This document shows, in pieces, positions 1 through 64,000 of a DNA stretch of 64,000 bases (position 1 is the stretch's first letter; the number at the start of each line of letters is the position of its first letter). The stretch covers positions 32,001 through 96,000 of IMG/VR virus record IMGVR_UViG_3300045256_000282. One strand, 5' to 3'. This stretch comes from a virus. The position numbers and the translations under genes are program-made. A model generated the notes under the pieces. It was not told where the DNA came from, searched no databases, and worked only from the letters and a program-made list of their open reading frames with translations.

Positions 1-1
1 G

Positions 2-1114
2 GTAGACCACATCCTTTCTGATGCGCATGATCAGGTTCAAACTGGTGGTGGAAGTCCCGAAGCTCAGAAACAAGATGAGCATTATCTTAGCCACGTTGTG
101 CTAGGCGATGCTGGAAACGGCGAAGAGGATGTTAGCCAAGAATCTGCTGATGAATACGACATGGCTCCAACCTCTAATTCTCCAGATGACCAAGAAATTA
201 CTCCTGAAGGCGCTGCTGCCGCACAAGAGATGGTAGATGACGCAGCAAATTCAGAAGGCTGCAATTGTCCTGCTTGCCAAGAGCGCCATGCTATGGAGGC
301 TCAGGGTCAGGGGCCGGAAGAAGAAGCAACTGAGGGTTGCGATTGTCCTGCTTGCCAAGAGCGTCATGCTATGGAGAGTGGTGCTGAAGAGCCTATGCCA
401 GAGATGGCTACTCAGAATGAAGAAGATCTTCCAGAACAAGACTCTATGCAGATGATTCCAGATGCTCAAGCTGAGGGTTCGGACCTTCCTCCTATGCAGA
501 TGCCAGAATCTCAAGAAGATCCTCAAAGCGCTATGGGAGAAATGGGCGAAGAAGATGCTATCGAGATTCCAGAGAACGAGTCTTTAGACGAGCAAAAAGA
601 TCCAGAAGAGATGGTTGCTGCCGCAGTAGGGCCTAATGAAGATCCTGAGCAAGAGGGCGCTGTTCCTGAAGAAAACATGTCAGAAGACGGCTTTCCAGGC
701 GCAATTCCTGGTGAAGGTGAAGAACCCGTAAATCAAGAAGATCTAGAAGAGATGCAAGATCCTTCAAACGAACAGATGCCTCCCCAACAAGACATGGGAG
801 CCATGGGTGAATCCCAGGAACAACCTGGGGACCTAGACCTATTGTCCGAACTTTTATCAGATGCAGGATCTACTGATGAGCTTAAACAAAGAATTGCAGC
901 TATACTTGAAAAGTTTAAAGCGAACAGGGATTCAATCATCTCGATGAAAGATCAGAACCCCGAGATGTACCAATCGATCATACTCATGCTTAAGCAGATG
1001 ATCGACATGGCGAGACATCTAGCCCCATCATCGCCAGAGGAAGATATGCCTCAAGATGAGCAGTCTGTTCCAGAGGAAGCTTCTCAGGAGGAAGCACCTC
1101 TCCCAAAACAGTAG
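2..1114 (+). CDS. Very acidic, low-complexity protein, 5'-truncated by the window edge; probably head-associated/scaffold-like; candidate -1 frameshift extension to 1314
   Basis: Frame is open from base 2 (VDHILSDAHDQ...) to TAG 1112-1114; E/D/Q/P/M-rich; lies directly upstream of neck/tail genes. Confidence 0.75.
   Translation, partial: VDHILSDAHDQVQTGGGSPEAQKQDEHYLSHVVLGDAGNGEEDVSQESADEYDMAPTSNSPDDQEITPEGAAAAQEMVDDAANSEGCNCPACQERHAMEAQGQGPEEEATEGCDCPACQERHAMESGAEEPMPEMATQNEEDLPEQDSMQMIPDAQAEGSDLPPMQMPESQEDPQSAMGEMGEEDAIEIPENESLDEQKDPEEMVAAAVGPNEDPEQEGAVPEENMSEDGFPGAIPGEGEEPVNQEDLEEMQDPSNEQMPPQQDMGAMGESQEQPGDLDLLSELLSDAGSTDELKQRIAAILEKFKANRDSIISMKDQNPEMYQSIILMLKQMIDMARHLAPSSPEEDMPQDEQSVPEEASQEEAPLPKQ
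254..376 (+). repeat. Two 45-nt direct repeats (254-298, 332-376) encoding EGCxCPACQERHAME
   Basis: 41/45 nt identical by direct comparison. Confidence 0.9.
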
Positions 1115-1162
1115 GGTCGGTAGAAAAAGGCGGGAAACTGCCGACCAAGCAAACAACTCGCC
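1102..1162 (+). other. Programmed -1 ribosomal frameshift signal: slippery heptamer plus H-type pseudoknot
   Basis: C CCA AAA at 1102-1108 in frame; 6-nt spacer; stem 1 GGUCGGUAG 1115-1123 / CUGCCGACC 1138-1146; stem 2 GGCGGG 1129-1134 / CUCGCC 1157-1162; -1 frame open to TAA 1312-1314. Confidence 0.7.
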
Positions 1163-1313
1163 ACGTAGCAAGAACTAGACAACCCGAAGGTGCTATTAAC
1201 CGTAAGGGTTTTGAAAAAGTCATCGATAACGAGACTGGCAAAACTAGATGGGTAGATCGTAAGAAGCCTGTTGCCCTTGACCTACAGGGCGATCCTACTC
1301 ACGAGAGATTCTA

Positions 1314-2066
1314 ATGAACCTTAAGTTTTTTGTTAACGCAGATGATATAGCCAACGAGATGAAGGCTTTTAAAGAAGAGGCTAAGCAGGCGATAGAAGAG
1401 TCTGTTAAGCAACTATCTGCGATGACGCACGCTAAGGTTGTTGAGCTTGCACAAGAAAAGTTAAAAAGTACACGCAAGATCTATACCGACAATTTGGATT
1501 ATCAAGAGCTTGTCCCAGGCTTGTGGGTTGTTAGTTTAGATCAGCCAGCGTTGTGGATCGAAGAAGGCCGTAAATCTGGGGACATGACACAAGACCTGCT
1601 CAAGACTGGCGCTCACATAGCTAAAGATGGAAGTCGATATAAGGCGATTCCTTTTGATCACGGTAAGCCTCCATCTCAGATGGACCCCTTCAGCAGAAAC
1701 TTGGTGGCAAAGATCAAGTCTGAGCTTAAGAAAGCAAACATACCCTTTAAGAAGCTTGAGCTTAACGCAGATGGAAGTCCGAGGATAGGTCGGCTTCATA
1801 CCATGAACATCTCTAGTCCTCACCCAAGCTCGAGGGCTAGTCATCCGGCACTTTCTGGTTTGACCATATATCAAACAAAAGGTGCAAATGGCAAGGTTCG
1901 TCGCGATATAATGACCTTTAGAATGGTAAGCGATAAACATAAAGGCTCTAAGTGGATTCATCCTGGAAGAGACGCCGAGGGCTTCTTTGAAAAAGCTTTA
2001 CAGTGGGCCGAAGATCAGTGGGAAAGAGAGATCCTACCTCAGATCATGGCGAGGTTTGACAAATGA
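1314..2066 (+). CDS. Putative neck / head-tail completion protein
   Basis: 250 aa; position upstream of sheath; W-I-E-E-G and WIHPG...FFEKA motifs reminiscent of phage neck/tail-completion proteins. Confidence 0.55.
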   Translation: MNLKFFVNADDIANEMKAFKEEAKQAIEESVKQLSAMTHAKVVELAQEKLKSTRKIYTDNLDYQELVPGLWVVSLDQPALWIEEGRKSGDMTQDLLKTGAHIAKDGSRYKAIPFDHGKPPSQMDPFSRNLVAKIKSELKKANIPFKKLELNADGSPRIGRLHTMNISSPHPSSRASHPALSGLTIYQTKGANGKVRRDIMTFRMVSDKHKGSKWIHPGRDAEGFFEKALQWAEDQWEREILPQIMARFDK

Positions 2067-3052
2067 TATTTGCTGGCGATGTCATCATCAAAGCGGCTAT
2101 AGAGCAAGGTCTTGAAGACATGCGAAAAAACGTGTGGCTTTTAGATGACGTTCTTTCTCAGTTTGTAAAAGAAGAGTCTTTAAAGAACAAGTATGGCCAA
2201 AAAGAGATTGATGCCGCCAAAGAATGGTTCTTGAACAACAACATTTCTGTCTATCTGCAACATCGTATTGATAAGGACCAGCTTCCTGCCGTCATCATTG
2301 GTCTTGGATACTCGAATGAGTTAGATGAGATGAAGCATATGGGAGACCTATCTACCGAGGTAGAAACCCTGATGCCCTCTCAGATCGGAAAACCAATACC
2401 CTACGTCGTTAAGCCCTTCACCCCTACTTCGTACGACGATTCTGAAGGTACCGTAGGATTTCCAAAAGAACTAAATATCCAGCCAATCGCTCCTGGCATG
2501 ATTCTTGTCGATCCAGATACAGGGAATGGCTATGAGATTAAGGCCATACTGCCTGGAAGAAAGATCCAGATCGAGCCTAACTTAGACTTAGATTCTACTA
2601 GGTTGGCTGTTGTTCCTAAATATCAGTTTTATAGGGTTAGAAGAGAACACAGCTTTTTTGCTGAAAGTTACACGATCGGTTGCCACGTCCATGGGGATGT
2701 TGCCCCCCTTCTTTGGCTCCATGCGATAGTGGCATACATTCTTCTACGTTATCGAGAAAGCCTACTTGAAGGCAGATGCTTTAGCCAAAGCAAGATCTCA
2801 AGCTCCGACCTTATGCCAAACCAGGATATGAACGTCCCTGGAGGGGAAAACGTGTATTCAAGGTATATAACCCTTACGGGTCAGGTGGAGAACTCGTGGT
2901 TAAAAACCCCTAAAAGGGTTATCGAGTCTGCGATTTTGGAAAATGAGCCGGACAAAGAAGAGGGTTTTAAGGGTGGAATCAAGATCATAAGCCAACAAGC
3001 CCCTGATTTTTTAGACTCTGAAGAAGAGCCCTGGACCACAATCGATGAGTAA
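2063..3052 (+). CDS. Putative virion structural protein (tail terminator/completion-like)
   Basis: 329 aa, ATGA-coupled to upstream gene, in structural operon. Confidence 0.5.
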   Translation: MIFAGDVIIKAAIEQGLEDMRKNVWLLDDVLSQFVKEESLKNKYGQKEIDAAKEWFLNNNISVYLQHRIDKDQLPAVIIGLGYSNELDEMKHMGDLSTEVETLMPSQIGKPIPYVVKPFTPTSYDDSEGTVGFPKELNIQPIAPGMILVDPDTGNGYEIKAILPGRKIQIEPNLDLDSTRLAVVPKYQFYRVRREHSFFAESYTIGCHVHGDVAPLLWLHAIVAYILLRYRESLLEGRCFSQSKISSSDLMPNQDMNVPGGENVYSRYITLTGQVENSWLKTPKRVIESAILENEPDKEEGFKGGIKIISQQAPDFLDSEEEPWTTIDE

Positions 3053-3057
3053 GAGGT

Positions 3058-3064
3058 AATCTTT
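3058..3064 (+). promoter_or_regulatory. AATCTTT putative late promoter element
   Basis: Same motif recurs upstream of many structural genes. Confidence 0.55.
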
Positions 3065-3069
3065 AGCAT

Positions 3070-3462
3070 ATGACCGTCAAGGATAATTTAAAGAAAGCGT
3101 TACATAAGGCTATCTTAAAGGCTTACCAAAATGGTAAGAAGTCTAAGGTCGTAGCCGACGTTATACACGATATAAGAGATCCTAACAACGTTCCTCAGGT
3201 ACCCGCTAAAGATCTTCCGGCTCCTGCTGAGGGCGTTTTAAACAAAGACATATCTCTATCAGAAATTCATCAACAAAAACAAGCTAATGCCATGGCTAAG
3301 CTAGGCCAGGCCCCAAAGGCACCAAGTCAATCTGGCGCGTTTAAGCAGGCCTCTATGGGCGCAAGTCCTAAGATGCCTAAAAGTTCAAAGCCTTTACAAT
3401 CCTTCATGCAAAAAAAGGAAGAAAAAAGGAACCTTAGCAAGAAATCAGCGAAAGGTATATAA
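3070..3462 (+). CDS. Lys-rich small protein, possible internal head protein
   Basis: 130 aa, basic, preceded by AATCTTT. Confidence 0.6.
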   Translation: MTVKDNLKKALHKAILKAYQNGKKSKVVADVIHDIRDPNNVPQVPAKDLPAPAEGVLNKDISLSEIHQQKQANAMAKLGQAPKAPSQSGAFKQASMGASPKMPKSSKPLQSFMQKKEEKRNLSKKSAKGI

Positions 3463-3496
3463 CTTATTGATTTTTAAAGGCTTTTTTTGAGCCCAG

Positions 3497-3503
3497 AATC
3501 TTT
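3497..3503 (+). promoter_or_regulatory. AATCTTT putative late promoter element
   Basis: Followed by AGGAGAG RBS and GTG 3525. Confidence 0.55.
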
Positions 3504-3524
3504 ATTAGGTTAGGAGAGTACAAC

Positions 3525-3809
3525 GTGAGCAAAAAAGAGTATACCGCAAAAGAAGCTGCCGTCGCCCTTCTTGACAAGATCAAGGCAAAGGCGCAGGTAC
3601 GAATGGCAAAGTCTGAGCCTGTAAAAGGCGAGAGTTTACAAAAAGCAAGCCCTGAGAACCAAAACATGGCCCAGGTTGCTGATATTAAAGCCCCACAGGC
3701 GGAAGCTCCTAAGGCTAACGAGAAGATGATTCCGAAGCAAAAAGAGCTTAAGCTTAAAAAGTTTATGGAACATATGACGGCTAAACGGAGCAAAAAACAT
3801 GGGTCGTAA
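3525..3809 (+). CDS. Lys-rich small protein, possible internal head protein
   Basis: 94 aa, good RBS, C-terminal L..FM....KR..KK similar to ORF 3070. Confidence 0.65.
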   Translation: MSKKEYTAKEAAVALLDKIKAKAQVRMAKSEPVKGESLQKASPENQNMAQVADIKAPQAEAPKANEKMIPKQKELKLKKFMEHMTAKRSKKHGS

Positions 3810-4071
3810 GCGTAATCCAGAAAATAAAACTCGAGTGGAAGACATTCGAGAAAAGCTGGAGCAGAGCAAGCAAAACTATGCTGCTCCTCAGATCAGTTCT
3901 AACGAGCTGACTGCCCGTGACGCGTTCTCAGAGTTTTGGTCTCGTGTACGCAAAGAATATAATCGTCCTCGTGAATTGGAACCAATCATTTGGGCGCATT
4001 TGAAATCATCGGGTCATGATCAACCTCAGTTATTTGAGGAAGGTTTGACTCATTTTGGTCTAAAGAAGTAA
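3799..4071 (+). CDS. Hypothetical pre-sheath protein
   Basis: 90 aa, GGAG RBS, immediately upstream of sheath. Confidence 0.65.
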   Translation: MGRKRNPENKTRVEDIREKLEQSKQNYAAPQISSNELTARDAFSEFWSRVRKEYNRPRELEPIIWAHLKSSGHDQPQLFEEGLTHFGLKK

Positions 4072-4085
4072 GGGAGTAGGAAAAA

Positions 4086-6239
4086 ATGGCACAACGACTA
4101 ACTACCTCGTTTATCAACACGGTAATTCCTGGAGCTTATCCGAATGTTTCGGTTAAGTCTGTACCAGTAGGCGTAGCAAGCACTGGGGTAATCGCGATCA
4201 TCGGCGAAGCAGCCGGTGGAGCTGATTTCTCAAGCGAAGATATCAAGAACAACTTTTTTACTCCCGATCAAGCTGATCGCGTAGCTGCTAAGTATGTTTC
4301 TGGACCTATCGTCGATGCTATGCGAGCCCTCGCAGCACCGTCTGCGGACGCAAACATTGCTGGATCTGCAACCCGTATCTTTATCGTCAAAACAAACGCT
4401 GGCGACAAGGCTTCGGCGATTGTTGATACAGATTTTGGATCTCTTTCTGCTAAGAACTTTGGTATCGGTGGAAACCAGATCAAGTACAAGATCGTAGCTA
4501 GCCAGCTTGAAGATACTCCTGAAACGACCTCTTCGGTTGCCATCCCTGCTTTCGGGGCTGCGCTGGATGGCTTGAGCTTCTCGATCAGATTAAACGGTGG
4601 AGCTGTCAGTGTTGTAACTTTAAGCAACACCCCTGCTAACCACTCTAACATCGCGACTCTTGTCACTGAACTGGCTGGACTCCTTCCTTCTGGAATCTCA
4701 GCGAGTGCTGGTACTGCGGCAAATACACTTAAGTTAAAAATCGACACGGACAGCGCTAACTATCGCAAAGGCTGGGGAAAAAGCTTTGAGCTTATCGACT
4801 CTACGCCTGGCGATTTAGATCTGGTTAAACTTGCTCCTGGCTTGTTTAGCAGTGCTTCTGAGTCTGCTGTTGAGATTAACGTAGTTCGTCAAGATGCTGG
4901 ATTAAACGAAACTCTTGAAGCAAAGGGTGAAGTTGCCCTCCAAGTGGGTTATTTGGGCACTACAGCTACCCTGACTATTGCTGGAAGCACGCTTTCAACG
5001 GTGGTTACTGGTGGAGCTGGCGCAGCTCTGAGCGTAGACCTAAGCTCTTTCAGTACGGTTGCAGATCTTGCAGCTTTCATCGCAAGCAAGCCAGGCTACT
5101 CGGCATCTGCCTCAGCTTTGGCTCAGCAGATGAAACCTGCTGACCTTGATAGGGTTTCGGCTATTGGTATCTGCTCTAGCGGAGCTGGACTCAAGGCTGG
5201 ACGAGTTAAAAAATCTCTTGCAAACGTTAAAGCCGCCATCGCAACAAGCGCTGCTGTTGACCTAGAGCCAACCGCTACGGCTGGTCTTCCTTCTCCGATT
5301 TCAAGCTTCAGCTTCTTGTCGGGTGGAGCAAAAGGTAGTACTAGCGGTGCAGATATCGTAGACGCCTTAGGTAAGCTTGAAGCTGTTGTGGTGAACTTCA
5401 TTGTTCCTCTTTTCAGCCAAGACGCTTCTGACGATATTGCTGAAGGTTTGACCGACTCAGCTTCTACTTATACGATCGACGCAATTCACGCTGCTGTTAA
5501 ATCGCATGTATTGAAGATGAGCGTTCCTAGCTTGAAGCGCTACCGTTTGGCAGTACTTTCTTACTTCGGTTCTTATGCAAACGCTAAGACCAAGGCTCAA
5601 ACTCTGGCTAATTATCGATGCAGCATGACTTTCCAAAAAGTCAGCGAAGTTGATAGTCAAGGGTCTGTTGTTGAGTTTCAACCTTGGATGGGAGCTTGTT
5701 TGGCTGCAGGAATGCAGGCTGCTGGTTTCTACAAAGGAATCACTAACAAGTTTGCAAACTTGATCAGCTTTAAAGATCCTAGCGGATTTGACAGCGGAAG
5801 TCCTGGTGACGTGGAAGACGCGTTACTTGCTGGCTTACTCATCCTTCAGCGCGAAACGGCTGGAAGTAAATGGGTATCTGACCAAACGACGTATGGTTTT
5901 GATACTAACTTCGTTTACAACAGTTTGCAGGCAACATACCTTGCAGATATCGTAGCGGCTGACTTGGCAGATTCGTTGCAAAGAGCTTTCGTTGGTCAAT
6001 CATTGGCTGACGTCGACGCTGCAACGGCTTTGGCTTTTATCGCTACTAAGATGGAAGAGTATCGTCGAATCAAAGCTATTACTGGCGATGATGAGGCACC
6101 TCTTGGATACCGTAACGCTAAGGTCAAGATTTCTGGACCAACCATGTCGGTTGCTATTGAAATTAAGCTAAGCACAACGATCTACTTCATCCCGATCGAA
6201 CTGACGATCTCTCAAGTTCAGTCATCGGCTAGTCAGTAA
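4086..6239 (+). CDS. Contractile tail sheath protein
   Basis: 717 aa; N-terminal PGAY and AIIGEAAGG motifs, LSGG...G and C-terminal sheath-like domain; followed by tube gene. Confidence 0.9.
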   Translation: MAQRLTTSFINTVIPGAYPNVSVKSVPVGVASTGVIAIIGEAAGGADFSSEDIKNNFFTPDQADRVAAKYVSGPIVDAMRALAAPSADANIAGSATRIFIVKTNAGDKASAIVDTDFGSLSAKNFGIGGNQIKYKIVASQLEDTPETTSSVAIPAFGAALDGLSFSIRLNGGAVSVVTLSNTPANHSNIATLVTELAGLLPSGISASAGTAANTLKLKIDTDSANYRKGWGKSFELIDSTPGDLDLVKLAPGLFSSASESAVEINVVRQDAGLNETLEAKGEVALQVGYLGTTATLTIAGSTLSTVVTGGAGAALSVDLSSFSTVADLAAFIASKPGYSASASALAQQMKPADLDRVSAIGICSSGAGLKAGRVKKSLANVKAAIATSAAVDLEPTATAGLPSPISSFSFLSGGAKGSTSGADIVDALGKLEAVVVNFIVPLFSQDASDDIAEGLTDSASTYTIDAIHAAVKSHVLKMSVPSLKRYRLAVLSYFGSYANAKTKAQTLANYRCSMTFQKVSEVDSQGSVVEFQPWMGACLAAGMQAAGFYKGITNKFANLISFKDPSGFDSGSPGDVEDALLAGLLILQRETAGSKWVSDQTTYGFDTNFVYNSLQATYLADIVAADLADSLQRAFVGQSLADVDAATALAFIATKMEEYRRIKAITGDDEAPLGYRNAKVKISGPTMSVAIEIKLSTTIYFIPIELTISQVQSSASQ

Positions 6240-6261
6240 TAGGGAGTAAAGGAGAAATAAG

Positions 6262-6711
6262 ATGTCAACCAAGGTAATGACTGGCGGCAGGGCCGTCGTA
6301 AGCGTAGATAATCAGGTTGTCGGGATCTTTGAATCTTGCACCTACGGAGCAAACGTGAGTGTGGAGCCTATCCACATTCTCGGTCGCTACGGACCTGCTG
6401 AGATTACTCAGACGGCATACGAGGCTGTTGCGATCAACTGCAACGGTTTCCGTACGATCGGAAACGGAGCACACGTTCTTCCTAAGTTCCCTAAGCTTCA
6501 AGATCTCTTGAACCTGGGAGCGGTTACGATTTCTATCCGTGACCGTCAAACAGGGGAGCTTATCATGACAGCTATTGGATGCGTTCCAACCTCATACAAT
6601 ACTGGTGTTAATGCTCGTCAAACAAGCCGTGTTTCTGTGACTTATACTGGCCTTAAGGTTACCGATGAGTCGGGCGACCAAGAAGAGTCAGGGGCAACTT
6701 CGCTTCCCTAA
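6262..6711 (+). CDS. Tail tube protein
   Basis: 149 aa directly after sheath, strong RBS, TG.RA...VG...EPIHILG..GPAEI tube-like pattern. Confidence 0.85.
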   Translation: MSTKVMTGGRAVVSVDNQVVGIFESCTYGANVSVEPIHILGRYGPAEITQTAYEAVAINCNGFRTIGNGAHVLPKFPKLQDLLNLGAVTISIRDRQTGELIMTAIGCVPTSYNTGVNARQTSRVSVTYTGLKVTDESGDQEESGATSLP

Positions 6712-6742
6712 GTTCTTAGATATTACATCGATAGTGGGAAGC

Positions 6743-6775
6743 AGGGGCGGCCTAAAAAGCCGCCCCTTTTCTTTT
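6743..6775 (+). terminator. Intrinsic terminator after tail tube gene
   Basis: AGGGGCGGC-ctaaaaa-GCCGCCCCT followed by TTTCTTTT. Confidence 0.9.
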
Positions 6776-6785
6776 CAAGCGACCT

Positions 6786-6792
6786 AATCTTT
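6786..6792 (+). promoter_or_regulatory. AATCTTT putative late promoter element
   Basis: Immediately after terminator, upstream of 6855 operon. Confidence 0.55.
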
Positions 6793-6854
6793 AACTATGT
6801 AGAGTTATATCTGCATACTTAGAACGGTTTAAGTATTAGGAATGGTTAGGGAAT

Positions 6855-7448
6855 ATGTTTATTGAGAAGAAGCTCAAACAGGTGCTTCCTCGTCCTCTTA
6901 TCGCGGACGGAAGCAAGTACGGTTTAGTTCGGGTGGCAGACATCCGAGGCTTCTATGTTAAACAAAAGATCACTCTAGTCTCTCCTGTAGCTCCCCCAGT
7001 TGAGCTTGAAGTCAAAAGATTTGAATCCCTAACATCCTTCTACGTAGGTCCCCTGCCAGCAAACGGCGGTAAGATAGGTGACCGTTCTGACATCACAGCA
7101 TACAAGGTAGCAGACGGCGCTGTTATAGCGGCTGGCGAACAAGACCGCCCAGGGATCAAGCCAGACGAGCATGAGCGAGCTGTTTACATGGAGGAGCCGA
7201 TAGTCGCCAAGCGCGTTATATCGGTTGATGAGTATGGCTCCGTTTACGGTAAAGATAATCCTATCCCTGTAGCCGTCACCGATACGGCAGGGTTTGCCCC
7301 ATCTGATTTTGATGAGGTTACCATAACAAGAGATGTGGAAGAATACCCCACATCGTACAACTTTTTTAAGAATTCCTCTCCTGTTGGTGTAATAGCCGTT
7401 ACATACAACCAAGAGAAGTCTGCAATCAAATATAAGAGGACGTCATGA
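6855..7448 (+). CDS. Putative virion structural protein
   Basis: 197 aa in fibre operon. Confidence 0.6.
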   Translation: MFIEKKLKQVLPRPLIADGSKYGLVRVADIRGFYVKQKITLVSPVAPPVELEVKRFESLTSFYVGPLPANGGKIGDRSDITAYKVADGAVIAAGEQDRPGIKPDEHERAVYMEEPIVAKRVISVDEYGSVYGKDNPIPVAVTDTAGFAPSDFDEVTITRDVEEYPTSYNFFKNSSPVGVIAVTYNQEKSAIKYKRTS

Positions 7449-7657
7449 GTAGCCCTAAAGATAGAGAAGAGCTAGTCTTAAATCCTATTACGGGTAAGCT
7501 TGATGTAGTTAGGATCTTTAATCCTGATAGAATAGTTACAGCAGAAAGAAATTCTGCTGGCCATAGGTTTCAAACCTGGGATGCTGCCTCTGGGACCTTC
7601 ATTGACGACGCTCCGGTCGTAGTCATTGACAATAACGGCAACGTGGTAACCACCTGA
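7445..7657 (+). CDS. Small structural protein (LNPITGKLD fibre-associated motif)
   Basis: 70 aa, translationally coupled on both sides. Confidence 0.55.
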   Translation: MSSPKDREELVLNPITGKLDVVRIFNPDRIVTAERNSAGHRFQTWDAASGTFIDDAPVVVIDNNGNVVTT

Positions 7658-8619
7658 TGTTTCACTCAAGATTAAAAGGTAGAGACCTACACAGCCCATC
7701 TAACGAGATCGTTGAAAACCAAACAGGTGTCACGATACCGGCCCTGCGGGTTATTCGCCTGCTATCTCAGGGAACTGTATACCCCCAAGTAACTCTTGCA
7801 AACCCTAGTTTATATGTAAATTTTGCAGTTACTTACGACGCAATTCCTAACGGTAAGAGCGGACAAGCCTGCGCTTTTGGATTCATGGTTGGAGTGGATA
7901 CCTCCGTTTGGCCAGTGGGAACCATCCTGTATAGCGATAACTCTGGAAACCTAACAACCGTAGCCAATGGCGGAATAGTAGCCTTAGTAATAAAACAAGA
8001 CCCTGAAGATGGGGTTATGTACGTTACCACGGAATCTAATGGTAGTGGTGGTTCAAGTAATGCTTGGAGATTGACCGGCAATATTAGCACGAATGAGAAT
8101 ACCAACTTTCTTGGGACTACGGACAATCAAGACCTAAGATTTAAGACAAATAACCAATTAAACTTAAACCTTACCAAACAGGGTAGACTCGGTTTAGGGC
8201 CAAATCTTACAACTCCAGACTCTCATTTTCATCAAAAAAGCCATACCGGGTACTCTAAAAGCGGTTTAAGACAAGAAACTTTTGCTTTAACTACTAACTC
8301 AAACAGTTTTGAACAAGCTTGTGCTGTAAACCTACCAAACCCATCGGTTGTAAGGATTGAATACGTAGTCGTAGGAAGATCTGCCGATGGAACTAAAAGG
8401 TGTATGTTTAAGAGAACAGGCCTATTTTACAGGGAGCTTGGGAACGTAGAAAACGAAGGAATATGGCTATCAGACCAAACTATCAAAAGCGATAACAATC
8501 TTGATGTAGGGTATGCAAAAACTGTGTCAGATGTGATATTGACGGTAAAGGGGGCTTCTTCAGACCCTATGTACTGGACGGGTCACGTTATGATTGAGGT
8601 ATTGGTAGATAATACTTAA
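7657..8619 (+). CDS. Tail/head fibre-like protein
   Basis: W.LTGN...NFLGTTDNQDLRFKTNN and GRLGLG...P fibre motifs. Confidence 0.7.
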   Translation: MFHSRLKGRDLHSPSNEIVENQTGVTIPALRVIRLLSQGTVYPQVTLANPSLYVNFAVTYDAIPNGKSGQACAFGFMVGVDTSVWPVGTILYSDNSGNLTTVANGGIVALVIKQDPEDGVMYVTTESNGSGGSSNAWRLTGNISTNENTNFLGTTDNQDLRFKTNNQLNLNLTKQGRLGLGPNLTTPDSHFHQKSHTGYSKSGLRQETFALTTNSNSFEQACAVNLPNPSVVRIEYVVVGRSADGTKRCMFKRTGLFYRELGNVENEGIWLSDQTIKSDNNLDVGYAKTVSDVILTVKGASSDPMYWTGHVMIEVLVDNT

Positions 8620-8653
8620 ATACATGATTTTAAAAGAGTTTTTTATAAAAAGT

Positions 8654-8660
8654 AATCTTT
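8654..8660 (+). promoter_or_regulatory. AATCTTT putative late promoter element
   Basis: Upstream of AGGAGAG RBS of fibre gene 8686. Confidence 0.55.
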
Positions 8661-8685
8661 AAAAGACTTAGGAGAGAACAAACCA

Positions 8686-10893
8686 ATGGCTAACATTTTA
8701 AACTTGATCACTATAGGCGAAAAGACATACCGGGTTGTAGACGCAGACCCGTCTTCGGCTGGGGGTACTGCCGCTGAGATTGGCTCATTAGCCATCTGGG
8801 ATAACGGAACTGTTGGTCGTGCCTACCTCAAAACAGGCTCTGCTGATACCGCATGGGATCAGGTTAGTACGTCTGGGGCTAACGGGACAGTAAACTCGGG
8901 TACTGCTGGCCGCGTAGGTGTTTATGCTGCTTCCAGCAACGCTATCAGCGACACTTATACTCAAAACTCTCAGGGAATGACGGTTAGTCACGTTTCCCAG
9001 CCTTCTCGTTCTGCTGCGATCGTTTATCAGATCCCAAATCCTGGGAATGCTGTTACTTCTGCGGATTTTGTTCTTACAGAGGGCGCTCAAACTATCAACG
9101 GAGCAAAAACCCTTACCTCTCCTTTAAACATGGGCGGCAATGCGATCAACGCAGTCGCAGATCCATCTTCAGCTCAAGATGCTGCTACTAAAGCGTATGT
9201 TGATGCTGTTGCTCAGGGCTTATCGTGGAAACAAGAAGCTCGAGCTGCAACTACTGCAAACATCACGCTAAGTGGCGCTCAAACGATCGACGGAGTCTCT
9301 GTAATCGCTGGCGATCGAGTTTTGGTTAAGAATCAATCGACTCAATCTCAAAACGGTATATATGTTGCTGCTGCCGGAGCATGGTCTCGTGCGCTTGATA
9401 TGGACACCGCTGTTGAATTCTTGGGCGCTGCGGTATTCGTTGGTGAAGGTACTATCAACGGAGACACTGCGTGGACACAGATCACAGACGCTCCGATCAC
9501 CGTAGGGACGACAGCCATAGTTTGGACACAATTTGCTGGTGCAGGTACTTACACTGCCGGAAACGGTTTAAGCCTTACTGGCACTCAGTTCAGCATCAAC
9601 CTTGCAACGGCTTCTGGTTTACAATTTACTAGCGGTGCTCTTGATCACTTGCTTGATTCGACCCCTTACGCAACCTTAAGCAAATCTGCTTCTGGTCTTC
9701 GTGTGGCTGCTGGTGGTATTCGTGATAACGAAATCGCTGCTGCAGGTACTGCGAACATTGCACGAAACAAGCTTGCTTCGGGTACTGCAAACCACGTAAT
9801 CATTAACGATGCTTCGGGCGTTCTATCGTCAGAAGCTCAACTTGCTCTTTCTCGTGGCGGCACAAACGCTAACTTGACCGCCGTTGCTGGTGGTATTGTA
9901 TATTCTGGAGCCTCTGCTCTTGCAATCTCAGCAGCAGGAACAACTGGACAAGCGCTACTTTCTGGTGGAACAGGCGCTCCAAGCTGGTTTACAGCTACTG
10001 GTGTTGTAAAGGCTACGGCGGGCGTACTCTCTACGAGCAACGTTTCGCTAACCTCAGAAGTCTCTGGCGTTCTTCCTATCGCTAACGGCGGTACTAACAG
10101 TTCCACTGCACTTAACAACAACCGAATCATGGTATCGTCTGGTGGTGCAATAGTAGAAGCCGCTGCGCTCACAAACGGACAACTCCTTATCGGTTCAACT
10201 GGAGCAGCTCCAGTTGCTGCCGCTATCTCAGGAACGGCTAACCAGGTCATAGTTACAAACGGAGCTGGTTCTATAACGTTAAGCTTGCCTCAAAACATCA
10301 ACACAGGTGCCTCTCCTACGTTTGTAGGGTTGACCTTGAGCGGATTAACTGCGGGTTCTGTAACTTTTGCAGGAGTTGGTGGACTAATCTCTCAAAATAA
10401 CACCAACTTCTTTTGGGATAATACGAATACCCGTTTGGGTCTTGGTACAAACACCCCAGGAAGATTGCTTGATGTTAACGGAAGCTCGATCTTCCGTGCA
10501 TCGTGGCGCTTAGCTAGTGCTGCGGCGACAAAAGCAAACTATGAGATGTTTCAGGCTCAGGTATCTACTACAGATGCTACGGTTACAACTCTTGACAGCG
10601 TCACTATTGCTACAGATTCTGCGGCATTGATCGAAGCCAAGATCGTTGGACGTCGTACCGGCGGTACTTCTGGTACCGCTCAAGATGCGGCAGTGTACGT
10701 AAGATCAGCTCGTTTTAGGAACCAAGCTGGAACTCTTACTATCCAAAACTTGCAGTCTGACTATACCTCTGAAGATCAGAATCCGTGGAACGCTACTTTG
10801 GACGTTAACGGAACCTCTGCTCGTATCAGGGTTACGGGTGCTGCAAACAACAACATTGATTGGACTGTAACTTATTCTGTCATTACTCTGTAA
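8686..10893 (+). CDS. Long tail fibre protein
   Basis: 735 aa Gly/Ala/Thr/Ser-rich; DAATKAYVD and AATTANITLSGAQTIDGV...GDRVLVKNQ...NGIY fibre domain; LPIANGGT repeats. Confidence 0.85.
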   Translation: MANILNLITIGEKTYRVVDADPSSAGGTAAEIGSLAIWDNGTVGRAYLKTGSADTAWDQVSTSGANGTVNSGTAGRVGVYAASSNAISDTYTQNSQGMTVSHVSQPSRSAAIVYQIPNPGNAVTSADFVLTEGAQTINGAKTLTSPLNMGGNAINAVADPSSAQDAATKAYVDAVAQGLSWKQEARAATTANITLSGAQTIDGVSVIAGDRVLVKNQSTQSQNGIYVAAAGAWSRALDMDTAVEFLGAAVFVGEGTINGDTAWTQITDAPITVGTTAIVWTQFAGAGTYTAGNGLSLTGTQFSINLATASGLQFTSGALDHLLDSTPYATLSKSASGLRVAAGGIRDNEIAAAGTANIARNKLASGTANHVIINDASGVLSSEAQLALSRGGTNANLTAVAGGIVYSGASALAISAAGTTGQALLSGGTGAPSWFTATGVVKATAGVLSTSNVSLTSEVSGVLPIANGGTNSSTALNNNRIMVSSGGAIVEAAALTNGQLLIGSTGAAPVAAAISGTANQVIVTNGAGSITLSLPQNINTGASPTFVGLTLSGLTAGSVTFAGVGGLISQNNTNFFWDNTNTRLGLGTNTPGRLLDVNGSSIFRASWRLASAAATKANYEMFQAQVSTTDATVTTLDSVTIATDSAALIEAKIVGRRTGGTSGTAQDAAVYVRSARFRNQAGTLTIQNLQSDYTSEDQNPWNATLDVNGTSARIRVTGAANNNIDWTVTYSVITL

Positions 10894-10923
10894 TATCGGA
10901 TAAAAGCTTGATAGTATAACTCG

Positions 10924-10958
10924 GGGGAACTGGGCCAAACCCGTTCCCCTTAGTTTTT
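10924..10958 (+). terminator. Hairpin with U-tract between two fibre genes (weak terminator/attenuator)
   Basis: GGGGAAC(t)GGG-ccaaa-CCCGTTCCCC then TTAGTTTTT. Confidence 0.55.
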
Positions 10959-10970
10959 AATAGGAGTCAA

Positions 10971-12959
10971 ATGGCAAACGTAACTGGTCAACTAACCCTA
11001 AACCAGCTCAGTGTTTTAGAAGTCGACGCAGACCCCTCTGCTGGCGGCGGTACACCCGCACCCATCGGATCTTTTGCCTACTTTAATAACGGAACTATTG
11101 GGGTTTCATACGTCAAGGTGGGTTCTTCTAATACGGCTTGGAATGCTGTATCTTCTCAGTCAGGAACTTTATCTGTTGGATCTGTAACTTTTTCGGACTC
11201 AAACGGATACATGGCTCAAGACAACGCCAACTTCTTTTGGGACAATACTAATAAAAGACTTGGTTTGGGTATCGCTTCTCCAGCCACAAGGCTACACCTT
11301 GACGGTGGAAATGCGACTGCTACTTATCTAAAATTGACCGCTGGAACAACTACCGGACAAACCTCAACCGATGGTTTTGACTTGGGAGTATCTGCTTCTG
11401 GTATCGCAGAACTAAGACAGAGAGAAAACTTAGATCTTCGATTTTTTACAAATAATACGGATCGAATGAGAATTGACGGCTCTGGTCGTGTTATAATTGG
11501 TTCCGGTGCTGTTGCACAAGACATTACTGGCGCTTCTATCTTTCCTACTTTTCAAATATTAGGAACGGTAGCCACTCAAATGGTCGCTGCTCAGTATAGC
11601 GCCGATATCAACCCTCCAGCATTCAACTTGTTAAAATCAAGAGGTGCTACCTTAAACAGTCAGGGCCTGGTCTCAGCAGATGATGAGGTTGGTCGTTTAC
11701 AATTTAGAGCTTCTGACGGCGCTAACTTTCAAGCTGCAGCCTCGATCAGAACACTAGTAGATGGAACCGCCGCTGCAGGTTCTATGCCTGGAAGATTAGT
11801 TTTTCTTACCACCCCTTCGGGCTCTACCTCTCCTTCAGAAAGAATGAGAATAAGTCAAGCTGGTGAGGTTACTATCGGTGGTGTTTTAGGATCAACGCTC
11901 ACAAACAATCTCTTGTCAGTAAACGGTAACGTAAACGACTTCTTTCAAGCAAACATACAGAACTTAAATGCAGGAACGTCAGCTTCAAGCGATTGGATCG
12001 CAACTGCAAACAACGGAACAGACACTGCTAATTACGCGGATTTTGGGATAAACAGTTCTGCCTATAGCGATCCAGCCTTCACTATAGTTGGTGCTTTGGG
12101 GGCTTATCTTTATTCTGCTTCTTCAGAACTTGCTTTGGGTACAGCCTCAGCGAACGCTTTAAAGTTTTTTACTGGAGACACACTAGCAGCTAATGAGAGG
12201 GCTCGGTTTACTCCGGCTGGGTTATTCTTGCTTGGAACCACTACTGATAATGGTATCGATACCTTTCAGCTATCCAGAACTGGATCTGTTAACTTTCCGA
12301 TTCTTGAGTGTTTTGACGACTGTCAGTGGACTACGGCAGGTACTGCAAACAATCCCTACGATGTTATTGCCACAACTGCTGCGGGTGGATCGCTAACTCC
12401 AGAAACGACCCCAACTGCTGCAAACTATCACGGCTTACTTTCTATCGCAACAGGTACCACGAATAACAATACAGGCTCGGCTGCGGCGGACTATTTTGGT
12501 GGAGTTGGTAAGATACGACTTGGTGGTCAGCGAATTTTCATAGAAAAAAGAGTCAGAATTCCTACACTATCTACGGGTACGGTTAACTTTTTAGTCATAT
12601 GTGGTTTAACGGATCAGGCAACAGCAGGAGCGCCTACAAACGGTGTCTATTTTTCTTATAATCACGCGGTCAGCAGTGGCGCGTGGCTTGGTGTTACTAA
12701 CTCTGCTGGTACCATCACCTCTGTAACGGGTCCTACCGTAGTTGCTGGTAACTGGTACACCTTAAGAGCAGAGATAACAGCGGCTAGGGATAGCGTTTCT
12801 TTTTACGTGAACGGTGTACTTATCGGTTCAAATACGGCAAACATACCAGCAAGCACGATCAATTTGAGACCTGTTTCTAAGATCAACAAACAAACAACAA
12901 ACACAAACAATTCTAGCATTCTTCAGCTAGATTATACTTATTGGAAGATGTTCAGGTAA
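10971..12959 (+). CDS. Tail fibre / receptor-binding protein with C-terminal lectin-like domain
   Basis: 662 aa; ERMRI repeats, RLGLG..P, MPGRLVF.TT; C-terminal W.TLR.EI...V.FYVNG lectin-like pattern. Confidence 0.8.
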   Translation: MANVTGQLTLNQLSVLEVDADPSAGGGTPAPIGSFAYFNNGTIGVSYVKVGSSNTAWNAVSSQSGTLSVGSVTFSDSNGYMAQDNANFFWDNTNKRLGLGIASPATRLHLDGGNATATYLKLTAGTTTGQTSTDGFDLGVSASGIAELRQRENLDLRFFTNNTDRMRIDGSGRVIIGSGAVAQDITGASIFPTFQILGTVATQMVAAQYSADINPPAFNLLKSRGATLNSQGLVSADDEVGRLQFRASDGANFQAAASIRTLVDGTAAAGSMPGRLVFLTTPSGSTSPSERMRISQAGEVTIGGVLGSTLTNNLLSVNGNVNDFFQANIQNLNAGTSASSDWIATANNGTDTANYADFGINSSAYSDPAFTIVGALGAYLYSASSELALGTASANALKFFTGDTLAANERARFTPAGLFLLGTTTDNGIDTFQLSRTGSVNFPILECFDDCQWTTAGTANNPYDVIATTAAGGSLTPETTPTAANYHGLLSIATGTTNNNTGSAAADYFGGVGKIRLGGQRIFIEKRVRIPTLSTGTVNFLVICGLTDQATAGAPTNGVYFSYNHAVSSGAWLGVTNSAGTITSVTGPTVVAGNWYTLRAEITAARDSVSFYVNGVLIGSNTANIPASTINLRPVSKINKQTTNTNNSSILQLDYTYWKMFR

Positions 12960-12968
12960 GGAGATATC

Positions 12969-13679
12969 ATGAACTTAGCTGTAAAACTATACTCAAACGC
13001 GCCATCAAATCCGTTAAATATTCCCGGAGCTTGGCCTTACGAAGTTATAGAGCTTGGAGAGTCCACAACGCTTCCTGATAATACCTATCAATTAATGACA
13101 TCCCAAGAGCTTGTGGAGTACAGAAGTAATCATCAAGCGGAGTATGATGCGTGGTACGTTCCCTACGTAGCCTCTTTGCCAGTAAGCACACCTCAACCGG
13201 CGGCAGTTATTGTTACTTCTCAACCAGATCCCGTTCCCTTTGCTCAGCCAACCTATAGGACTAAAAGGGATGCTCTTCCGAATCTAGTGTCTTGTGCAAA
13301 AGGCGAAACTGCAGACATTGATTTTGTTTTAACCTCCGAAAGATATGTCTCAGGCGGAGAGATCATAGTTGAGAATGCAGAGATAGGCGACTATATCGTA
13401 GCTAGCGTTCAAGACCCAAACGGTTTGATTCCAGCACCTTACAGATCGGTGGTTTGCGAAAATTGGCCGATGGTTGCAGAGTACATCTCTAAGTGTTTCA
13501 TGCCAATTTCTGTCCCTGGAACTATTCAGGCTGGTTCTATCAGTACTTACAGCATCGACACTTACCCTTTAAACGCAAAAATATCTCAGGGATTATCGCT
13601 TCGTATATCTTACCATGCTGTAAACTCTGGGCTAACTCGCAGAGTTGCAGTTAATTATCATCTAACTAAGAAGATGTAG
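12969..13679 (+). CDS. Fibre-associated structural protein
   Basis: 236 aa, strong RBS, follows fibre gene. Confidence 0.6.
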   Translation: MNLAVKLYSNAPSNPLNIPGAWPYEVIELGESTTLPDNTYQLMTSQELVEYRSNHQAEYDAWYVPYVASLPVSTPQPAAVIVTSQPDPVPFAQPTYRTKRDALPNLVSCAKGETADIDFVLTSERYVSGGEIIVENAEIGDYIVASVQDPNGLIPAPYRSVVCENWPMVAEYISKCFMPISVPGTIQAGSISTYSIDTYPLNAKISQGLSLRISYHAVNSGLTRRVAVNYHLTKKM

Positions 13680-13688
13680 GAATCTAAG

Positions 13689-14189
13689 ATGAAACTTGTA
13701 GTCGGTTTTTCAAGACCAAGATCAGGTTTCGTTCCTTTCGCAAAGGCCATAATGTGGTTTGAGGGTACAGACTATTCTCACGTCTACTTAAAGTTTAAAT
13801 CCGACTCCCTAAACAGAACCATCATATATCAAGCAAGTTCGACCATGGTTAACTTTATGGGTTCAAACGTTTTTGATGGACACGCTCAAATCGTTGCAGA
13901 ATATGAAATTGAGATTCCCGAAGATAGTAGGGTTGCACTGATGCAGATGCTGATCGATAGAGCGGGCATGCCTTACGGCATCAAAGAAGTGATAGGTATA
14001 TTTTTCTACAAAACCTTAGGGTGGAAAATTTTTCAAGACGGAGAAAAAAGCTTTGTATGCTCTGAGCTTGTGGCTAGGATACTTTATGGTCTGGCCATCC
14101 CTGGCAACTTCAGCCATCTAGACTTTGTAACCCCAAAAGATATCCGATCTTTTGTAGATTCTGACGTTCGTTTCTTGAAAATAGCTTAA
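13689..14189 (+). CDS. Permuted papain-like amidase (YiiX/YebB NlpC/P60 family)
   Basis: YSHV (His) N-terminal, G.PY, FVCSELVA (Cys) C-terminal, TP motif. Confidence 0.75.
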   Translation: MKLVVGFSRPRSGFVPFAKAIMWFEGTDYSHVYLKFKSDSLNRTIIYQASSTMVNFMGSNVFDGHAQIVAEYEIEIPEDSRVALMQMLIDRAGMPYGIKEVIGIFFYKTLGWKIFQDGEKSFVCSELVARILYGLAIPGNFSHLDFVTPKDIRSFVDSDVRFLKIA

Positions 14190-14566
14190 CTTTCAACTAC
14201 AAGATCATCCAACAGCAGAAGCTGCTCGGTGGTCATCGTAAGTTTTTCTCCTAGGTCTGCCACAGTAAGTCTTGGAAGATCGATGTCGCTTTGAAGAAGA
14301 TCTTGAAGCTCCTTAATAAAGTTATCCATTCCTTCCTTAGAAAGCTTAACGTTACCTTGATCATCTTGGACAACGTTTCCGGCCTGGTCTTTTTCTCCAA
14401 AACGGCTTAGAGCGTCCTTACGACACTCTTCGTACTTCATATACTCTTCGTCAACTCGCTTTAAGATTCCTTTCAACTTAAATCCGGTCTTGAGGGGAAT
14501 ATCTTGCTTTGCAAGGATTGTTAGTGCTTTTCTAAAATCTTGATTAACTACTAGCATTAGTTTCAT
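14186..14566 (-). CDS. Phage protein (DUF1617-like)
   Basis: 126 aa; L..L...P.K..FKL..I...V..E...YE..R pattern. Confidence 0.5.
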   Translation of the reverse strand: MKLMLVVNQDFRKALTILAKQDIPLKTGFKLKGILKRVDEEYMKYEECRKDALSRFGEKDQAGNVVQDDQGNVKLSKEGMDNFIKELQDLLQSDIDLPRLTVADLGEKLTMTTEQLLLLDDLVVES

Positions 14567-14576
14567 TTGTATCTCC

Positions 14577-14975
14577 TTATTTTTGAACGAGTTGTCCTGC
14601 AGCCCAAACCGACAATACTGTCACAGCTACGCCCAATCCAAAGTGTACCCAATCACTCTTGCTGGATGCTGCCTCATAAGCCTGAAGCTTGTCGTTCATC
14701 TTAAAGCTGGTATCCATCCAAAGATCTGCTCGCTCTTTTTGCTTTACCAGGGCAAGATCCTTAAGTTCAATGGTCTTTTCAAGCTCTACAACCTGCTGTT
14801 CAACTAAGGCAAGTCTTTTCACTCTCTTACCGACCTCTACGTGACAATCTCGAGTATAGCTGTACGTGCCGTCTGGCATAGCCTTAATATCGTTTGCAAA
14901 ATCGCAAGCAGCAAAGCTTTGCGCTGGGAGGGACAAGATCATGGTAAATGCTATAAAACTACTTAACTTCTTCAC
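14577..14975 (-). CDS. Exported coiled-coil protein with C-terminal membrane anchor; spanin-like
   Basis: Signal peptide, coiled coil, hydrophobic FGLGVAVTVLSVWAAG tail. Confidence 0.5.
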   Translation of the reverse strand: MKKLSSFIAFTMILSLPAQSFAACDFANDIKAMPDGTYSYTRDCHVEVGKRVKRLALVEQQVVELEKTIELKDLALVKQKERADLWMDTSFKMNDKLQAYEAASSKSDWVHFGLGVAVTVLSVWAAGQLVQK

Positions 14976-15288
14976 AGTTCACCTTGATATAACCTTTCAA
15001 TCTTAAACCTTCGTAGCTAGCCTCAACTGGTACGGTAAACAAGTTATAAACGTTCACCTCGACCACAGCAAAGCCTTCTTTGAAGTTGTTTGATAGGACC
15101 TTACCCATAACAAGCTCTGTTGGGGTTCCTTCGTTACCCTGATTAAGGTCCATTATGATGCAAGCCCCTACTGGCTCCAACGGAACATGCCTAACGTACT
15201 TCGTGTAACCCATAAAAGAGATGGCTAAGAACGCTAGTCCTGACAATACTAGCACCAAAGCCTTTCTAAGTTTTTTGAGTAGGTTCAT
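14959..15288 (-). CDS. Membrane-anchored hypothetical protein
   Basis: N-terminal transmembrane helix; coupled to neighbours. Confidence 0.55.
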   Translation of the reverse strand: MNLLKKLRKALVLVLSGLAFLAISFMGYTKYVRHVPLEPVGACIIMDLNQGNEGTPTELVMGKVLSNNFKEGFAVVEVNVYNLFTVPVEASYEGLRLKGYIKVNCEEVK

Positions 15289-15581
15289 AACTTCTTGTTC
15301 CAATCCGCATCATCGTCTGACTTAACGGCTTCAGCTTTCTTGCCAAGATCGTCGGCTTTTGCTTTATGCTCCTCAGCTTCCTGGTTTGCCTTGTCTGCCT
15401 CTTTTGAGATATCGGCGTCCTTCTTAACGGTATTATCTAAAAGCTTCTTAGCCGTAGCGACCAGGTAGGCTCTGTAGCCTTTCAGGAAGATCGATGCCAA
15501 TAATAGGATGATAATTGGTGCAGCAACCAAGATCACCTTAAGCTTATTTTCTTTCCATGCATTACTTACTTGATCCAGCAT
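15285..15581 (-). CDS. i-spanin-like protein
   Basis: N-terminal TM helix then K/D/A/E coiled coil; GGAGG RBS before ATG 15581. Confidence 0.5.
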   Translation of the reverse strand: MLDQVSNAWKENKLKVILVAAPIIILLLASIFLKGYRAYLVATAKKLLDNTVKKDADISKEADKANQEAEEHKAKADDLGKKAEAVKSDDDADWNKKL

Positions 15582-15915
15582 CTTCGCCTCCTCCATCTTG
15601 CGCTTTTTGCGCCTGAACAGTGCTTGTGATGCTTTGAACATCGGCACCCAAGGTAACCTGTTTACCATTCTTTTGATACTGTCTTCCGAGATAGGTGCTC
15701 AAAGTTAACCCCAACAACCAGAGTGCATTATCATAATCAACATTTCCGATCACCTTGGTCAGTCTTCCTGCCAACAGTATAACGCAGATACCAAATGATA
15801 CCACAGCCATGGTAAAAGTCAAGCTACCAGCACCAGTCTTTGGATCTCTTGCTAAAGGGATGGGAATCCCCTTACTGTTCATGTCGGATATAAACTTCTC
15901 TAGTTTGTCAAGCAT
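15562..15915 (-). CDS. Holin-like membrane protein
   Basis: Two TM helices, D.K.G..S.T motif, charged C-terminal tail; heads the cassette. Confidence 0.5.
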   Translation of the reverse strand: MLDKLEKFISDMNSKGIPIPLARDPKTGAGSLTFTMAVVSFGICVILLAGRLTKVIGNVDYDNALWLLGLTLSTYLGRQYQKNGKQVTLGADVQSITSTVQAQKAQDGGGEDAGSSK

Positions 15916-16036
15916 TAGATACACCTCTACCTTCATTTAATATAGTATTCTCTGTAAAGAGAAATACTCACAAGAATATTCATATCATGAGTTTTAGACA
16001 CTTTTCAGACTTTCAGAAAAAATATTTTTATTAAGA

Positions 16037-16065
16037 TTGACTGCTAAGATCAGTTATGAGATCCT
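16037..16065 (+). promoter_or_regulatory. Sigma70-type early promoter
   Basis: TTGACT-17-GATCCT with TG extension; AGGAG RBS follows. Confidence 0.65.
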
Positions 16066-16082
16066 GTTTACAGGAGAAACTT

Positions 16083-16349
16083 ATGTTTGAAAAGATTCAT
16101 CAGACTTCTTACGATTTAATCAGGCACATGGGCGGAAACTTTAGCCTCATTGGAGCAGATGGCACACTTTTTTCCCACGGCTCATTAAACGTGGTGGTAA
16201 AGTACATGGTGGCAAATCTTGATTTTGACATAGATCAGATCGAGTATGCTGTAGAGCAGCTTGAGGACAATGATCACCTTAGAGCACATTTTGGTTGTTA
16301 TCGTAAGTTTATCTTTACAGATACGCCCATGATGCAAGGTGTTGCTTGA
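16083..16349 (+). CDS. Hypothetical protein
   Basis: Promoter plus RBS; 88 aa. Confidence 0.65.
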   Translation: MFEKIHQTSYDLIRHMGGNFSLIGADGTLFSHGSLNVVVKYMVANLDFDIDQIEYAVEQLEDNDHLRAHFGCYRKFIFTDTPMMQGVA

Positions 16350-16723
16350 AGATCTTGTTCTTAGGCCAGTCTCCAGCCAAGAACTACATAGGTTTGGCGT
16401 TTTTGGGCACTAAGTCTGGTAGAACTCTTTTTTCTTGGATAAGAGATTCTGGCACGAAACTTGATCAGTGTGGTTTTGCAAACGCTTCAGAGTACACTTC
16501 AAAAGAACTTCGCGAACTAATAAGAAGCTTTGACGGAATAGTTTTGTGCGGCAAGTTTGCAGCAAAAGCTTTTAATAATGCTAACTTAACTGTTCCTTGT
16601 GTAACCATAGAGCATCCTAGCGGGCTCAACAGAAACCTTAACGATCCGTTAAAGGTTAAGAACTGCATATCTTTGATCTCATCTTTACGAGAATCTTTAA
16701 ACCTAAGAGGACAAGCTTCATGA
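16346..16723 (+). CDS. Uracil-DNA glycosylase superfamily protein (minimal)
   Basis: ILFLGQSP, F.G.KSG..L, IVLCGK.A, HPSGLNR motifs. Confidence 0.75.
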   Translation: MKILFLGQSPAKNYIGLAFLGTKSGRTLFSWIRDSGTKLDQCGFANASEYTSKELRELIRSFDGIVLCGKFAAKAFNNANLTVPCVTIEHPSGLNRNLNDPLKVKNCISLISSLRESLNLRGQAS

Positions 16724-16971
16724 CGCTAGATTGCAACAAGTACAGGATACCCTTAGACGCAACGTTACGTTTGATCAAAGGTAGGCTAGAAAAGGGTGAG
16801 TCTCCAAGGGATGTCGCATCCTCTCTATGCATGATGACTTCCATACCTATTGCTGTTTGCCAGATGTACGTTTTAAGACCTGAGGTACACGGCCCGGATG
16901 CTGAGTTAGAAGCAAACCTAAAATCAGTAATGGATTTCTACGGTTACGACGATATCGTACCTTTTATTTGA
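16720..16971 (+). CDS. Hypothetical protein
   Basis: 83 aa, ATGA-coupled. Confidence 0.55.
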   Translation: MTLDCNKYRIPLDATLRLIKGRLEKGESPRDVASSLCMMTSIPIAVCQMYVLRPEVHGPDAELEANLKSVMDFYGYDDIVPFI

Positions 16972-16996
16972 CATCCTAACAAAAACTTGATATGCT
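16968..16996 (+). promoter_or_regulatory. Sigma70-type promoter
   Basis: TTGACA-17-TATGCT with TG extension. Confidence 0.7.
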
Positions 16997-17018
16997 GTAC
17001 TAGAAAGGTCGGTGTTTC

Positions 17019-17432
17019 ATGGCTAAAGAAGCTATCATAGCCCTTATCATAGCTTATTCAAAGATCTTCGGAGTTGATCCGCAGGTTGCGATAAGCGTTG
17101 CCGAGGTAGAGTCGAAGTTTAACGTAAGCGCGGTCGGAGGACTGGGCGAGGTTGGACTTTTTCAGATCAGACCAGAATTCTATCCTATGTTTACCAGGAA
17201 GCAACTAGCTATTCCAGAAACTAACATCATGCTGGGTGTTCAGAAGATCGCCCTATATCAGAAGACATGTTTTCACAAGAACGACATCAACTTCCTGATA
17301 TGCTATAACTACGGTCCTGCGAACGCTAAGAAGGTTAAGTACCCACATCTTTTTCCTTACATCAAGAAGGTGAAGGCTCAGATGATCAACTGGAAGCATT
17401 TTTCTGAACTTGCTCACGTAACACAAAAGTAG
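17019..17432 (+). CDS. Lytic transglycosylase (SLT domain)
   Basis: VES.F (catalytic Glu), GLFQI, NI..G, YNYG motifs. Confidence 0.85.
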   Translation: MAKEAIIALIIAYSKIFGVDPQVAISVAEVESKFNVSAVGGLGEVGLFQIRPEFYPMFTRKQLAIPETNIMLGVQKIALYQKTCFHKNDINFLICYNYGPANAKKVKYPHLFPYIKKVKAQMINWKHFSELAHVTQK

Positions 17433-17437
17433 AGGCT

Positions 17438-17680
17438 GTGATGCAGATCAACTGTCAATTTAGACCCCCTTTCTCTTCAATCTGCGATAAACCTGCAGAA
17501 GTGGTCTCCCGAGGGGCTGGAGAAAACGGAAGCGATCTTTATGTCTGCCGAAGACATGACATGTTCTGTTACAAGTGCGGTCGTCAAGCTACGGAGCAGT
17601 GTGAAAGAGTGGTAGATTTTAAATGCTGCGGGGCTCCCGAGTGCTCAAGTCACAGTCATAACGGAGAGCATGAGGAGTGA
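17438..17680 (+). CDS. Cys-rich (Zn-binding) hypothetical protein
   Basis: 9 Cys and several His in 80 aa. Confidence 0.55.
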   Translation: MMQINCQFRPPFSSICDKPAEVVSRGAGENGSDLYVCRRHDMFCYKCGRQATEQCERVVDFKCCGAPECSSHSHNGEHEE

Positions 17681-18210
17681 AGAAGCTTCACCTGACTATA
17701 ATGGTAGGATTTCCGGGCTCAGGCAAGTCAACCTGGGTGGAAAACCATATGCCTACAATATACAGAGCTTCTCAAGATGAGCTGGGCTCCAAGGGAAAGT
17801 TCTTTGAGATGGTAGAGAAGAAGCTTAAGGAAGGCAATAGTGTTGTTGCCGACAGATGCAATCACACCAAAAAACATAGGGCTGCCCTAGTACAAATCGC
17901 TAAGAAATATGATGCAACCGTTCACCTGGTATGGATAGCCACACCCGATAAGGAAGCGTGGAACAGGTTAAGAGATCGAAAAGAACATCCCACCATAGAT
18001 TACGAAAGATCGGAGTCTGATAAGGCTAAGATCTACTATAGGTTTAACGCCGAGTTTGAGTACCCAGAGATGATCGAAGAGGATTTTGATACGTTTGAGG
18101 TTATCGGTCCAGTCAACAGATGCCCCGAATGCTCAAGGTTTGTAATACAAGGTCCAGGTCGAAGCTTATGCGCCACATGCCATAATGAAAGAAGGACTGG
18201 AAATGCCTAA
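17677..18210 (+). CDS. Polynucleotide kinase-like P-loop protein (AAA_33) with C-terminal Zn ribbon
   Basis: GFPGSGKST, SQD, VVADRCN...R, R...R..HPT. Confidence 0.8.
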   Translation: MKKLHLTIMVGFPGSGKSTWVENHMPTIYRASQDELGSKGKFFEMVEKKLKEGNSVVADRCNHTKKHRAALVQIAKKYDATVHLVWIATPDKEAWNRLRDRKEHPTIDYERSESDKAKIYYRFNAEFEYPEMIEEDFDTFEVIGPVNRCPECSRFVIQGPGRSLCATCHNERRTGNA

Positions 18211-18352
18211 GAATAAATGTGATAGTTGTAACAAGAAAGAGGCCACTATTGACTGTGGCGAGATGGTCATGTGTAAAGACTGCTTTGATGGGAACGGAGT
18301 ATCTCCTTCAGAGGCGGATCTTGAAAATTATGAAAAGGGCGGAACATGCTGA
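18203..18352 (+). CDS. Small CxxC-CxxC protein (not in ORF track)
   Basis: MPKNKCDSCNKKEATIDCGEMVMCKDCF...; overlaps both neighbours. Confidence 0.55.
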   Translation: MPKNKCDSCNKKEATIDCGEMVMCKDCFDGNGVSPSEADLENYEKGGTC

Positions 18353-18594
18353 AGTTTTTTATGGTGGTGCTAGCTTTGATCTGCTCTTTTGGCTTGTTTA
18401 AGCAAAGAGTGGACTTTCAGAAGAGATTGGTTGCCTACAAGAATGCTGCAGAGTGGGGATGCTATCAGGGCTACCTTTCTGCCACGAATTCTGTAGAAGA
18501 TGAAATTAAAAGGGGTGAGATCCGAGAAGAAGGTTTGATCAGATGTCCCGTCATGGCGGAAGGTTTTAAGGAATTTATAAGGAACGGCAAATGA
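18346..18594 (+). CDS. Membrane-anchored hypothetical protein
   Basis: N-terminal hydrophobic helix. Confidence 0.55.
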   Translation: MLKFFMVVLALICSFGLFKQRVDFQKRLVAYKNAAEWGCYQGYLSATNSVEDEIKRGEIREEGLIRCPVMAEGFKEFIRNGK

Positions 18595-19592
18595 ACAAGA
18601 TCATGGAGATGCGTTTTGGCAGCCATCTTTATGGCACCAATACCGAAAACTCTGATTTAGACATGAAAGCGATCTATATTCCTTCTGCTCGAGAGATCAT
18701 CTTGGGTAATTACAAGAAAACGATCACGGTCACCAGGAACAAGAAGGAAGGCGAAAGAAACACAAAGGACGACATAGACGTCGAGATGTTCAGTCTTGAT
18801 CGGTATCTCGAGCTTCTTATGGAAGGCCAGACAGTAGCTTTAGACATAACCTTTGGTGTAGGGGTTGACGATATAGAGTCAGATCTTGGATCTGAGATCT
18901 TCATCACCATAATCCAGAACCTAGACAAGTTGTTGACTAGAAACGTCAACGCCTTCGTGGGGTATGCAAGGCAGCAGGCTGCTAAGTACGGTATCAAAGG
19001 ATCTAGAATGGACGCGCTAAAGAGCGTCATGGAGATGCTCGAGCTGTTCTACTACCAGGACAAGTTGATCGACCACAAGGTCGAGCTTGAGGCTTTAGTT
19101 GAGCGATCAAGCGAGCTGATCTCTCTTGAGAAGACGCCGCTGATCGAAATCGTCGACATCAAGGGACCTAACGGTAGTGTGGAGCCCCACCTTCATGTAT
19201 GCGGTAGGAAGATTCCGTTCCACGCCAAGGTTCAGTTCGCCAAGCAAGTATTTGGAAAGATTTTAGAAGGATATGGATCTCGAGCACGCAAGGCAAACCT
19301 TGACGGAGGTATCGACTGGAAAGCGCTATCTCATGCTGTAAGAGTTAATAATGAGGCGCTCGAGTTGCTTAATACGGGAAAGATCACTTTTCCAAGACCG
19401 GAGGCTCAACTCCTATTAGACATAAAGCTTGGAAAGATTGAATACGAAAAAGTTGCGGAGATGATCGAGCAAGGTTTGGCAGACTTGACGGAAGCTCATA
19501 AGACCAGCAAACTCAGAGACGAACCAGACAAAGAGTGGGCTAAAGATTTCTTGTATTCTGTATACCTTGAAGAAATTAAGAGGACAACGTGA
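18591..19592 (+). CDS. Pol-beta superfamily nucleotidyltransferase (RlaP / T4 NrdC.11-like)
   Basis: FGSHLYGT...SDLD, F.GYAR.QA.KY, DWKALSHAVR motifs. Confidence 0.85.
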   Translation: MNKIMEMRFGSHLYGTNTENSDLDMKAIYIPSAREIILGNYKKTITVTRNKKEGERNTKDDIDVEMFSLDRYLELLMEGQTVALDITFGVGVDDIESDLGSEIFITIIQNLDKLLTRNVNAFVGYARQQAAKYGIKGSRMDALKSVMEMLELFYYQDKLIDHKVELEALVERSSELISLEKTPLIEIVDIKGPNGSVEPHLHVCGRKIPFHAKVQFAKQVFGKILEGYGSRARKANLDGGIDWKALSHAVRVNNEALELLNTGKITFPRPEAQLLLDIKLGKIEYEKVAEMIEQGLADLTEAHKTSKLRDEPDKEWAKDFLYSVYLEEIKRTT

Positions 19593-19990
19593 AAATTAAC
19601 TACAAGGACGCGTACCTTCAATTGATTGAGTATGTAAACGCAAAGAATGTCTGGGTTTACGATACCGACCTGCATGGTCCTGGTATGGCTTTTGATCTAA
19701 GACGTGGCGGCACACGAAGACTAATCGGCATAGACGGCAGGCTTTCTTGGAAAAGACGGCTTTTTGTACTGATGCATGAGGTTGGGCATCTTTTCTTCCT
19801 GCATATCCCTACTCAAAAACTCAAGTTCAGAAAAAGCACCGGCTCCAGCGAGATCGCTGCCAACAGAACTGCGGTAAGGCTGATCAAGATATTGACAGGT
19901 CGTGACAGGCACAAGCTTCATCTCGAATATGCTCGCTATTATAACAGTGCTGTAAAAGGAACCTCTAGGAACAAGTTCTTGTTGACTTAA
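19589..19990 (+). CDS. ImmA/IrrE-like zinc metallopeptidase
   Basis: F.LMHEVGH...E..AN..A. Confidence 0.7.
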   Translation: MKINYKDAYLQLIEYVNAKNVWVYDTDLHGPGMAFDLRRGGTRRLIGIDGRLSWKRRLFVLMHEVGHLFFLHIPTQKLKFRKSTGSSEIAANRTAVRLIKILTGRDRHKLHLEYARYYNSAVKGTSRNKFLLT

Positions 19991-20026
19991 AGGGTCAGAT
20001 TTGTAAAGATACAAGGAGAGGTGCTT

Positions 20027-20377
20027 ATGGGAAAAATGAAAGAGCTTTACATCAACGCTTACGAGTCTGGCATCGATCTTGGTATGGATCATGACGAAGC
20101 TGATCAGTACGCAAGGGAATCATTAGCACAAATGTTCGATATTGAAGATAACAATAGCAGATATGAGTCAAATAAGAAGATCCTAGAGATTTTGGGACGT
20201 TTGAACGAAGAAAATCCTGATCAAAGGTTTGTTCAGTTGTTGTTCAATGCTGACATCTTAGTCTCTAACAGAGGGGAAGACGGTAAGATTTCTGTAGAAA
20301 ACGAGTACAACACAGAATCAGAAGAAACTTTAGAAAGACTTTTGAATTCTAGCATTGTAAATTCAGATAAGGAATAA
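20027..20377 (+). CDS. Hypothetical protein
   Basis: TTGACT promoter at 19982 and AGGAGAGG RBS; PDQRF.QLL.N motif. Confidence 0.6.
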   Translation: MGKMKELYINAYESGIDLGMDHDEADQYARESLAQMFDIEDNNSRYESNKKILEILGRLNEENPDQRFVQLLFNADILVSNRGEDGKISVENEYNTESEETLERLLNSSIVNSDKE

Positions 20378-20386
20378 GGAGATCGC

Positions 20387-20818
20387 ATGTTCGGACTATT
20401 CAATAAACATTTAAAGGCAGAGATTGAAAAACTACAGAAGCAGCTGGCGGAGCACCGTGACCATCAGGGCCGCGCCGACCGATTATTTGCTGAGCTTAAG
20501 GAAGCAAAGCAGGAAAACGAAAATCTTCGGATTTCTCTTGAATCCACCGAAAGACAAGTCGAAGAGCTTAGAAACGAATATTCGGTAAAACTCACCGATG
20601 CTCAGGCTAAAAAGTATTTGAAGGCGCTTGATAAGCGGAATCTTCAGAAGCTTGAGGATATTGTGAACTCTATGCCTAACGATTCCTACTTTTATAGCGA
20701 ATTCATTGTTTACGTCAAGAAGACAAATAAGACCGAGCTTCGTTTGATTGAAGATAAGCTGGGGGCTCTTAAGATCCTAAGTCAGGCTAAGCGAGGAGCT
20801 ATCAAGATCGTGTGCTGA
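20387..20818 (+). CDS. Coiled-coil hypothetical protein
   Basis: 143 aa, AGGAG RBS. Confidence 0.65.
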   Translation: MFGLFNKHLKAEIEKLQKQLAEHRDHQGRADRLFAELKEAKQENENLRISLESTERQVEELRNEYSVKLTDAQAKKYLKALDKRNLQKLEDIVNSMPNDSYFYSEFIVYVKKTNKTELRLIEDKLGALKILSQAKRGAIKIVC

Positions 20819-20896
20819 GAGCTTTAACTTATATTTTTATGGATTGCAAGCACCAAGTATTGCGTGATATCATTAGACCAGAAAGAAGACTATAAA

Positions 20897-21125
20897 ATGA
20901 GTAAAAAAAATAAGCAAAGTCAAAACGAAGAAAAAAGATAAGAAGTATTGGGTACACTACGTTGAAAACTCAACTCCCAAGATCAAAGGGTTTGCCACAC
21001 AACCGTCTTTGAATCGATTCGTAAACAATTTTCCTTCAAACCCAGAAGACGGCTATTGGGTTGATTTTACCTTTAAGGGTAAGATTATCCATGCTGACCA
21101 TTATTACGAGGGCGATATAAAATGA
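20897..21125 (+). pseudogene. Small gene frameshifted at an A8 run
   Basis: Removing one A from 20903-20910 gives a 75-aa ORF MSKKISKVKTKKKDKKYWVHYVEN...DIK ending ATGA-coupled to the next ORF. Confidence 0.45.
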
Positions 21126-21405
21126 GAGCGATTGCCGTAGTCATTGCATCCATTATAATCTACGGCGCTTCTCTGTACCTTGGCGCTAAGCTTGTTAGGG
21201 AGATCGGTAACGTTAAGTTTCATTTAGAGGACCCCGTCCCATGAGAGTTGGCGAACTCAAGAAGTTCCTAGAAGCCACCGACGATGAGGTTTTGGTTAAC
21301 CTAGAGGTTTTATTGGACGGCAAGACCATCTGTGTCACTGCGGACACAGTTCAGGACGATGAGGTTGGCTCAATAGTTTTAGTTAGTTACCTCAAAAAAT
21401 AATTG

Positions 21406-21434
21406 TTGACTCTATAGGTCATCTATGAGATGAT
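21406..21434 (+). promoter_or_regulatory. Sigma70-type promoter, probably leaderless transcript
   Basis: TTGACT-17-GATGAT with TG extension; ATG 7 nt downstream without RBS. Confidence 0.7.
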
Positions 21435-21440
21435 TTATAC

Positions 21441-21716
21441 ATGAAAACAATAACACAAGAAAATGCAGTTAAGTTAATCAAGTCAACAGAAGGCCGTATC
21501 TTTACGGTTGAGTTCACCAAGAAAGATGGTAGCCATCGCAAGATGAACTGCCGCTTAGGTGTAACAAAGCACCTCAAGGGTGGTGAGCTTGCTTACGAAC
21601 CCTCTGAGTATGATCTGATCACGGTTTTTGATGTTCAAAAAGGTGGATACCGAATGATCGCTATCGACACTCTTGAACAGGTCGCCATAGATGGCGAAGA
21701 ATACAAGGTGGCATAA
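21441..21716 (+). CDS. WYL-like / SH3-fold phage protein
   Basis: FTVEFTKKDGS.R.M, V.DV.K.GYR motifs. Confidence 0.65.
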   Translation: MKTITQENAVKLIKSTEGRIFTVEFTKKDGSHRKMNCRLGVTKHLKGGELAYEPSEYDLITVFDVQKGGYRMIAIDTLEQVAIDGEEYKVA

Positions 21717-21717
21717 T

Positions 21718-21960
21718 ATGAAAAAACTCGTTAGAGACCTAAAACCAAACGACCATTTTCTGGACAGCTTTGGCAACGCTTTAGTTGTTGAAAGTATTGG
21801 ACAGGTCATCGAATCCACCATATCCAGATCTTACCCTAAAGTTAAGATCTTTTTGATTACTCAAAAAGGTAACAGGATGCACATGATTTTCGATGCTAAC
21901 AGGGAGGTTGAGTTTTTTTCAAAACAAGAACTCATTAAAGACCCAGGAAAGGATAGTTGA
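21718..21960 (+). CDS. Hypothetical protein
   Basis: MKKLVRDLKPND... in run of coupled small ORFs. Confidence 0.5.
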   Translation: MKKLVRDLKPNDHFLDSFGNALVVESIGQVIESTISRSYPKVKIFLITQKGNRMHMIFDANREVEFFSKQELIKDPGKDS

Positions 21961-22155
21961 TATGTACAGCGGAAAGAAGTTGATCGAAGAGACTACGTCT
22001 TTAGTTTATAAGCTTCTCCCTAACTTGACGATTGAAACCGTCCGGTATTTTGTGGTAGATTCATATAGCACCGCAGAATACTTTGACGGAGAACCCGTAA
22101 ACCCTGAGTGGTTTGCAGGGAAGGTGGTTGAGCGGATGAAGTGGAAGGGAGCTGT

Positions 22156-22446
22156 ATGATTACGACTGAAACGAAAAAACTCATCGATCAGCTCGAAAAG
22201 ATGCTAGCAAAGTGCCCACCTTTCCCTTGGGAGTTTGGTGGGAATGTACCTTTTTACGTCGATGTCCGAAAACCTCGCCCGTCTCTTTCAAAGCATGACG
22301 ATGCTCGACCCTCATACTGGCACTACGATGACGGACTATACGTTTCTGCTGCCATACACTCTGTACCAAAGTTGATCGAGGAGATTAAACGCTTGGAACT
22401 TGCTTTAGACCAGGCACTACAAACTAAGGAGAATGCGCATGAATGA
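22156..22446 (+). CDS. Ead/Ea22-like hypothetical protein
   Basis: TP.PW-like start and AA...VP.LI.EI.RL end; GGAG RBS. Confidence 0.45.
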   Translation: MITTETKKLIDQLEKMLAKCPPFPWEFGGNVPFYVDVRKPRPSLSKHDDARPSYWHYDDGLYVSAAIHSVPKLIEEIKRLELALDQALQTKENAHE

Positions 22447-22726
22447 TCTAGAAGTAAGATTTTTTGACCTCGTAAAAGAGTACGAAAGGCTTAACGAGCA
22501 CCGCAAGAAGGCATGGGCTGAGCTTGAGGTGGTTATGCAGAGCCTGGGAGTGGGTACGTATCATCAGGATACAGACCTGACCGTCTACAAGATCACAAAA
22601 CCTACGGGAACTTATGTCGAGTTTCGCCAAGTTGGCTACGACAGGACCGCAAAGGCTCACGAGTCACGAGGCACGCTGTCTAAGAAGGAAGCGGAGGAGA
22701 ACGGCTTTGCCGTTTTTAAGAAGTGA
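22433..22726 (+). CDS. Hypothetical protein
   Basis: 97 aa, AGGAG RBS. Confidence 0.6.
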   Translation: MRMNDLEVRFFDLVKEYERLNEHRKKAWAELEVVMQSLGVGTYHQDTDLTVYKITKPTGTYVEFRQVGYDRTAKAHESRGTLSKKEAEENGFAVFKK

Positions 22727-22926
22727 TGTACACGCTATTATCTAAGATGAAGTTCTTGCAGGAAGACCCTGACACTGAGATCGGAAGATTCGAAGGGGTG
22801 GCTGAGGCCATCTTTTATGCCAAAGAGGTGGCGTTTCCGAGCGAAGAGTTTTACGTGGTGGATGATTACGGAACGTTTATGGCAAGTATCGTTACTAAGT
22901 CTGAGGTGCCGAAGGCTTTAGCTTAG
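22723..22926 (+). CDS. Hypothetical protein
   Basis: 67 aa, coupled. Confidence 0.5.
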   Translation: MMYTLLSKMKFLQEDPDTEIGRFEGVAEAIFYAKEVAFPSEEFYVVDDYGTFMASIVTKSEVPKALA

Positions 22927-23294
22927 CGTTCGCTGACCAACTTAGTCAACAATGTAACAAGTTGACTGTGCTGACCACGGACTTCTTCTCTGAGTTCTTC
23001 GATCTTATGTCCTAGGTTCCTGATCTCTGAGTTGTAAGTCTCTCTGATGTGGCTGACATCCTTCTTGAATGAGTCTTCAAGTCTGGTGATCTCCCTGGTC
23101 AGGTTCTCGATCTGGCCTTTCAAGATAGCCACGTCCGTCTGTCCAGTTGCTTTTACAAGGTCTATTGCCTTCTCTGTTTCCTCAGCAAGTTCTTGCTTGA
23201 AACCTGCCTTAAGACGTGATACACTCACGTAGAGTCCGAGTAGGGTGGAGAGTGCGATCAAGAGTTGTGCTATCAGGGTGTGGTCCATGGCCAT
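22923..23294 (-). CDS. Single-TM coiled-coil late protein (holin/BhlA- or XhlA-like)
   Basis: N-terminal TM, heptad coiled coil, AATCTTT motif at 23311-23317 and GAGG RBS. Confidence 0.6.
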   Translation of the reverse strand: MAMDHTLIAQLLIALSTLLGLYVSVSRLKAGFKQELAEETEKAIDLVKATGQTDVAILKGQIENLTREITRLEDSFKKDVSHIRETYNSEIRNLGHKIEELREEVRGQHSQLVTLLTKLVSER

Positions 23295-23356
23295 AATTTC
23301 CTCACCTTATAAAGATTACTGCTTTTTACATGATATCATTAGGTTTAGAGGTTCAA

Positions 23357-23854
23357 ATGGAAGATACCGTAAAAGAGTCCGATATTACTATAGAAAATGA
23401 CACCGCCCTTTGGTCCATCACCCATCAGGGGGAGATCGGGGGGACATACCTGGGCACGTTCAGGTTTAAGACCTTCCTAACTCCATCCCAGGTCCTAGAG
23501 GCCGACAGGGATTTTAGGGAGCTTATCGGCCCTAACGCCCAGTTCGCAGCCACGAACGCCGAGAACATCGCCTACGCCCTTGCCCAGCTCAAGCAGAGGG
23601 TTATCGACTCACCCCCATTCTGGAAGGATGGCTCCAGGTTCCCTGGCTCCTCGATCAAGGACCTAGACGCCCTACAACTTGTCCTAGAGGCTTCCATCAT
23701 GGCTGAGGTCAAGTATCGAAAGGTCCTAACCGAGAAGCACGAGAACGACCTTAAGCGCCTTAAGTCCATAATGGACAAGAAGGCTGAGATGGAGAAGATC
23801 AACGAAGAGTTCAAGGAAAAGAAGGACGAAGACCCTAAGGGGAACAAGCTTTAA
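23357..23854 (+). CDS. Putative tail assembly chaperone (G-like)
   Basis: Y.GTF.FK..T......D...R...G, A.ALA.L...V...P.FW pattern resembling myophage tail chaperones. Confidence 0.55.
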   Translation: MEDTVKESDITIENDTALWSITHQGEIGGTYLGTFRFKTFLTPSQVLEADRDFRELIGPNAQFAATNAENIAYALAQLKQRVIDSPPFWKDGSRFPGSSIKDLDALQLVLEASIMAEVKYRKVLTEKHENDLKRLKSIMDKKAEMEKINEEFKEKKDEDPKGNKL

Positions 23855-23869
23855 GTTCAAGGAAGGTCC

Positions 23870-24100
23870 ATGGCCAAGCCTACCAAGAAGAAGACTCACA
23901 AGATCACCCTCTACACCTGCGGGGTGGACTGGCAACACGAGATAGGCCAAGCTTCCGACCTATGCGGTAAATCTCCCCTCTACCATTCCGTAAAGGCCCT
24001 GAAGGCTAAGCGAACATGCTGGAAGGAGTGCGGGATAGTTAAGCTTTCCTTAACATTAGACGAGTGGGTTGTTGACCAAGACTTCGGACGTAAGAGATGA
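23870..24100 (+). CDS. Hypothetical protein
   Basis: 76 aa, AGGAAGG RBS. Confidence 0.55.
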   Translation: MAKPTKKKTHKITLYTCGVDWQHEIGQASDLCGKSPLYHSVKALKAKRTCWKECGIVKLSLTLDEWVVDQDFGRKR

Positions 24101-24603
24101 AACCTTCTGATTTCCTAAAGATTCACGATTCAGCCCTGGTGGACACCCTAGAACCAGATATGACCTACCACTACAGGTCTATCTGTAGGTGGTACTCAGA
24201 GAAGTTTCACACCCCTCTTCATACGGTCGAGAACGAGCTTCCTCCCATCTACGTCCTTAGGCACTACTACGAGTCAAACTTCTCCACCATGGAAGAAGAG
24301 GACATGGAGAGGCTCATATTTAAGGCACTCAACCCAGACTGGAACGAGGATGAGGAAGAGGATATCCAAGACTTCATAGACATGGTCGAGAAGGAAGATA
24401 AAGCCCGACAATCCAAGTCAACTAATAAGAAGCAATCTATAGAAGGTAAGTCTAAACCGAGCGGGACTTCGAGTGTTGGTTCTGTAACTAGAACTTTCGA
24501 CGAACCTCCGCCGCCCGAGGCAGGCTCCGATCCAGACAGCACGCTGGGTCCGACACCAGTGATCGGTGATGAGGATGATGACTCTGATCCTCAACAAGAC
24601 TAG
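24097..24603 (+). CDS. Putative tail assembly chaperone (T-like) with acidic tail
   Basis: R.ICRWYS.KF.TPL..V......L..YYE pattern. Confidence 0.45.
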   Translation: MKPSDFLKIHDSALVDTLEPDMTYHYRSICRWYSEKFHTPLHTVENELPPIYVLRHYYESNFSTMEEEDMERLIFKALNPDWNEDEEEDIQDFIDMVEKEDKARQSKSTNKKQSIEGKSKPSGTSSVGSVTRTFDEPPPPEAGSDPDSTLGPTPVIGDEDDDSDPQQD

Positions 24604-24696
24604 TAAGGGTTACTAAGCGTTTTTAGGGTCGCCCCTAGAATCGCCCCCCGTATTTCCAGCCCTGGTTGTGGCCAACAGAAAGTTAAAAGTTGGATT

Positions 24697-24936
24697 TCAC
24701 GATCGGGGATTCTTGCGTCTAGAGAGTTTGGTTAACCTCTTAATCTCAAAATTCTTTTCCTGAAGCTTGAGATCCATGATCTTTAACTTAACCATCATCA
24801 ATAAAGCCTTGTGTTCAGCTTCAAAAATTCGCTTTTCTACGGTCAGATTTTTATCGCTCGGATCTGTATTACGTCCGTACGTTGCCTTTACGTGCATCTC
24901 CCAAGCCTTTTTCGTTTCGCTGTTTAAGTTATTCAT
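24697..24936 (-). CDS. Hypothetical protein
   Basis: 79 aa, GGAG RBS. Confidence 0.55.
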   Translation of the reverse strand: MNNLNSETKKAWEMHVKATYGRNTDPSDKNLTVEKRIFEAEHKALLMMVKLKIMDLKLQEKNFEIKRLTKLSRRKNPRS

Positions 24937-25403
24937 TTGTTCTCCAGTCCCAGATAGCTCCGATTAAGAAACAGCTACCTGATATGAAGGAGCATACCCT
25001 ACCAAGAGTAACGCTGTCAAGTATTCCTATGAGCGTGGCAGAGAAGAAGGCTATGGCGCAGACTAGTGATAGGGCTTGACGAGGTTTCATATTACCTCAA
25101 AAGCAATATAGCCGCAATTGCAGCCCAGGCAATGCAATGGTGACCTGTGTAGTGTTGGACTCCTGCGTAGACAACGATTAGCAGGGAGAGCTTGTAGACG
25201 TGACGGTATAGGGGTTTCATTAGAACATTACCCCAATTGTGAACCTACCCAAAGTAAGCCGGTAGATGTATTTCTTGTCTTTCCTCATAAACGTGCGAGT
25301 AATACCAAACAACGTGTCCATCCTTTGGTTTCTGCTAGTGTTACTCCACCAACAAGTCCCAGGCTTAGCTATTTTGGCGATCACGATAGGCATTTTCATA
25401 CGG

Positions 25404-25604
25404 TTACTGCTTTTTTCCTTTAGCTGCCATTTCTTTAGCCGCCGCAAACACCCAGCGTCTTGCTGTATACTGATTCCAGTGAAGATTTAACTCAGTGTCT
25501 GTTTCTTTATGAAAGCCCCAACAGTGAGAGCCGTCGCATAGCACCACCCACCCATCGGGTAGGGGCTTGAATCTTTTTGGGTATTGGTACTCAAAAATTG
25601 TCAT
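25404..25604 (-). CDS. Hypothetical protein
   Basis: 66 aa, ATGA-coupled. Confidence 0.5.
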   Translation of the reverse strand: MTIFEYQYPKRFKPLPDGWVVLCDGSHCWGFHKETDTELNLHWNQYTARRWVFAAAKEMAAKGKKQ

Positions 25605-26035
25605 AAACCTTTGTTTTTCCTATCAACTTTCTTCTGCAGCTCTAAAACCTTCTTATCGTGCTCCTCGGTCCACTCTCGAAGGGTGACCTCTCCGAAGACT
25701 GCGTAGGTTCGAACATATTCCGAGGTCGCGTCGTCTAAAACTTTATATCTCAGGTTCATCTGCCAGATTTGGCCGCCAGCTCGAGACAGTAGGCGTTCCA
25801 TGATCGGAAAATTCTTTTTATTGATAACGCCAGTAGAGACCATCTCCTTGACCATCTCGACCTCTTTCGCAGTTTCAGGAGAAGTATAGTACCCCTCAAA
25901 AAGCTTAACCTCACCCCACATCTCCTCATCGATCTCGCCCTGAACATCATTCACGTAGTATTGGCCTGTAGGCGCTCCCCAGCGGTCGGCATACTCCTGG
26001 ATCGAAGGTAACTTGCAGATTCTCTTCATGACCAT
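25601..26035 (-). CDS. Hypothetical protein downstream of structured leader
   Basis: 144 aa, AAGGAG RBS. Confidence 0.65.
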   Translation of the reverse strand: MVMKRICKLPSIQEYADRWGAPTGQYYVNDVQGEIDEEMWGEVKLFEGYYTSPETAKEVEMVKEMVSTGVINKKNFPIMERLLSRAGGQIWQMNLRYKVLDDATSEYVRTYAVFGEVTLREWTEEHDKKVLELQKKVDRKNKGL

Positions 26036-26059
26036 ACTTAGGGCTCCTTAGTTAAAACT

Positions 26060-26288
26060 TTGAACCGATGAGGCGCAACCCTCCACTTGCTCGGTATCTA
26101 CACAAGGCGGCATAATTTAAGGAACCACGCCAGCCAAAGGTCCGGTAAAATCATGGGTTCTACCTAGCCCAGGTGAGGTACCTCCCACCAAGTGTTGTCT
26201 ATTGTTACGAGTCCAACTGTGCCTCGGGAGCTGCCGCTCCTATCCCAACTTAGTATCGAGAGCTACCCGACCTATGGTTGGAAAACTT
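26060..26288 (-). ncRNA. Candidate structured ncRNA or long structured 5' leader
   Basis: No ORF of 60 aa or more on the minus strand; several helices including a GGCA-tetraloop hairpin; G.U pairs favour the minus strand; own promoter. Confidence 0.5.
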
Positions 26289-26294
26289 ATACAT

Positions 26295-26323
26295 ATACTA
26301 TCAGAACTCAAAAAAACTTTCAA
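26295..26323 (-). promoter_or_regulatory. Sigma70-type promoter
   Basis: TTGAAA-17-TAGTAT with TG extension. Confidence 0.6.
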
Positions 26324-26479
26324 ACACTTTCATCTCTTCATCACTCATCCGGCCCATTATCACTGACACCATACCAGGATTCCCCTTAATGATCCACCCC
26401 ATCTTGGTACCGTCTGTCCTTTTGATGTACCTGATGGCAACCATTAATCCAATTCCTTGTTGAGTTCTTTTAAACCCGG

Positions 26480-26866
26480 TCAGGTATTCTTTTTCTTCTT
26501 TTCAAAAGCCTTACGAACCTTGATGCACTGCTTATACAGCCTCTCGACCTCGGCCATTCGTTCCTTGATCGGAGCGTCACTCCAGAACTGGTCATCCATG
26601 AGATCAGGAAGAAATCTAGGACCCCATGCGATAGGACGACGACCTTGGGTGTGGCCAGGAGCATCAAAGCTATTGTAAAACCCCTGAAAGTTCTGGTCAC
26701 CTGTGGCTAGGTGAAAGAACAACTCTCGGATTGCATAGAACGTGTCAGAGTCCCAATCGCTGTGCTCCAGCTCAAACTTCTTGTAAGAAATTTCTTTTAC
26801 AAGCTTATATGCGTGAGTATGGTGCGCTTTAATAAGTCTGTCTAAGGCTTCTATTGTTGAGGTCAT
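26480..26866 (-). CDS. Hypothetical protein
   Basis: 128 aa, GGAG RBS. Confidence 0.6.
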   Translation of the reverse strand: MTSTIEALDRLIKAHHTHAYKLVKEISYKKFELEHSDWDSDTFYAIRELFFHLATGDQNFQGFYNSFDAPGHTQGRRPIAWGPRFLPDLMDDQFWSDAPIKERMAEVERLYKQCIKVRKAFEKKKKNT

Positions 26867-26897
26867 ACTTTTTCTCCAAACAGCTTGAGAAAGCTTC

Positions 26898-27122
26898 TCA
26901 CAAGATCCTCAATCCTCTAAATTCGTTTTCAATATCCTTCTCATACTTTACTACATTGCTTGTGTAAGTCAAGTCCACTTTTCCCCACGGCGTAATCAAA
27001 TCCACACCACGGCGATCTTTAGACTTACCAGACACAACCCACCAATCCAGGCCAAACTTTGGCATATCTGGCTCGATCTCGTTTCTCTTCCACGTTTTAA
27101 GGTATAGCGCTGGAAGCTTCAT
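26898..27122 (-). CDS. Hypothetical protein
   Basis: 74 aa, AAGGAG RBS, coupled. Confidence 0.55.
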   Translation of the reverse strand: MKLPALYLKTWKRNEIEPDMPKFGLDWWVVSGKSKDRRGVDLITPWGKVDLTYTSNVVKYEKDIENEFRGLRIL

Positions 27123-27413
27123 TGCAGATCTCCTTCGTCGTCAAAGTCGTAATCGTAGTAGGAAGGGTCAAAGTCGAGAGGTCCACCTGGGTAACCGCCA
27201 TGGGGTGGATGATATGTGTTCGCGTCCTTACCTCCCTCGGCAACCAAGCGCTCGAACTCTGCAACTAGGTCCTCGTTACCTACCGGAGTCTCGACAGCTT
27301 CTAGCTTGATCTCGTCCTTGCAGGTTCGGCAGTAGTAGTACTTGACCGACATAAGCTCGACAAGTACGCCATCGTTTTTACACTTTGAGCAGATCATAGA
27401 CTCTCCAATACCT

Positions 27414-27679
27414 TCATGATGTTTTACCAAACTTGCCCCGAACCTTTTCCACCAAGAATCCTGGGATAGCGTCAACAAACCTGTAGTCATATCTGGCTGC
27501 ACACTTCTTCAGGTCAGACCTAAGAAAGTCGATGTCGGAGCTTGTCCACTGACCTAGCTGTTGACCCTTCTCGTTCCAAACCTCACCATACACCAGGGTT
27601 TGTCCTGTTTCTAGTTTCAACCATTCTACCGGAAATCCATAGGCTCTCATCGCACATCTCCCTTTAAAATTTGTCTCAT
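27414..27679 (-). CDS. Hypothetical protein (start uncertain)
   Basis: ORF track frame with G.....W.SSD..FLR.DL motif; true start lies within this span. Confidence 0.4.
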
Positions 27680-28101
27680 ATCTTGTAAACCTCAACCAAG
27701 GCTTCCGCCTGTTCCTTCGTGAGACGCTCACCTAACTTGAATCCATACTTGTATACGCTAAGGTAGTTTACTATGTTAACTTCTGTCGAGTGTACGTCAA
27801 GTTGCGATAGGCTATCGCCGTGCAGCTTTGCGATGATCTTCTCGTCCAAAACCCCGTTGTCCTCGCATGAGTATCCGCATATGATATCGAGCTTGACCAT
27901 CGTCAATGGTGGGATAGGTTCGCTGGATATGATGAACACATCAAGGGCGTCACCATCCTTGGCTAAGGTGTCAACGATGAAACCGTAGTTGGTGGGGACG
28001 GAGACGTTAAGGGGTCGGTCAATCTCCATGTTTCCGCTGACCTTGCTGATCTCGTACTTGTAGCGTGTTCCTGCTGGCATCTCTATGATTGCTTTGATCA
28101 T
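27676..28101 (-). CDS. ppa: Inorganic pyrophosphatase (family I)
   Basis: IE.P.G...KYE, DR, NYGFI..TL..DGDALDV, D.G..DEKII motifs. Confidence 0.9.
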   Translation of the reverse strand: MIKAIIEMPAGTRYKYEISKVSGNMEIDRPLNVSVPTNYGFIVDTLAKDGDALDVFIISSEPIPPLTMVKLDIICGYSCEDNGVLDEKIIAKLHGDSLSQLDVHSTEVNIVNYLSVYKYGFKLGERLTKEQAEALVEVYKI

Positions 28102-28545
28102 CGGCAGCAACCGCCTTCCGTGCCTGGGCATCCAGCGCACCTGTCCGATTCCTTGGTCATTAAGGCTTCGCCTCTTTCGCCCATGCCTGCGCCGATCTTC
28201 TCGAGTTCGTCGATCATATTGGTCAAGTAATTGATCGTCTCGTCGCTGTTGTCGATGTTGTGAAGGTTACCGATGGCCTGACTGAGCAGGGCAGCGGCGT
28301 AACCGATGCTCTGGCAGAAGTTTGCGATCTCTAAAACTTGCCTGTTCATACGGCACCACAAGGGTTGGTAGGTTCAAGCACAACTACGCGAAGGTTCAGG
28401 TGATCAGCCAACTTCTGGAGAAGCTCCTCTGGCGAACCGGCCTCAATCTCGTGCGACGACCCAAGGTAGCCTCCAACCAGGGAGAGTCCATCAGACATCA
28501 CCTGGATAGGTTGCGTAACCTCGTTTACGATCAAGAAATATGTTT

Positions 28546-28959
28546 TCATAAAGCTGCCTCTTTCAAGTAATTTCTATAAGCTTTGCCTTCATTGTCGTGA
28601 AGGCCATCTTTAACCTCTAGGGTGAAGACCAGGTCACGAGCGATGGTAAGGCCCAACCTTACACCCTTATCGTGCCCAGCATCATTACCTAAAACCCAAG
28701 ACAATAAGTTAAACTTACGGGTTTTAATCTCATCCTGAAGCTCGAGATCAAGCTCGTTGATCCTGGAGCTGAACAAGACTGGGTCAAACTTTAGCGGGAA
28801 CCCGTTAAGTCGATCCCTTACGGAAAGCAAACCGTCCATGACCGCCTTGGTCTCAGCTTTAGTTGCGGCAAAGTCGAGTTGTCTTTGCAACATCGTGAAA
28901 ACTTCTAGACCTGACAAATCACTTAGCGACACGCAGCCTCCGAAACTCGGTTTGTTCAA
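28546..28959 (-). CDS. Hypothetical protein (start uncertain)
   Basis: ORF track; coupled to downstream ORF. Confidence 0.5.
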   Translation of the reverse strand: MNKPSFGGCVSLSDLSGLEVFTMLQRQLDFAATKAETKAVMDGLLSVRDRLNGFPLKFDPVLFSSRINELDLELQDEIKTRKFNLLSWVLGNDAGHDKGVRLGLTIARDLVFTLEVKDGLHDNEGKAYRNYLKEAAL

Positions 28960-29147
28960 CTTCTTCTACTGCCTTGATGATATCATTTATGAACTTAACG
29001 TCAAGCTCTCTCATGTGCAAACCACTCTCACCTTAGCGTTAGGACGACAGCGCCTAGCCTTCATCAGGTTGTCGTAAGCTTCTTGTTTTGTACTGTAGGC
29101 CTTATATGGCTCCAGTAAGTAGCCGTAGTCGTAAACAATCCACCAAG

Positions 29148-29393
29148 TCACTCTTCCACCTCGTGGATCGGCTTGTTAAGCTCAATCTCCATCACACGCC
29201 AATGGTATGAAAGCTCCCCGTCAAAGTGATAGACACGGTACTTACCGTTCTTACTTGGTTTACTGTGCTTGAAGTCAGATGTTGTCTCAAGGAAAGCCCA
29301 AGCCTTATCTTCGGAGTCGAACACGCCGACCACCTGCTCGAAGTAACCCTCCATCAGGGTATTGCTGTCTTTAAATGCCAGATAAACTTTCAT
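29148..29393 (-). CDS. Hypothetical protein (VVGVF.S..KA phage family)
   Basis: MKVY...VVGVFDSEDKA. Confidence 0.6.
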   Translation of the reverse strand: MKVYLAFKDSNTLMEGYFEQVVGVFDSEDKAWAFLETTSDFKHSKPSKNGKYRVYHFDGELSYHWRVMEIELNKPIHEVEE

Positions 29394-29590
29394 ACATCCT
29401 CATTTCTGTAGCTAAGGTCAGGTTTTTCCTTCGCATTTAGCAGAGTGTTTTACTCCACTAACAATGGCCCGACTTTCTTTTGATATTTTTACAACTATAA
29501 TCTTACAATCTTTTGAACAAGACTTTTTTGTTTCATAAAGAACTTTAAGACTAGTTTCATTTTTTCTTCTATTTCTTAGCCACAATTTTT

Positions 29591-29788
29591 TCACTTGTAA
29601 CCCTGAGCTTTCTCGACATCAGACGCCTTCGGAGCCTTCAACAACGTAACCTTGACCTCGTGGTCGTAAGCGTACCCAAGGGAATGCTCGAGGATGGCCT
29701 CCTTGACTCGCTCTGCCGTAGCCTCGTAGCCATCGGCAACCCAAGTCTCGTCAACCTCGATCTCAACCGTCCATTTGAACTTTTTCAT
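29591..29788 (-). CDS. Hypothetical protein
   Basis: KWTVEIEVDETWVADG motif, GGAG RBS. Confidence 0.6.
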   Translation of the reverse strand: MKKFKWTVEIEVDETWVADGYEATAERVKEAILEHSLGYAYDHEVKVTLLKAPKASDVEKAQGYK

Positions 29789-30094
29789 GTTACTCCCAAA
29801 TCACGTTTACGTAAACGCTGCCCTGTCCAGACAGATGTCGTTCAAAACAGCGCAGCTTTAACCGATACCCTTGAGATACAAAGTGCCTGTTTATGATGAA
29901 AAAATCAACTCCTTTGAACACGGTAAGCTCTCCGCTTTGCTTCTTACCTAGCTTTTTCTGTTTGGAGATCCTTTTTTCCATCTTGTTAATAAACTCTTGA
30001 ACCCGATCTCGCATCAGGTAGAGCACCTCTCCGCTGATCTCGCCAAAAACTGGGGTGACTGCCATTTCCTTGCAAGCTTGTCTTAAATCCATAA

Positions 30095-30496
30095 TTAATC
30101 CCACCGCTTCTCGAACATGTACCAGTGATCAGTCCCTGCGGCAGATGCGATGGCTTCCTTAGCCATGATGTCAAACATGTACTCGGTCGTAGGGAGTAAG
30201 AACATAAGCTCAAGAGCCTTGGCTTCGCCATCGGACATCATGCCCGGACCACGCTCTTGGCGAAGCCTATCGTCAAGCTTCATGATGAAGGCTTGATAAA
30301 CGTGCTCAGAATCTTTCCAGCGATGACCATACTCGATCACCTGATCAACACCATAGTCTGTACCGGCATCGCGCTTTAAGTAAGCAGCAAACTCTGACTG
30401 AGGCATAGCCTTGAAAAGGGAAATCTGATTCTCGATCGCAGCGATCGCCTTGGCCTTGAACTCTTTACCAAACTTCTTTGAATGACTGGTATACAT
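30095..30496 (-). CDS. Early hypothetical protein
   Basis: Own promoter and GAGGAG RBS. Confidence 0.7.
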   Translation of the reverse strand: MYTSHSKKFGKEFKAKAIAAIENQISLFKAMPQSEFAAYLKRDAGTDYGVDQVIEYGHRWKDSEHVYQAFIMKLDDRLRQERGPGMMSDGEAKALELMFLLPTTEYMFDIMAKEAIASAAGTDHWYMFEKRWD

Positions 30497-30514
30497 GTCG
30501 ATCTCCTCGGATAC

Positions 30515-30543
30515 AGTATCTCAAAGCCTATCAAACAAGTCAA
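30515..30543 (-). promoter_or_regulatory. Sigma70-type early promoter
   Basis: TTGACT-17-GATACT with TG extension. Confidence 0.75.
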
Positions 30544-30552
30544 CAATTAATT

Positions 30553-30629
30553 TGGTCCGCCACCAGGGGATTGCACCCTGCTCTAAACCGTTTATAAGAC
30601 GGTTCCAGACCACTAGCCCGCCGTGGCGA
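30553..30629 (-). tRNA. tRNA-Ile(UAU)
   Basis: Acceptor UCGCCAC/GUGGCGG-ACCA, anticodon arm ACCGU-CUUAUAA-ACGGU, T arm CAGGG-UGCAAUC-CCCUG. Confidence 0.85.
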
Positions 30630-31146
30630 GTTCAAACGTGAATTGTTAAGCCTTAGGTGAATCGTTTCGACGAGATGGCCCCTCGATGGGGATGATGTTC
30701 AGGCGAACACCAACGATACGAAAAGCCTGGTCCTTATTGTAAGACCTCGCGTGATACTGCTTGGCGTCTTCATGATTAGAGAACAGTGGGCCTTGTCGGC
30801 CAAACTTACCACGGCTTCCATCCTGAGTTCTCTCCTGAACGAGCAGGTGATATCCAATTTTTTCATGTGTCTTGCGTAGGCGTTTCATTTGTTCTTCCTC
30901 TTTCTTTCGATTCTCTTGATCGTTTTGATCATACCAATTGACATTAGCACAAAGTGAGACCGAAGCATAGCTCTGTTTGCTAGGATCTTTCGGATCTTGT
31001 TAAACCGTGGATACAGGATAAGGCGCTTCCACAAGGGAAAAGACTCAAGCCTAGCAAGGCCACTAAGCCTGCGCTTCTCGATCCTTTGACCCATCGCCAT
31101 CGTATCTCTCGCCATCTTTCTTGGTCCGTCCATATCTTCGTTCATT

Positions 31147-31434
31147 TTACGTATTAACCTCCTCTGAAAAATCAGTAAGTTTTGACAGAAAAACTCTCAT
31201 CTCATAACCGTGATCTTTATCAAGGCCCTCAGTGATACCAACATCTCCGAACCTCGAGGCCATGGTCACCCTGACTCTCAGGTTGTTCCAGGTAGCATAG
31301 AGCTTCGGAACTCCCCATCTCCATCGCCTAATCTGCCAGTAAGCAGGGATGCGCTTATACAAGAGGAACTTGCGAAGCGCCTTTGCTTGGCTCTTGTCCC
31401 TGATGTAGTCGTCGCAATGCTTAGGCTCGGTCAT
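31147..31434 (-). CDS. Hypothetical protein (RVTMASRFGDVGIT family)
   Basis: 95 aa; promoter 31441-31469 TTGACC-17-GATGAT, apparently leaderless. Confidence 0.65.
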   Translation of the reverse strand: MTEPKHCDDYIRDKSQAKALRKFLLYKRIPAYWQIRRWRWGVPKLYATWNNLRVRVTMASRFGDVGITEGLDKDHGYEMRVFLSKLTDFSEEVNT

Positions 31435-31480
31435 ATCGCAATCATCCCAGAATAATGTTATCAGGTCAACTCGCAGGTGT

Positions 31481-31681
31481 TTATGCTGCTTCCACCAAGG
31501 TCACTTCAACCTTTCCAAGGAAAGGACGATCAAACGTAGCGCCAATTGCACCCTCTTGAGAAAGCTTGATTACGTGAGCGGTGATCTCAGCAACCATAGG
31601 ATCGGCGAGAGCTTCTTGAGTCGTCATCTCTACCGTGGTGAAGTTACCTGAGAATGTTTTAAACTTAAATTGAACTTTCAT
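31481..31681 (-). CDS. Early hypothetical protein
   Basis: Own promoter 31703-31731 (TTGACA-17-GATGCT) and AGGAG RBS. Confidence 0.65.
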   Translation of the reverse strand: MKVQFKFKTFSGNFTTVEMTTQEALADPMVAEITAHVIKLSQEGAIGATFDRPFLGKVEVTLVEAA

Positions 31682-31731
31682 ATGCCGATCTCCTATGATT
31701 AGAGCATCTCAAATTCGATTAAATCTGTCAA

Positions 31732-32163
31732 CTATTTTCTTGATCGCAAATCCGCTATGTATTCACCATGGTGTGTCCCGTAACACGCACCCAGCGTATA
31801 CTCGTTCATTATGCTCTTAGGGCATCCGTCAGGGAGAGATGAGTTATCATGTCCCAACCCCATGGCGCAATGTCCAAGCTCGTGGTATATAAGCTCCTCA
31901 CGCGCTAGATCGTCAGACTGATCCCAGAACTCCTTATCGATCTCGATGTCACGTCTTCCGTCGCTGTAGGTTGTACACTGGCCAACTATCGGAGCCTTAG
32001 TATCTCCGAACACTGCGTTGATTCCAGCAGTATAAACTCCGATATCATTCTCGAATCTCTTCAGGTACGGACTGAGCACCTCATCTACGACCGCGACTGG
32101 TTTTGAGTCTCTCTTGCCGCAACCTGTCAGGATCATCATCGCTATCAGGATGATAACTCTCAT
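31732..32163 (-). CDS. Lipoprotein zinc metallopeptidase (HExGH)
   Basis: Lipobox LTGC; REELIYHELGHC..L.H...CPKSIM. Confidence 0.75.
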   Translation of the reverse strand: MRVIILIAMMILTGCGKRDSKPVAVVDEVLSPYLKRFENDIGVYTAGINAVFGDTKAPIVGQCTTYSDGRRDIEIDKEFWDQSDDLAREELIYHELGHCAMGLGHDNSSLPDGCPKSIMNEYTLGACYGTHHGEYIADLRSRK

Positions 32164-32164
32164 A

Positions 32165-32404
32165 TTATGACCCAACCACGTCGTAGATCGACACGAGGAG
32201 GTCACGAGCAACTTGAGCCTTACCTTGGGCTAACACGTCGCCGTTAAGCATAGCGTAGGCTGTGTAAACACCATTCTCGTACTGGATCTCGATGTTGCCA
32301 AGCTTTGTCTGGGTAACTGCTACTGCGCCAGTCTTACGAGCAAGGGCTAAGTCTTGGTTTGCGAACTTGATGAGTTGAGCTTTGATGACTTGTAAGTTGT
32401 TCAT
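32165..32404 (-). CDS. Early hypothetical protein
   Basis: Promoter 32424-32452 (TTGACA-17-GATACT) and GAGG RBS. Confidence 0.65.
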   Translation of the reverse strand: MNNLQVIKAQLIKFANQDLALARKTGAVAVTQTKLGNIEIQYENGVYTAYAMLNGDVLAQGKAQVARDLLVSIYDVVGS

Positions 32405-32462
32405 ATCGTTACCTCTTGAATACAGTATCTCAAAGGCGACTAAATATGTCAAATATTATCTT

Positions 32463-32520
32463 ACGTAACATAAAATTGTGTTACGTCTTGTGTTACACAT
32501 GTGTCTTTTGTGACACATGT
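32463..32520. repeat. Cluster of inverted and direct repeats
   Basis: ACGTAACAT/GTGTTACGT, ACATGTGTC/GACACATGT, TGTGTTAC twice. Confidence 0.7.
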
Positions 32521-32651
32521 CGTCGGTATGTCGTCGCCCATCTGTTGAGAGCTATCTCAAATGTTTAAAGCTTCGTGGCCTAAATGTTGAGAGCTTAAAA
32601 TTTGGCCGCATTATCGTAGCGGCTCCCCTCACGCGACTAGGGGTCGATTAA

Positions 32652-33077
32652 TTAGAACTCGATGCCAAGGGAGACCATACCAGTCTTGTTGGTAAGCCCT
32701 TGCACGCCTAACAGAAGGTCAGAGTCTTCGCCTAGGCGTCGGCTGTAGCCAAGACCACCCACGGCTCCGTACTTTTGTTCTGCTTCGATAGCTGTTCCGT
32801 TACGCTGAGCGTCGATGCCGTTAGGACCGACACCACCCATGATCTGAACCAGGTTCATCTTGCGCTTGACCACGGTACGAACGACCGCGATCTTCTTCTC
32901 GACGACCTTCTCCACGACCTTAACAACTGGCTTCTCTACTACCACGGTCTTAACTACCGTGCGAACCTGACAAGATGCTGGCTTCTTCTTAGCAACCGGC
33001 TTCTTGTGGCAAGGGCATTGGTCTGCCATTGCGTTTACCGACATCAAACCTACTACTAAAGCGATGATCATTTTCAT
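32652..33077 (-). CDS. Secreted / outer-membrane beta-strand protein
   Basis: Signal peptide (AMA-D), V/K/E repeat stalk, amphipathic strands ending SLGIEF; promoter 33097-33125. Confidence 0.65.
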   Translation of the reverse strand: MKMIIALVVGLMSVNAMADQCPCHKKPVAKKKPASCQVRTVVKTVVVEKPVVKVVEKVVEKKIAVVRTVVKRKMNLVQIMGGVGPNGIDAQRNGTAIEAEQKYGAVGGLGYSRRLGEDSDLLLGVQGLTNKTGMVSLGIEF

Positions 33078-33131
33078 ATGCGTTCTCCTTATGTCCAAGT
33101 TAACAAAATGGATTAATTTAGTCAAGATAAT

Positions 33132-33163
33132 AAAAAAGGGGGCGGTCGAAGGAAACCGCCCCC
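33132..33163 (-). terminator. Intrinsic terminator after PA14 lipoprotein gene
   Basis: GGGGGCGGT-ttccttcg-ACCGCCCCC then TTTTTT. Confidence 0.9.
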
Positions 33164-33170
33164 AGCACTC

Positions 33171-34451
33171 TTAGTGTGTCAAGAGTGACTTACCAACGAC
33201 CGTTCTAGCGATCGTTGAGGATGACCATTCAAGGAGTAACGCGATCTGTGTGCGAGGACCTTGGAAGTAATCGATCTGGAAGGCATGACTACCTTGCGAC
33301 AAGAAGCCAGTGGCGGTCTTGGTCGAAGGAGCATGCAAACCGTCATGATTAAGCGCCACAGCTCCGTCAAGCTTAAGGATCGCACCATCGTCAGCCGTGA
33401 GGTAGAACGTGTAGGTGTCTGCCTTAGCAACCGCAAGCTTACCTACGCAGCGAAGTCCGTACCACTCTAGGTACTTGGTTCGAACAGAGCTGTCGTTGAT
33501 CTTAGGGAAGCCGCCAGCGTAGTTCGTGTCGCCAACGTCGAGTTGGTCCATGACGAAGGTATACACCGGAGTCATCGTGCTGAAATCAGGTACGTTAGAA
33601 GGCTTAGTAGCGATCAGGTCGTACATCTTGCAAGACAATCCAGCCTGAACCGTGGGAGCCTTAGGCTTCTTCACGCAATAGGCGTTGTCGTACTTGTCTT
33701 TCTTGAGCTGCTCGGTAGCCTTACATTTAGGCGTACCGCGGCTGCTGATTGGGGCATCGTACACACGGCCAGCAAGAAGCGCTGCACCAAGTTCAAGCTC
33801 GTTCTCAACGTCCACGTCAACCGACTGACTTACGTTGGTCGTCTGAGTGTTCGTCTGCGTATTAGTCTGAGACTGGTTGTTTGACTGGTCCTGGCTGTTG
33901 CTGTTCGTCGAGCTGTTGTTCGTCGAGTTGTTAGCAGAGTTAGACGCAGTCCCGCTGTTGCTCACCGTGCCGCTGTTGTTGGCGTTGGAGCTTGACGTGC
34001 TGTTACCAGCCGAAGATGTCGAGCTACCGCCAGCTCCGCCAGTTGCCGATGCGTTACCGCTCGAGATCTGGTTGCTGTTAGAAGCCGAACCACCCTGAGC
34101 ACTACCGCCCTGAGAAGTTGACGTGTTGCTGTTGCTGTTCGTAGCGCTTCCACCCTGTGAGGTTGAAGTTCCACCAGTAGCAGTGCTTGAACCACCTTGC
34201 GAGGTTGAGTTCGAGCTACCGCCAGAGGCAGAGTTGTCGTTGGTGCTGTTGCCGCTGTTGCTGATGCTTCCACCAGAACCCCCTGCACCTCCTGCTCCAC
34301 CAGCACCGCCAGCAGAACTATTGTTGATGTCGATGTTGATCGTTGGCGCAGGTAAACCTGATCCACCGCTGCCAGTTTCGTATACTACCTTTTCCTTACC
34401 ACAACCCGTAAGAGCCAAAGCCCCTGCGAGGATAAAAATACTCGTTTTCAT
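33171..34451 (-). CDS. Lipoprotein with Gly/Ser/Asn-rich linker and C-terminal PA14 domain
   Basis: Lipobox LTGC; YTF.L.ADDG..L.LDG....HDG.H, G.H...IDYFQG...L.LEW; promoter 34493-34521. Confidence 0.85.
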   Translation of the reverse strand: MKTSIFILAGALALTGCGKEKVVYETGSGGSGLPAPTINIDINNSSAGGAGGAGGAGGSGGSISNSGNSTNDNSASGGSSNSTSQGGSSTATGGTSTSQGGSATNSNSNTSTSQGGSAQGGSASNSNQISSGNASATGGAGGSSTSSAGNSTSSSNANNSGTVSNSGTASNSANNSTNNSSTNSNSQDQSNNQSQTNTQTNTQTTNVSQSVDVDVENELELGAALLAGRVYDAPISSRGTPKCKATEQLKKDKYDNAYCVKKPKAPTVQAGLSCKMYDLIATKPSNVPDFSTMTPVYTFVMDQLDVGDTNYAGGFPKINDSSVRTKYLEWYGLRCVGKLAVAKADTYTFYLTADDGAILKLDGAVALNHDGLHAPSTKTATGFLSQGSHAFQIDYFQGPRTQIALLLEWSSSTIARTVVGKSLLTH

Positions 34452-34527
34452 GCGTTCTCCTTCGTTTTACGTAGGGATATACCTACACGTTGAATATATC
34501 CTGATCCATCGACTTGGTCAAGTATGT

Positions 34528-35661
34528 TTAAGCTTCTCGTAAACCATCGAAATCTTTAGCGTTACACTCTTCTTTAAATCGATCGTATTGCTTGTTCGCA
34601 TAATCCTTAAGACTCAAGGGCTTACCCACGTACGCTTCCATCGTCAGAGGAAACAGTCTACCCATCGAACCCTGACTCTTGATCGCGTAATCCTTGCGCG
34701 TCTCGTGCTTGTTCTCGGCGTGAAACTTCTCAACCTCTTTTAAGGCCCAAGAAAGCTCCTTCGTGACCACGGACTCGACCCTGCTCAGCAGCTCGAGTGC
34801 TGTTGGGTCGTCGCTAAGCGCAGCCCGCATGTCGTCTGCCTTCTCCTCAAGAACGGCCTCAAGGCAGTAACGGAAATTCAAAGCGCCATCTTTTACCTTG
34901 TGCTTCTGCACGTACCAGTCGGTCTTCACCTTGACCATCTGACCGCTCTTCAGCACCCAGATGAACCCCTCGATGTTCTCCATTTCCCGTACTATGTGCT
35001 GTTTAGTATAAAATGCCGTATCTAAATCAAACTTTTTCGTGCAGAATCCTTCGACGAAGTTCTCCCAAACCTTAGGGAACGTCTTGATCTGACTTATCGG
35101 CATGTACTTACCAGTGTACTTGTGCCTTACGTTCAGCACTACCAACTTCTCTTCCTGGTATTTCACAACGATTCGGTTGTTAGGAGCAACGTACTCCATG
35201 TTTACCGTGTACTCCATCCTGTCAAGCTCCAAAAGCTCGGACACGAACTTGTAACCCATGGAATATGCTAAGTTTCTAGCCCAAAGAGCCTGGTCTGACG
35301 ACAGAGTTCCCTTCGTCTTTGTGAACAAAACATTATCTACGACGTATGTTGATATCAAGCTACCGTCCAGCTTGGTCATAACCCTCTCCACATCGCTAGG
35401 CTCGATGCACTGGGTCATAGGATTCTCGTTTAGGTTGAAGAACTTCTCCATAGGACGAGATGCGATCCTGACCGGCTCTCCGCCGTCCATCTCAAACATG
35501 ATCCCGCGAGCCTCAAGAGCCCCGTCCTTCAGCCAATCCGCGTATGAGCAGTACCTGTAGTTGAATATTCGAAACGTTCGACCAAGCATGAACTCGTCCT
35601 TGTAGTAGAAAGAGTTCGAATCTTTGACCAACTTCATCAAGTTACTGTAAAGAAGCATCAT
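34528..35661 (-). CDS. rnlA: RNA ligase 1 (T4 Rnl1-like)
   Basis: FNY, EARG, KFFNLNE, motif I KLDGSLI, P.NRIVV.Y, EGF, VKVKTDWY. Confidence 0.9.
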   Translation of the reverse strand: MMLLYSNLMKLVKDSNSFYYKDEFMLGRTFRIFNYRYCSYADWLKDGALEARGIMFEMDGGEPVRIASRPMEKFFNLNENPMTQCIEPSDVERVMTKLDGSLISTYVVDNVLFTKTKGTLSSDQALWARNLAYSMGYKFVSELLELDRMEYTVNMEYVAPNNRIVVKYQEEKLVVLNVRHKYTGKYMPISQIKTFPKVWENFVEGFCTKKFDLDTAFYTKQHIVREMENIEGFIWVLKSGQMVKVKTDWYVQKHKVKDGALNFRYCLEAVLEEKADDMRAALSDDPTALELLSRVESVVTKELSWALKEVEKFHAENKHETRKDYAIKSQGSMGRLFPLTMEAYVGKPLSLKDYANKQYDRFKEECNAKDFDGLREA

Positions 35662-35704
35662 AGGCACCTCTACCACATGATAATATGTTTGCAAGGATTT
35701 TACA

Positions 35705-36346
35705 ATGAAAATTTTGCTACTTTCAGACACCCATGGCCAAAAAGTTAAGAATCTACCTAAGGCCGACCTACTGATCCACTCAGGGGACTGGTCAGGTGCT
35801 GGTACGTACAAGGAGACTCGAGACCTCATCGAGTGGCTCCAGACGATCAAGCACAAGTTCGGCAAGATTGTCGTAGTTCCCGGCAACCACGACAGATGGG
35901 TAGAGGCCAATCAAGCACAAGCCAAACGAGAGTTTGCAGATAACGACATGGAGCTTCTGATCCATGAGTCAACCTTCCATATGGGTGCTATCATATACGG
36001 TCACCCGATGACGCCGATCTTCGGTAACTGGGCTTTTATGGGAAATGATCGCCAGAGGAAGCTCGCGGCTGATGCTATACCTCTTGATACCTCGATCCTG
36101 GTCAGTCATGGTCCACCGCTGGGCTACCTGGACAAGCTAGCAGAGAACGGCTCGGCTCCAGGCATGTCCGTAGGGTGTAAGCACCTAGCAGAGGCGGTTC
36201 TACGGGTTCAACCTGAGATGCACGTATTTGGTCACATACACGAGGGAAGTGGAGTCATGACGCTGGGCAAGACATTACTGGTCAACGCGTCACACATGGA
36301 CGAGTACTACACGCCAACGAACGCGTTCAAGGTTGTTTACCTATAA
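35705..36346 (+). CDS. Metallophosphoesterase (calcineurin-like)
   Basis: SDTH, HSGD, GNHD, HGPP, FGHIH. Confidence 0.9.
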   Translation: MKILLLSDTHGQKVKNLPKADLLIHSGDWSGAGTYKETRDLIEWLQTIKHKFGKIVVVPGNHDRWVEANQAQAKREFADNDMELLIHESTFHMGAIIYGHPMTPIFGNWAFMGNDRQRKLAADAIPLDTSILVSHGPPLGYLDKLAENGSAPGMSVGCKHLAEAVLRVQPEMHVFGHIHEGSGVMTLGKTLLVNASHMDEYYTPTNAFKVVYL

Positions 36347-36531
36347 GCGGACATTTTATGGGGGTTAAATTAACCCTATTGACGACCTTTTTTGGGGGGT
36401 ATCCTTGGCGTAGCATTCCTTCGAACAGAAATGCATGATGCGACCCTTCTTCGTGGTGCGGGCGATACAAACCCTCTCACCATTGCCTAGTAAGATGCGA
36501 CAGATATCACAGATGATTCCGCCGATCTTGA

Positions 36532-36750
36532 TCACGCGGGGTCCTCTTCAAGCTCAGACCAGTTTGGATACTGATCTTTCGTGATTAAAACTTTCTCAGC
36601 CTCACCTTGGAAGTTGCTGTAATTTCGGTTCCAGTATAAAACAGTTGCCTCGGTACCCTCGTCAGTTTCTTTCACAGAACCGATGATAGCGATGTCGATG
36701 TCTAAGCAGTTCTTGTGACGGTAGTACTTCCAGGACTTAAACGGTGTCAT
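36532..36750 (-). CDS. Hypothetical protein
   Basis: MTPFKSWKYYRHKNCLD..., GAGG RBS. Confidence 0.55.
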   Translation of the reverse strand: MTPFKSWKYYRHKNCLDIDIAIIGSVKETDEGTEATVLYWNRNYSNFQGEAEKVLITKDQYPNWSELEEDPA

Positions 36751-36989
36751 CTGAGCACCTCTCCGCGTCCCTGTTCTCCTGGCATCCATCCTTCGGATAC
36801 GAGATCATAAGGACTCTTTTCCATGGCCTTTTCGCACTCTAGGTGCATACGGCCAGTGTTGAAGTCGCCTTCCCAATGGTAGGCTCTGTATAGGTGTTTC
36901 TCACCCTTCTCGATCTTGGTAGCGCATCATTCACAAGAGTAATCCTTCCGACCTTTTACGTAGCTAGATCGAATTTCAGTATAGCTCAT
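36747..36989 (-). pseudogene. Zn-finger-like phage gene with in-frame TGA at codon 21
   Basis: MSYTEIRSSYVKGRKDYSCE*CATKIEKGE...GDF...HLEC; ATGA-coupled at both ends. Confidence 0.65.
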
Positions 36990-37339
36990 TCTGGCCTCCG
37001 CTTGTAAAGCTCAATCTTGTAGATGCTATTGTAGGTCCTAAGAAGCCAGGTATCTGAATCTTCACCAGGTTCTGCGCTGATCGCAGCGCTAGTCCACATG
37101 CGATCACTCTTAAATCCGCGTCCGAAGCTCATGCACTTCTCGCCCGTCCAAGGATGAGCAGCAAATATAGCATCACCCACGTACACGTCACCAACTGGAA
37201 TCCAGGAGGATTGACCTTCTCGGTGTCTCGCAATCTTTGTAGCCCTGAAGATGGCATCACCCTTCTCGTCAAGCCAAGCCTGAAGTTTTGCCAAAGCCTT
37301 TTCGTCTACGGTATATGGTAAATCGTTATCGTTGCTCAT
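36986..37339 (-). CDS. Hypothetical protein
   Basis: WTS...T.NS.Y.IE motif. Confidence 0.6.
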   Translation of the reverse strand: MSNDNDLPYTVDEKALAKLQAWLDEKGDAIFRATKIARHREGQSSWIPVGDVYVGDAIFAAHPWTGEKCMSFGRGFKSDRMWTSAAISAEPGEDSDTWLLRTYNSIYKIELYKRRPE

Positions 37340-37357
37340 TTCTTCTTTCCTTCTCTT

Positions 37358-37609
37358 TTAAACTACACGTTCGTAAGTTTTATCAAAGATATCAGGCTTG
37401 CAAGGATAAAACTCACCGTTAACACCTTGGATTATGTAGTCACCCGGACTGGCGGTGATGATCCCTTCAAGGGTTGGAATCTCAATCTTACCCTCTGACG
37501 TCATGCTAGACATCAGGTTACCTATCCACTTGCTGATCTTTAGGAATGACTCAACACTTCCGTCGTAAAGCTCAGCCTCGATAATTACAGGTTTCTTACG
37601 GTAACGCAT
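37358..37609 (-). CDS. PGDYG-type phage protein
   Basis: YRKKPV.IEA, I.TLEG, PGDYII.GV.GEFYPCKPDIF.KTYE. Confidence 0.85.
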   Translation of the reverse strand: MRYRKKPVIIEAELYDGSVESFLKISKWIGNLMSSMTSEGKIEIPTLEGIITASPGDYIIQGVNGEFYPCKPDIFDKTYERVV

Positions 37610-38093
37610 TATTCACCTTTCGATCTCCAAAGTACTTTCTTGTTAAAATGATGCCTTATCCTGGCCTCTCCGTCAATAAACATCATAAGCTCTCCCTTGA
37701 GCTTACCTGGCCATCTCCAATGATTCTTGTGAAATCTTCCGACGATGCTCTCAAGCTCGTCAATGGCAAGTCCCGTATAGCTTAACGCTTCTTCTAATCT
37801 TTCTTCGTCTGATAGGTAAAAAGCAGAGTAGATCATAGCTCGTCCTCTCTTGCCTCTCTGAAGTCGCTAGGGTGAACCATGGCCACTATCTTACCATTGT
37901 ACCGAGCAACTATGCAATGACCAGGAACGTTAGGGATGTTGGATAGGAAGTAAACAACCTCACCTCTTTGGATGGGTCCAGAAATCAGGTCTGCGTCATC
38001 AATGAAAGCAGGATCAAATACAATAGCTTCGCCCTGTTGCCAGTTCGTGCGTCTTACAGGTTTGCTATTGCGCTGCTTCTTCATCGTTTCCTT

Positions 38094-38303
38094 TTACTTC
38101 TCCGCTCCACAGATAACAGAGTAGTCTCGCTCTCCCCATTTTCTGAACAACTTAACACAAGGAGAATCGTCGTAAAGCTCACCGCACCGCTTCTTGGTCT
38201 GAGCAAGAACCTTTCGGTCCTCTTCATTCCACGGGAAGCCGGACACGTTCTGCATCTTAGTCTCTGGACAGGATAGGGCGGCCAACGCTAGGAGAGTGAT
38301 CAC
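38094..38303 (-). CDS. Small secreted Cys-containing protein
   Basis: Hydrophobic N-terminus, four Cys. Confidence 0.55.
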   Translation of the reverse strand: MITLLALAALSCPETKMQNVSGFPWNEEDRKVLAQTKKRCGELYDDSPCVKLFRKWGERDYSVICGAEK

Positions 38304-38951
38304 TCTTCACTCCTATTGTCAGCAAGCTCTAGCTGATATTCTACGGACGTGTTGGAGACAGCCTCGATAACCTCATCCATATGATCTTCTGGCACCTCTC
38401 GGTAGTTTCTCCAGAAGTCCTTAGGTTTCATATTTTCTTTAGCAATCTCGACACACATCAGGCACATATTAACCTCTCAAGAGTACCTTCAAGATCAACG
38501 CACCAACAACCAGGACGGTGCCGATTACGGCAAGTCCCAAAAGGGTTGCGACGAACTGCGCCGCGTAAAAACCCAGGGTTGCTTTAAAGATCGTTTTAAA
38601 AGGGTGCTCTGCCAGTTGTTCTTTTGCTGCTTTGAGTAACTCGTTTGCTGAATCTTTGTTATTGTTCATTTTTTGCTTCCTTATTCGTTTGATTTACGTA
38701 TCAGTACGGAGAATCATTTCCCCTAGGCTCATGGTTGCTTCCTGCGATGTAATTACATACCGTGCAAGTCAACCTCTCGGTAGTGGGATGGTACGTCCAC
38801 TTGTGAGGTGGGCAGTTCTTTTCCTTACCGTGAACCTCATCCTGAAGCTCTTCTAGGATCTTCTGTCTTTTCTTCCTAGCATCAGCCTCCATCTTGTTTC
38901 CAAGCATAGCGAAACCTACTATAAAGATCAAGATAAAAGCAAATGTTAGCA

Positions 38952-39404
38952 TCAGTGAAAGGTCCTTCCGCTATTGCTGCCGTCGTTTCCGCTGCCCTTT
39001 TTAGGTTTAGAGGTCGACTTATCCTGATCGTTTCGCAGCTCCTTGATCTTCTCAACAATTTCAGTCGTGAGTTTTTCGATAGTGTAGTGACCACCGCTGC
39101 TCAAGACCGTGTCCATACCAATGCAAAGACTTTTAAGCGCATTGGAGTGGATCGTACTGATAGCTCCTGCCAGTTCTTCCTTCGTGATCTTCTCTCCAGG
39201 CTTAACCATATCTTTATCTGACTCGAGATGGCCCGCCTCCATCTGACCAGCTCTTTGAAGCAGGAGGTGACTCATGCTGTCAAAAAGGGCACAGAAGTCC
39301 AACTCCTCGTCGAGGCCTTGGGTTGCAGTCTCGTCGATAAGAAGGCCAATCTTCTTATTAAAATCCTCTAACAATTTCTTTAATTTTGGGTCGATGTCAC
39401 TCAT
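38952..39404 (-). CDS. Hypothetical protein
   Basis: 150 aa, AGGAG RBS. Confidence 0.6.
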   Translation of the reverse strand: MSDIDPKLKKLLEDFNKKIGLLIDETATQGLDEELDFCALFDSMSHLLLQRAGQMEAGHLESDKDMVKPGEKITKEELAGAISTIHSNALKSLCIGMDTVLSSGGHYTIEKLTTEIVEKIKELRNDQDKSTSKPKKGSGNDGSNSGRTFH

Positions 39405-39571
39405 CTTTAGCTCCTAGCTCTCCGTTATTAAAAACTCCCTGCATCCGCATGACGTCCACCAAACCGTTTGCAGCCATTCGGATCTGTTCCTGAATAGATC
39501 TGATATTGTCCATTTCTTCAGACATCTTACTCGTTGTCTTATAAATCTTTCCATCAACCTCAATAGTTACC

Positions 39572-39877
39572 TTAATTTCCCTCATCTTCGTACCCTCCCG
39601 GATAAACGTCGCCGTTCTCGTGAATCTTATCGTCCTCGTAGGGGGCAACAGCCCTACGATAAAACTCTAACTTGCATCCCTCTAAAGCTCCAACTATGTC
39701 GTTGTAGTTCTGGTAACGGGCTGAGTATCCGCCGTCAATGTTCTGACTTGTTATGAATGAAAGGCAAAGCTCTGTCAAAAGATAGTTAAGCTCTCCAGCG
39801 GTCTTGATGTCAGTGCCCTTGATCGTCGCTGTCAAGTTGCTTAGGTTTGAGCGATCCTTTTCTTTAATGTATGGCAT
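39572..39877 (-). CDS. DUF6899-like phage protein
   Basis: MPYIK, GELNY, GALE.CKLE.YRR...PYED.KI..NGDVY. Confidence 0.8.
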   Translation of the reverse strand: MPYIKEKDRSNLSNLTATIKGTDIKTAGELNYLLTELCLSFITSQNIDGGYSARYQNYNDIVGALEGCKLEFYRRAVAPYEDDKIHENGDVYPGGYEDEGN

Positions 39878-40155
39878 CTTTACCTCCAGGTAGTATCTTA
39901 AAAGAAACTCTTAGCATCTTAACAGCTTCCTCACAAAGTCTTTCGGACTCGCACAGTAAGGAAACACCATAGGCGGACGCGATAGCCCCACCGAGAGATT
40001 CTGGCGAGTTTTTTGATGCTGTTTGAAACAACTGCATCGAAGTCTTAACTGCTTCTATGCCAATCCTGATCTTCCCGATGTTCTTAAATCGCATAGTATC
40101 AGTCAAGTATTTATTAGCCTTGATCAGCCTAGCTACTGATTCGGAAAGTTCGGAG

Positions 40156-40662
40156 TTAATTGGATTCGACATCGTCCCTCGAGATCTTCGTAAGCTCTAT
40201 ATCCCCCAAGAGGATCATCACCCGACCGGAGTTCTTCTCTCCGATCCAGCGAAGCATCGTCTCCCTAAGATCGTTTAGGGTCTTAGCGGTCAGGTTAAGT
40301 TCTTCGTGATTTTTTATGACAACAGCAAGCCTATCTTGTGGACGCAGCCTAAGAGTTTTAACCTCTCTGATAAGCTTCGCAGCCTTGAGATCGTCTTCCG
40401 TTGGAGGATCAATCTTGTCAACTTCTTCGATGAGTTCCAGCACGTTTTGGATGATAAGGTCACTGTCAAGGGTTGAGGTGAAGCTTCTTTTTCCGCTTGA
40501 GGCAGTGACCGTCTTATCAGAATGGTCATAGGTAACTCGAACAGCTTCCAAACCCTGCTCGTCTGAGTAGGCATAGATGGTCTTAGACCCAGTGTATTCT
40601 GGAACACCTACTAGGGTGAAGTTCAGCTTAAAAAGTTGTGACTCAAGATCGTTGAAAAGCAT
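40156..40662 (-). CDS. Hypothetical protein
   Basis: 168 aa, GAGG RBS. Confidence 0.6.
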   Translation of the reverse strand: MLFNDLESQLFKLNFTLVGVPEYTGSKTIYAYSDEQGLEAVRVTYDHSDKTVTASSGKRSFTSTLDSDLIIQNVLELIEEVDKIDPPTEDDLKAAKLIREVKTLRLRPQDRLAVVIKNHEELNLTAKTLNDLRETMLRWIGEKNSGRVMILLGDIELTKISRDDVESN

Positions 40663-41371
40663 CGTAAACCTCTATTATCTCTTGTAGGGTAGCCGGTCTG
40701 TACTGGTTTGTCCAGGGCATCCCAGGGGAGTCAACGCCTACGTTGATCATGATCGAACCGTTTGGAGTCTTCCTAACTCCCCACTTCTCATGTACGTGGC
40801 CGCACAGTAGTGGCAGACCATCTTCGACCGCTGCGTACTTGTTGACCTTGTACTGTCTATCTTCCTCGTCAGCTATCGTGTACGCGCTCGAGTATGGGAT
40901 GTGATGCAGGTTAAACGTACCGATACCTGGTACCTCTAGTTGCCCTTTGACCATGATCTCGGACCATCCCCATGATTTATACTTTTCTTCCCATACCGCC
41001 CTGTTCTCAGGCTTCTTACCCTTCTTGTGCGAAGGATGGGGAAAGTCATGATTGCCAAGGACTAGGATCTTCTTTCCGTTCAAAAGCGGGGTGTAATACT
41101 CTACAGCTCGAGCTGCAAACGCAAAGTCACCCAGGTGATAAACAATATCTTCTGGAGAAACCACCGCATTCCAGTTACGAACCATGGCGTCGTTCATCTC
41201 TACGACGTCTTTCTGAATAGCCGCAGCCTTCTTCTCGGCGTCCTCGTAACCAACACTTGCCGAATCCTTAATGAAGTTATCGAGATTCGTGGTAAAGGGT
41301 CGACCACAATACCGAATTACGTTAGTGTGAAAAAAATGACTATCGCTCGTTAGAAAGATCTTCGCCGACAT
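40643..41371 (-). CDS. Metallophosphoesterase (phage calcineurin-like)
   Basis: SD.HF.H, WN..V...D..YHLGD, GNHD, GHVH, NVGVD. Confidence 0.9.
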   Translation of the reverse strand: MSAKIFLTSDSHFFHTNVIRYCGRPFTTNLDNFIKDSASVGYEDAEKKAAAIQKDVVEMNDAMVRNWNAVVSPEDIVYHLGDFAFAARAVEYYTPLLNGKKILVLGNHDFPHPSHKKGKKPENRAVWEEKYKSWGWSEIMVKGQLEVPGIGTFNLHHIPYSSAYTIADEEDRQYKVNKYAAVEDGLPLLCGHVHEKWGVRKTPNGSIMINVGVDSPGMPWTNQYRPATLQEIIEVYDAFQRS

Positions 41372-41551
41372 CTGCTGCCTTCTCCCATTCGTAGTAGAAC
41401 TTGTTTCCTTCTTCGTCCTTGAAGACAGCATTCTTACCAACTGCTTTCATGAACATCAAAGCCCCCTTGCCGTTTTCTTTAGCAAGTTCTTTTACACGGC
41501 TTACAAAATCTTTGTAATCCGAGGCTTTTATCTTCACGTAGTAATGGTACA

Positions 41552-41698
41552 TTAGGCCGCTTTCTTCTTGCTCTTCTTCGAGTTATCGAGTACCACCTTG
41601 TTGATCAGCACCTTAGCCTTAAAATCAACGTAGTAAACGATGGTCTCAGGTTGCTTCTTAGCTTCCGTCTTCTTAGGTTCTAGCTTGATAATGTTCAT
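41552..41698 (-). CDS. Small early protein (not in ORF track)
   Basis: Promoter 41718-41746 TTGACC-17-TATCCT, AGGAG RBS, 48 aa. Confidence 0.6.
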   Translation of the reverse strand: MNIIKLEPKKTEAKKQPETIVYYVDFKAKVLINKVVLDNSKKSKKKAA

Positions 41699-41749
41699 GG
41701 TCTTATCTCCTGAGAACAGGATACCTAGTTGTACTCTTTAGGTCAAGCT

Positions 41750-42078
41750 TTATCTTTGAAATTTCTTACACCAGTGACTGTGTCCAGGATGACCCAGCTT
41801 ATCTGCACCACACTCGCATATGGGCCTATTCCATCCGCCGTCCGCGTACAGCTTATGAACGTTTATACCGGGGGGGCTGGCGGTCCAGAGACTTGGCCAT
41901 AATTGGCAATGTAATCAAATCCACCATAACCTGTGTCGTAGCTAACCCACTCGTAATAGGACCCATCATAGTCGACGTAATACAGATCAATCTTAGCTTG
42001 CTCAAAGCTTCCCCAATACGTGATCTCTTTGGCGACCTTTCCGCCGTACCTGTTGTTCAGATGGGCCAAGATTCTCAT
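41750..42078 (-). pseudogene. Gene split at a C7 run; -1 frame adds CECGA-K...H.HWC domain
   Basis: Zero frame stops at 41863; -1 frame continues 39 codons; same domain is in frame in ORF 52013-52336. Confidence 0.6.
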
Positions 42079-42179
42079 AGCTCACTTCATGTTGGGTTTA
42101 TTGATCCACCAGTATGTGCCTAGGGCTGTTGCAGCAAGTACGGATAAGACCTTGATGATAATGGAAAGTACGGTAAGCA

Positions 42180-42986
42180 TCAAGAACTCTTCTTTACGTA
42201 TCCTGTGTTCTTCTTCTCCCATTGCTGGTCGTCATCAAACGACTTTGGGCCAAGGTCAAACATGTGCATGGAGACGGACTGCTCGACCTTCACCGGATGG
42301 AGACCTGGAAACTTCTTCTTGCAAAACTTAGTAACCATACCTTCAAGTTCTTCATAGTAAGACTTGGTCAGGTACATGTTGTATAAAAGCTCTTGAGTAG
42401 CATCTTTTCCGATACGATCAATGAACGTGTCCCAAAAAGCTACGAGAGGGGATTGTCCTCGCTTAACCTTCAAGGATTTTAAATCAGGCAAAGAGACCTC
42501 TTCGTAGTCTTCTTGGTTCAAGATCTCAGGCTGACGAGGAGGGCGGCTAGCAATGATCTCTTCGTCGGTCTTTACCTTCGGGATTCCATCAGCTACGAAC
42601 GTGTATTCAGAATCGCGCAGTAGAACTCTACCGTCTTTATGAACCTCAACCACCGCCTTTGATAGGTTTGGACTATCTTCTGCGCCAAATCTTCCTTCTG
42701 ACTCGTACAAGACAAATACGCTGGTGCCGAGATCCTTAGCCAGATCCTTGATCGACTGAATCTCCTTAGTCACGTCAAGGTCACCATACCAGATCTTGCC
42801 GTGCTCTTTCGTAAACACGTTAGCGTTAAAAACTACGAGGTTGCTAGGATTGTCGTAACGATAAATCGACTTAGACCCTCCGACCATCTTACCCATGTCG
42901 CCCAAGTTAAACTGGGCGATCTTCTCAGGAGTCGAACCCTTCTGTTTAAAATCTGACGGAAATGGTACGGTTTTACTTGTTTTCAT
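42180..42986 (-). CDS. Hypothetical protein
   Basis: GSKS.Y...P...VVFNAN, IWYGDLD motif; GGAG RBS. Confidence 0.65.
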   Translation of the reverse strand: MKTSKTVPFPSDFKQKGSTPEKIAQFNLGDMGKMVGGSKSIYRYDNPSNLVVFNANVFTKEHGKIWYGDLDVTKEIQSIKDLAKDLGTSVFVLYESEGRFGAEDSPNLSKAVVEVHKDGRVLLRDSEYTFVADGIPKVKTDEEIIASRPPRQPEILNQEDYEEVSLPDLKSLKVKRGQSPLVAFWDTFIDRIGKDATQELLYNMYLTKSYYEELEGMVTKFCKKKFPGLHPVKVEQSVSMHMFDLGPKSFDDDQQWEKKNTGYVKKSS

Positions 42987-43641
42987 TTGTTTCTCCCTTC
43001 CATCCAAGCGCCTCCGCAATAGATGGGAATTCTTTTTTAAAGATCTCACGAGCCTCCAAGGCAATCTCCTTGTGTTCTAGCTGTGTTCCGTTTGCTGAAC
43101 GTAGATCTATGTAGTGAACCCAGCTTCTTACCGGGCCTGTCATGTAGAGCTTGGTCTTAGTTCCTAAAGGAAGAAGAAACCTAGCACATTCTTTTGCGAT
43201 ACCTCGTCGCAAAGCTTCTTGATAAAGGGCTTCAGCAGTCGTGTTAACGCCTATCGCCGCATTTAAGAACCAGTCGACATCCTTTGCTGGGAGATCATCG
43301 ACACTGTTCTGCCTGTTCTTAACATCTTGACGTCTCGGCTCGTGAAGCATGAACTCCGTGACCTCGGCGTAACGTTGACTGAATTCTTGAAAAGTAAAAC
43401 TTCTGTGCCTGAGGATCTGAGCTGCGATAGCTCTACTAGTTTCGATCTCAAGGGTCATGAAGGCGTGCTCAAAAGGGCTCCAGTGATTATTCTTGATCAG
43501 GTAGCTGATAAGCTTTGGTGCCGTCTCAAAGTTGTTCTGGTTTGATGGATTACTGACCCTAGCAACAAAAGAGATAAGCTCTTCTGCAGCTTTTCCGTCA
43601 AGATCTCCGACTCCCTTTGTTACTGCAACAAGCTTAACCAT
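42973..43641 (-). CDS. thyX: Flavin-dependent thymidylate synthase
   Basis: ARVS, HWSPFEH, RHRSFTFQEFSQRY, KECAR..LP, Q.EH. Confidence 0.95.
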   Translation of the reverse strand: MVKLVAVTKGVGDLDGKAAEELISFVARVSNPSNQNNFETAPKLISYLIKNNHWSPFEHAFMTLEIETSRAIAAQILRHRSFTFQEFSQRYAEVTEFMLHEPRRQDVKNRQNSVDDLPAKDVDWFLNAAIGVNTTAEALYQEALRRGIAKECARFLLPLGTKTKLYMTGPVRSWVHYIDLRSANGTQLEHKEIALEAREIFKKEFPSIAEALGWKGETNENK

Positions 43642-43898
43642 GACTGCCTTGCTCCTTTAGCCGCACATTGACGAATACGCTCACGAGTTACGTGAGCAAC
43701 CTCTGCCATTCTCTCTAAGGATACTCCAGCAGCCACGCCACGTAAAGACCTTCCCACCCTAGAAGTGTGCTTAAATTGACTGTGCTTTAATAGGTACTTA
43801 GCTTCGCTCTTGGTCGGAAGGATCGTTTCCTGAGCCATCAGCTTCCGCTGAATCTGAAACCAGATCTTCATTAACCTGTGTTGTATTTTCTTGATCAT
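43620..43898 (-). CDS. Stand-alone sigma70 region 4-like HTH protein
   Basis: SLERMAEVAHVTRERIRQCAAKGAR; GGAG RBS. Confidence 0.6.
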   Translation of the reverse strand: MIKKIQHRLMKIWFQIQRKLMAQETILPTKSEAKYLLKHSQFKHTSRVGRSLRGVAAGVSLERMAEVAHVTRERIRQCAAKGARQSWLSLLQ

Positions 43899-44193
43899 CT
43901 TCTTCTCCCATAAGAGATACGATAGCCGCATGCTTACTTTCAGAAAGGATTGAGCCGATCTCACCGACCAGCGCACCAGAGTCTTCCACTAAGGCTGCGT
44001 GCTCGATCGATTCGTGGGCGTACTCATTACCCATCTCAAGCCAATGAAGACTCTCAGAAGGCTCTTCGGACTTCTCGGAGATCAAGTATGCTGCGATAGC
44101 TCTGCTCCCCCACTTGATAGCGGTCTCTTTTTGGATATCCTGATAAGACTTCTTGTCAAGCTCCTGTAGCGCTGCGTCGACGTCAAATTGCAT
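43798..44193 (-). CDS. Acidic hypothetical protein
   Basis: 131 aa, GAGG RBS. Confidence 0.6.
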   Translation of the reverse strand: MQFDVDAALQELDKKSYQDIQKETAIKWGSRAIAAYLISEKSEEPSESLHWLEMGNEYAHESIEHAALVEDSGALVGEIGSILSESKHAAIVSLMGEEDDQENTTQVNEDLVSDSAEADGSGNDPSDQERS

Positions 44194-44194
44194 A

Positions 44195-44554
44195 TCAGCT
44201 ATCCTCTAACTTTCGAGGCGCAAAAGGACGTGGAGGACGGCGATCGCGTGAAGCCTTAAGCTTAGCCAAACCAGCGCCTGGGCGAAGGATGTCTTGCGAG
44301 ATAAGTTTTTCTCGAAGAGCCTTAGTTTGTTCTTTTGACATGAAACCGTCGTAGGGCTCACCGACCTTGATCTGTCCTGAAGAGAGGAGCTTTTGACGAA
44401 ACTTTGAGGCGTCTTGGTCTGTCATCTCTCGAGGTAGGCCATACCCAGGAACACGAAGCTCCTGAGCACTAGGGATCTCGCGCTTACTTGGACGAACAGT
44501 GATCTTATCTTTTTGTGATGGCTTGTACATACCTTCTCCTTTTTTGAAGTCCAT
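44195..44554 (-). CDS. Basic hypothetical protein with internal repeat (R.KL.S...I/L)
   Basis: 119 aa; FRQKLLSSGQI / LREKLISQDIL. Confidence 0.55.
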   Translation of the reverse strand: MDFKKGEGMYKPSQKDKITVRPSKREIPSAQELRVPGYGLPREMTDQDASKFRQKLLSSGQIKVGEPYDGFMSKEQTKALREKLISQDILRPGAGLAKLKASRDRRPPRPFAPRKLEDS

Positions 44555-44600
44555 GACATGAATATATCATGAGGGAGAAGGGTTAAAAAGGGGAAAGTTG

Positions 44601-44660
44601 TGTAGGCCCCCGTAGGGTCGTCGGGCTTTGTGAGTAGATGACCAATAAACTCGGCCTACA
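44601..44660. ncRNA. Candidate 60-nt three-way-junction RNA
   Basis: TGTAGGCC/GGCCTACA closing stem, two inner hairpins with complementary loops; abuts tRNA. Confidence 0.5.
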
Positions 44661-44664
44661 AAAT

Positions 44665-44738
44665 TGGTTGCGGGACCCAGAATCGCACTGGGGTCTCGAG
44701 GTTATGAGCCTCGCGTGGTACTTCTCCACTATCCCGCT
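44665..44738 (-). tRNA. tRNA-Met(CAU), initiator-like
   Basis: AGCGGGA/UCCCGCA-ACCA with 1:72 mismatch; CGAGG-CUCAUAA-CCUCG; T loop UGCGAUU. Confidence 0.85.
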
Positions 44739-44750
44739 ATATTTAAAGTA

Positions 44751-44877
44751 TTAGGTGCGTGGGGGAAAGCCGCGTCGGAGCCACCCGACAGCACTATCGT
44801 TACATGTTGGCTAACAAGTCCTAGTCGCCTGCTCATCCCTATAGGTTCAACGATATGAATCGTGTCCACGCACCTAA
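44751..44877. ncRNA. Candidate 127-nt structured RNA
   Basis: Perfect 12-bp terminal stem TTAGGTGCGTGG/CCACGCACCTAA with nested helices. Confidence 0.6.
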
Positions 44878-44879
44878 AG

Positions 44880-45083
44880 TTATTCTTTTTCTCTCTGATA
44901 CTCACTGTAAAGCATCAAAAACCAACTAACAACAGCCAAAACACATCCGACCGTTATGCTCTTAATCCTATCACCAGCTATCTGATGGAGCATGGCTCCT
45001 GCGCCAGCTCCCATGAAAACCCCTATGAACTTGGCGAGTGATCCCCATACAGCTTTCTTTAAGGCTTTCTTTTCTAGACTCAT
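44880..45083 (-). CDS. Small two-TM membrane protein
   Basis: 67 aa, two hydrophobic segments, coupled to upstream gene. Confidence 0.6.
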   Translation of the reverse strand: MSLEKKALKKAVWGSLAKFIGVFMGAGAGAMLHQIAGDRIKSITVGCVLAVVSWFLMLYSEYQREKE

Positions 45084-45934
45084 GGCGAAAAAGGCAGAGA
45101 GTATTGTCTGATGGGGTGGTTTGGATCGTTGTAATATCTCGAGTAAACATCAATCATTCCGCGAGGATATTGCTTCATCAGGATGTAACACCACAATTTG
45201 TAAGATAGTTTCCACAAAATGTTACGGTTCTTTAAAAATTGCCAATCGCAATAAGGTAATTTCCTTGCATCAGTATCGCCAACATCCTTGAAACATCCCA
45301 AAAATTGACCTACGAGTATGCTTAAGAAGGCGATAGGGCCGATCCATCTGCCAGCCGTCATACGAAGATAGGCTATATGACCAGGAGATCTTCCATGCCA
45401 TCCAGCTAGGCAAAACTGGTCTGGGTGATTGTTGTTCCAAAACATCTTAGGCTTAAAACCAGAACGGATAAACCGCCATAGGCTTATCGGGGTCAAACAC
45501 CAAAGGATTGACGCCCATCTTGCGATCCCGTAATACTTAACGTTATTCTCAGAAGCCTGACCCATATCTGGGCCAGTGGCATGAACAGTATTTCCGTGCT
45601 CGTAGGATCTCCTAGAGTAAGCCCCACCATCAAACAGCCCCGAGAAGGTGGCGATCGCTCCGGTGTTGTCCATCGAGTCAAACTCATCCCCACCAGGAAC
45701 CCTAGAGCTTACTCCAGGAAATGTTTCTAGGGATTCGTAGACCTTCCTTAGTCTTTCGATCTCTTCCTTCTTAACGCTATCCGGGGTTTCTGAATCATTG
45801 ACTAAACAAATCAAGTACTCTAAGGTAAAGAGCGCTCCGTTTTGGGTAGGCTCGCCTTTTCCATCCCTAGTGTAAAGACCGTTTAAACCAAACTTGTCGC
45901 GATACTTAAGGAAATCTTGATATAAGTTACTCAT
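45080..45934 (-). CDS. Hypothetical late protein, aromatic-rich
   Basis: 284 aa; AATCTT at 45941-45946 six nt before ATG. Confidence 0.7.
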   Translation of the reverse strand: MSNLYQDFLKYRDKFGLNGLYTRDGKGEPTQNGALFTLEYLICLVNDSETPDSVKKEEIERLRKVYESLETFPGVSSRVPGGDEFDSMDNTGAIATFSGLFDGGAYSRRSYEHGNTVHATGPDMGQASENNVKYYGIARWASILWCLTPISLWRFIRSGFKPKMFWNNNHPDQFCLAGWHGRSPGHIAYLRMTAGRWIGPIAFLSILVGQFLGCFKDVGDTDARKLPYCDWQFLKNRNILWKLSYKLWCYILMKQYPRGMIDVYSRYYNDPNHPIRQYSLPFSP

Positions 45935-45953
45935 ATGATCAAGATTCGTTCTT

Positions 45954-46415
45954 CTAGTAGGACGACGCGATTCTTCCGTTTCTTCTGTAAAAACCGTAAG
46001 AGGTATCCTCAGAATCTACCGGCTCGTTGTGCTTATCACACCAGTAGTAGCTTGTTTCTAAGGTAAGTTTCTTACAATTCTTGTGCCTACATTTGCGCTT
46101 AGTTGAAGCGGGTCTCGAGCTGGGAGCATCAAAAGAGGCGATCCTTACTGCTGTGATCAGCGATATTCCTAAGATCTTTCGGGAGTTCAGTATCCTCATT
46201 CGGATCTCGTTTATCTCGCTATCGATACGCTGAAGATCAATACCATCTCCCCTGTTCTCGTGCTCTAAGTGAAGTCTGCGTCTAAAGTTACGGAGAAAAT
46301 TCTCCATAGCGTCAAACCCTCTCATCGCCACCGCAAACGTCGTACCATCTTCTTTAGCCAAGTTTCTTACCAGGGCCTTCTGTTCAGTTGTCGGGATCTC
46401 AAAATCTTTTTCCAT
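45954..46415 (-). CDS. Hypothetical protein with C-terminal C-x4-C...C-x2-H finger
   Basis: CRHKNC...WCDKH. Confidence 0.55.
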   Translation of the reverse strand: MEKDFEIPTTEQKALVRNLAKEDGTTFAVAMRGFDAMENFLRNFRRRLHLEHENRGDGIDLQRIDSEINEIRMRILNSRKILGISLITAVRIASFDAPSSRPASTKRKCRHKNCKKLTLETSYYWCDKHNEPVDSEDTSYGFYRRNGRIASSY

Positions 46416-46430
46416 AAAATACCTTTCTTT

Positions 46431-46467
46431 AAGAAAGGGGCCAGGGATAACCACAAACCCTGGCCCC
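46431..46467 (-). terminator. Intrinsic terminator after DUF932 gene
   Basis: GGGGCCAGGG-11 nt-CCCTGGCCCC then TTTCTT. Confidence 0.85.
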
Positions 46468-46478
46468 AGGAGATAGGA

Positions 46479-47441
46479 TCAAGCGGCTGTTGCCAACATG
46501 ACCCCTATATCGAGCGCTCGCTTGTTAAGCGTTGCGCTCTGCCCAAACCACATCTGATCAAGACGAACCTGATTATCTTCACCCCTCTCGTACTGGAGGT
46601 ACTCGCTTACAGCGTTGTAAGCTGCCCACATAGTACCCTTAACACCAGGGAGATCGTTGCCTCGTCCTTTTTCAAACAGAGGCTGAACAGCGTTGATGAT
46701 GCGCTTGTTGTTGATGTTAGCTACGTTACCTTCAGCTTCCAAGATCTTCTTGTTGGAGTTGAAGACGAGCTTCACGTACTTCTCAAGATCTGCCTGATTG
46801 ATCTCTTTTGAGGCAAGTAGGCGATATTGATCAGCGGTAGACTCAAACTCTGCGTTAGCAAGGTTCATGACGTTACGAATCTCTTCGAGGTTCGACACAA
46901 CGTTCTTGGTATGACGAACTCGGATAAGCTTGCTTGCCTTCGAATCGTGAGCAAGAGCCATCGTGTTTGCGCAGACCACTCTAATTGGGGTGAAGCCCAC
47001 TCGAACCGCAAGGGTTCCGTCGTGACTGTTAGACAAGAGGACGTACTTTTGAACCGCGTCACCCTTTACTACTTCCATCGGATCAAGCTTAAGCTTAGCG
47101 AGTACGAACACGCGCTGACCTTGGCGAAGGCTTCCAGCCGTCTCGATAGCAGCTTCGCCACTTTCGATGAAGGGGCGGAAGAACTCAAAAGCTTCCGTAT
47201 TCTGCAAAGGGTTATATGAAGGACCAACAACGCCCAAGATGCGAGAATCGCTTGAGCGACGGGTAGCAAGAGCGGGGAGGATCTCTCCGCCTTGGCTAAG
47301 GACTGGTTCGGTCGTAACCTTCCAGTCAAGTCCAGCGGCAACGATAGCGTCTTCAAGGCTAGGGGCCTCTACGAATCGTTTACCTAGCTTGTGCCAGGGG
47401 GTTTCTCCTACGTACAGCATTTGTTCAATTTCGTGGGCCAT
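46479..47441 (-). CDS. DUF932 / TIGR03299 phage-plasmid protein
   Basis: MAHE, PWH.LG, AGLDW.V, QN.EAF, ETAGSL..G, NSHDG, TPIRVVC.NT, T.WAAYNAV.EY; promoter 47483-47510. Confidence 0.9.
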   Translation of the reverse strand: MAHEIEQMLYVGETPWHKLGKRFVEAPSLEDAIVAAGLDWKVTTEPVLSQGGEILPALATRRSSDSRILGVVGPSYNPLQNTEAFEFFRPFIESGEAAIETAGSLRQGQRVFVLAKLKLDPMEVVKGDAVQKYVLLSNSHDGTLAVRVGFTPIRVVCANTMALAHDSKASKLIRVRHTKNVVSNLEEIRNVMNLANAEFESTADQYRLLASKEINQADLEKYVKLVFNSNKKILEAEGNVANINNKRIINAVQPLFEKGRGNDLPGVKGTMWAAYNAVSEYLQYERGEDNQVRLDQMWFGQSATLNKRALDIGVMLATAA

Positions 47442-47584
47442 TTGATTTCTCCTTCGTAAAAGCTTTATTGCCTTACAAGATCAGAATACCATACCCAAAC
47501 AGTAAGTCAAAGAAAAAGTAATCACTATCTCAAATATATGAGATTTGAACAAAAAAATATACGTCAACTAAAAGAAAAAGGGGC

Positions 47585-47707
47585 TCATCTATAAGCTTTC
47601 TTAATCTTATTGTACAGTATCTTAAGCCCCACGTAGGTTAGTGCTAAGGGTATTCCGCCAGGGATCAGGACAATAGCCGCAAGTACGGCCTTCTTTGTTT
47701 TTGTCAT
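47585..47707 (-). CDS. 40-aa membrane peptide (not in ORF track)
   Basis: MTKTKKAVLAAIVLIPGGIPLALTYVGL..., ATGA overlap with dut. Confidence 0.5.
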   Translation of the reverse strand: MTKTKKAVLAAIVLIPGGIPLALTYVGLKILYNKIKKAYR

Positions 47708-48171
47708 TTTCCACTTGAACCAAAACCACCCTCTCCGCGTTCTGAGGTAGACAATTCCTCACTTAGAACAGGAATAACGGTAGGATAAGGGATGATGATA
47801 AGTTGGCCGATCTTGTCCCCAACATTGTATCTTGCCATCTTATCTGCAAGTTCATCAAAAGCTTTTCCGTCGATCTTAAAACGAAGCTTGATCTCTCCAC
47901 GATAGCCACTATCGATCACGCCCACAGAGTTCGCAAGGATAAGACCCGTTTTGCTGATAGACGATCTTGGGAAGAGTAGTCCTACGTATCCTTCAGGGAT
48001 ATCTACAGACAACCCTGTGCCGTATTCTAGGAAATAAAAACCATTATCCGCATCTGCGGTAGAAGACGCTGATGTTGCGGTCAGATCTAGACCGGCGTCA
48101 CCTAACTTTGCGTAGCTGGGTAGGACAGCATTGTTGTCTAATTTCTTAAATTTAATTTCCATATTTTCCAT
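47704..48171 (-). CDS. dut: dUTPase (trimeric)
   Basis: AGLDL, PRSS, NSVGVIDSGYRGEI, KIGQL, RGEGGFGSSG. Confidence 0.95.
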   Translation of the reverse strand: MENMEIKFKKLDNNAVLPSYAKLGDAGLDLTATSASSTADADNGFYFLEYGTGLSVDIPEGYVGLLFPRSSISKTGLILANSVGVIDSGYRGEIKLRFKIDGKAFDELADKMARYNVGDKIGQLIIIPYPTVIPVLSEELSTSERGEGGFGSSGK

Positions 48172-49039
48172 CCCTTTTTTCTGCGTTAAAATGAACCATA
48201 GAGGCCATTACTGTTCTCCAGGTTCTGCTTTTTGCCCCCTTAGCATCAATATCTATGACTGGAACCTGAAGATCAAGGTATGAATGAGCCCAGTCCTCCA
48301 GGATTTGCGCTATCTTCTTGTTTGAGAAACCGTCCTTCATATCGTACGGAACTTCTGCCGTGTCTACGTAGATGATGCTAGGATCTTCTCTCAAAACGTA
48401 AAGACCGGGAGAGCTGATCGGATCGCATATCTTAAGTACGTGCTCCTTAACTTGATCATCTTTAAGCTCTGAATAGATCTTCTTCTCTAAGTCAATAAGC
48501 TTATGAAGCCAAGCATCGTATTCCGGGTCTCTGTCGTTTATATTCTTTAACCATTTGTCCATATCCCTGTCGGGTCTGGCAGAATCAAGCTGGTCGTGAG
48601 CGATATCACGAGCGAGGTCGCTTTTTGCTACAGCAAAAGACTGCACTGTTGATCCCCAGTACGTTTTTGTTAAACCCAAGGTGCTGATCGTACGAAAAAC
48701 GAAGCTGAAAAACAGATCTAAGTTAAACCATCTCTTTTTAATGTTGACCGTGTCTTTCCAGATGCCGTTAACATCTTCTAGCCAAGACTTAAAATCTAAA
48801 ATCCAGTGTTTTCGATCCTTCTTATCAAGCAAGTCGAGACCGACTTGGAAGTTGACATCTGTCCACGCATGACCTTCTACGTCGTATGACCCGTCTTCTT
48901 TTGGGCCATCGGTATCTATCTGCTTATTGTCCTCACCCCATTTTGGGTGGTTCCACTTCTCCATCCCGGTGATGGAGATCGCAAGATAGCCACGTTTTTT
49001 TGATGTTTTTACTACGTCTTCAAGTAAGTTCTTTGCCAT
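48152..49039 (-). CDS. Hypothetical protein
   Basis: 295 aa, AAGGA RBS. Confidence 0.65.
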   Translation of the reverse strand: MAKNLLEDVVKTSKKRGYLAISITGMEKWNHPKWGEDNKQIDTDGPKEDGSYDVEGHAWTDVNFQVGLDLLDKKDRKHWILDFKSWLEDVNGIWKDTVNIKKRWFNLDLFFSFVFRTISTLGLTKTYWGSTVQSFAVAKSDLARDIAHDQLDSARPDRDMDKWLKNINDRDPEYDAWLHKLIDLEKKIYSELKDDQVKEHVLKICDPISSPGLYVLREDPSIIYVDTAEVPYDMKDGFSNKKIAQILEDWAHSYLDLQVPVIDIDAKGAKSRTWRTVMASMVHFNAEKRDGKYGN

Positions 49040-49046
49040 ACGTTCC

Positions 49047-49406
49047 TTAATTATAGAGTGGATCTATCTTAAAACTAACCTTCCACCTTCGGTTAAAATC
49101 CTCTGGATTCATCACAAACCTAAGCAGACCTCTTCCTGGGTTTAACACTACTACGATCTCCTCCCTAACCTGCCGTCGCTCTATTACTCTTTTCTCGTAA
49201 GTGCGAAGCCTGTTGGATTCGATCTGGATCTCAGAAAGTATTGGTCCAGGAAACTCAATACCGAGCCAGCACTTTAACTTCATAAAAAAACCCACGGGCT
49301 TGAATATAACAGTCAGTCTTACCGTGCGTTTTTCGTGAGAAGCTATGGATCTTTCTATAAGTAAAGCGCCGCTAGTTTGATCCTTGGTGATCTTACAATC
49401 ACTCAC
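49047..49406 (-). CDS. Hypothetical protein
   Basis: 119 aa, GTGA-coupled. Confidence 0.5.
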   Translation of the reverse strand: MSDCKITKDQTSGALLIERSIASHEKRTVRLTVIFKPVGFFMKLKCWLGIEFPGPILSEIQIESNRLRTYEKRVIERRQVREEIVVVLNPGRGLLRFVMNPEDFNRRWKVSFKIDPLYN

Positions 49407-49738
49407 AGGTCGATCTTAGTACTTTCAAAAGCACGATTAAGTTGCTGAGACAAGTCTCCAGTAACTCCGATTAGTGTCGTGTTGGTGTTGTACCCAAACA
49501 ACTGAGCGACAGCCAGTGCTGTTACAGACTGACCTCGGTTTGCCACATAGCCGCCTCCAGGACCACGAATAGATTTCGTCATCCCTGCAACTCGAAGCTT
49601 GCGCACAACTTGCTCCACATAGTTGGTTGTTGAGCCGATCTTCTCAGCGATTACCTGACTTTTTACTGGAACCGTCTCGTTTTTGAGAACTTCCAGGGTT
49701 TTCAAAGCAATCTCTACGTTCTTGTTTACTTTTAACAT
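49403..49738 (-). CDS. Rrf2-family transcriptional regulator
   Basis: IA......Y.EQ...KLR.AG...S.RGPGGGY. Confidence 0.85.
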   Translation of the reverse strand: MLKVNKNVEIALKTLEVLKNETVPVKSQVIAEKIGSTTNYVEQVVRKLRVAGMTKSIRGPGGGYVANRGQSVTALAVAQLFGYNTNTTLIGVTGDLSQQLNRAFESTKIDL

Positions 49739-49974
49739 GTTATCTCCTTAGATTCGAACTTTTGTTCCGCTTACTCGCATCATGATTACAGGATCTTCGT
49801 GCTGGATATAGTCTCCCTCAAGATGGCCACGAATAGCTCCTAAGCTCATCAGAGCCTGCTCAACTAGGGCTTGAGCTTCACGATTTCTCGTTGATTCAAG
49901 CAGACCTCTCCCTATAGAGATCATCTTTTCCAGCGCTTCTTTTTGACTTACAAATTTATCGTGCATATATTCTC

Positions 49975-50298
49975 CTAAAAATTCCATCTTAGCATTAATG
50001 ATTGACTATCTCTTGATTTGCCCAACTCTAGTCTATCACAAAAGTCAGGTACTTTAAAGCCCACTTTCGCTTCTTCTCCGCGAGAAAGCTTGTATGCGGC
50101 AACTCCGTATCCGGCGGTTTTTTCGACCGCATCAGGCGTATACTTGTGGGCAGTGTTCTTGGCGTAGTTCTCAACCATCTCCATGTTCTGGTACAAACCC
50201 ACTTGTTTCGACGTAGCCTCGGAAGTGGTAGAACACATGTTAGATGGCATCCAACTCATACTTGCGCAAAAACTAGCTATTAAAAAACTGTTAAACAT
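49975..50298 (-). CDS. Secreted hypothetical protein
   Basis: Signal-like N-terminus, C-terminal LRWNF; GGAGGAG RBS. Confidence 0.55.
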   Translation of the reverse strand: MFNSFLIASFCASMSWMPSNMCSTTSEATSKQVGLYQNMEMVENYAKNTAHKYTPDAVEKTAGYGVAAYKLSRGEEAKVGFKVPDFCDRLELGKSRDSQSLMLRWNF

Positions 50299-50299
50299 A

Positions 50300-50512
50300 C
50301 TAATCTCCTCCACTACTCCAAGGATACCCCGGATCTTCTTCTTTTGCAAACGGAGGGGGGCCAGCATAGTAATCGATCTTAGTTTTAGAATTGTCCTTAA
50401 TTTTCAAGTTCTTATCGCTACACTTGGAGCAAGAGGGCGGGTTATTGACATTTAGCCAATTCTCCTCCCACTGGTAGCCACAATAATTGCACTCCAAGCT
50501 ATAGCGTTTCAT
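50300..50512 (-). CDS. Zinc-ribbon protein
   Basis: CNYC...CSKC. Confidence 0.6.
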   Translation of the reverse strand: MKRYSLECNYCGYQWEENWLNVNNPPSCSKCSDKNLKIKDNSKTKIDYYAGPPPFAKEEDPGYPWSSGGD

Positions 50513-50678
50513 TCGTCGCCCACAACGCCAAAGCTACTATTGCCCATAGACGAGGTTGCGTTTAGCTTGGAGGCTTCTTTTCGAGCCTCCTCCTCGTCCT
50601 TAAACTCAGCAACAATTCGAAAAGATCCCTTTCCTAGTTGCTCATATACCAACCAAACTCTAACTTCTCTTTGATAGC

Positions 50679-50915
50679 TCATCGACGACCTCCAAAGGTT
50701 CTTTCGTGATCTCTAACAGCTCGGTCGTGACTCTCCAGTTCATCGCAGAACTTTTGAATGGCTTTTGAGTTGTTCGAGATCGTGTTTAAGTCAACATCTC
50801 TGTAATCTAGCGCTGCTCTAGACTGTTCGTTCAATCCAGCCTGACATCCTCGGTTATACTCGCTTAATGACGCACAGCCAGAGAACAGAACCATGATAAG
50901 TGGTAAGTATTTCAT
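50679..50915 (-). CDS. Lipoprotein
   Basis: Lipobox FSGC, Y..GC..G. Confidence 0.65.
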   Translation of the reverse strand: MKYLPLIMVLFSGCASLSEYNRGCQAGLNEQSRAALDYRDVDLNTISNNSKAIQKFCDELESHDRAVRDHERTFGGRR

Positions 50916-50916
50916 A

Positions 50917-51231
50917 CTACTCTCCTTTGACCTTAAGCAATTTAAACGTAAGCGCTACGCCAAGAAGGGCTACTACGATCTGAACAAAAAGACCGAAAAC
51001 CATTCCGACCACTCCACTCGAGTAGATCAGCACCATACCTGCAGCAGAACCTGCGCCTTGAGTTACAAGACGATGAGGTGCTCCCAAAAGACCCCCGATC
51101 AGCAGGAGTACCGAGGCCATAGTCATGTGGTTATCAAACAAGGCTAACACGCCAGTCATGCTGACCAAGAACCAAGCGATAACCAAAACCTTACCGTACT
51201 TTTCATTCAAACTTCTAATCTTATCTAACAT
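50917..51231 (-). CDS. Integral membrane protein
   Basis: Three to four TM segments. Confidence 0.65.
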   Translation of the reverse strand: MLDKIRSLNEKYGKVLVIAWFLVSMTGVLALFDNHMTMASVLLLIGGLLGAPHRLVTQGAGSAAGMVLIYSSGVVGMVFGLFVQIVVALLGVALTFKLLKVKGE

Positions 51232-51243
51232 ACCTTCTCCTTA

Positions 51244-51741
51244 TCACCAGGGAATCATTATTTGAAGTCCCAAGGTATCTCTTCCCTGGTTGGGTTTAAA
51301 GATACCGGCACTCGAGATGTGCTTGTATTGAAATCCGATAGATACTTTTGTTTTTTGATCCCTGATCCCAAAACCAAAGTCCTCAAAGAATTGCGCAGGT
51401 CCACCTAGAACCGTATCTGGGGAGCTGATGAGGCCAACACCCTGAAAGAAGTTGACGTACAGAGCGCCAGCCGTTGGCTCGACACCAATCGAGTAAGATC
51501 CAAAAGCACTGCTTTTAGCGCCATCTCGTCCAGAATGGTCAGACCAGAATCCGATCTCCCACTTCTTCTCAAGAAACGCAAGCTCGTCTTGGTAACCTAG
51601 AGATAAGCCCTTTTGAGCAGCCACGTCTTCGGTGTGAGCGTTCACAGAATACTTTAAAAACGTACCTTCCGCGCCAAGAGACCTGGCTGGCGAAAAGGCC
51701 ACTAGAGAAAACAAGCTAATAATAAGTAAAAACTTTTTCAC
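51244..51741 (-). CDS. pagL: Lipid A 3-O-deacylase (PagL / acyloxyacyl hydrolase family)
   Basis: Signal peptide, beta-barrel pattern, LGG..QF...G.G and Y.HISSAGI..PN.G.D catalytic motif, terminal aromatic. Confidence 0.75.
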   Translation of the reverse strand: MKKFLLIISLFSLVAFSPARSLGAEGTFLKYSVNAHTEDVAAQKGLSLGYQDELAFLEKKWEIGFWSDHSGRDGAKSSAFGSYSIGVEPTAGALYVNFFQGVGLISSPDTVLGGPAQFFEDFGFGIRDQKTKVSIGFQYKHISSAGIFKPNQGRDTLGLQIMIPW

Positions 51742-52040
51742 GATACCTCCGTTTGGAATCTATAAGCTTTTTCTATAAAGTTCTCAATGTCCAGCATAGC
51801 AGCGCTTGCATCTAAGATCAACTTGTCAAAATCTTGTTTTGTGGCGAACTGTACGTTATCCACCGTACGATGAACCTCATACGGCTTACATCCAAAATCG
51901 TGAATCTCAAACACAACCGTGTCGTGAAACACGAAGCTAACCTTTCCTGGGTACGTCTTAGTGCCGTCCCAGTTAACTCCCACTACCCATCTACCAATGT
52001 CTTTTTCCGTAATCAAATTGCCTCCGATATCTTGCACCAA
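51738..52040 (-). CDS. Hypothetical protein
   Basis: 100 aa. Confidence 0.5.
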   Translation of the reverse strand: MVQDIGGNLITEKDIGRWVVGVNWDGTKTYPGKVSFVFHDTVVFEIHDFGCKPYEVHRTVDNVQFATKQDFDKLILDASAAMLDIENFIEKAYRFQTEVS

Positions 52041-52336
52041 TGAGCATGGCGGTTGGGGTTTGACGTCTTATGCGCCCCGCAGTCACATTCTGGCACACTT
52101 TTTGCGCTTGTAATCTCTACAGGGGGCATGTCGTCTAGGTCGTACATCTTGCCAGGCATTCCAGGAGGGGTGAAATCGATGATGTTACCCCCATACCCCG
52201 TTACCCAAACTTCTAGATGTCCATCCCATTGGTACGTGTCCGTGTAGGATGTGAATACATATCCGTCGTTCGGAGCTTCTTTCCAGGAACCATCCGGCCA
52301 ATAGGTAAAAGTTTTATACATAACTAGGTTTTTCAT
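52013..52336 (-). CDS. Protein with C-terminal CxCGA-K...H.HWC metal-binding motif
   Basis: ECDCGAHK...HAHWC; GAGG RBS. Confidence 0.65.
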   Translation of the reverse strand: MKNLVMYKTFTYWPDGSWKEAPNDGYVFTSYTDTYQWDGHLEVWVTGYGGNIIDFTPPGMPGKMYDLDDMPPVEITSAKSVPECDCGAHKTSNPNRHAHWCKISEAI

Positions 52337-52480
52337 TTTTTGACCTCGTACAAGTAGGTTAGGCAAAAGCCCGCCAATATCGCCGTAATAATCGCCTGAA
52401 CACCGAGGAACATGGCGATCTCGTTCGTAAACAGTATAGAAGTTCCGAAGTAAAAGACTGAATAAGCAATCCCTAAGCTT

Positions 52481-52741
52481 TTAGCGGCGCTTAGTATGTT
52501 TCTTAGAAGCTTTTTCATTCTTCTTTCCTTTCAATGACTTAGACGCTTTTTCTGACTTTTTAAGCTTAGAAAGTTCTGCCTCAAGCTTAGAGATCTCGTC
52601 CTCGATGCGCTCCGCCTGAACCACGAAGATCATCATCAGAGACTCGTGATTTTTGGAACCTTCAGCGGCACGATCCGTAGCAGCCAGAAGGCGCTTGTGA
52701 TGTTCTATATCTTGACGTAATTGCTCAAGTTTTGTACTCAT
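52481..52741 (-). CDS. Coiled-coil early protein
   Basis: Promoter 52759-52787 TTGACC-17-TATTCT, AGGAG RBS. Confidence 0.6.
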   Translation of the reverse strand: MSTKLEQLRQDIEHHKRLLAATDRAAEGSKNHESLMMIFVVQAERIEDEISKLEAELSKLKKSEKASKSLKGKKNEKASKKHTKRR

Positions 52742-52816
52742 CTTTTTCTCCTGAAACCAGAATATCAATCCGAACGGTATTGGTCAAGTGATATTATGTT
52801 ATATGCAGTTGCCCTG

Positions 52817-52847
52817 AATCTTTAAAGGGATAGGGATAGGGGTAGGG
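52817..52847 (+). promoter_or_regulatory. AATCTTT late promoter element followed by G-quadruplex motif
   Basis: AATCTTT 52817-52823; GGGATAGGGATAGGGGTAGGG 52827-52847. Confidence 0.6.
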
Positions 52848-52898
52848 ACAGTCTTGGTTGTTACACCGCAACTTAGACTTAAGTAGTTGATTTTAATT

Positions 52899-55331
52899 AT
52901 GAAAAAAGAAATTCGATTTTCTGCCAAATTAGACACACAAGAGTTCGACCGTACAGTAGATCAACTACAGCGGAAGTTGAAGGATATCTATAAGGGTTCT
53001 GAGCAAACCCGCACGTCCTATCAAAACCAAGACCGAATGAGCCGGTTGGGCCTTGGTCAGGCACCAAGCGCCTCTGATAGGAACAAGCTAGATCAGGCCG
53101 ACGCAAAAGCTAGGCGAGATACCGACCAGTTTATAAAGCAACAGGTCAGAGATCAGGAAAAACTCGCTAAGACCATTAACTCTCAGGTCGAGGAGATGAA
53201 GAAGCTCCAAAAGATTCAAAAAGAACTTGCGAAAGATTCTGAAGAATACTTTAAAACGCAACAAAAACTTTCTCAGCTAGAAAAGCAGACCTCCATGAAC
53301 CGCGCCCAAATGCAGGCAAAAGATTCAGCGATATCAAACGCGCTGGATCAGCGGGAAGGAATGGGGATTGGTGGATTGGGCCGTTTAAGACAGGCGTACC
53401 AAAACGGAGGTATTGGCGGAGCAATGACCGCTGGCGGACGGATGGGCTCGCAATACCTGCGAGGCCTAGGACCCGGAGCACTTGCCGGGACTGTCTTGGG
53501 GGCGGCTGGATCTGCTCTTGCAATTCATTCTCAAATAGGCCTAGATATTGGAATGGCTCCTTCTGTTGCTTCTCAAAATAGGGGTCAGGCAGCTTCTACC
53601 TACAACGAAAACCTTCAAAACATTTTTTCTGGAAATGGTTATGAGGACGTATTCTATGCAAAAGAAAACAAAAAAGCCAGGGAAGATGCAAAAAAGGCAG
53701 TCGATGCTAAGCGAAAAAGCGATAAGGAAGGCATCTTTTCCCAATTTTTACAGGGCGCTGGAGGAGGCGCGGTTGCGGGCGGTGCGGCAGGATCTTTTTT
53801 TGGTGGCATTGGGGCTGGACCGGGGGCGATAATTGGAGGAATAATTGGAGGAATAGCCTCTCTTTTCAAAAATAGGGAAACCATCCTTGGAAATATGGGT
53901 GTAGGCCCCTACAAAGATACCCTAGAGTCTAAGTATGACGTTTTTGAATCTGATACGTTTAAAAGAAACAAAGAAGCAAATAAACAATTAGATCCCATCA
54001 AGAAGCTTGCTTTTGAAGATTTTCAAAAAAACATGATGCAAAATCTTAACTTCCAAAGAAGCACCGGGATAAACGATCAGCAGATGTTTGATTTTAATGA
54101 CCAGATAACTAGGTCTGGCTTTACTCGAAGCATGGGTAGGGAGGCCTCGCAAGGAATTCTTGCCGCTGGTGGATCTACCAGAGGAGCGCTAGGAAACGCG
54201 AGCCTATCTCTTCAGATGCAAAGGGATTACAACCTCACAAACGCAAATCAGGTACTCGGACGATTAAGCGGCACGATGGGCTCTGCCGCAGCTTCTGAAA
54301 AATCTTTGATATCCGTATTAGCCGCTGGTATGAAGGAAGGGTTAGACAAGTCTGAGTTTGCTGAAGAAAATAGGAAATTTACACAGGCCATAAGCGAGAC
54401 CATATATAGGACAGGCGCAAACGATCCGGCCACCGCTGCCATGATAGCAAACAGGGAGGCCAGCTTCTTAGCAAGCAAGACGACTAGGGGTATTGAGGCT
54501 GCTCAGTCGGCGTCTCAATTTGTTTCTGGCATCGAAAAACAAGGATCTGGCATAGGATCAGTTCTTGAAATGGGTGGCATGCTTAGCAATAAGAACCTAA
54601 GCAAGCTAAATCCAGTGTCTATGTCGGCTATTCAAAATATGGACATGAACCAGATCATGTCTCTAAGCCCAGCAGAGAAAAGTTCTCTCACTAGACAGGC
54701 TGGTTTTAATAGCTTTGACGAGTTTATTCAGGCCGTAGCACCTAACAAAGAGATGAAGCTTGCCGGACAGCTACCTCAGCTTTACGAGTCTGTTCAAAAA
54801 TCTAAGAAATTTAACGAAGCAAACAAGATGGGTCCTTTGACTAAGGAGCAGCAAGCTGAAGGCGAAGACGCAGAGGCTGGAGTGAAACTTGCACTTAAGG
54901 CCGGTTTTGGTTTAGATAATGCCTCCGCAGATTCGGTTTACAAAGAGATGATGGATACTGGAAAGTTTGACATAGCATCCATCAAGAAGATGAGTGAAAA
55001 GGTTCAAAGTTCTGCAGGAGCACCCACCGGAAGAGCCGCAGATACGGTGATCGGATCTGCTGCCTCAAACGAAGCTGCCGTTAACACGCTTCAAAAAAAC
55101 TTCATACCACAAATCGATAGCGCGGCCAGCTCCGTAGGTAAGTTTGCTGATGAGATCAACAAGTCACTAGAAACTATCCGAAAATTAGGAGAAGCTGGTA
55201 AGCAGGGGGATATGGTGGAAGAACTTAAGAAGCTCAACTCGAACATATCGTCTCGTTTTGCAGATCAACTCGGTAAGGATTCGAACGGGAAGCCCTTGGT
55301 TCAAGACCAGGGTTCTCCTCGAAGGGAATAG
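52899..55331 (+). CDS. Tape measure protein
   Basis: 810 aa; N-terminal I...A.LDT..F, coiled coil, Gly/Ala-rich hydrophobic segments; precedes hub/spike. Confidence 0.8.
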   Translation: MKKEIRFSAKLDTQEFDRTVDQLQRKLKDIYKGSEQTRTSYQNQDRMSRLGLGQAPSASDRNKLDQADAKARRDTDQFIKQQVRDQEKLAKTINSQVEEMKKLQKIQKELAKDSEEYFKTQQKLSQLEKQTSMNRAQMQAKDSAISNALDQREGMGIGGLGRLRQAYQNGGIGGAMTAGGRMGSQYLRGLGPGALAGTVLGAAGSALAIHSQIGLDIGMAPSVASQNRGQAASTYNENLQNIFSGNGYEDVFYAKENKKAREDAKKAVDAKRKSDKEGIFSQFLQGAGGGAVAGGAAGSFFGGIGAGPGAIIGGIIGGIASLFKNRETILGNMGVGPYKDTLESKYDVFESDTFKRNKEANKQLDPIKKLAFEDFQKNMMQNLNFQRSTGINDQQMFDFNDQITRSGFTRSMGREASQGILAAGGSTRGALGNASLSLQMQRDYNLTNANQVLGRLSGTMGSAAASEKSLISVLAAGMKEGLDKSEFAEENRKFTQAISETIYRTGANDPATAAMIANREASFLASKTTRGIEAAQSASQFVSGIEKQGSGIGSVLEMGGMLSNKNLSKLNPVSMSAIQNMDMNQIMSLSPAEKSSLTRQAGFNSFDEFIQAVAPNKEMKLAGQLPQLYESVQKSKKFNEANKMGPLTKEQQAEGEDAEAGVKLALKAGFGLDNASADSVYKEMMDTGKFDIASIKKMSEKVQSSAGAPTGRAADTVIGSAASNEAAVNTLQKNFIPQIDSAASSVGKFADEINKSLETIRKLGEAGKQGDMVEELKKLNSNISSRFADQLGKDSNGKPLVQDQGSPRRE

Positions 55332-55334
55332 TAA

Positions 55335-57215
55335 ATGAGTCAAGCTTTCGTTTATGACGTAGCAAAAAACTCAGAAGATTCTCACCAGACAAGCCCCGCC
55401 TGGATGCTGACCTTTGTGCGTTGGGCAAACCGAGATCCTAATAACCACACAAACCCACAGGCCGCTGGTGGAGACCTTGCTGTAACAGACCCGCTTGTTG
55501 TTATCAACGACTGCGTATCCGTATCCGTCAACGTTTCAAAATCTTCTCACACACCCTCGATGTCGGCCATCTTAAGGGCTGGGGATATCAACTACCTAAC
55601 ATCCATAGCTCCCGGCGATTTCGTGTTCGTTAACATGGCGGACTGGGAAAAAGACATAGACGATGTTTACGAGAGAGCAAAGGCTTCTAAACCTATTAAC
55701 CAGTTTAAAGACGGTTTTAAAGGCTATTTTAAGGTTCAATCTGTCAGACGAATACTTACAGTTAATCCAGCTTCTGGATCTAAAGAGGTCATGTTTCAAG
55801 TAGAGGGCTTTGGCTTTACTGAATTTAATAACATGATTTACTTTAATCCTCACCTTATTCCACCCGGATCTGACAACAATCAGGCTCTTTTCTTGACCAA
55901 CTTAAGCAGGTATTGGCATAGTTTGTTTTCAACTAACGGACTCCCTACGGTGCAAGAGGTCATCAGGTTTTTCATTAAATCTTTTTTGGGAGAAGGTCAA
56001 CTAGCAGCAGGGATTAATAGGACGGTAAGGCAGTCTGGGGCAAACGCGGACTTCACTTCAAACACTCAATTTTATGTTCCCCAAGGCGTCGGCTCTTTGT
56101 TAGGTCAAGATAAGGCTAAGGCGGCAAAAGATCTCTATATCTACCTTATGGGGATACAACAGTATTCTTCGGGTAATACCAATACACCAGAACTTAGCCT
56201 ACTTCCTTCAAACCTAAACCCTGTACCTAAAGATGGAAGGTTTTTTTACACCAAACAGACATGTCAAGGAAGAGCTTTCGTAAAACCTGACTACTGGAAT
56301 CAAGTCCCTGTTTGGAGCGTAATGGAACAGTACTTAAATTCACCGATAAATGAGATGTACGTTTCTTATCGACCAGCCCCTAATGGTCTTGTGATGCCCA
56401 CCTTTACCATGAGACAGATGCCGTTTTCTAGCGAGAAGTATAAGGGTGTAGGAACAAAGTTTCTTAACCTACCACGCTGGAGGATTGATCCAGGCCTTAT
56501 CTATGACGTGAACATTGGAAGGGATGAGGCCGCAAGGATAAACTTTGTGCAAGTTTTTGGTATGATGACAGGTTCTGCTAGACCGGACCTTAGCATCGCG
56601 TACCCGATAGCAAAAGGCAATTACGTTTCTGACAATAAAGATATTAAAAGAAGTGGACTAAGACCGTACGTCATTACTTCCAACTTTGATCTCCCAGCAC
56701 TTCAATCGCAAACTAGCAATAAACAATATACCCGAGCCCTAGAATGGAAAAATCTTCTTGGGGATGCTCTTATTGGTGGCCATCTTAAGTTAAACGGCAC
56801 GATAACCACGGTAGGCATCGTTGACCCCATATCTCCAGGTGATAACCTAGAGTTGGGGGATACCGTGTATCACATCGAATCAGTTTCTCACTCAGCCACC
56901 TTAGCTCCAGGTGGTCAAAAGACTTTCCGCACTACCCTAGAACTTTCTCATGGCATCAGTAAGTTTTCTAATACTGAGAAAAAAGTTTATTCTCAGATGG
57001 TAAATAGTAAGATGGAGATTGAGTCGCGAGAAGATTACAATAACGGCGACGGTATGCTACCGGGAATTGTAGACTCTGAGACCGTATACCCAGATCCTTT
57101 CTTTGATATGGACGCTGCTTCAAAAAACAAAAGTTTTGATCTGCCACCCAAGTCTTTTGGTAAGCCGAAGAAACAGGGTAAGCTTAAGAAAAGATCTAAG
57201 AAGGTTGCAAAATGA
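55335..57215 (+). CDS. Baseplate hub-like protein
   Basis: 626 aa after tape measure; NEMY, R..PF, GLRP, NGTI...G...I..G..L, YHIESVSH. Confidence 0.7.
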   Translation: MSQAFVYDVAKNSEDSHQTSPAWMLTFVRWANRDPNNHTNPQAAGGDLAVTDPLVVINDCVSVSVNVSKSSHTPSMSAILRAGDINYLTSIAPGDFVFVNMADWEKDIDDVYERAKASKPINQFKDGFKGYFKVQSVRRILTVNPASGSKEVMFQVEGFGFTEFNNMIYFNPHLIPPGSDNNQALFLTNLSRYWHSLFSTNGLPTVQEVIRFFIKSFLGEGQLAAGINRTVRQSGANADFTSNTQFYVPQGVGSLLGQDKAKAAKDLYIYLMGIQQYSSGNTNTPELSLLPSNLNPVPKDGRFFYTKQTCQGRAFVKPDYWNQVPVWSVMEQYLNSPINEMYVSYRPAPNGLVMPTFTMRQMPFSSEKYKGVGTKFLNLPRWRIDPGLIYDVNIGRDEAARINFVQVFGMMTGSARPDLSIAYPIAKGNYVSDNKDIKRSGLRPYVITSNFDLPALQSQTSNKQYTRALEWKNLLGDALIGGHLKLNGTITTVGIVDPISPGDNLELGDTVYHIESVSHSATLAPGGQKTFRTTLELSHGISKFSNTEKKVYSQMVNSKMEIESREDYNNGDGMLPGIVDSETVYPDPFFDMDAASKNKSFDLPPKSFGKPKKQGKLKKRSKKVAK

Positions 57216-58267
57216 AGCTAAGGAACGGCACAGTATTGCCATCAGGCTTACTAGGAACAACCTCCTCAAGTCGAGTTACGGCTTTCAATAAGACGTATCA
57301 AAACCACGCGATCAGGGCTGGCATCGTGGTTAAGCGGTACGAGATAGAAGACAAGTCAAACGTATCAAAGCTTGCAATCGAATACGACGTGATGGTTATC
57401 GAGCAGGATGCTAACATGGGTTCCACACCCATCTTGTACAAGAATTGTCTTTCAGCAGACGGCTTGGGTGCCATCGCAGACTTCTTTGAAAAGAAGTTTA
57501 GGAAGCAGAAAAAAGCCGACAAGAAGACCAGAGGAATGGATTTCGTAGGCCAAGATGGCGCTATCGTGCTTTTGATGTGCCTAGACGGAGCCGGAGAAAA
57601 GGCGTTGATAGTTGGTGGACTAAAGCATCCAGAGAGAAAGACTAAGTTAGTAGGCAAGGAAGAGATTCTTGCTGGTGAGTACAACGGTGTAGCAATTACG
57701 GTTGGAGAAGATGGCTCTTGCAACCTTACCTTTAAGGGCGCAACCAATAATGACGGAACACCAAAGGATTCGTCTCAAGGCAACACTACGGTAGACATTG
57801 AGAAAGACGGAAGTTTTCAGGTTAAGAATAAGGGCGTTACCCAGCGCATGGAGAAGGCTGGAAAATATTCTCTTACCACGGAAGATTCTACAACCGTAAC
57901 CGCCAAAAAAGAGATCTCTTTAAACACCGAAGATAAGTTTTCCTTAAAAGCAAAGTCTGACGCAAGCATCGAATGTGTTAAGATGGCTCTAAAAGCATCG
58001 GGTTCTGCAAACCTAGAGATGCAAAGCCTTGACCTAATGTCGCAGGGTGAGGCAAACCTAAAGGCTCAGATGTTCAGCATCGAGGCTCAGAGCTTAGCAA
58101 AAGTTAAGGCTAGCACGATCGTACTTGACGGTTTTGTTAGCCTTGGGTCTGCTGGGGGTACTCCAGCACTAACCCTAAACACGCAGTTCCTAGGTGTCGG
58201 AAATCTCGGCATACCAGTAATCAGCACCGCGATAGGTCCGTTTTCAACGAAAGTGACTATAATATGA
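57212..58267 (+). CDS. Baseplate spike (gpV/gp5-like)
   Basis: OB-fold-like N-terminus, beta-repeat C-terminus. Confidence 0.7.
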   Translation: MKLRNGTVLPSGLLGTTSSSRVTAFNKTYQNHAIRAGIVVKRYEIEDKSNVSKLAIEYDVMVIEQDANMGSTPILYKNCLSADGLGAIADFFEKKFRKQKKADKKTRGMDFVGQDGAIVLLMCLDGAGEKALIVGGLKHPERKTKLVGKEEILAGEYNGVAITVGEDGSCNLTFKGATNNDGTPKDSSQGNTTVDIEKDGSFQVKNKGVTQRMEKAGKYSLTTEDSTTVTAKKEISLNTEDKFSLKAKSDASIECVKMALKASGSANLEMQSLDLMSQGEANLKAQMFSIEAQSLAKVKASTIVLDGFVSLGSAGGTPALTLNTQFLGVGNLGIPVISTAIGPFSTKVTII

Positions 58268-58767
58268 TGTTCCCGATCTTGTGGGCCTTGGCCGCAGTTT
58301 TTATCTTAGTTTCATCTCTCGAGTTTCCTGGGATCTGTAAGATTACCAAGAGCAAGGTCTTTGAGTTTGTAAGGTTCATGGCCTGGGTGACTCTTATTAG
58401 GGTAGGAGTCGCCTACCTTTCTGGAGCACATTATAAAGATCCAGACCCAAACTCCCCCATGAATACGATCAACCTCTTGTTCACCTTAGGGGTTTTTTGG
58501 GAGGATGTCTTTTTTACTCTACCCATACTTATAGCGGAGAAGATGGGCGCATCAAAAGTTACTAAGGGCATGATGATAGCGCTAAGCTCAATGGCGTTCG
58601 CTTCTGGCCACATAGCGTACGGTTTTCCGTGGTCCTTGATTACATTGGCCTATGTACCATTTGTCTCATACAAGTACGGAAGAAAACACGGTTTAGGAAC
58701 AGTGATGATTTGTCACATCCTTTATGACGTCATCACCTTGGCAAGCGTAAGATATCTGATGCCATGA
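58264..58767 (+). CDS. CPBP (Abi/CAAX protease II family) intramembrane protease
   Basis: Multi-TM; WED..F, F..GH, H..YD motifs. Confidence 0.7.
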   Translation: MMFPILWALAAVFILVSSLEFPGICKITKSKVFEFVRFMAWVTLIRVGVAYLSGAHYKDPDPNSPMNTINLLFTLGVFWEDVFFTLPILIAEKMGASKVTKGMMIALSSMAFASGHIAYGFPWSLITLAYVPFVSYKYGRKHGLGTVMICHILYDVITLASVRYLMP

Positions 58768-59036
58768 CAAAGAGAAGAGGACTTCGCATTTCTAACAAGG
58801 CTGAGATGGACGCTTTGATGGCCATGGAATCTTCCTTGTTTTATGTTACTTTTTTAGGAGACGCGGTGGTTTTAAAAAATCAGATTACCTTTAACAAGTC
58901 TCAAGCGGAAAAGTGTTACGTGATGGCGCTTAACCAGGCTGTTGCGATGATGAACTCAGCCAAGAGCTTAAGGCAAAAGATAGAAGCCTCCACTGCTTTT
59001 ATGAGTGTACAAATACTTCAGCTTAGGATACATTGA
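58764..59036 (+). CDS. Hypothetical protein
   Basis: 90 aa, ATGA-coupled. Confidence 0.55.
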   Translation: MTKRRGLRISNKAEMDALMAMESSLFYVTFLGDAVVLKNQITFNKSQAEKCYVMALNQAVAMMNSAKSLRQKIEASTAFMSVQILQLRIH

Positions 59037-59043
59037 GGATAGT

Positions 59044-60429
59044 ATGCCGTTAAATCAAGATGACAGGATAGCATTTTCAAAGAAGATAGTTGAAGCGCCC
59101 TTCTTAATCGCCGCTATCAACAAGTCTAAGGAGACTATCCTTACCGAAAAAGAGAAGGCTCAGAAGCTTGACGACGGCCATAAGAACCTGGTCGACTCCA
59201 AGACAGTTCTGGTAAACGCATACCAGGGTGAGCTTATAAAGCTTGACGGTATTACAAGATCAACTCTTACGGAACAAGATCAGCAGGACGCCGCAAACTT
59301 CGTTCTTGGAAACAACCTTTATCCTAATAATCCACAAAATCCTCCGCCAAGCACCGCGCCATCGGTATGGACAAAAACTAAGCCTTACGCAAGAAACTTA
59401 GCGGTTGGCAAATTTTACAACGAAGCTTACGGTGCAACTGTTACGAAAGAAAGTGATGTCATCGCACTTGCCACAGCGGACGTTACAACTATACAGTCCA
59501 CATATGCTTTGATCGAGCAGGTTACCGGGCAAACCTGTACAACTCCAGGTGGAACATGCTCTATTCCAATGTACGTTACTCAACCTACGTGCGTGATGAA
59601 CGGAGGAGTTTGGACTCCTGGAGTCGACACCATCGCAACATATCCGGCTGTTCAAACAGCGCTTACCAATCTTATATCCAAGGTAAATGACATCAGAGCT
59701 TTCTTGGTATCGGAGGCGGCTACGATCTACACATCAGACTCTGACAATACCAGAAAGACCGAGAGCTTGGCGGCCCTAAACAATATAAACAACGTCACGA
59801 TACCCGCCATCGACGCATGGCTCGCACTTCCAAACTTTAACACAGCCCATGGACAGACAACCTGCTCAGGCTTTTTTGGATACAATCCTACCCTCTTAGC
59901 TCCTACCAAGTTAAGTACGGCCAACATAAACGCACTGCTAACCGCTCTTTCGAACAGGGGTACGTTTGCTACCACAAGATCAGGGCAGCTATCTGGATAT
60001 CTTGGTTCCATAACCCAAAACCTTTCTTCTGGGGACGTAACTGGTTCCGGTCTATATTTTGAGAGGTTCTCTTTTATCCAGCTTAGGCTGAACCTGTTGG
60101 GCGGATCTCTTATAACCTTAAAGGGTTATGAGCGTGCGAACAATGCTCAGGATGATCAAATTTCAAACATCAACGCCGCAAAAGCAACCTACGAACTTAT
60201 CCTAAGATGCTCTGCGTTCTCAGCACCCGCGACAGGAACCAAGTTTCTTAGCGTGAAAAGCACGACCGGACTATCTGCTGGGGACAACGTTTACGTTATA
60301 GCTGACGGTCAACCTGAGCTTACTAGGACCATCGAATCTGTTTCTGGGAATAGGATAGTCTTTGGCCAACCCATACCAGCAAACTACAAAGACAGCTCGT
60401 TTGGGCGAGTTTATAAGGATCTCACATGA
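59044..60429 (+). CDS. Putative virion/baseplate structural protein
   Basis: 461 aa, GAGG RBS, within baseplate cluster. Confidence 0.6.
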   Translation: MPLNQDDRIAFSKKIVEAPFLIAAINKSKETILTEKEKAQKLDDGHKNLVDSKTVLVNAYQGELIKLDGITRSTLTEQDQQDAANFVLGNNLYPNNPQNPPPSTAPSVWTKTKPYARNLAVGKFYNEAYGATVTKESDVIALATADVTTIQSTYALIEQVTGQTCTTPGGTCSIPMYVTQPTCVMNGGVWTPGVDTIATYPAVQTALTNLISKVNDIRAFLVSEAATIYTSDSDNTRKTESLAALNNINNVTIPAIDAWLALPNFNTAHGQTTCSGFFGYNPTLLAPTKLSTANINALLTALSNRGTFATTRSGQLSGYLGSITQNLSSGDVTGSGLYFERFSFIQLRLNLLGGSLITLKGYERANNAQDDQISNINAAKATYELILRCSAFSAPATGTKFLSVKSTTGLSAGDNVYVIADGQPELTRTIESVSGNRIVFGQPIPANYKDSSFGRVYKDLT

Positions 60430-60528
60430 ATTTAGTTGACCTTTTTGTTCAATCTATGAAGATAGTTCTTGCTATGACCGTAGTTTCGGCGTTAGCTGGA
60501 ATCGTATTAGGTTTTGTTTTGATACACT

Positions 60529-61116
60529 TCACTCAAGACTAAGTTCGCAGCCGTCTAGCATCTCTTGCAGGTAATGGTCCAGATACTTCTTGATGCAGTA
60601 CTCGCTTGGCATCCTTGAGTGCATGATAGATCTTGGGCATTTGTCTTCAAAGTAGCCGTTTTCTAAAAGATCCTTAGCACCCCATTTTGAATTGGGCATC
60701 TCTAGGCCTTCTTTGGATTCTGGGTAGGTGCCCTTGTCGTAAGTATGGTCCCTGTTACATATGCAGTGACCTGCTTCGTGAAAAACCAGAATTTCTCTGA
60801 CCAAGTCGCTAGAGTGTTCCCAATATAGGGTGTCTACCTCTATCTCAGTACCGCTATCCTCTAGTTTTGAGCACAAACCCACGATGCTGCCTTCTTTGCC
60901 AATCTCCGATTTCCCGGCGGTCAACCCCTCAAATAGGTTTGGGTACTTTTTGTCAAAATGTTCTTCGACCCTTTTCTTGTAATCTAACAGATAAAAATGG
61001 ATATCCTTATCTATGTTATTGAATTTCTTAGATGTTTTGTTAAAATTTGAAGTAACACAGGAAGATACTGCCGATACAAAAAGGATAAAACTCAATAAGA
61101 TCTTATACTTAGTCAT
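60529..61116 (-). CDS. Lipoprotein zinc metallopeptidase (HExGH), paralogue of 31732-32163
   Basis: VSSC lipobox-like; IVGLC, REILVFHEAGHC..NR.H, CPRSIM. Confidence 0.75.
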   Translation of the reverse strand: MTKYKILLSFILFVSAVSSCVTSNFNKTSKKFNNIDKDIHFYLLDYKKRVEEHFDKKYPNLFEGLTAGKSEIGKEGSIVGLCSKLEDSGTEIEVDTLYWEHSSDLVREILVFHEAGHCICNRDHTYDKGTYPESKEGLEMPNSKWGAKDLLENGYFEDKCPRSIMHSRMPSEYCIKKYLDHYLQEMLDGCELSLE

Positions 61117-61272
61117 TTTCTTACCAGTTTCAGGTTATGTCTACCCTTTAGGTTTCCCTTAAAGGCTTTTTCCTAAATCCTAGGATATGACCCACAAGGA
61201 GGCCAGCTAGGAAAGAAAACACTGATATTATGATCATTAGTTGGCTTGCTTCTTTCATTTTGACACCAGCAC

Positions 61273-61278
61273 AATCTT
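61273..61278 (+). promoter_or_regulatory. AATCTT putative late promoter element
   Basis: Upstream of GGAG RBS of 61303. Confidence 0.5.
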
Positions 61279-61302
61279 GAAGGTAGGATATCACGGAGTT
61301 AT

Positions 61303-63924
61303 ATGGCATTTAATTCATCGGACCCCTTCGGGCTAGGCAAACAGATTGAAGACGTAGGCAGGTCCATATCCGATGGCCTTAAGCAGCTTACCCAAGAAAT
61401 TCAGGCCGGTAGCGGCTCGGCTTCCCCTGGACCATGGACAGAGTTTAAGGCCTCAAAAGAGGGTATGTTCCCATCCGTCCAGATCGACGGCGATCGTTGG
61501 AACCAACTTTACCCTTACCGGCTCGTTGTGTGGGACGCCGAACTAAAAAAGATCGTAGGCGCTGGTTTTGGTCAGTCTTTAAAAGAAAAGTATCAAAAGA
61601 TAAGCCCAGACTCTTACAGGATAAGCTTTGAGCCTATGGCTAGCGCCTGGGAGTTTAGGCTTCCAATAACACCTCAGCAATATTCCGTCTCTACTCCATT
61701 CACAGCCGTTACAACTGCTACTCAGCGCGGAATAGTTGAAGAGCACGGCGGTATCAAGTTTAAGATGATCAACTGCTCTGGGAGCCTTGGTGTTTGGGCT
61801 AACAGAAAAAGCCTAAACGGTAAACCCGAAAATCCCTCGATCCTCACGACCCTTTTTTCTGGAACCATCGAAGCGTTTCAGGGGGTAACTAATCAGATCG
61901 ATAGGACCATCAGATCCATCACATCGAATCACCCAGCTCCCAAGCCAACAGAAAAAAACCCAGAAGGATCAGACCTCGAGTCAACAGGGTATTACCAGAT
62001 GCTTCTTCTGGATCAGTTTTTGGAGCAATACTCTGAGTTTAAGAAACAACCTTTTGCAAAAGATTGGAGACTTGTTCTTGATATCCCAAAAGAGAACCAG
62101 TCTTTCATTGTCACTCCTGTTCAGTTTACGTACAGCAAGTCTGCCGACTCTCCAAACGAAACCAAGTTTAACTTTCAGCTAAAAGCTTGGCGACGGATTG
62201 ACTTAGCTGAAAAGGTTGCTCCTGCTACCTTTGACGACCTCACGCTTACCCCAGACCTTCTTAGAAAAGTAATAACTGCTGTTGAAGAAGCTCGAAGAAC
62301 TATCGGCGCTTCCTATAACCTGATCAAGGCTGTTAGGTCAGATTTTCAAACTCCTTTCAACATCCTTAGAGAGATCTCATTATTTGCAAAAGATGCTGCA
62401 GGACTACCGGCAGCAGTTATTGATCTGCCAAGACAGATAATTCAAGATGCAAAATCGTCTTTAAAAGATTCGATGAACAATCTTGATGATGCCTCTATTC
62501 AGCTTAATACGGGAACTTCAAAATCCTTAAAAAGCAGCCTTGCTACGGTAAAATCAACCTTTTCTTCAAGAGAAGGTATCTCCGACGCAGCGGTAACCTC
62601 CGGCCAAGTGGGCCTTTCTGCTAAGACAGCTCTCGATACTGATCCGTCTATCGATATCTTTAATAACCCAGAACAAAACTTTGACCTGTTTAATCTTTTA
62701 AGCGTTACAGACGTAAACTTCAACTTTGCTCAACAAGAAAGAATAGACAGTGATCTTGAGACGATACGAAACACTACGGTGGACGATCTTATAACTAAGC
62801 GAACTCAACTTTTAGAGCTTGCTCTTCAAATATCCAACGCTTTTGGTGCAGGAAGTCAGGATTACTCTGACATCTACGATACTCCGACTCCGTACAAAAG
62901 AATTCAACAGATGACGATTGATGAGTTTAGTATTCTAAAAAGCATCTACGATTCTATACAAGCGCTAGATTCTATAACGTCAACCAACGAGCTTGATCAG
63001 GGTAAGAACGACAGCGCTTTTGAGTATGTAGGAAGCTTGGCTTCAGATTCTAACATACCCTTTGAAAACAGCTTATCTAAGATACGAGTTCCAGTTCCGT
63101 TTGGGTTAAACATGGAACAAATGGCCGCAAGGTTTCTTGGCAATCCTGAGAGATGGATCGAGATAGCAACTCTTAACGCCATGAGAAGCCCGTACATTGA
63201 CGAAGATGGTTTCTTTTACAACTTACTTTCAAATGCAGACGGAAGACAGTTTAACGTAGAAACTAATCAAAACCTTTATGTTGGACAAAAGATCGTTCTA
63301 TCAAGTCTAACCCAACCTCAGACTACTCGAAGAATCATCAACATTGAGCAGATCAGTCCGACCAACTTTCTTATCACCGCCGATGGCCTTGACAACCTCG
63401 ATGTCTTCACGACCAATGATAAGGCCAAGATGAGGGCTTACTTGCCAGGTACGGTTAACAGTCAGGATCAGATCTACATCCCTTCTGAACAAGATGTGAC
63501 CGAGACGTTTTTAAGCAGACCCGTCCCCGCAACCAAGGGTGACCCCCTTGTAGGGTTATCAAAGATTGACTGGCTTTTGACCGAATCCGGCGACATTGCT
63601 ACGGACGCTTACGGGGATTTTAGGTTAGCCTTTGGTATCTCAAATCTTATCCAGGCACTTAAGATGAAGTTTTCAACCCCACCAAACAGGTTGCTAACCC
63701 ACCCTGGATATGGTGCCGGGTTAACCCCAGGCATATCCACTGCCGATCTTAGAGATTCTGATGTGATTCGTCAGATAATCAAGTCTATTCAAAATGATCC
63801 AAGGTACGGTGATATCATAAGCTTAAATATCGATAGGGTTGGACCTAAGTACTCCATATCCTTATCGGTTACGTTGGCTGATGGAAGCGGCGTCTTTCCG
63901 ATCAACTTCGTACTAAACGGATAG
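61303..63924 (+). CDS. Baseplate protein (tube-initiator-like N-terminus, LysM-like middle, gp25-like C-terminus)
   Basis: LPITPQ, A.RFLG.P.RW.EIA.LN, G..NL.QAL....TP...L..HP.YG, DPR. Confidence 0.75.
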   Translation: MAFNSSDPFGLGKQIEDVGRSISDGLKQLTQEIQAGSGSASPGPWTEFKASKEGMFPSVQIDGDRWNQLYPYRLVVWDAELKKIVGAGFGQSLKEKYQKISPDSYRISFEPMASAWEFRLPITPQQYSVSTPFTAVTTATQRGIVEEHGGIKFKMINCSGSLGVWANRKSLNGKPENPSILTTLFSGTIEAFQGVTNQIDRTIRSITSNHPAPKPTEKNPEGSDLESTGYYQMLLLDQFLEQYSEFKKQPFAKDWRLVLDIPKENQSFIVTPVQFTYSKSADSPNETKFNFQLKAWRRIDLAEKVAPATFDDLTLTPDLLRKVITAVEEARRTIGASYNLIKAVRSDFQTPFNILREISLFAKDAAGLPAAVIDLPRQIIQDAKSSLKDSMNNLDDASIQLNTGTSKSLKSSLATVKSTFSSREGISDAAVTSGQVGLSAKTALDTDPSIDIFNNPEQNFDLFNLLSVTDVNFNFAQQERIDSDLETIRNTTVDDLITKRTQLLELALQISNAFGAGSQDYSDIYDTPTPYKRIQQMTIDEFSILKSIYDSIQALDSITSTNELDQGKNDSAFEYVGSLASDSNIPFENSLSKIRVPVPFGLNMEQMAARFLGNPERWIEIATLNAMRSPYIDEDGFFYNLLSNADGRQFNVETNQNLYVGQKIVLSSLTQPQTTRRIINIEQISPTNFLITADGLDNLDVFTTNDKAKMRAYLPGTVNSQDQIYIPSEQDVTETFLSRPVPATKGDPLVGLSKIDWLLTESGDIATDAYGDFRLAFGISNLIQALKMKFSTPPNRLLTHPGYGAGLTPGISTADLRDSDVIRQIIKSIQNDPRYGDIISLNIDRVGPKYSISLSVTLADGSGVFPINFVLNG

Positions 63925-63971
63925 GTAAAGACTGATGTTTTTAGTAGGATATGGCAAAGTAGGCAGAACCG

Positions 63972-63978
63972 AATCTTT
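63972..63978 (+). promoter_or_regulatory. AATCTTT putative late promoter element for next gene
   Basis: Same GAATCTTTAAAG context as 52816. Confidence 0.5.
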
Positions 63979-64000
63979 AAAGAAGAGCAGGTAAAAAGAT

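What the first reader, a model, noticed from the sequence alone, without database searches (positions are those of the whole stretch)
1102..1314. Pseudoknot-stimulated -1 frameshift that adds a basic 68-aa tail to an acidic head-region protein
Seen: in-frame X XXY YYZ heptamer C CCA AAA (1102-1108) one codon before the TAG, a 6-nt spacer, a 9-bp stem (1115-1123/1138-1146) and a 6-bp second stem (1129-1134/1157-1162) forming an H-type pseudoknot. The -1 frame (TVGSVEKGGKLPTKQTTRHVARTRQPEG...TGKTRWVDRKK...HERF) has no start codon of its own, fills the 200-nt gap exactly and ends in TAATG overlapping the next gene. Known: phage -1 frameshifts mostly occur in tail chaperone and capsid/tail genes, and this geometry matches viral frameshift stimulators. 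Inference: two isoforms at fixed ratio, the longer with a folded basic anchor domain.
Basis: partly seen in the sequence, partly recalled or inferred. Interest (0 to 1): 0.85.

Follow-up and report, generated by a model that had tools for sequence, protein, structure and literature searches.

The report
Conserved -1 frameshift extends phage mCpol protein
A late gene of an uncultured 149-kb hot-spring phage very probably makes a 491-residue and a 558-residue protein from one message, because some ribosomes slip back one base at a dnaX-style signal. The mechanism is textbook, but this gene family (a phage mCpol cyclase-domain protein) is not described as recoded.

Summary
This covers the in-phase C CCA AAA (1102-1108), CAG then TAG, the 9-bp stem 6 nt downstream, a complementary second stem, a start-less 68-codon -1 frame, and the TAATG overlap.

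Comparative data make a programmed -1 ribosomal frameshift the clear best reading.
- 26 distinct related phage loci keep the tail in the -1 frame. Each has an in-phase slippery heptamer: CCCAAAA, CCCAAAG, AAAAAAG, AAAAAAA or GGGAAAC.
- A covarying hairpin starts 6 nt later in 20 of 23 loci.
- A Shine-Dalgarno-like element sits about 10 nt upstream (AGGAGG 1086-1091).
- Other relatives, including the cultured Myxococcus phage Mx1, carry the same tail fused in frame.
- The tail shows third-position-biased substitutions and folds as a small beta domain (pLDDT 79) with no known relatives.

The pseudoknot's second stem is better than chance in this window (p about 0.002) but is not conserved in register. 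The "anchor" function is untested.

This scan already found the same frameshift in at least five other genomes. Verdict: a real new member of a known kind, of moderate interest.

The parts
2..1114 (+). 3' 370 codons of the 0-frame gene. The whole gene is G000:C1:31639-33114 and encodes 491 aa: an N-terminal mCpol palm domain, a roughly 330-aa acidic low-complexity region, and a C-terminal helical segment. The stop is TAG 1112-1114.
   Evidence: pI 4.05 and net charge -92
1086..1091 (+). Internal Shine-Dalgarno-like AGGAGG, 10 nt 5' of the heptamer (5' frameshift stimulator).
   Evidence: The anti-SD pairing profile over 24 loci peaks only at gaps of 8-10 nt: 14-17 of 24 loci reach dG <= -5 there, against 0-2 at gaps of 14 nt or more.
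1102..1108 (+). Slippery heptamer C CCA AAA in X XXY YYZ phase.
   Evidence: an in-phase heptamer in 26 of 26 loci with the -1 arrangement
1109..1114 (+). 6-nt spacer CAGUAG, containing the 0-frame stop TAG (1112-1114).
   Evidence: spacer of 6 nt in 20 of 23 loci, 5 or 7 nt in the other three
1115..1146 (+). Stimulatory hairpin: stem 1115-1123 with 1138-1146 (9 bp) and a 14-nt loop.
   Evidence: 77.8% of cells paired against 9-53% when slid; 6 of 9 pairs change on both sides
1129..1162 (+). Possible second stem (1129-1134 with 1157-1162) that would make an H-type pseudoknot. Status uncertain.
   Evidence: p=0.002 in the window; mixed in relatives; 42% of cells paired in this register
1108..1314 (+). 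-1 frame extension: 68 codons (1108-1311) plus TAA (1312-1314). It encodes a conserved basic domain with the motifs LPxKxTTxH and GxxKVxDxxTGKxxW.
1314..2066 (+). Next gene (250 aa, phrog_16819, unknown function). Its ATG overlaps the stop of the extension (TAATG).

Best explanation
The 3' end of the phage gene for an mCpol-domain, highly acidic protein carries a dnaX-type programmed -1 ribosomal frameshift cassette. Its parts are an internal Shine-Dalgarno-like AGGAGG, 10 nt of spacing, C CCA AAA, 6 nt of spacing, and a 9-bp hairpin. The hairpin loop may pair further downstream into a pseudoknot.

Most ribosomes read CAG and stop at TAG, giving a 491-aa acidic form. A fraction stalls with tRNA-Pro and tRNA-Lys on CCA AAA and re-pairs on CCC AAA. 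These ribosomes read 68 more codons, giving a 558-aa form with a small basic beta-rich C-terminal domain. They terminate at TAATG, on the start codon of the next gene.

Shown by sequence and comparison: the signal, its conservation, the coding status of the -1 frame, and the fact that the full architecture (N-terminal domain, linker, helical segment, tail domain) exists as one in-frame protein in relatives.

Inferred: that slippage occurs, its efficiency, and what the tail does. My guess is that it binds a virion component or nucleic acid, and so decides which share of the protein is tethered or packaged.
For: 1. All elements are present at the stated coordinates.
2. Among 59 related loci, 26 distinct non-truncated ones have the tail homologue in the -1 frame. 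Every one has an in-phase heptamer of a shift-prone type in the overlap. 15 of the 26 have no ATG, GTG or TTG before the conserved motif.
3. The minimum-free-energy hairpin begins 6 nt after the heptamer in 20 of 23 loci. There are 15 different 6-bp arm combinations, and pairs 3 and 4 each show all four Watson-Crick types. Matched arms give 5.8 of 6 pairs, against 4.0 for mismatched arms and 0.6-3.0 when slid. Formal count: covariation score 0.342 against a shuffle mean of 0.206 (0 of 500 shuffles reach it), and at most 0.139 when slid.
4. Anti-SD complementarity peaks sharply 8-10 nt upstream of the heptamer.
5. In-frame fusions: L044 and L056 (mCpol to tail, 646 and 695 aa), L045, L052 and L043, Myxococcus phage Mx1 WNM70340.1, P0004 and P0005, and many representatives with the domain at the extreme C-terminus. 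The trans-frame products align with these fusions from the slip site onward (PK|TVGSV against PKSVGGSI).
6. The in-frame relatives lack the hairpin.
7. Substitutions against L009, L010 and L035 concentrate at third positions of the -1 frame (for example 11/5/29, p=3e-5).
8. The tail folds with mean pLDDT 79.
9. C_CCA_AAG is described as highly shift-prone in E. coli, and a 5' SD as a major stimulator in dnaX and about 56% of IS elements (PMC5009743).
10. Contigs of two sequencing runs, from what is probably the source sample, agree base for base with no indel.
Against: - There is no direct evidence: no RNA run holds the stretch, and there are no proteomic or reporter data.
- C CCA AAA is, from general knowledge of E. 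coli, less slippery than C CCA AAG or A AAA AAG. The host and its tRNA-Lys set are unknown.
- 11 of 26 relatives have a GTG, TTG or ATG early in the tail frame, and gene callers used them (P0001 and P0002).
- One relative (L055) has the tail in the +1 frame.
- The loci are phylogenetically related, so counts are not independent events.
Confidence: 0.9

Rival explanations
1. The frameshift is the same, but the stimulators are only the upstream SD-like element and a simple hairpin. The second stem (1129-1134 with 1157-1162) is fortuitous and no pseudoknot forms.
For: In the window's register only 41.7% of cells pair across 23 relatives. In several relatives the loop forms an inner extension of the hairpin instead (L061, L039, L030, L025, L063). 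Many loci give p>0.15 for any loop-downstream helix. dnaX works with an SD plus a hairpin (PMC5009743).
Against: - In the window, 2 of 1001 loop shuffles reach the observed 6-bp helix.
- The nearest relatives keep a 5-6 bp loop-downstream helix with similar loop lengths. Changes on both sides preserve the end pair: GGCGGG/CUCGCC against GGCGU/ACGCC, and GCGUA/UACGC against GCGUU/GACGC.
- L029, L031 and L033 share another register, with a C-G to G-C swap.
- Fisher's test over one representative per stem class, leaving out the window's own class, gives p=0.04.
Confidence: 0.5
2. The 68-codon frame is a separate small gene, translated by its own initiation or by reinitiation after the TAG. It is not joined to the upstream protein.
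For: Gene callers predicted free-standing 65- and 80-aa proteins in relatives from GTG or TTG. 11 of 26 loci have some start codon early in the frame. Many short database entries exist.
Against: - The window has no ATG, GTG or TTG in all 68 codons, and 15 of 26 loci have none before the conserved motif.
- The GTG and TTG codons sit inside the hairpin arm, at ordinary Val and Leu positions.
- This reading would not explain the conserved in-phase heptamer, the fixed 6-nt spacing or the SD at -10.
- Relatives encode the domain as the C-terminus of the same protein.
Confidence: 0.04
3. The shift is made at the RNA level: RNA polymerase stutters on the A run and produces mRNAs with one extra A, which ordinary translation reads through into the tail.
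For: Some relatives have A8-A9 runs at the site (L064, L062, L041). Runs of 9 A or T are known to give transcriptional slippage in bacteria (PMC5009743).
Against: The window has only four A's, and most relatives have CCCAAAG (three A's). The conserved hairpin at 6 nt and the SD at -10 act on ribosomes, not on polymerase. Heptamer phase is conserved, which slippage on a run would not require.
Confidence: 0.03
4. It is an assembly or sequencing indel, or a decaying gene. The real gene is one continuous ORF, or the tail is a dead remnant.
For: Homopolymer runs are error-prone. In-frame versions exist in relatives.
Against: 26 distinct assemblies with different sequences show the same -1 offset. 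Contigs of two runs agree at 21x and 13x depth without an indel, although they probably come from the source sample. The tail is under purifying selection.
Confidence: 0.01

Closest known systems
E. coli dnaX (tau/gamma) programmed -1 frameshift cassette
   Same: The tripartite signal matches. There is an internal Shine-Dalgarno-like element about 10 nt 5', an X XXA AAR heptamer decoded by tRNA-Lys in the A site, and a stem-loop about 6 nt 3' (spacings from my own knowledge of Larsen et al. 1994 and 1997; the SD role is cited from PMC5009743). One gene gives two products that share an N-terminus. Relatives show the arrangement reversed or fixed in frame, as described for dnaX in other bacteria.
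   Different: The gene is unrelated. Here the frameshift product is the longer form. The heptamer is C CCA AAA rather than A AAA AAG. The 0-frame stop lies in the spacer. A possible second stem would make a pseudoknot. Efficiency is unknown.
Phage late-protein C-terminal extensions by -1 frameshift (T7/T3 gene 10A/10B; Lactobacillus phage A2 major head and tail proteins)
   Same: A -1 slip near the 3' end of a phage late gene adds a C-terminal domain to a share of the molecules. Pseudoknot stimulators are reported for A2 (PMC5009743).
   Different: The protein is not a capsid or tail shell protein but an mCpol-domain protein. The extension is a 68-aa basic beta domain with no Ig-like or other known fold. 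Virion incorporation has not been shown.
Tail assembly chaperone G/GT frameshift of tailed phages
   Same: A conserved -1 frameshift in the late operon of tailed phages, recognised by comparative genomics.
   Different: The position differs: this gene lies between the head genes and the neck/sheath genes, not between the tube and tape-measure genes. There was no homology in the Pfam or PHROG scans. This is a different gene family.
Panoptes mCpol (OptS), Pfam PF18182
   Same: The N-terminal 120 aa match PF18182 above the cut-off (55-59 bits against 26.4) and carry the DGD and GGDE motifs.
   Different: It is phage-encoded and fused to a roughly 370-aa acidic region and a recoded C-terminal domain. 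Its neighbours are virion genes, with no recognised 2TM-beta effector. The Panoptes papers I checked contain no instance of 'frameshift', 'phage-encoded mCpol' or 'viral mCpol'.

Membership tests
Programmed -1 ribosomal frameshift site (dnaX type) | X XXY YYZ heptamer in phase with the upstream frame, inside the overlap of the two frames | tested here: met
   C CCA AAA at 1102-1108. In-phase heptamers are present in 26 of 26 -1 loci.
Programmed -1 ribosomal frameshift site (dnaX type) | Stable RNA structure starting 5-9 nt 3' of the heptamer, conserved by covariation | tested here: met
   A 9-bp stem after a 6-nt spacer. The spacer is 6 nt in 20 of 23 loci. Covariation is shown.
Programmed -1 ribosomal frameshift site (dnaX type) | Internal Shine-Dalgarno-like element about 10-14 nt 5' of the heptamer | tested here: met
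   AGGAGG at 1086-1091. There is a position-specific peak of anti-SD pairing at gaps of 8-10 nt in 14-17 of 24 loci.
Programmed -1 ribosomal frameshift site (dnaX type) | The -1 frame is coding, conserved and lacks its own start. The joined product matches in-frame homologues. | tested here: met
Programmed -1 ribosomal frameshift site (dnaX type) | A trans-frame protein is actually made (reporter, mass spectrometry or ribosome profiling) | not testable with these tools
   No RNA run holds the stretch, and only DNA contigs were available.
H-type pseudoknot frameshift stimulator | The loop of stem 1 pairs with sequence 3' of stem 1, with loop lengths able to span the grooves | tested here: met
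   GGCGGG/CUCGCC with L1=5, L2=3 and L3=10; loop-shuffle p=0.002; duplex -8.6 kcal/mol
H-type pseudoknot frameshift stimulator | The second stem is conserved or covaries among relatives | tested here: inconclusive
   In fixed register only 41.7% of cells pair. Subclades have their own registers with some compensatory changes. Fisher's test without the window's class gives p=0.04.
mCpol (PF18182) / Panoptes | Palm domain matching PF18182 with its catalytic acidic motifs | tested here: met
   58.7 and 55.1 bits against a cut-off of 26.4. FDGDNMG and GGDEG are present.
mCpol (PF18182) / Panoptes | Adjacent 2TM-beta (or CARF-TM) effector gene forming a defence operon | tested here: inconclusive
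   The neighbours are a 302-aa unknown protein, phrog_16819, an SD-unrelated SP10_terminator-like protein and the tail sheath. No effector family was hit, but no dedicated search for one was made.
Tail assembly chaperone G/GT | Gene pair between the tail tube and tape-measure genes, with homology to TAC families | tested here: not met
   The gene lies between the head block and the neck/sheath genes, and there was no TAC hit in Pfam or PHROGs.

The most novel reading that the evidence does not exclude
The frameshift sets the share of a phage-made, catalytically intact mCpol cyclase that carries a C-terminal tethering domain. The long form would be bound to a virion component or to the packaged DNA and delivered with the genome, so that an immune-type nucleotide signal is made at the very start of infection. 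That signal could, for example, feed or jam Panoptes-like or other cyclic-nucleotide defences. The short form would act free in the cytoplasm late in infection. Lineages that fixed the tail in frame, lost the mCpol domain or inactivated it (Mx1) would mark different settings of this switch.
Probability: 0.12. Interest if true: 0.8.

Novelty: new member of a known kind. Interest (0 to 1): 0.5.

Why it matters
This adds a well-supported recoding event to the short list of phage frameshifts outside the tail-chaperone and capsid genes. Gene callers miss it: they either drop the tail or call a spurious 65-80 aa ORF.

The family is a natural series. It includes slippery sites of five kinds, in-frame fusions, and one possible reversed arrangement, which makes it useful for studying how frameshift cassettes arise and are lost.

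It also shows that the phage copies of mCpol, the cyclase of the recently described Panoptes defence, come in two C-terminal forms. Any functional study of these phage proteins will have to take that into account.

Tried and rejected
- DNA and protein searches of the phage collection with the locus and with the tail gave nothing. Only the 250-aa neighbour found Myxococcus phage Mx1.
- The tail domain had no hit in Pfam or PHROGs. The PDB profile search gave only an insignificant resemblance to a methanol dehydrogenase propeller blade (E=0.027). The protein atlas gave no usable hit.
- Foldseek against PDB and BFVD gave nothing at or below E=0.001. The best rows were the lambda integrase arm-binding domain and WW and cold-shock domains at E>2. 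This is no basis for a function.
- Rfam gave only chance-level rows (E of 4 or more) for 1040-1240. The hairpin is not a terminator, as no T tract follows it.
- No RNA holder was listed for the stretch. Only Logan contigs of what is probably the source sample could be laid, so no read-level test of the A run or of expression was possible.
- I considered folding a natural in-frame C-terminal region. I dropped it because the 60-90 aa disordered linkers in those relatives would make any docking uninformative.
- Phage A2 paper PMC355979 is not held.
Full report
OBSERVATION. The window's first ORF (2..1114, + strand, open at its 5' end) ends ...CTC CCA AAA CAG TAG. So C CCA AAA (1102-1108) is an in-phase X XXY YYZ heptamer, one codon before the stop. 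After a 6-nt spacer comes GGUCGGUAG (1115-1123), which pairs with CUGCCGACC (1138-1146). This hairpin is the minimum-free-energy structure and is worth -13.4 kcal/mol on its own. Loop bases GGCGGG (1129-1134) are complementary to CUCGCC (1157-1162), with a duplex energy of -8.6 kcal/mol. The -1 frame is open from 1108 to 1311 (68 codons) without any ATG, GTG or TTG. Its TAA (1312-1314) shares its last base with the ATG of the next gene.

WHAT THE GENE IS. The window is bases 32001-96000 of a 149-kb IMG/VR virus record. The complete 0-frame gene encodes 491 aa. Residues 5-118 match Pfam mCpol PF18182 well above the cut-off (55-59 bits against 26.4) and carry FDGDNMG and GGDEG. The rest is extremely acidic, giving a whole-protein pI of 4.05 and a net charge of -92, and it ends in a helical segment. 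Upstream lie the major head protein, a homing endonuclease, and several unknown or polyvalent-type proteins. Downstream lie a 250-aa protein (phrog_16819), an SP10_terminator-like protein and the tail sheath. So this is a late, virion-block gene of a large myovirus. The only cultured relative I found is Myxococcus phage Mx1.

COMPARATIVE TEST OF THE FRAMESHIFT. Using the conserved 250-aa neighbour as a handle, I fetched 59 related loci from viral and metagenome contigs, plus four loci through two database proteins. A tblastn search with the 68-aa peptide finds a homologue directly upstream of that neighbour in about 50 of them.
- In 26 distinct loci that are not cut by a contig end, the tail lies in the -1 frame relative to the long acidic ORF. 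Every one has an in-phase slippery heptamer in the short overlap.
- The heptamers are CCCAAAA (6 loci), CCCAAAG (10, leaving out L014), AAAAAAG (8), AAAAAAA (1, L039) and, in L014, most likely GGGAAAC.
- 15 of the 26 loci have no possible start codon before the conserved LPxKxTTxH motif.
- In the others the GTG or TTG sits at an ordinary Val or Leu position. For example, the window's GTA is GTG in L004, which is why a gene caller produced the 65-aa P0001.
- A tree of the neighbour protein shows the arrangement kept over deep divergence, with several changes of heptamer type.

ROSETTA-STONE RELATIVES. In L044 and L056 the same tail is the in-frame C-terminus of 646- and 695-aa mCpol proteins. 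In L045, L052 and L043 it is the in-frame C-terminus of proteins that lack the mCpol domain. In phage Mx1 (WNM70340.1, annotated as hypothetical) it ends a 468-aa protein with a degenerate mCpol domain. The trans-frame products I built in a script align with these proteins from the slip site onward: window ...APLPK|TVGSVEKGGKLPTKQTT against L044 ...SPKSVGGSIGQPAGKLSSQHTT. A profile search of 1.8 billion representatives finds 118 clusters with the domain. They are bimodal in length. One group is 33-150 aa pieces. The other is 350-840 aa proteins with the domain at the very C-terminus, and 7 of the 10 I scanned have an N-terminal mCpol domain. So the joined protein is the family's normal architecture.

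RNA SIGNALS.
- Hairpin. Folding the 60 nt after each heptamer gives a stem that starts after exactly 6 nt in 20 of 23 loci, and after 5 or 7 nt in the other three. There are 15 different combinations of the outer six pairs. Pairs 3 and 4 each occur as U-A, C-G, G-C and A-U. Own arms give 5.8 of 6 pairs, against 4.0 for arms swapped between classes and 0.6-3.0 when the partner is slid. On a MAFFT alignment the helix has 77.8% of cells paired (9-53% when slid). Six of nine pairs change on both sides, and the covariation score is 0.342 against a shuffle mean of 0.206 (0 of 500 shuffles reach it). The 3' arm lies on the conserved Leu-Pro codons. The 5' arm lies in a poorly conserved stretch, so it is held by the RNA, not by the protein. 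In-frame relatives have no such hairpin.
AGGAGG at 1086-1091 ends 10 nt before the heptamer. Averaged over 24 loci, pairing energy to the anti-SD is about zero everywhere in the 60 nt upstream except at gaps of 8-10 nt. There 14-17 loci reach -5 kcal/mol or better, against 0-2 loci at gaps of 14 nt or more. With the heptamer and the hairpin this is the dnaX layout. The review PMC5009743 calls the 5' SD a major feature of dnaX and of about 56% of IS frameshift sites, and calls C_CCA_AAG highly shift-prone in E. coli.
- Second stem. In the window only 2 of 1001 shuffles of the loop give as good a helix with the next 32 nt. The closest relatives keep 5-6 bp helices of similar geometry, and changes on both sides preserve the end pairs. 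L029, L031 and L033 use another register, with a C-G to G-C swap. But in the window's register only 42% of cells pair across the family, and several relatives extend the hairpin inward instead. Fisher's test over one representative per stem class, leaving out the window's class, gives p=0.04. I put a functional pseudoknot in this phage at about even odds.

THE TAIL AS A PROTEIN. Against L009, L010 and L035, substitutions in codons 20-68 fall mainly on third positions of the -1 frame: 11/5/29, 19/11/27 and 16/14/34, with p between 3e-5 and 0.03. With a 31-sequence alignment, AlphaFold gives mean pLDDT 79 for a small domain built around a beta hairpin. It is basic, with pI 10.2 and a net charge of +5.6. 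No family, solved structure or predicted viral structure matches it. Its function is unknown. I guess it tethers the protein to a virion component or to nucleic acid.

RIVALS.
- Independent initiation is excluded for this window because it has no start codon, and it would not explain the heptamer, the spacing, the SD or the fusions.
- An assembly indel is excluded by 26 independent assemblies. It is also weakly countered by two run-level contigs that agree exactly, although they probably come from the source sample.
- Transcriptional slippage is implausible on four A's. It could contribute in relatives with A8-A9 runs.
- Stop-codon readthrough does not apply, because the tail is in another frame.

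COMPARISON AND NOVELTY. The mechanism is that of dnaX, or of the C-terminal extensions of T7/T3 gene 10 and phage A2 head and tail proteins. It is not the tail-chaperone frameshift. In the Panoptes/mCpol papers I checked, 'frameshift', 'phage-encoded mCpol' and 'viral mCpol' do not occur. Earlier notes of this scan report the same frameshift in at least five other genomes and reached the same reading. I derived mine independently before reading them. This is a new member of a known kind.

LIMITS. There is no expression, read-level or protein evidence. The host is unknown, though the sample labels are hot spring and microbial mat. Efficiency, and therefore the 'fixed ratio', is unknown.

Noticed in passing
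window 257-298 and 335-376: Two copies of a cysteine motif, G-C-(N/D)-C-P-A-C-Q-E-R-H-A-M-E, lie in the acidic region. Relatives carry several CxxC pairs at the same place instead (CKYC...CPYC in L045; CPYC repeated in P0010 and P0020). This may be a small metal-binding module.
   Followed up: no
L043:2264-2300: This in-frame relative keeps an in-phase A AAA AAG 37 nt before the KLP codons. Its -1 frame reads AAA AAA GGA TGA, so a slip there would give a short form by early termination. That is the reverse logic, as in E. coli dnaX.
   Followed up: partly
L055:2130-2340: One relative has the tail in the +1 frame with a 110-nt overlap, and an ATG 47 nt before the upstream stop. The heptamer position reads ATCCCCACAG. 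This could be an indel, an independent start or another recoding event. It is unexplained.
   Followed up: partly
L069:2556-3962 (Myxococcus phage Mx1, WNM70340.1): The cultured relative has the tail in frame, and its N-terminal domain has lost the DGD and GGDE motifs (PF18182 scores 21 bits, below the cut-off). L045, L052 and L043 and several database proteins have no mCpol domain at all. The conserved core of the family is therefore the helical segment plus the tail.
   Followed up: partly
window 1312-1316: The TAATG overlap means that the only ribosomes terminating on the start codon of the 250-aa gene are those that frameshifted. Some expression of that gene could therefore be coupled to the frameshift rate. 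A weak GAGAG lies 6 nt upstream of the ATG.
   Followed up: no
L068:5245-6768 and L068:10435-12876 (G000 19244-20767 and 24434-26875): A 508-aa HNH/homing-endonuclease and Mom-like protein lies directly after the major head gene. An 814-aa protein nearby has a sub-threshold ART-PolyVal match. This is consistent with earlier scan notes of a cargo-like block upstream of the mCpol gene.
   Followed up: no
P0010, P0013, P0020, P0007, L044, L045 (linker before the tail): In-frame relatives share a motif, W-x-(D/N)-P-F-P-(T/A)-H-P-(D/E)-x-G-G, sometimes twice, between the helical segment and the tail. It is absent from the frameshifting lineage of the window.
   Followed up: no

Follow-up and report, generated by a model that had tools for sequence, protein, structure and literature searches.

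A 265-nt non-coding gap in an uncultured phage genome and its proposed reading as a long untranslated 5' leader with two stable hairpins

Analysis of a non-coding gap between two minus-strand genes of an uncultured phage points to an untranslated 5' leader, belonging to a transcript that would run from a promoter at 26323-26295 into the gene for a 144-aa protein and carrying two stable hairpins at its 5' end, a reading that is given a probability of about one half. The feature is of an ordinary kind, at an unusual length and without conservation. Coordinates refer to the window, the whole 64,000-nt stretch of DNA that was analysed, which comprises bases 32001-96000 of a 149,068-bp phage contig from IMG/VR (CheckV completeness 93%, 45% G+C).

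Proteins encoded by the phage include TerL, a portal protein, a GroEL-like chaperonin, a family-A-type DNA polymerase, a ribonucleotide reductase and an Rnl1 ligase. The chaperonin gene (phrog_5725, E 3e-86) lies directly upstream of the large terminase, outside the window (L015:4689-6455, genome 4689-6455). The only cultured relative found was Myxococcus phage Mx1, with 29% amino acid identity over a baseplate protein, and a TerL search revealed 35 uncultured relatives with 38-80% amino acid identity, many of which are 150-177 kb long. By TerL the nearest of them is IMGVR_UViG_3300049846_002010 (80%), a contig that, from where TerL is placed on it, probably does not extend over the region of the gap. 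The gap is located near the 3' end of a long leftward block in which the minus-strand genes are small and closely packed or overlapping; it covers 265 nt (26036-26300, minus strand) and separates a 47-aa ORF (26301-26444) from the 144-aa ORF (25601-26035). A crude gene caller leaves many other "gaps" in the leftward block, most of which contain small genes, and truly non-coding stretches of more than 200 nt are rare there, 26036-26300 being among the very few. Its G+C content of 49% is higher than that of the genome (45%) and also higher than that of its flanking genes, which is unusual for a plain spacer.

Regarding coding capacity, the initial annotation had noted the lack of a sizeable ORF on the minus strand, and this was borne out, as the longest ORF inside 26036-26300 on this strand in the ORF list has 27 aa and a hexamer score of about 0 per codon. 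The hexamer coding model was trained on 75 long ORFs of the phage genome and gives reference values of 0.50 +/- 0.16 per codon for in-frame coding sequence and -0.63 +/- 0.25 out of frame. ORFs and open stretches in the gap, on both strands, scored between -0.35 and +0.15 per codon, whereas the three genes flanking the gap scored 0.37-0.42, and the gap is thus non-coding by the ORF list and the hexamer score. A weak frame-1 hexamer signal in the gap disappeared with a better background, and no coding remnant of a decayed gene was detected in the gap by tblastn, tblastx or hexamer scores. The features of the locus, in the order in which they would be transcribed, are the following.

26301-26444, minus strand: 47-aa ORF upstream of the gap; coding score 0.37 per codon; its final codons hold the promoter
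26295-26323, minus strand: plausible sigma-70-type promoter by consensus match, TTGAAA, 17 nt, extended -10 TGa-TAGTAT; shares nucleotides with the stop codon of the 47-aa ORF
26243-26283, minus strand: hairpin 1, outer stem UUCCAAC/GUUGGGA around an inner stem; starts about 5 nt past the predicted transcription start
26212-26275, minus strand: two tandem 32-nt units (26275-26244 and 26243-26212), identical at 22/31 positions (71%)
26227-26240, minus strand: hairpin 2, GGAGC-GGCA-GCUCC with a GNNA tetraloop; pair probability 0.97-0.98
26051-26211, minus strand: untranslated remainder, without structure above chance, RBS-bearing ORF or terminator; non-coding by hexamer score
26033-26050, minus strand: RBS AAGGAG (26049-26044) and ATG (26035-26033) of the 144-aa gene, as read from the sequence
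25601-26035, minus strand: 144-aa gene, the first gene after the leader; coding score 0.42 per codon

The promoter motif TTGAAA-17-TAGTAT had been recognized in the initial annotation and was found again at 26323-26295, where an extended -10 TG is present besides. It matches a class of promoters on the same strand of this phage, TTGAC-N16/17-TGn-xAxxxT, with members at window positions 52759, 47483, 32424, 31441, 30515 and 28977. In the other members of this class the distance from the -10 element to the start codon is 15-45 nt, whereas at 26323-26295 it is about 255-259 nt. Based on the class match a promoter at 26323-26295 is plausible, and with 259 nt against 15-45 nt its leader would be unusually long. 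The transcription start predicted from the -10 element would lie at about 26288-26287. A terminator scan of the gap gave no terminator-like site; the 3' hairpin proposed in the initial annotation is followed by UCAAAGUUUU and not directly by a U-run. Given the class-typical promoter, the lack of a terminator-like site, and a good RBS and ATG where the gap ends, the transcript most likely reads through into the 144-aa gene. Another member of the same promoter class, at window 34493-34452 on the minus strand, is immediately followed by a perfect hairpin, CGTAGG-TATATC-CCTACG, before an RBS, and on the basis of this example 5' hairpins after promoters may recur in the phage. Direct and inverted repeats of 11-12 nt on either side of the gap and of the 47-aa ORF were set aside, as they occur at about the frequency expected by chance according to the estimate made here; one of them is a 12-nt inverted repeat (26303-26314 and 26457-26468, 11/12 complementary) that brackets the 47-aa ORF exactly.

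Non-random structure in the gap is limited to its first approximately 60 nt, which hold the two hairpins. Hairpin 1 (26285-26241) has a folding energy of -15.4 kcal/mol and a z-score of -3.18, with none of 300 shuffles being as stable, and its outer stem has a pair probability of 0.60-0.76 in the ensemble of the predicted 253-nt transcript, from which pair probabilities were taken throughout. Together the two hairpins reach -24.3 kcal/mol over 61 nt (z -3.27), which ranks in the top 0.3% of the genome's 61-nt windows by raw energy and in the top 0.5% after correction for G+C, a stability that is notable, though not unique genome-wide. The hairpins coincide with a tandem duplication of 32 nt that is absent from the observations of the initial annotation and in which the blocks ATAGG, GG, AGCTC, CGA and AGTTGG are common to both units. 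Of 2000 dinucleotide shuffles, with all offsets between 12 and 79 allowed, 0.05% equalled or exceeded an identity of 22/31 (P about 5e-4), and the consensus of the shared positions has only these two copies in the 64 kb at up to three mismatches, with 0 expected. A position-by-position comparison shows that unit 1 cannot form the GGAGC/GCUCC hairpin of unit 2, nor unit 2 the stem of unit 1; the hairpins of the two units use different columns, and the duplication has therefore kept no common fold. Both hairpins and the duplication are statistically real.

The remainder of the gap gives a different picture. The initial annotation had described a highly structured RNA of about 230 nt, which was not confirmed: the minimum free energy of the whole gap is -79.9 kcal/mol, compared with -80.5 +/- 5.2 kcal/mol for dinucleotide shuffles (z +0.11), 102 of 200 shuffles being at least as stable, and the plus strand gives z -0.34. 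Repeated values for the whole gap range from +0.11 to -0.13, and the predicted transcript 26288-26050 has z -0.09. With folding no better than that of shuffled sequence, the outcome is the one that the initial annotation itself had named as speaking against its proposal. The complementary segments that it listed do occur in the DNA where they had been placed, and chance alone is expected to supply hand-drawn helices in 265 nt at about 49% G+C. Within the ensemble of the 253-nt transcript CGAG/CUCG has a pair probability of 0.33-0.35, the long-range segments ACAC/GUGU and GGUGG/CCGCC have 0.01 or less, and the 3' hairpin ACCGA/UCGGU has 0.01-0.02, so that three of the five proposed helices (the long-range helix counted twice, and the 3' hairpin) are at a probability of 0.02 or less. 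The multibranch part (26197-26098) has z -1.4, the 3' hairpin z -0.5 and the 3' half z -0.2. Regarding the details of the proposal, the loop GGCA of hairpin 2 had been classed as GNRA, but its third base is a C, making it GNNA. A preference for the minus strand had also been claimed; it holds for hairpin 1 (z -3.2 on the minus strand and -1.9 on the plus strand) and fails for the 81-nt 5' domain, whose plus-strand fold (z -3.7) is no less stable than its minus-strand fold (z -2.1). Many real RNAs escape z-scores of the minimum free energy.

Elsewhere in the window, an AT-rich non-coding stretch of 197 nt (29394-29590, minus strand) has z -5.1 against 100 shuffles, and the case for a structure is stronger there than in the gap; a promoter-like site on the plus strand ends at 29509, within this stretch, which could be regulatory or origin-like.

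Known RNA families were not detected in the gap. Against Rfam 15 at the gathering thresholds the whole window contained only a tRNA-Met at 44668-44738 and nothing in the gap, and at E up to 10 the region 25900-26500 gave only two chance snoRNA matches, both within the 144-aa ORF. ARAGORN with default and with 80% thresholds detected no tRNA or tmRNA in 25901-26500, and with 70% thresholds and introns allowed it gave only meaningless calls in the same region. As to a role of the leader in regulation, the Shine-Dalgarno sequence AAGGAG is 71% paired in the ensemble, with diffuse partners, and its occlusion is not above chance, as the unpaired fraction is 0.29 compared with 0.41 +/- 0.18 with shuffled leaders and 27% of the shuffles are as occluded. 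A riboswitch or a leader acting by sequestration of the Shine-Dalgarno sequence was rejected, there being neither a terminator/antiterminator nor an Rfam aptamer, and the Shine-Dalgarno sequence being no more occluded than in shuffles. The suggestion that the gap is a regulatory leader for the ORF at 25601-26035 thus holds in part: the promoter, the lack of a terminator, and the RBS and ATG fit a leader, while neither Rfam nor the Shine-Dalgarno test gives a sign of a regulatory role.

Regarding homologues, searching 50,697 phage records by BLASTN with the 1.4-kb region gave no match. With the gap as query, BLASTN on the complete records of 19 related phages (one obtained via the 144-aa gene and 18 via TerL, the latter at 38-80% amino acid identity) gave nothing or chance matches of 14-30 nt. 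Two covariance models, each built from a single sequence (the 5' domain, R1, and the multibranch part, R2), matched only themselves in the phage's own genome, the 19 related records and three metagenome loci. In exact-pattern scans the stem pattern had 0 matches in IMG/VR, the repeat-consensus pattern had 0 matches in IMG/VR and 0 in 185,579 GTDB genomes, and the pattern of the unit-2 hairpin had 13 scattered single matches and no arrays. In the sequences searched the gap appears as an orphan without homologue. The 128-aa upstream gene also had no relatives in the scans made.

The gene downstream, by comparison, belongs to a family kept in several uncultured large phages. Homologues of the 144-aa protein with 32-44% identity and an invariant motif, DRWG.P.G, were found in four lineages (L010/L011/L012, L013/L014, L064 and P0002), at L010:406-849, L013:1706-2164 and L064:1474-1974 and, for P0002, on an 8.7-kb Logan contig. 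The gap is missing from all four homologous loci: wherever their DNA was readable (the P0002 Logan contig left out), the homologue's start directly adjoins a coding gene or lies within its end, and the genes upstream of the homologues are unrelated between lineages and to anything in the gap. AlphaFold2 with a five-sequence alignment gave a model of the 144-aa protein with pLDDT 89.7 and pTM 0.76, which had no match below E 0.1 in the PDB by Foldseek and no Z above 3.0 by VIA-align, and Pfam, PHROGs and PADLOC contained no family for the protein. Neither Pfam nor PADLOC gave a match to ToxN, CptN or TenpN, and fold Z was at most 3.0, results by which that family is not excluded. Nothing suggests that the 144-aa protein is an RNA-binding partner or a toxin, and the idea that the gap encodes an RNA partner of this protein is unlikely, given that its homologues in relatives are directly abutted by unrelated coding genes, without a gap.

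The following mechanism would account for the locus. Transcription would start at the extended -10 sigma-70-type promoter at 26323-26295 and would continue through the 144-aa gene and five small genes that follow it, to the end of the leftward block. The hairpins would begin about 5 nt after the predicted start, on the diverged 32-nt tandem duplication, and their most likely role would be to shield the 5' end of the mRNA from 5'-end-dependent decay, a stabilizing role suggested by analogy to 5'-terminal stem-loop stabilizers such as the ompA leader. The remaining approximately 190 nt would be a spacer without detectable structure, coding capacity or conservation. The 5' untranslated region of Escherichia coli ompA is an example of a 5'-terminal stem-loop that stabilizes mRNA. 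The locus resembles stabilizers of this type in having stable hairpins a few nucleotides from the predicted 5' end, a long leader and a normally translated gene; it differs in that the leader is longer (about 255 nt) and has no sequence relation to them, and in that the start here is a predicted one. Against the leader reading, a leader of about 255 nt is an outlier in its promoter class and takes up one of the very few truly non-coding stretches above 200 nt in the block, its G+C content is above that of the genome, and its hairpins are not unique genome-wide. The outlier length and the G+C content (49% compared with 45%), and the fact that statistics of the minimum free energy miss some real RNAs, keep several rival explanations alive.

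Comparison with known RNA systems bears on some of these. Phage-encoded small RNAs under early promoters have been reviewed (PMC12197685), and the gap is like them in being a promoter-driven non-coding stretch within a phage gene block, but differs in lacking a terminator, a discrete 3' end signal, conservation and a target prediction, and in having a fold that is mostly at chance level. Type III toxin-antitoxin systems have RNA arrays (ToxI), which have a phage counterpart in pseudo-ToxI (PMC3475682, PMC5086642), that of phage PhiTE being a mimic of the host type III antitoxin array (PMC3475682). Here, too, a promoter and a small protein gene enclose short direct repeats in tandem; however, there are two units at 71% identity instead of near-identical repeats, no terminator precedes the gene, and the 144-aa protein has no ToxN-like family or fold signal and occurs in relatives without the repeats. 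A type III toxin-antitoxin array (ToxI, CptI or TenpI, with near-identical repeats of 34-45 nt) was accordingly rejected as an identity for the gap, which has only two 32-nt units, identical at 22/31 positions and with their hairpins in different columns. RNA anti-CRISPRs, in which phages mimic the CRISPR repeat with solitary repeat units (PMC10651486), share with the gap a hairpin-bearing unit of about 32 nt, the size of a CRISPR repeat, in a phage; the units here differ in being adjacent and diverged, and exact-pattern scans, which register exact matches only, found no CRISPR array with a matching repeat.

Among the rivals, the gap could be a functionless scar, the remnant of a mosaic recombination junction or of a gene that decayed long ago, kept only for its promoter, with the hairpins and the duplication as by-products of replication slippage. 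This is unlikely, although several observations would fit it: the genes next to the 144-aa gene are different ones in each lineage, as is typical of mosaicism, the gap is unique to this phage among the homologous loci compared, the repeat units have drifted to 71% identity without a common fold, and a coding-like G+C content goes together with a neutral hexamer score. However, there is no translated similarity between the gap and the upstream genes of the relatives, the hairpin stability (z -3.2) exceeds what would be expected of a diverged duplication, and neutral DNA is usually purged from phage genomes. It is quite unlikely that a small RNA of about 230 nt, either stand-alone or processed, transcribed from the same promoter and ending near ACCGA/UCGGU, acts in trans on RNAs or proteins of the host or the phage. 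Of the features that define such an RNA, its own promoter was found, by consensus and class match, and an intrinsic terminator or a defined 3' end was not. The class-typical promoter, the long non-coding stretch in a compact block, the G+C content above the mean and the stable 5' hairpins would suit a small RNA, but there is no terminator-like site, the 3' hairpin has a probability of 0.02 and z -0.5 and no direct U-run, the whole-gap z is about 0, and neither an Rfam match nor, in the searches made, a homologue was found. The novel structured non-coding RNA that the initial annotation had inferred is not supported, the gap folding like shuffled sequence (z +0.11).

An element acting at the level of DNA appears distinctly improbable. 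Under this reading a phage or host regulator of the promoter would bind the two direct repeats of 32 bp, which follow the promoter closely at a spacing of about three helical turns, as an operator or roadblock. The tandem repeat is significant and has the conserved blocks ATAGG, AGCTC and AGTTGG, and the 5' domain of 81 nt loses no stability on the plus strand relative to the minus strand, which would be expected of DNA symmetry rather than of an RNA-specific fold; against this, only two copies exist, at 71% identity and with no further copy in the genome, and no DNA-binding gene was found nearby. There is similarly a slim chance that the gap is a lineage-specific phage non-coding RNA with the 5' hairpin pair on the 32-nt units as its core, which might draw off a host RNA-binding defence or RNase as a decoy or regulate the terminal operon in cis; under this reading it would have arisen too recently, or be too uncommon, for current collections to contain homologues. 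The proposal that the units are a decoy RNA mimicking a host type III antitoxin array or CRISPR repeat, and so disarming host defence, is highly improbable: hairpin-bearing tandem repeats of about 32 nt do stand directly after the promoter, but they are only two, at 71% identity and with different folds, Rfam gives no match even with E up to 10, the pattern of conserved positions is absent from the IMG/VR and GTDB collections, the unit-2 hairpin pattern occurs as 13 single scattered matches without arrays, and the downstream protein carries no ToxN, CptN or TenpN signal.

As it stands, an orphan untranslated leader in an uncultured phage matters little. If the host were found, two aspects of the locus might reward later work, namely the long leader with its 5' hairpins on a 32-nt duplication and the family of the 144-aa protein, which has a confident model and no match to a solved fold.
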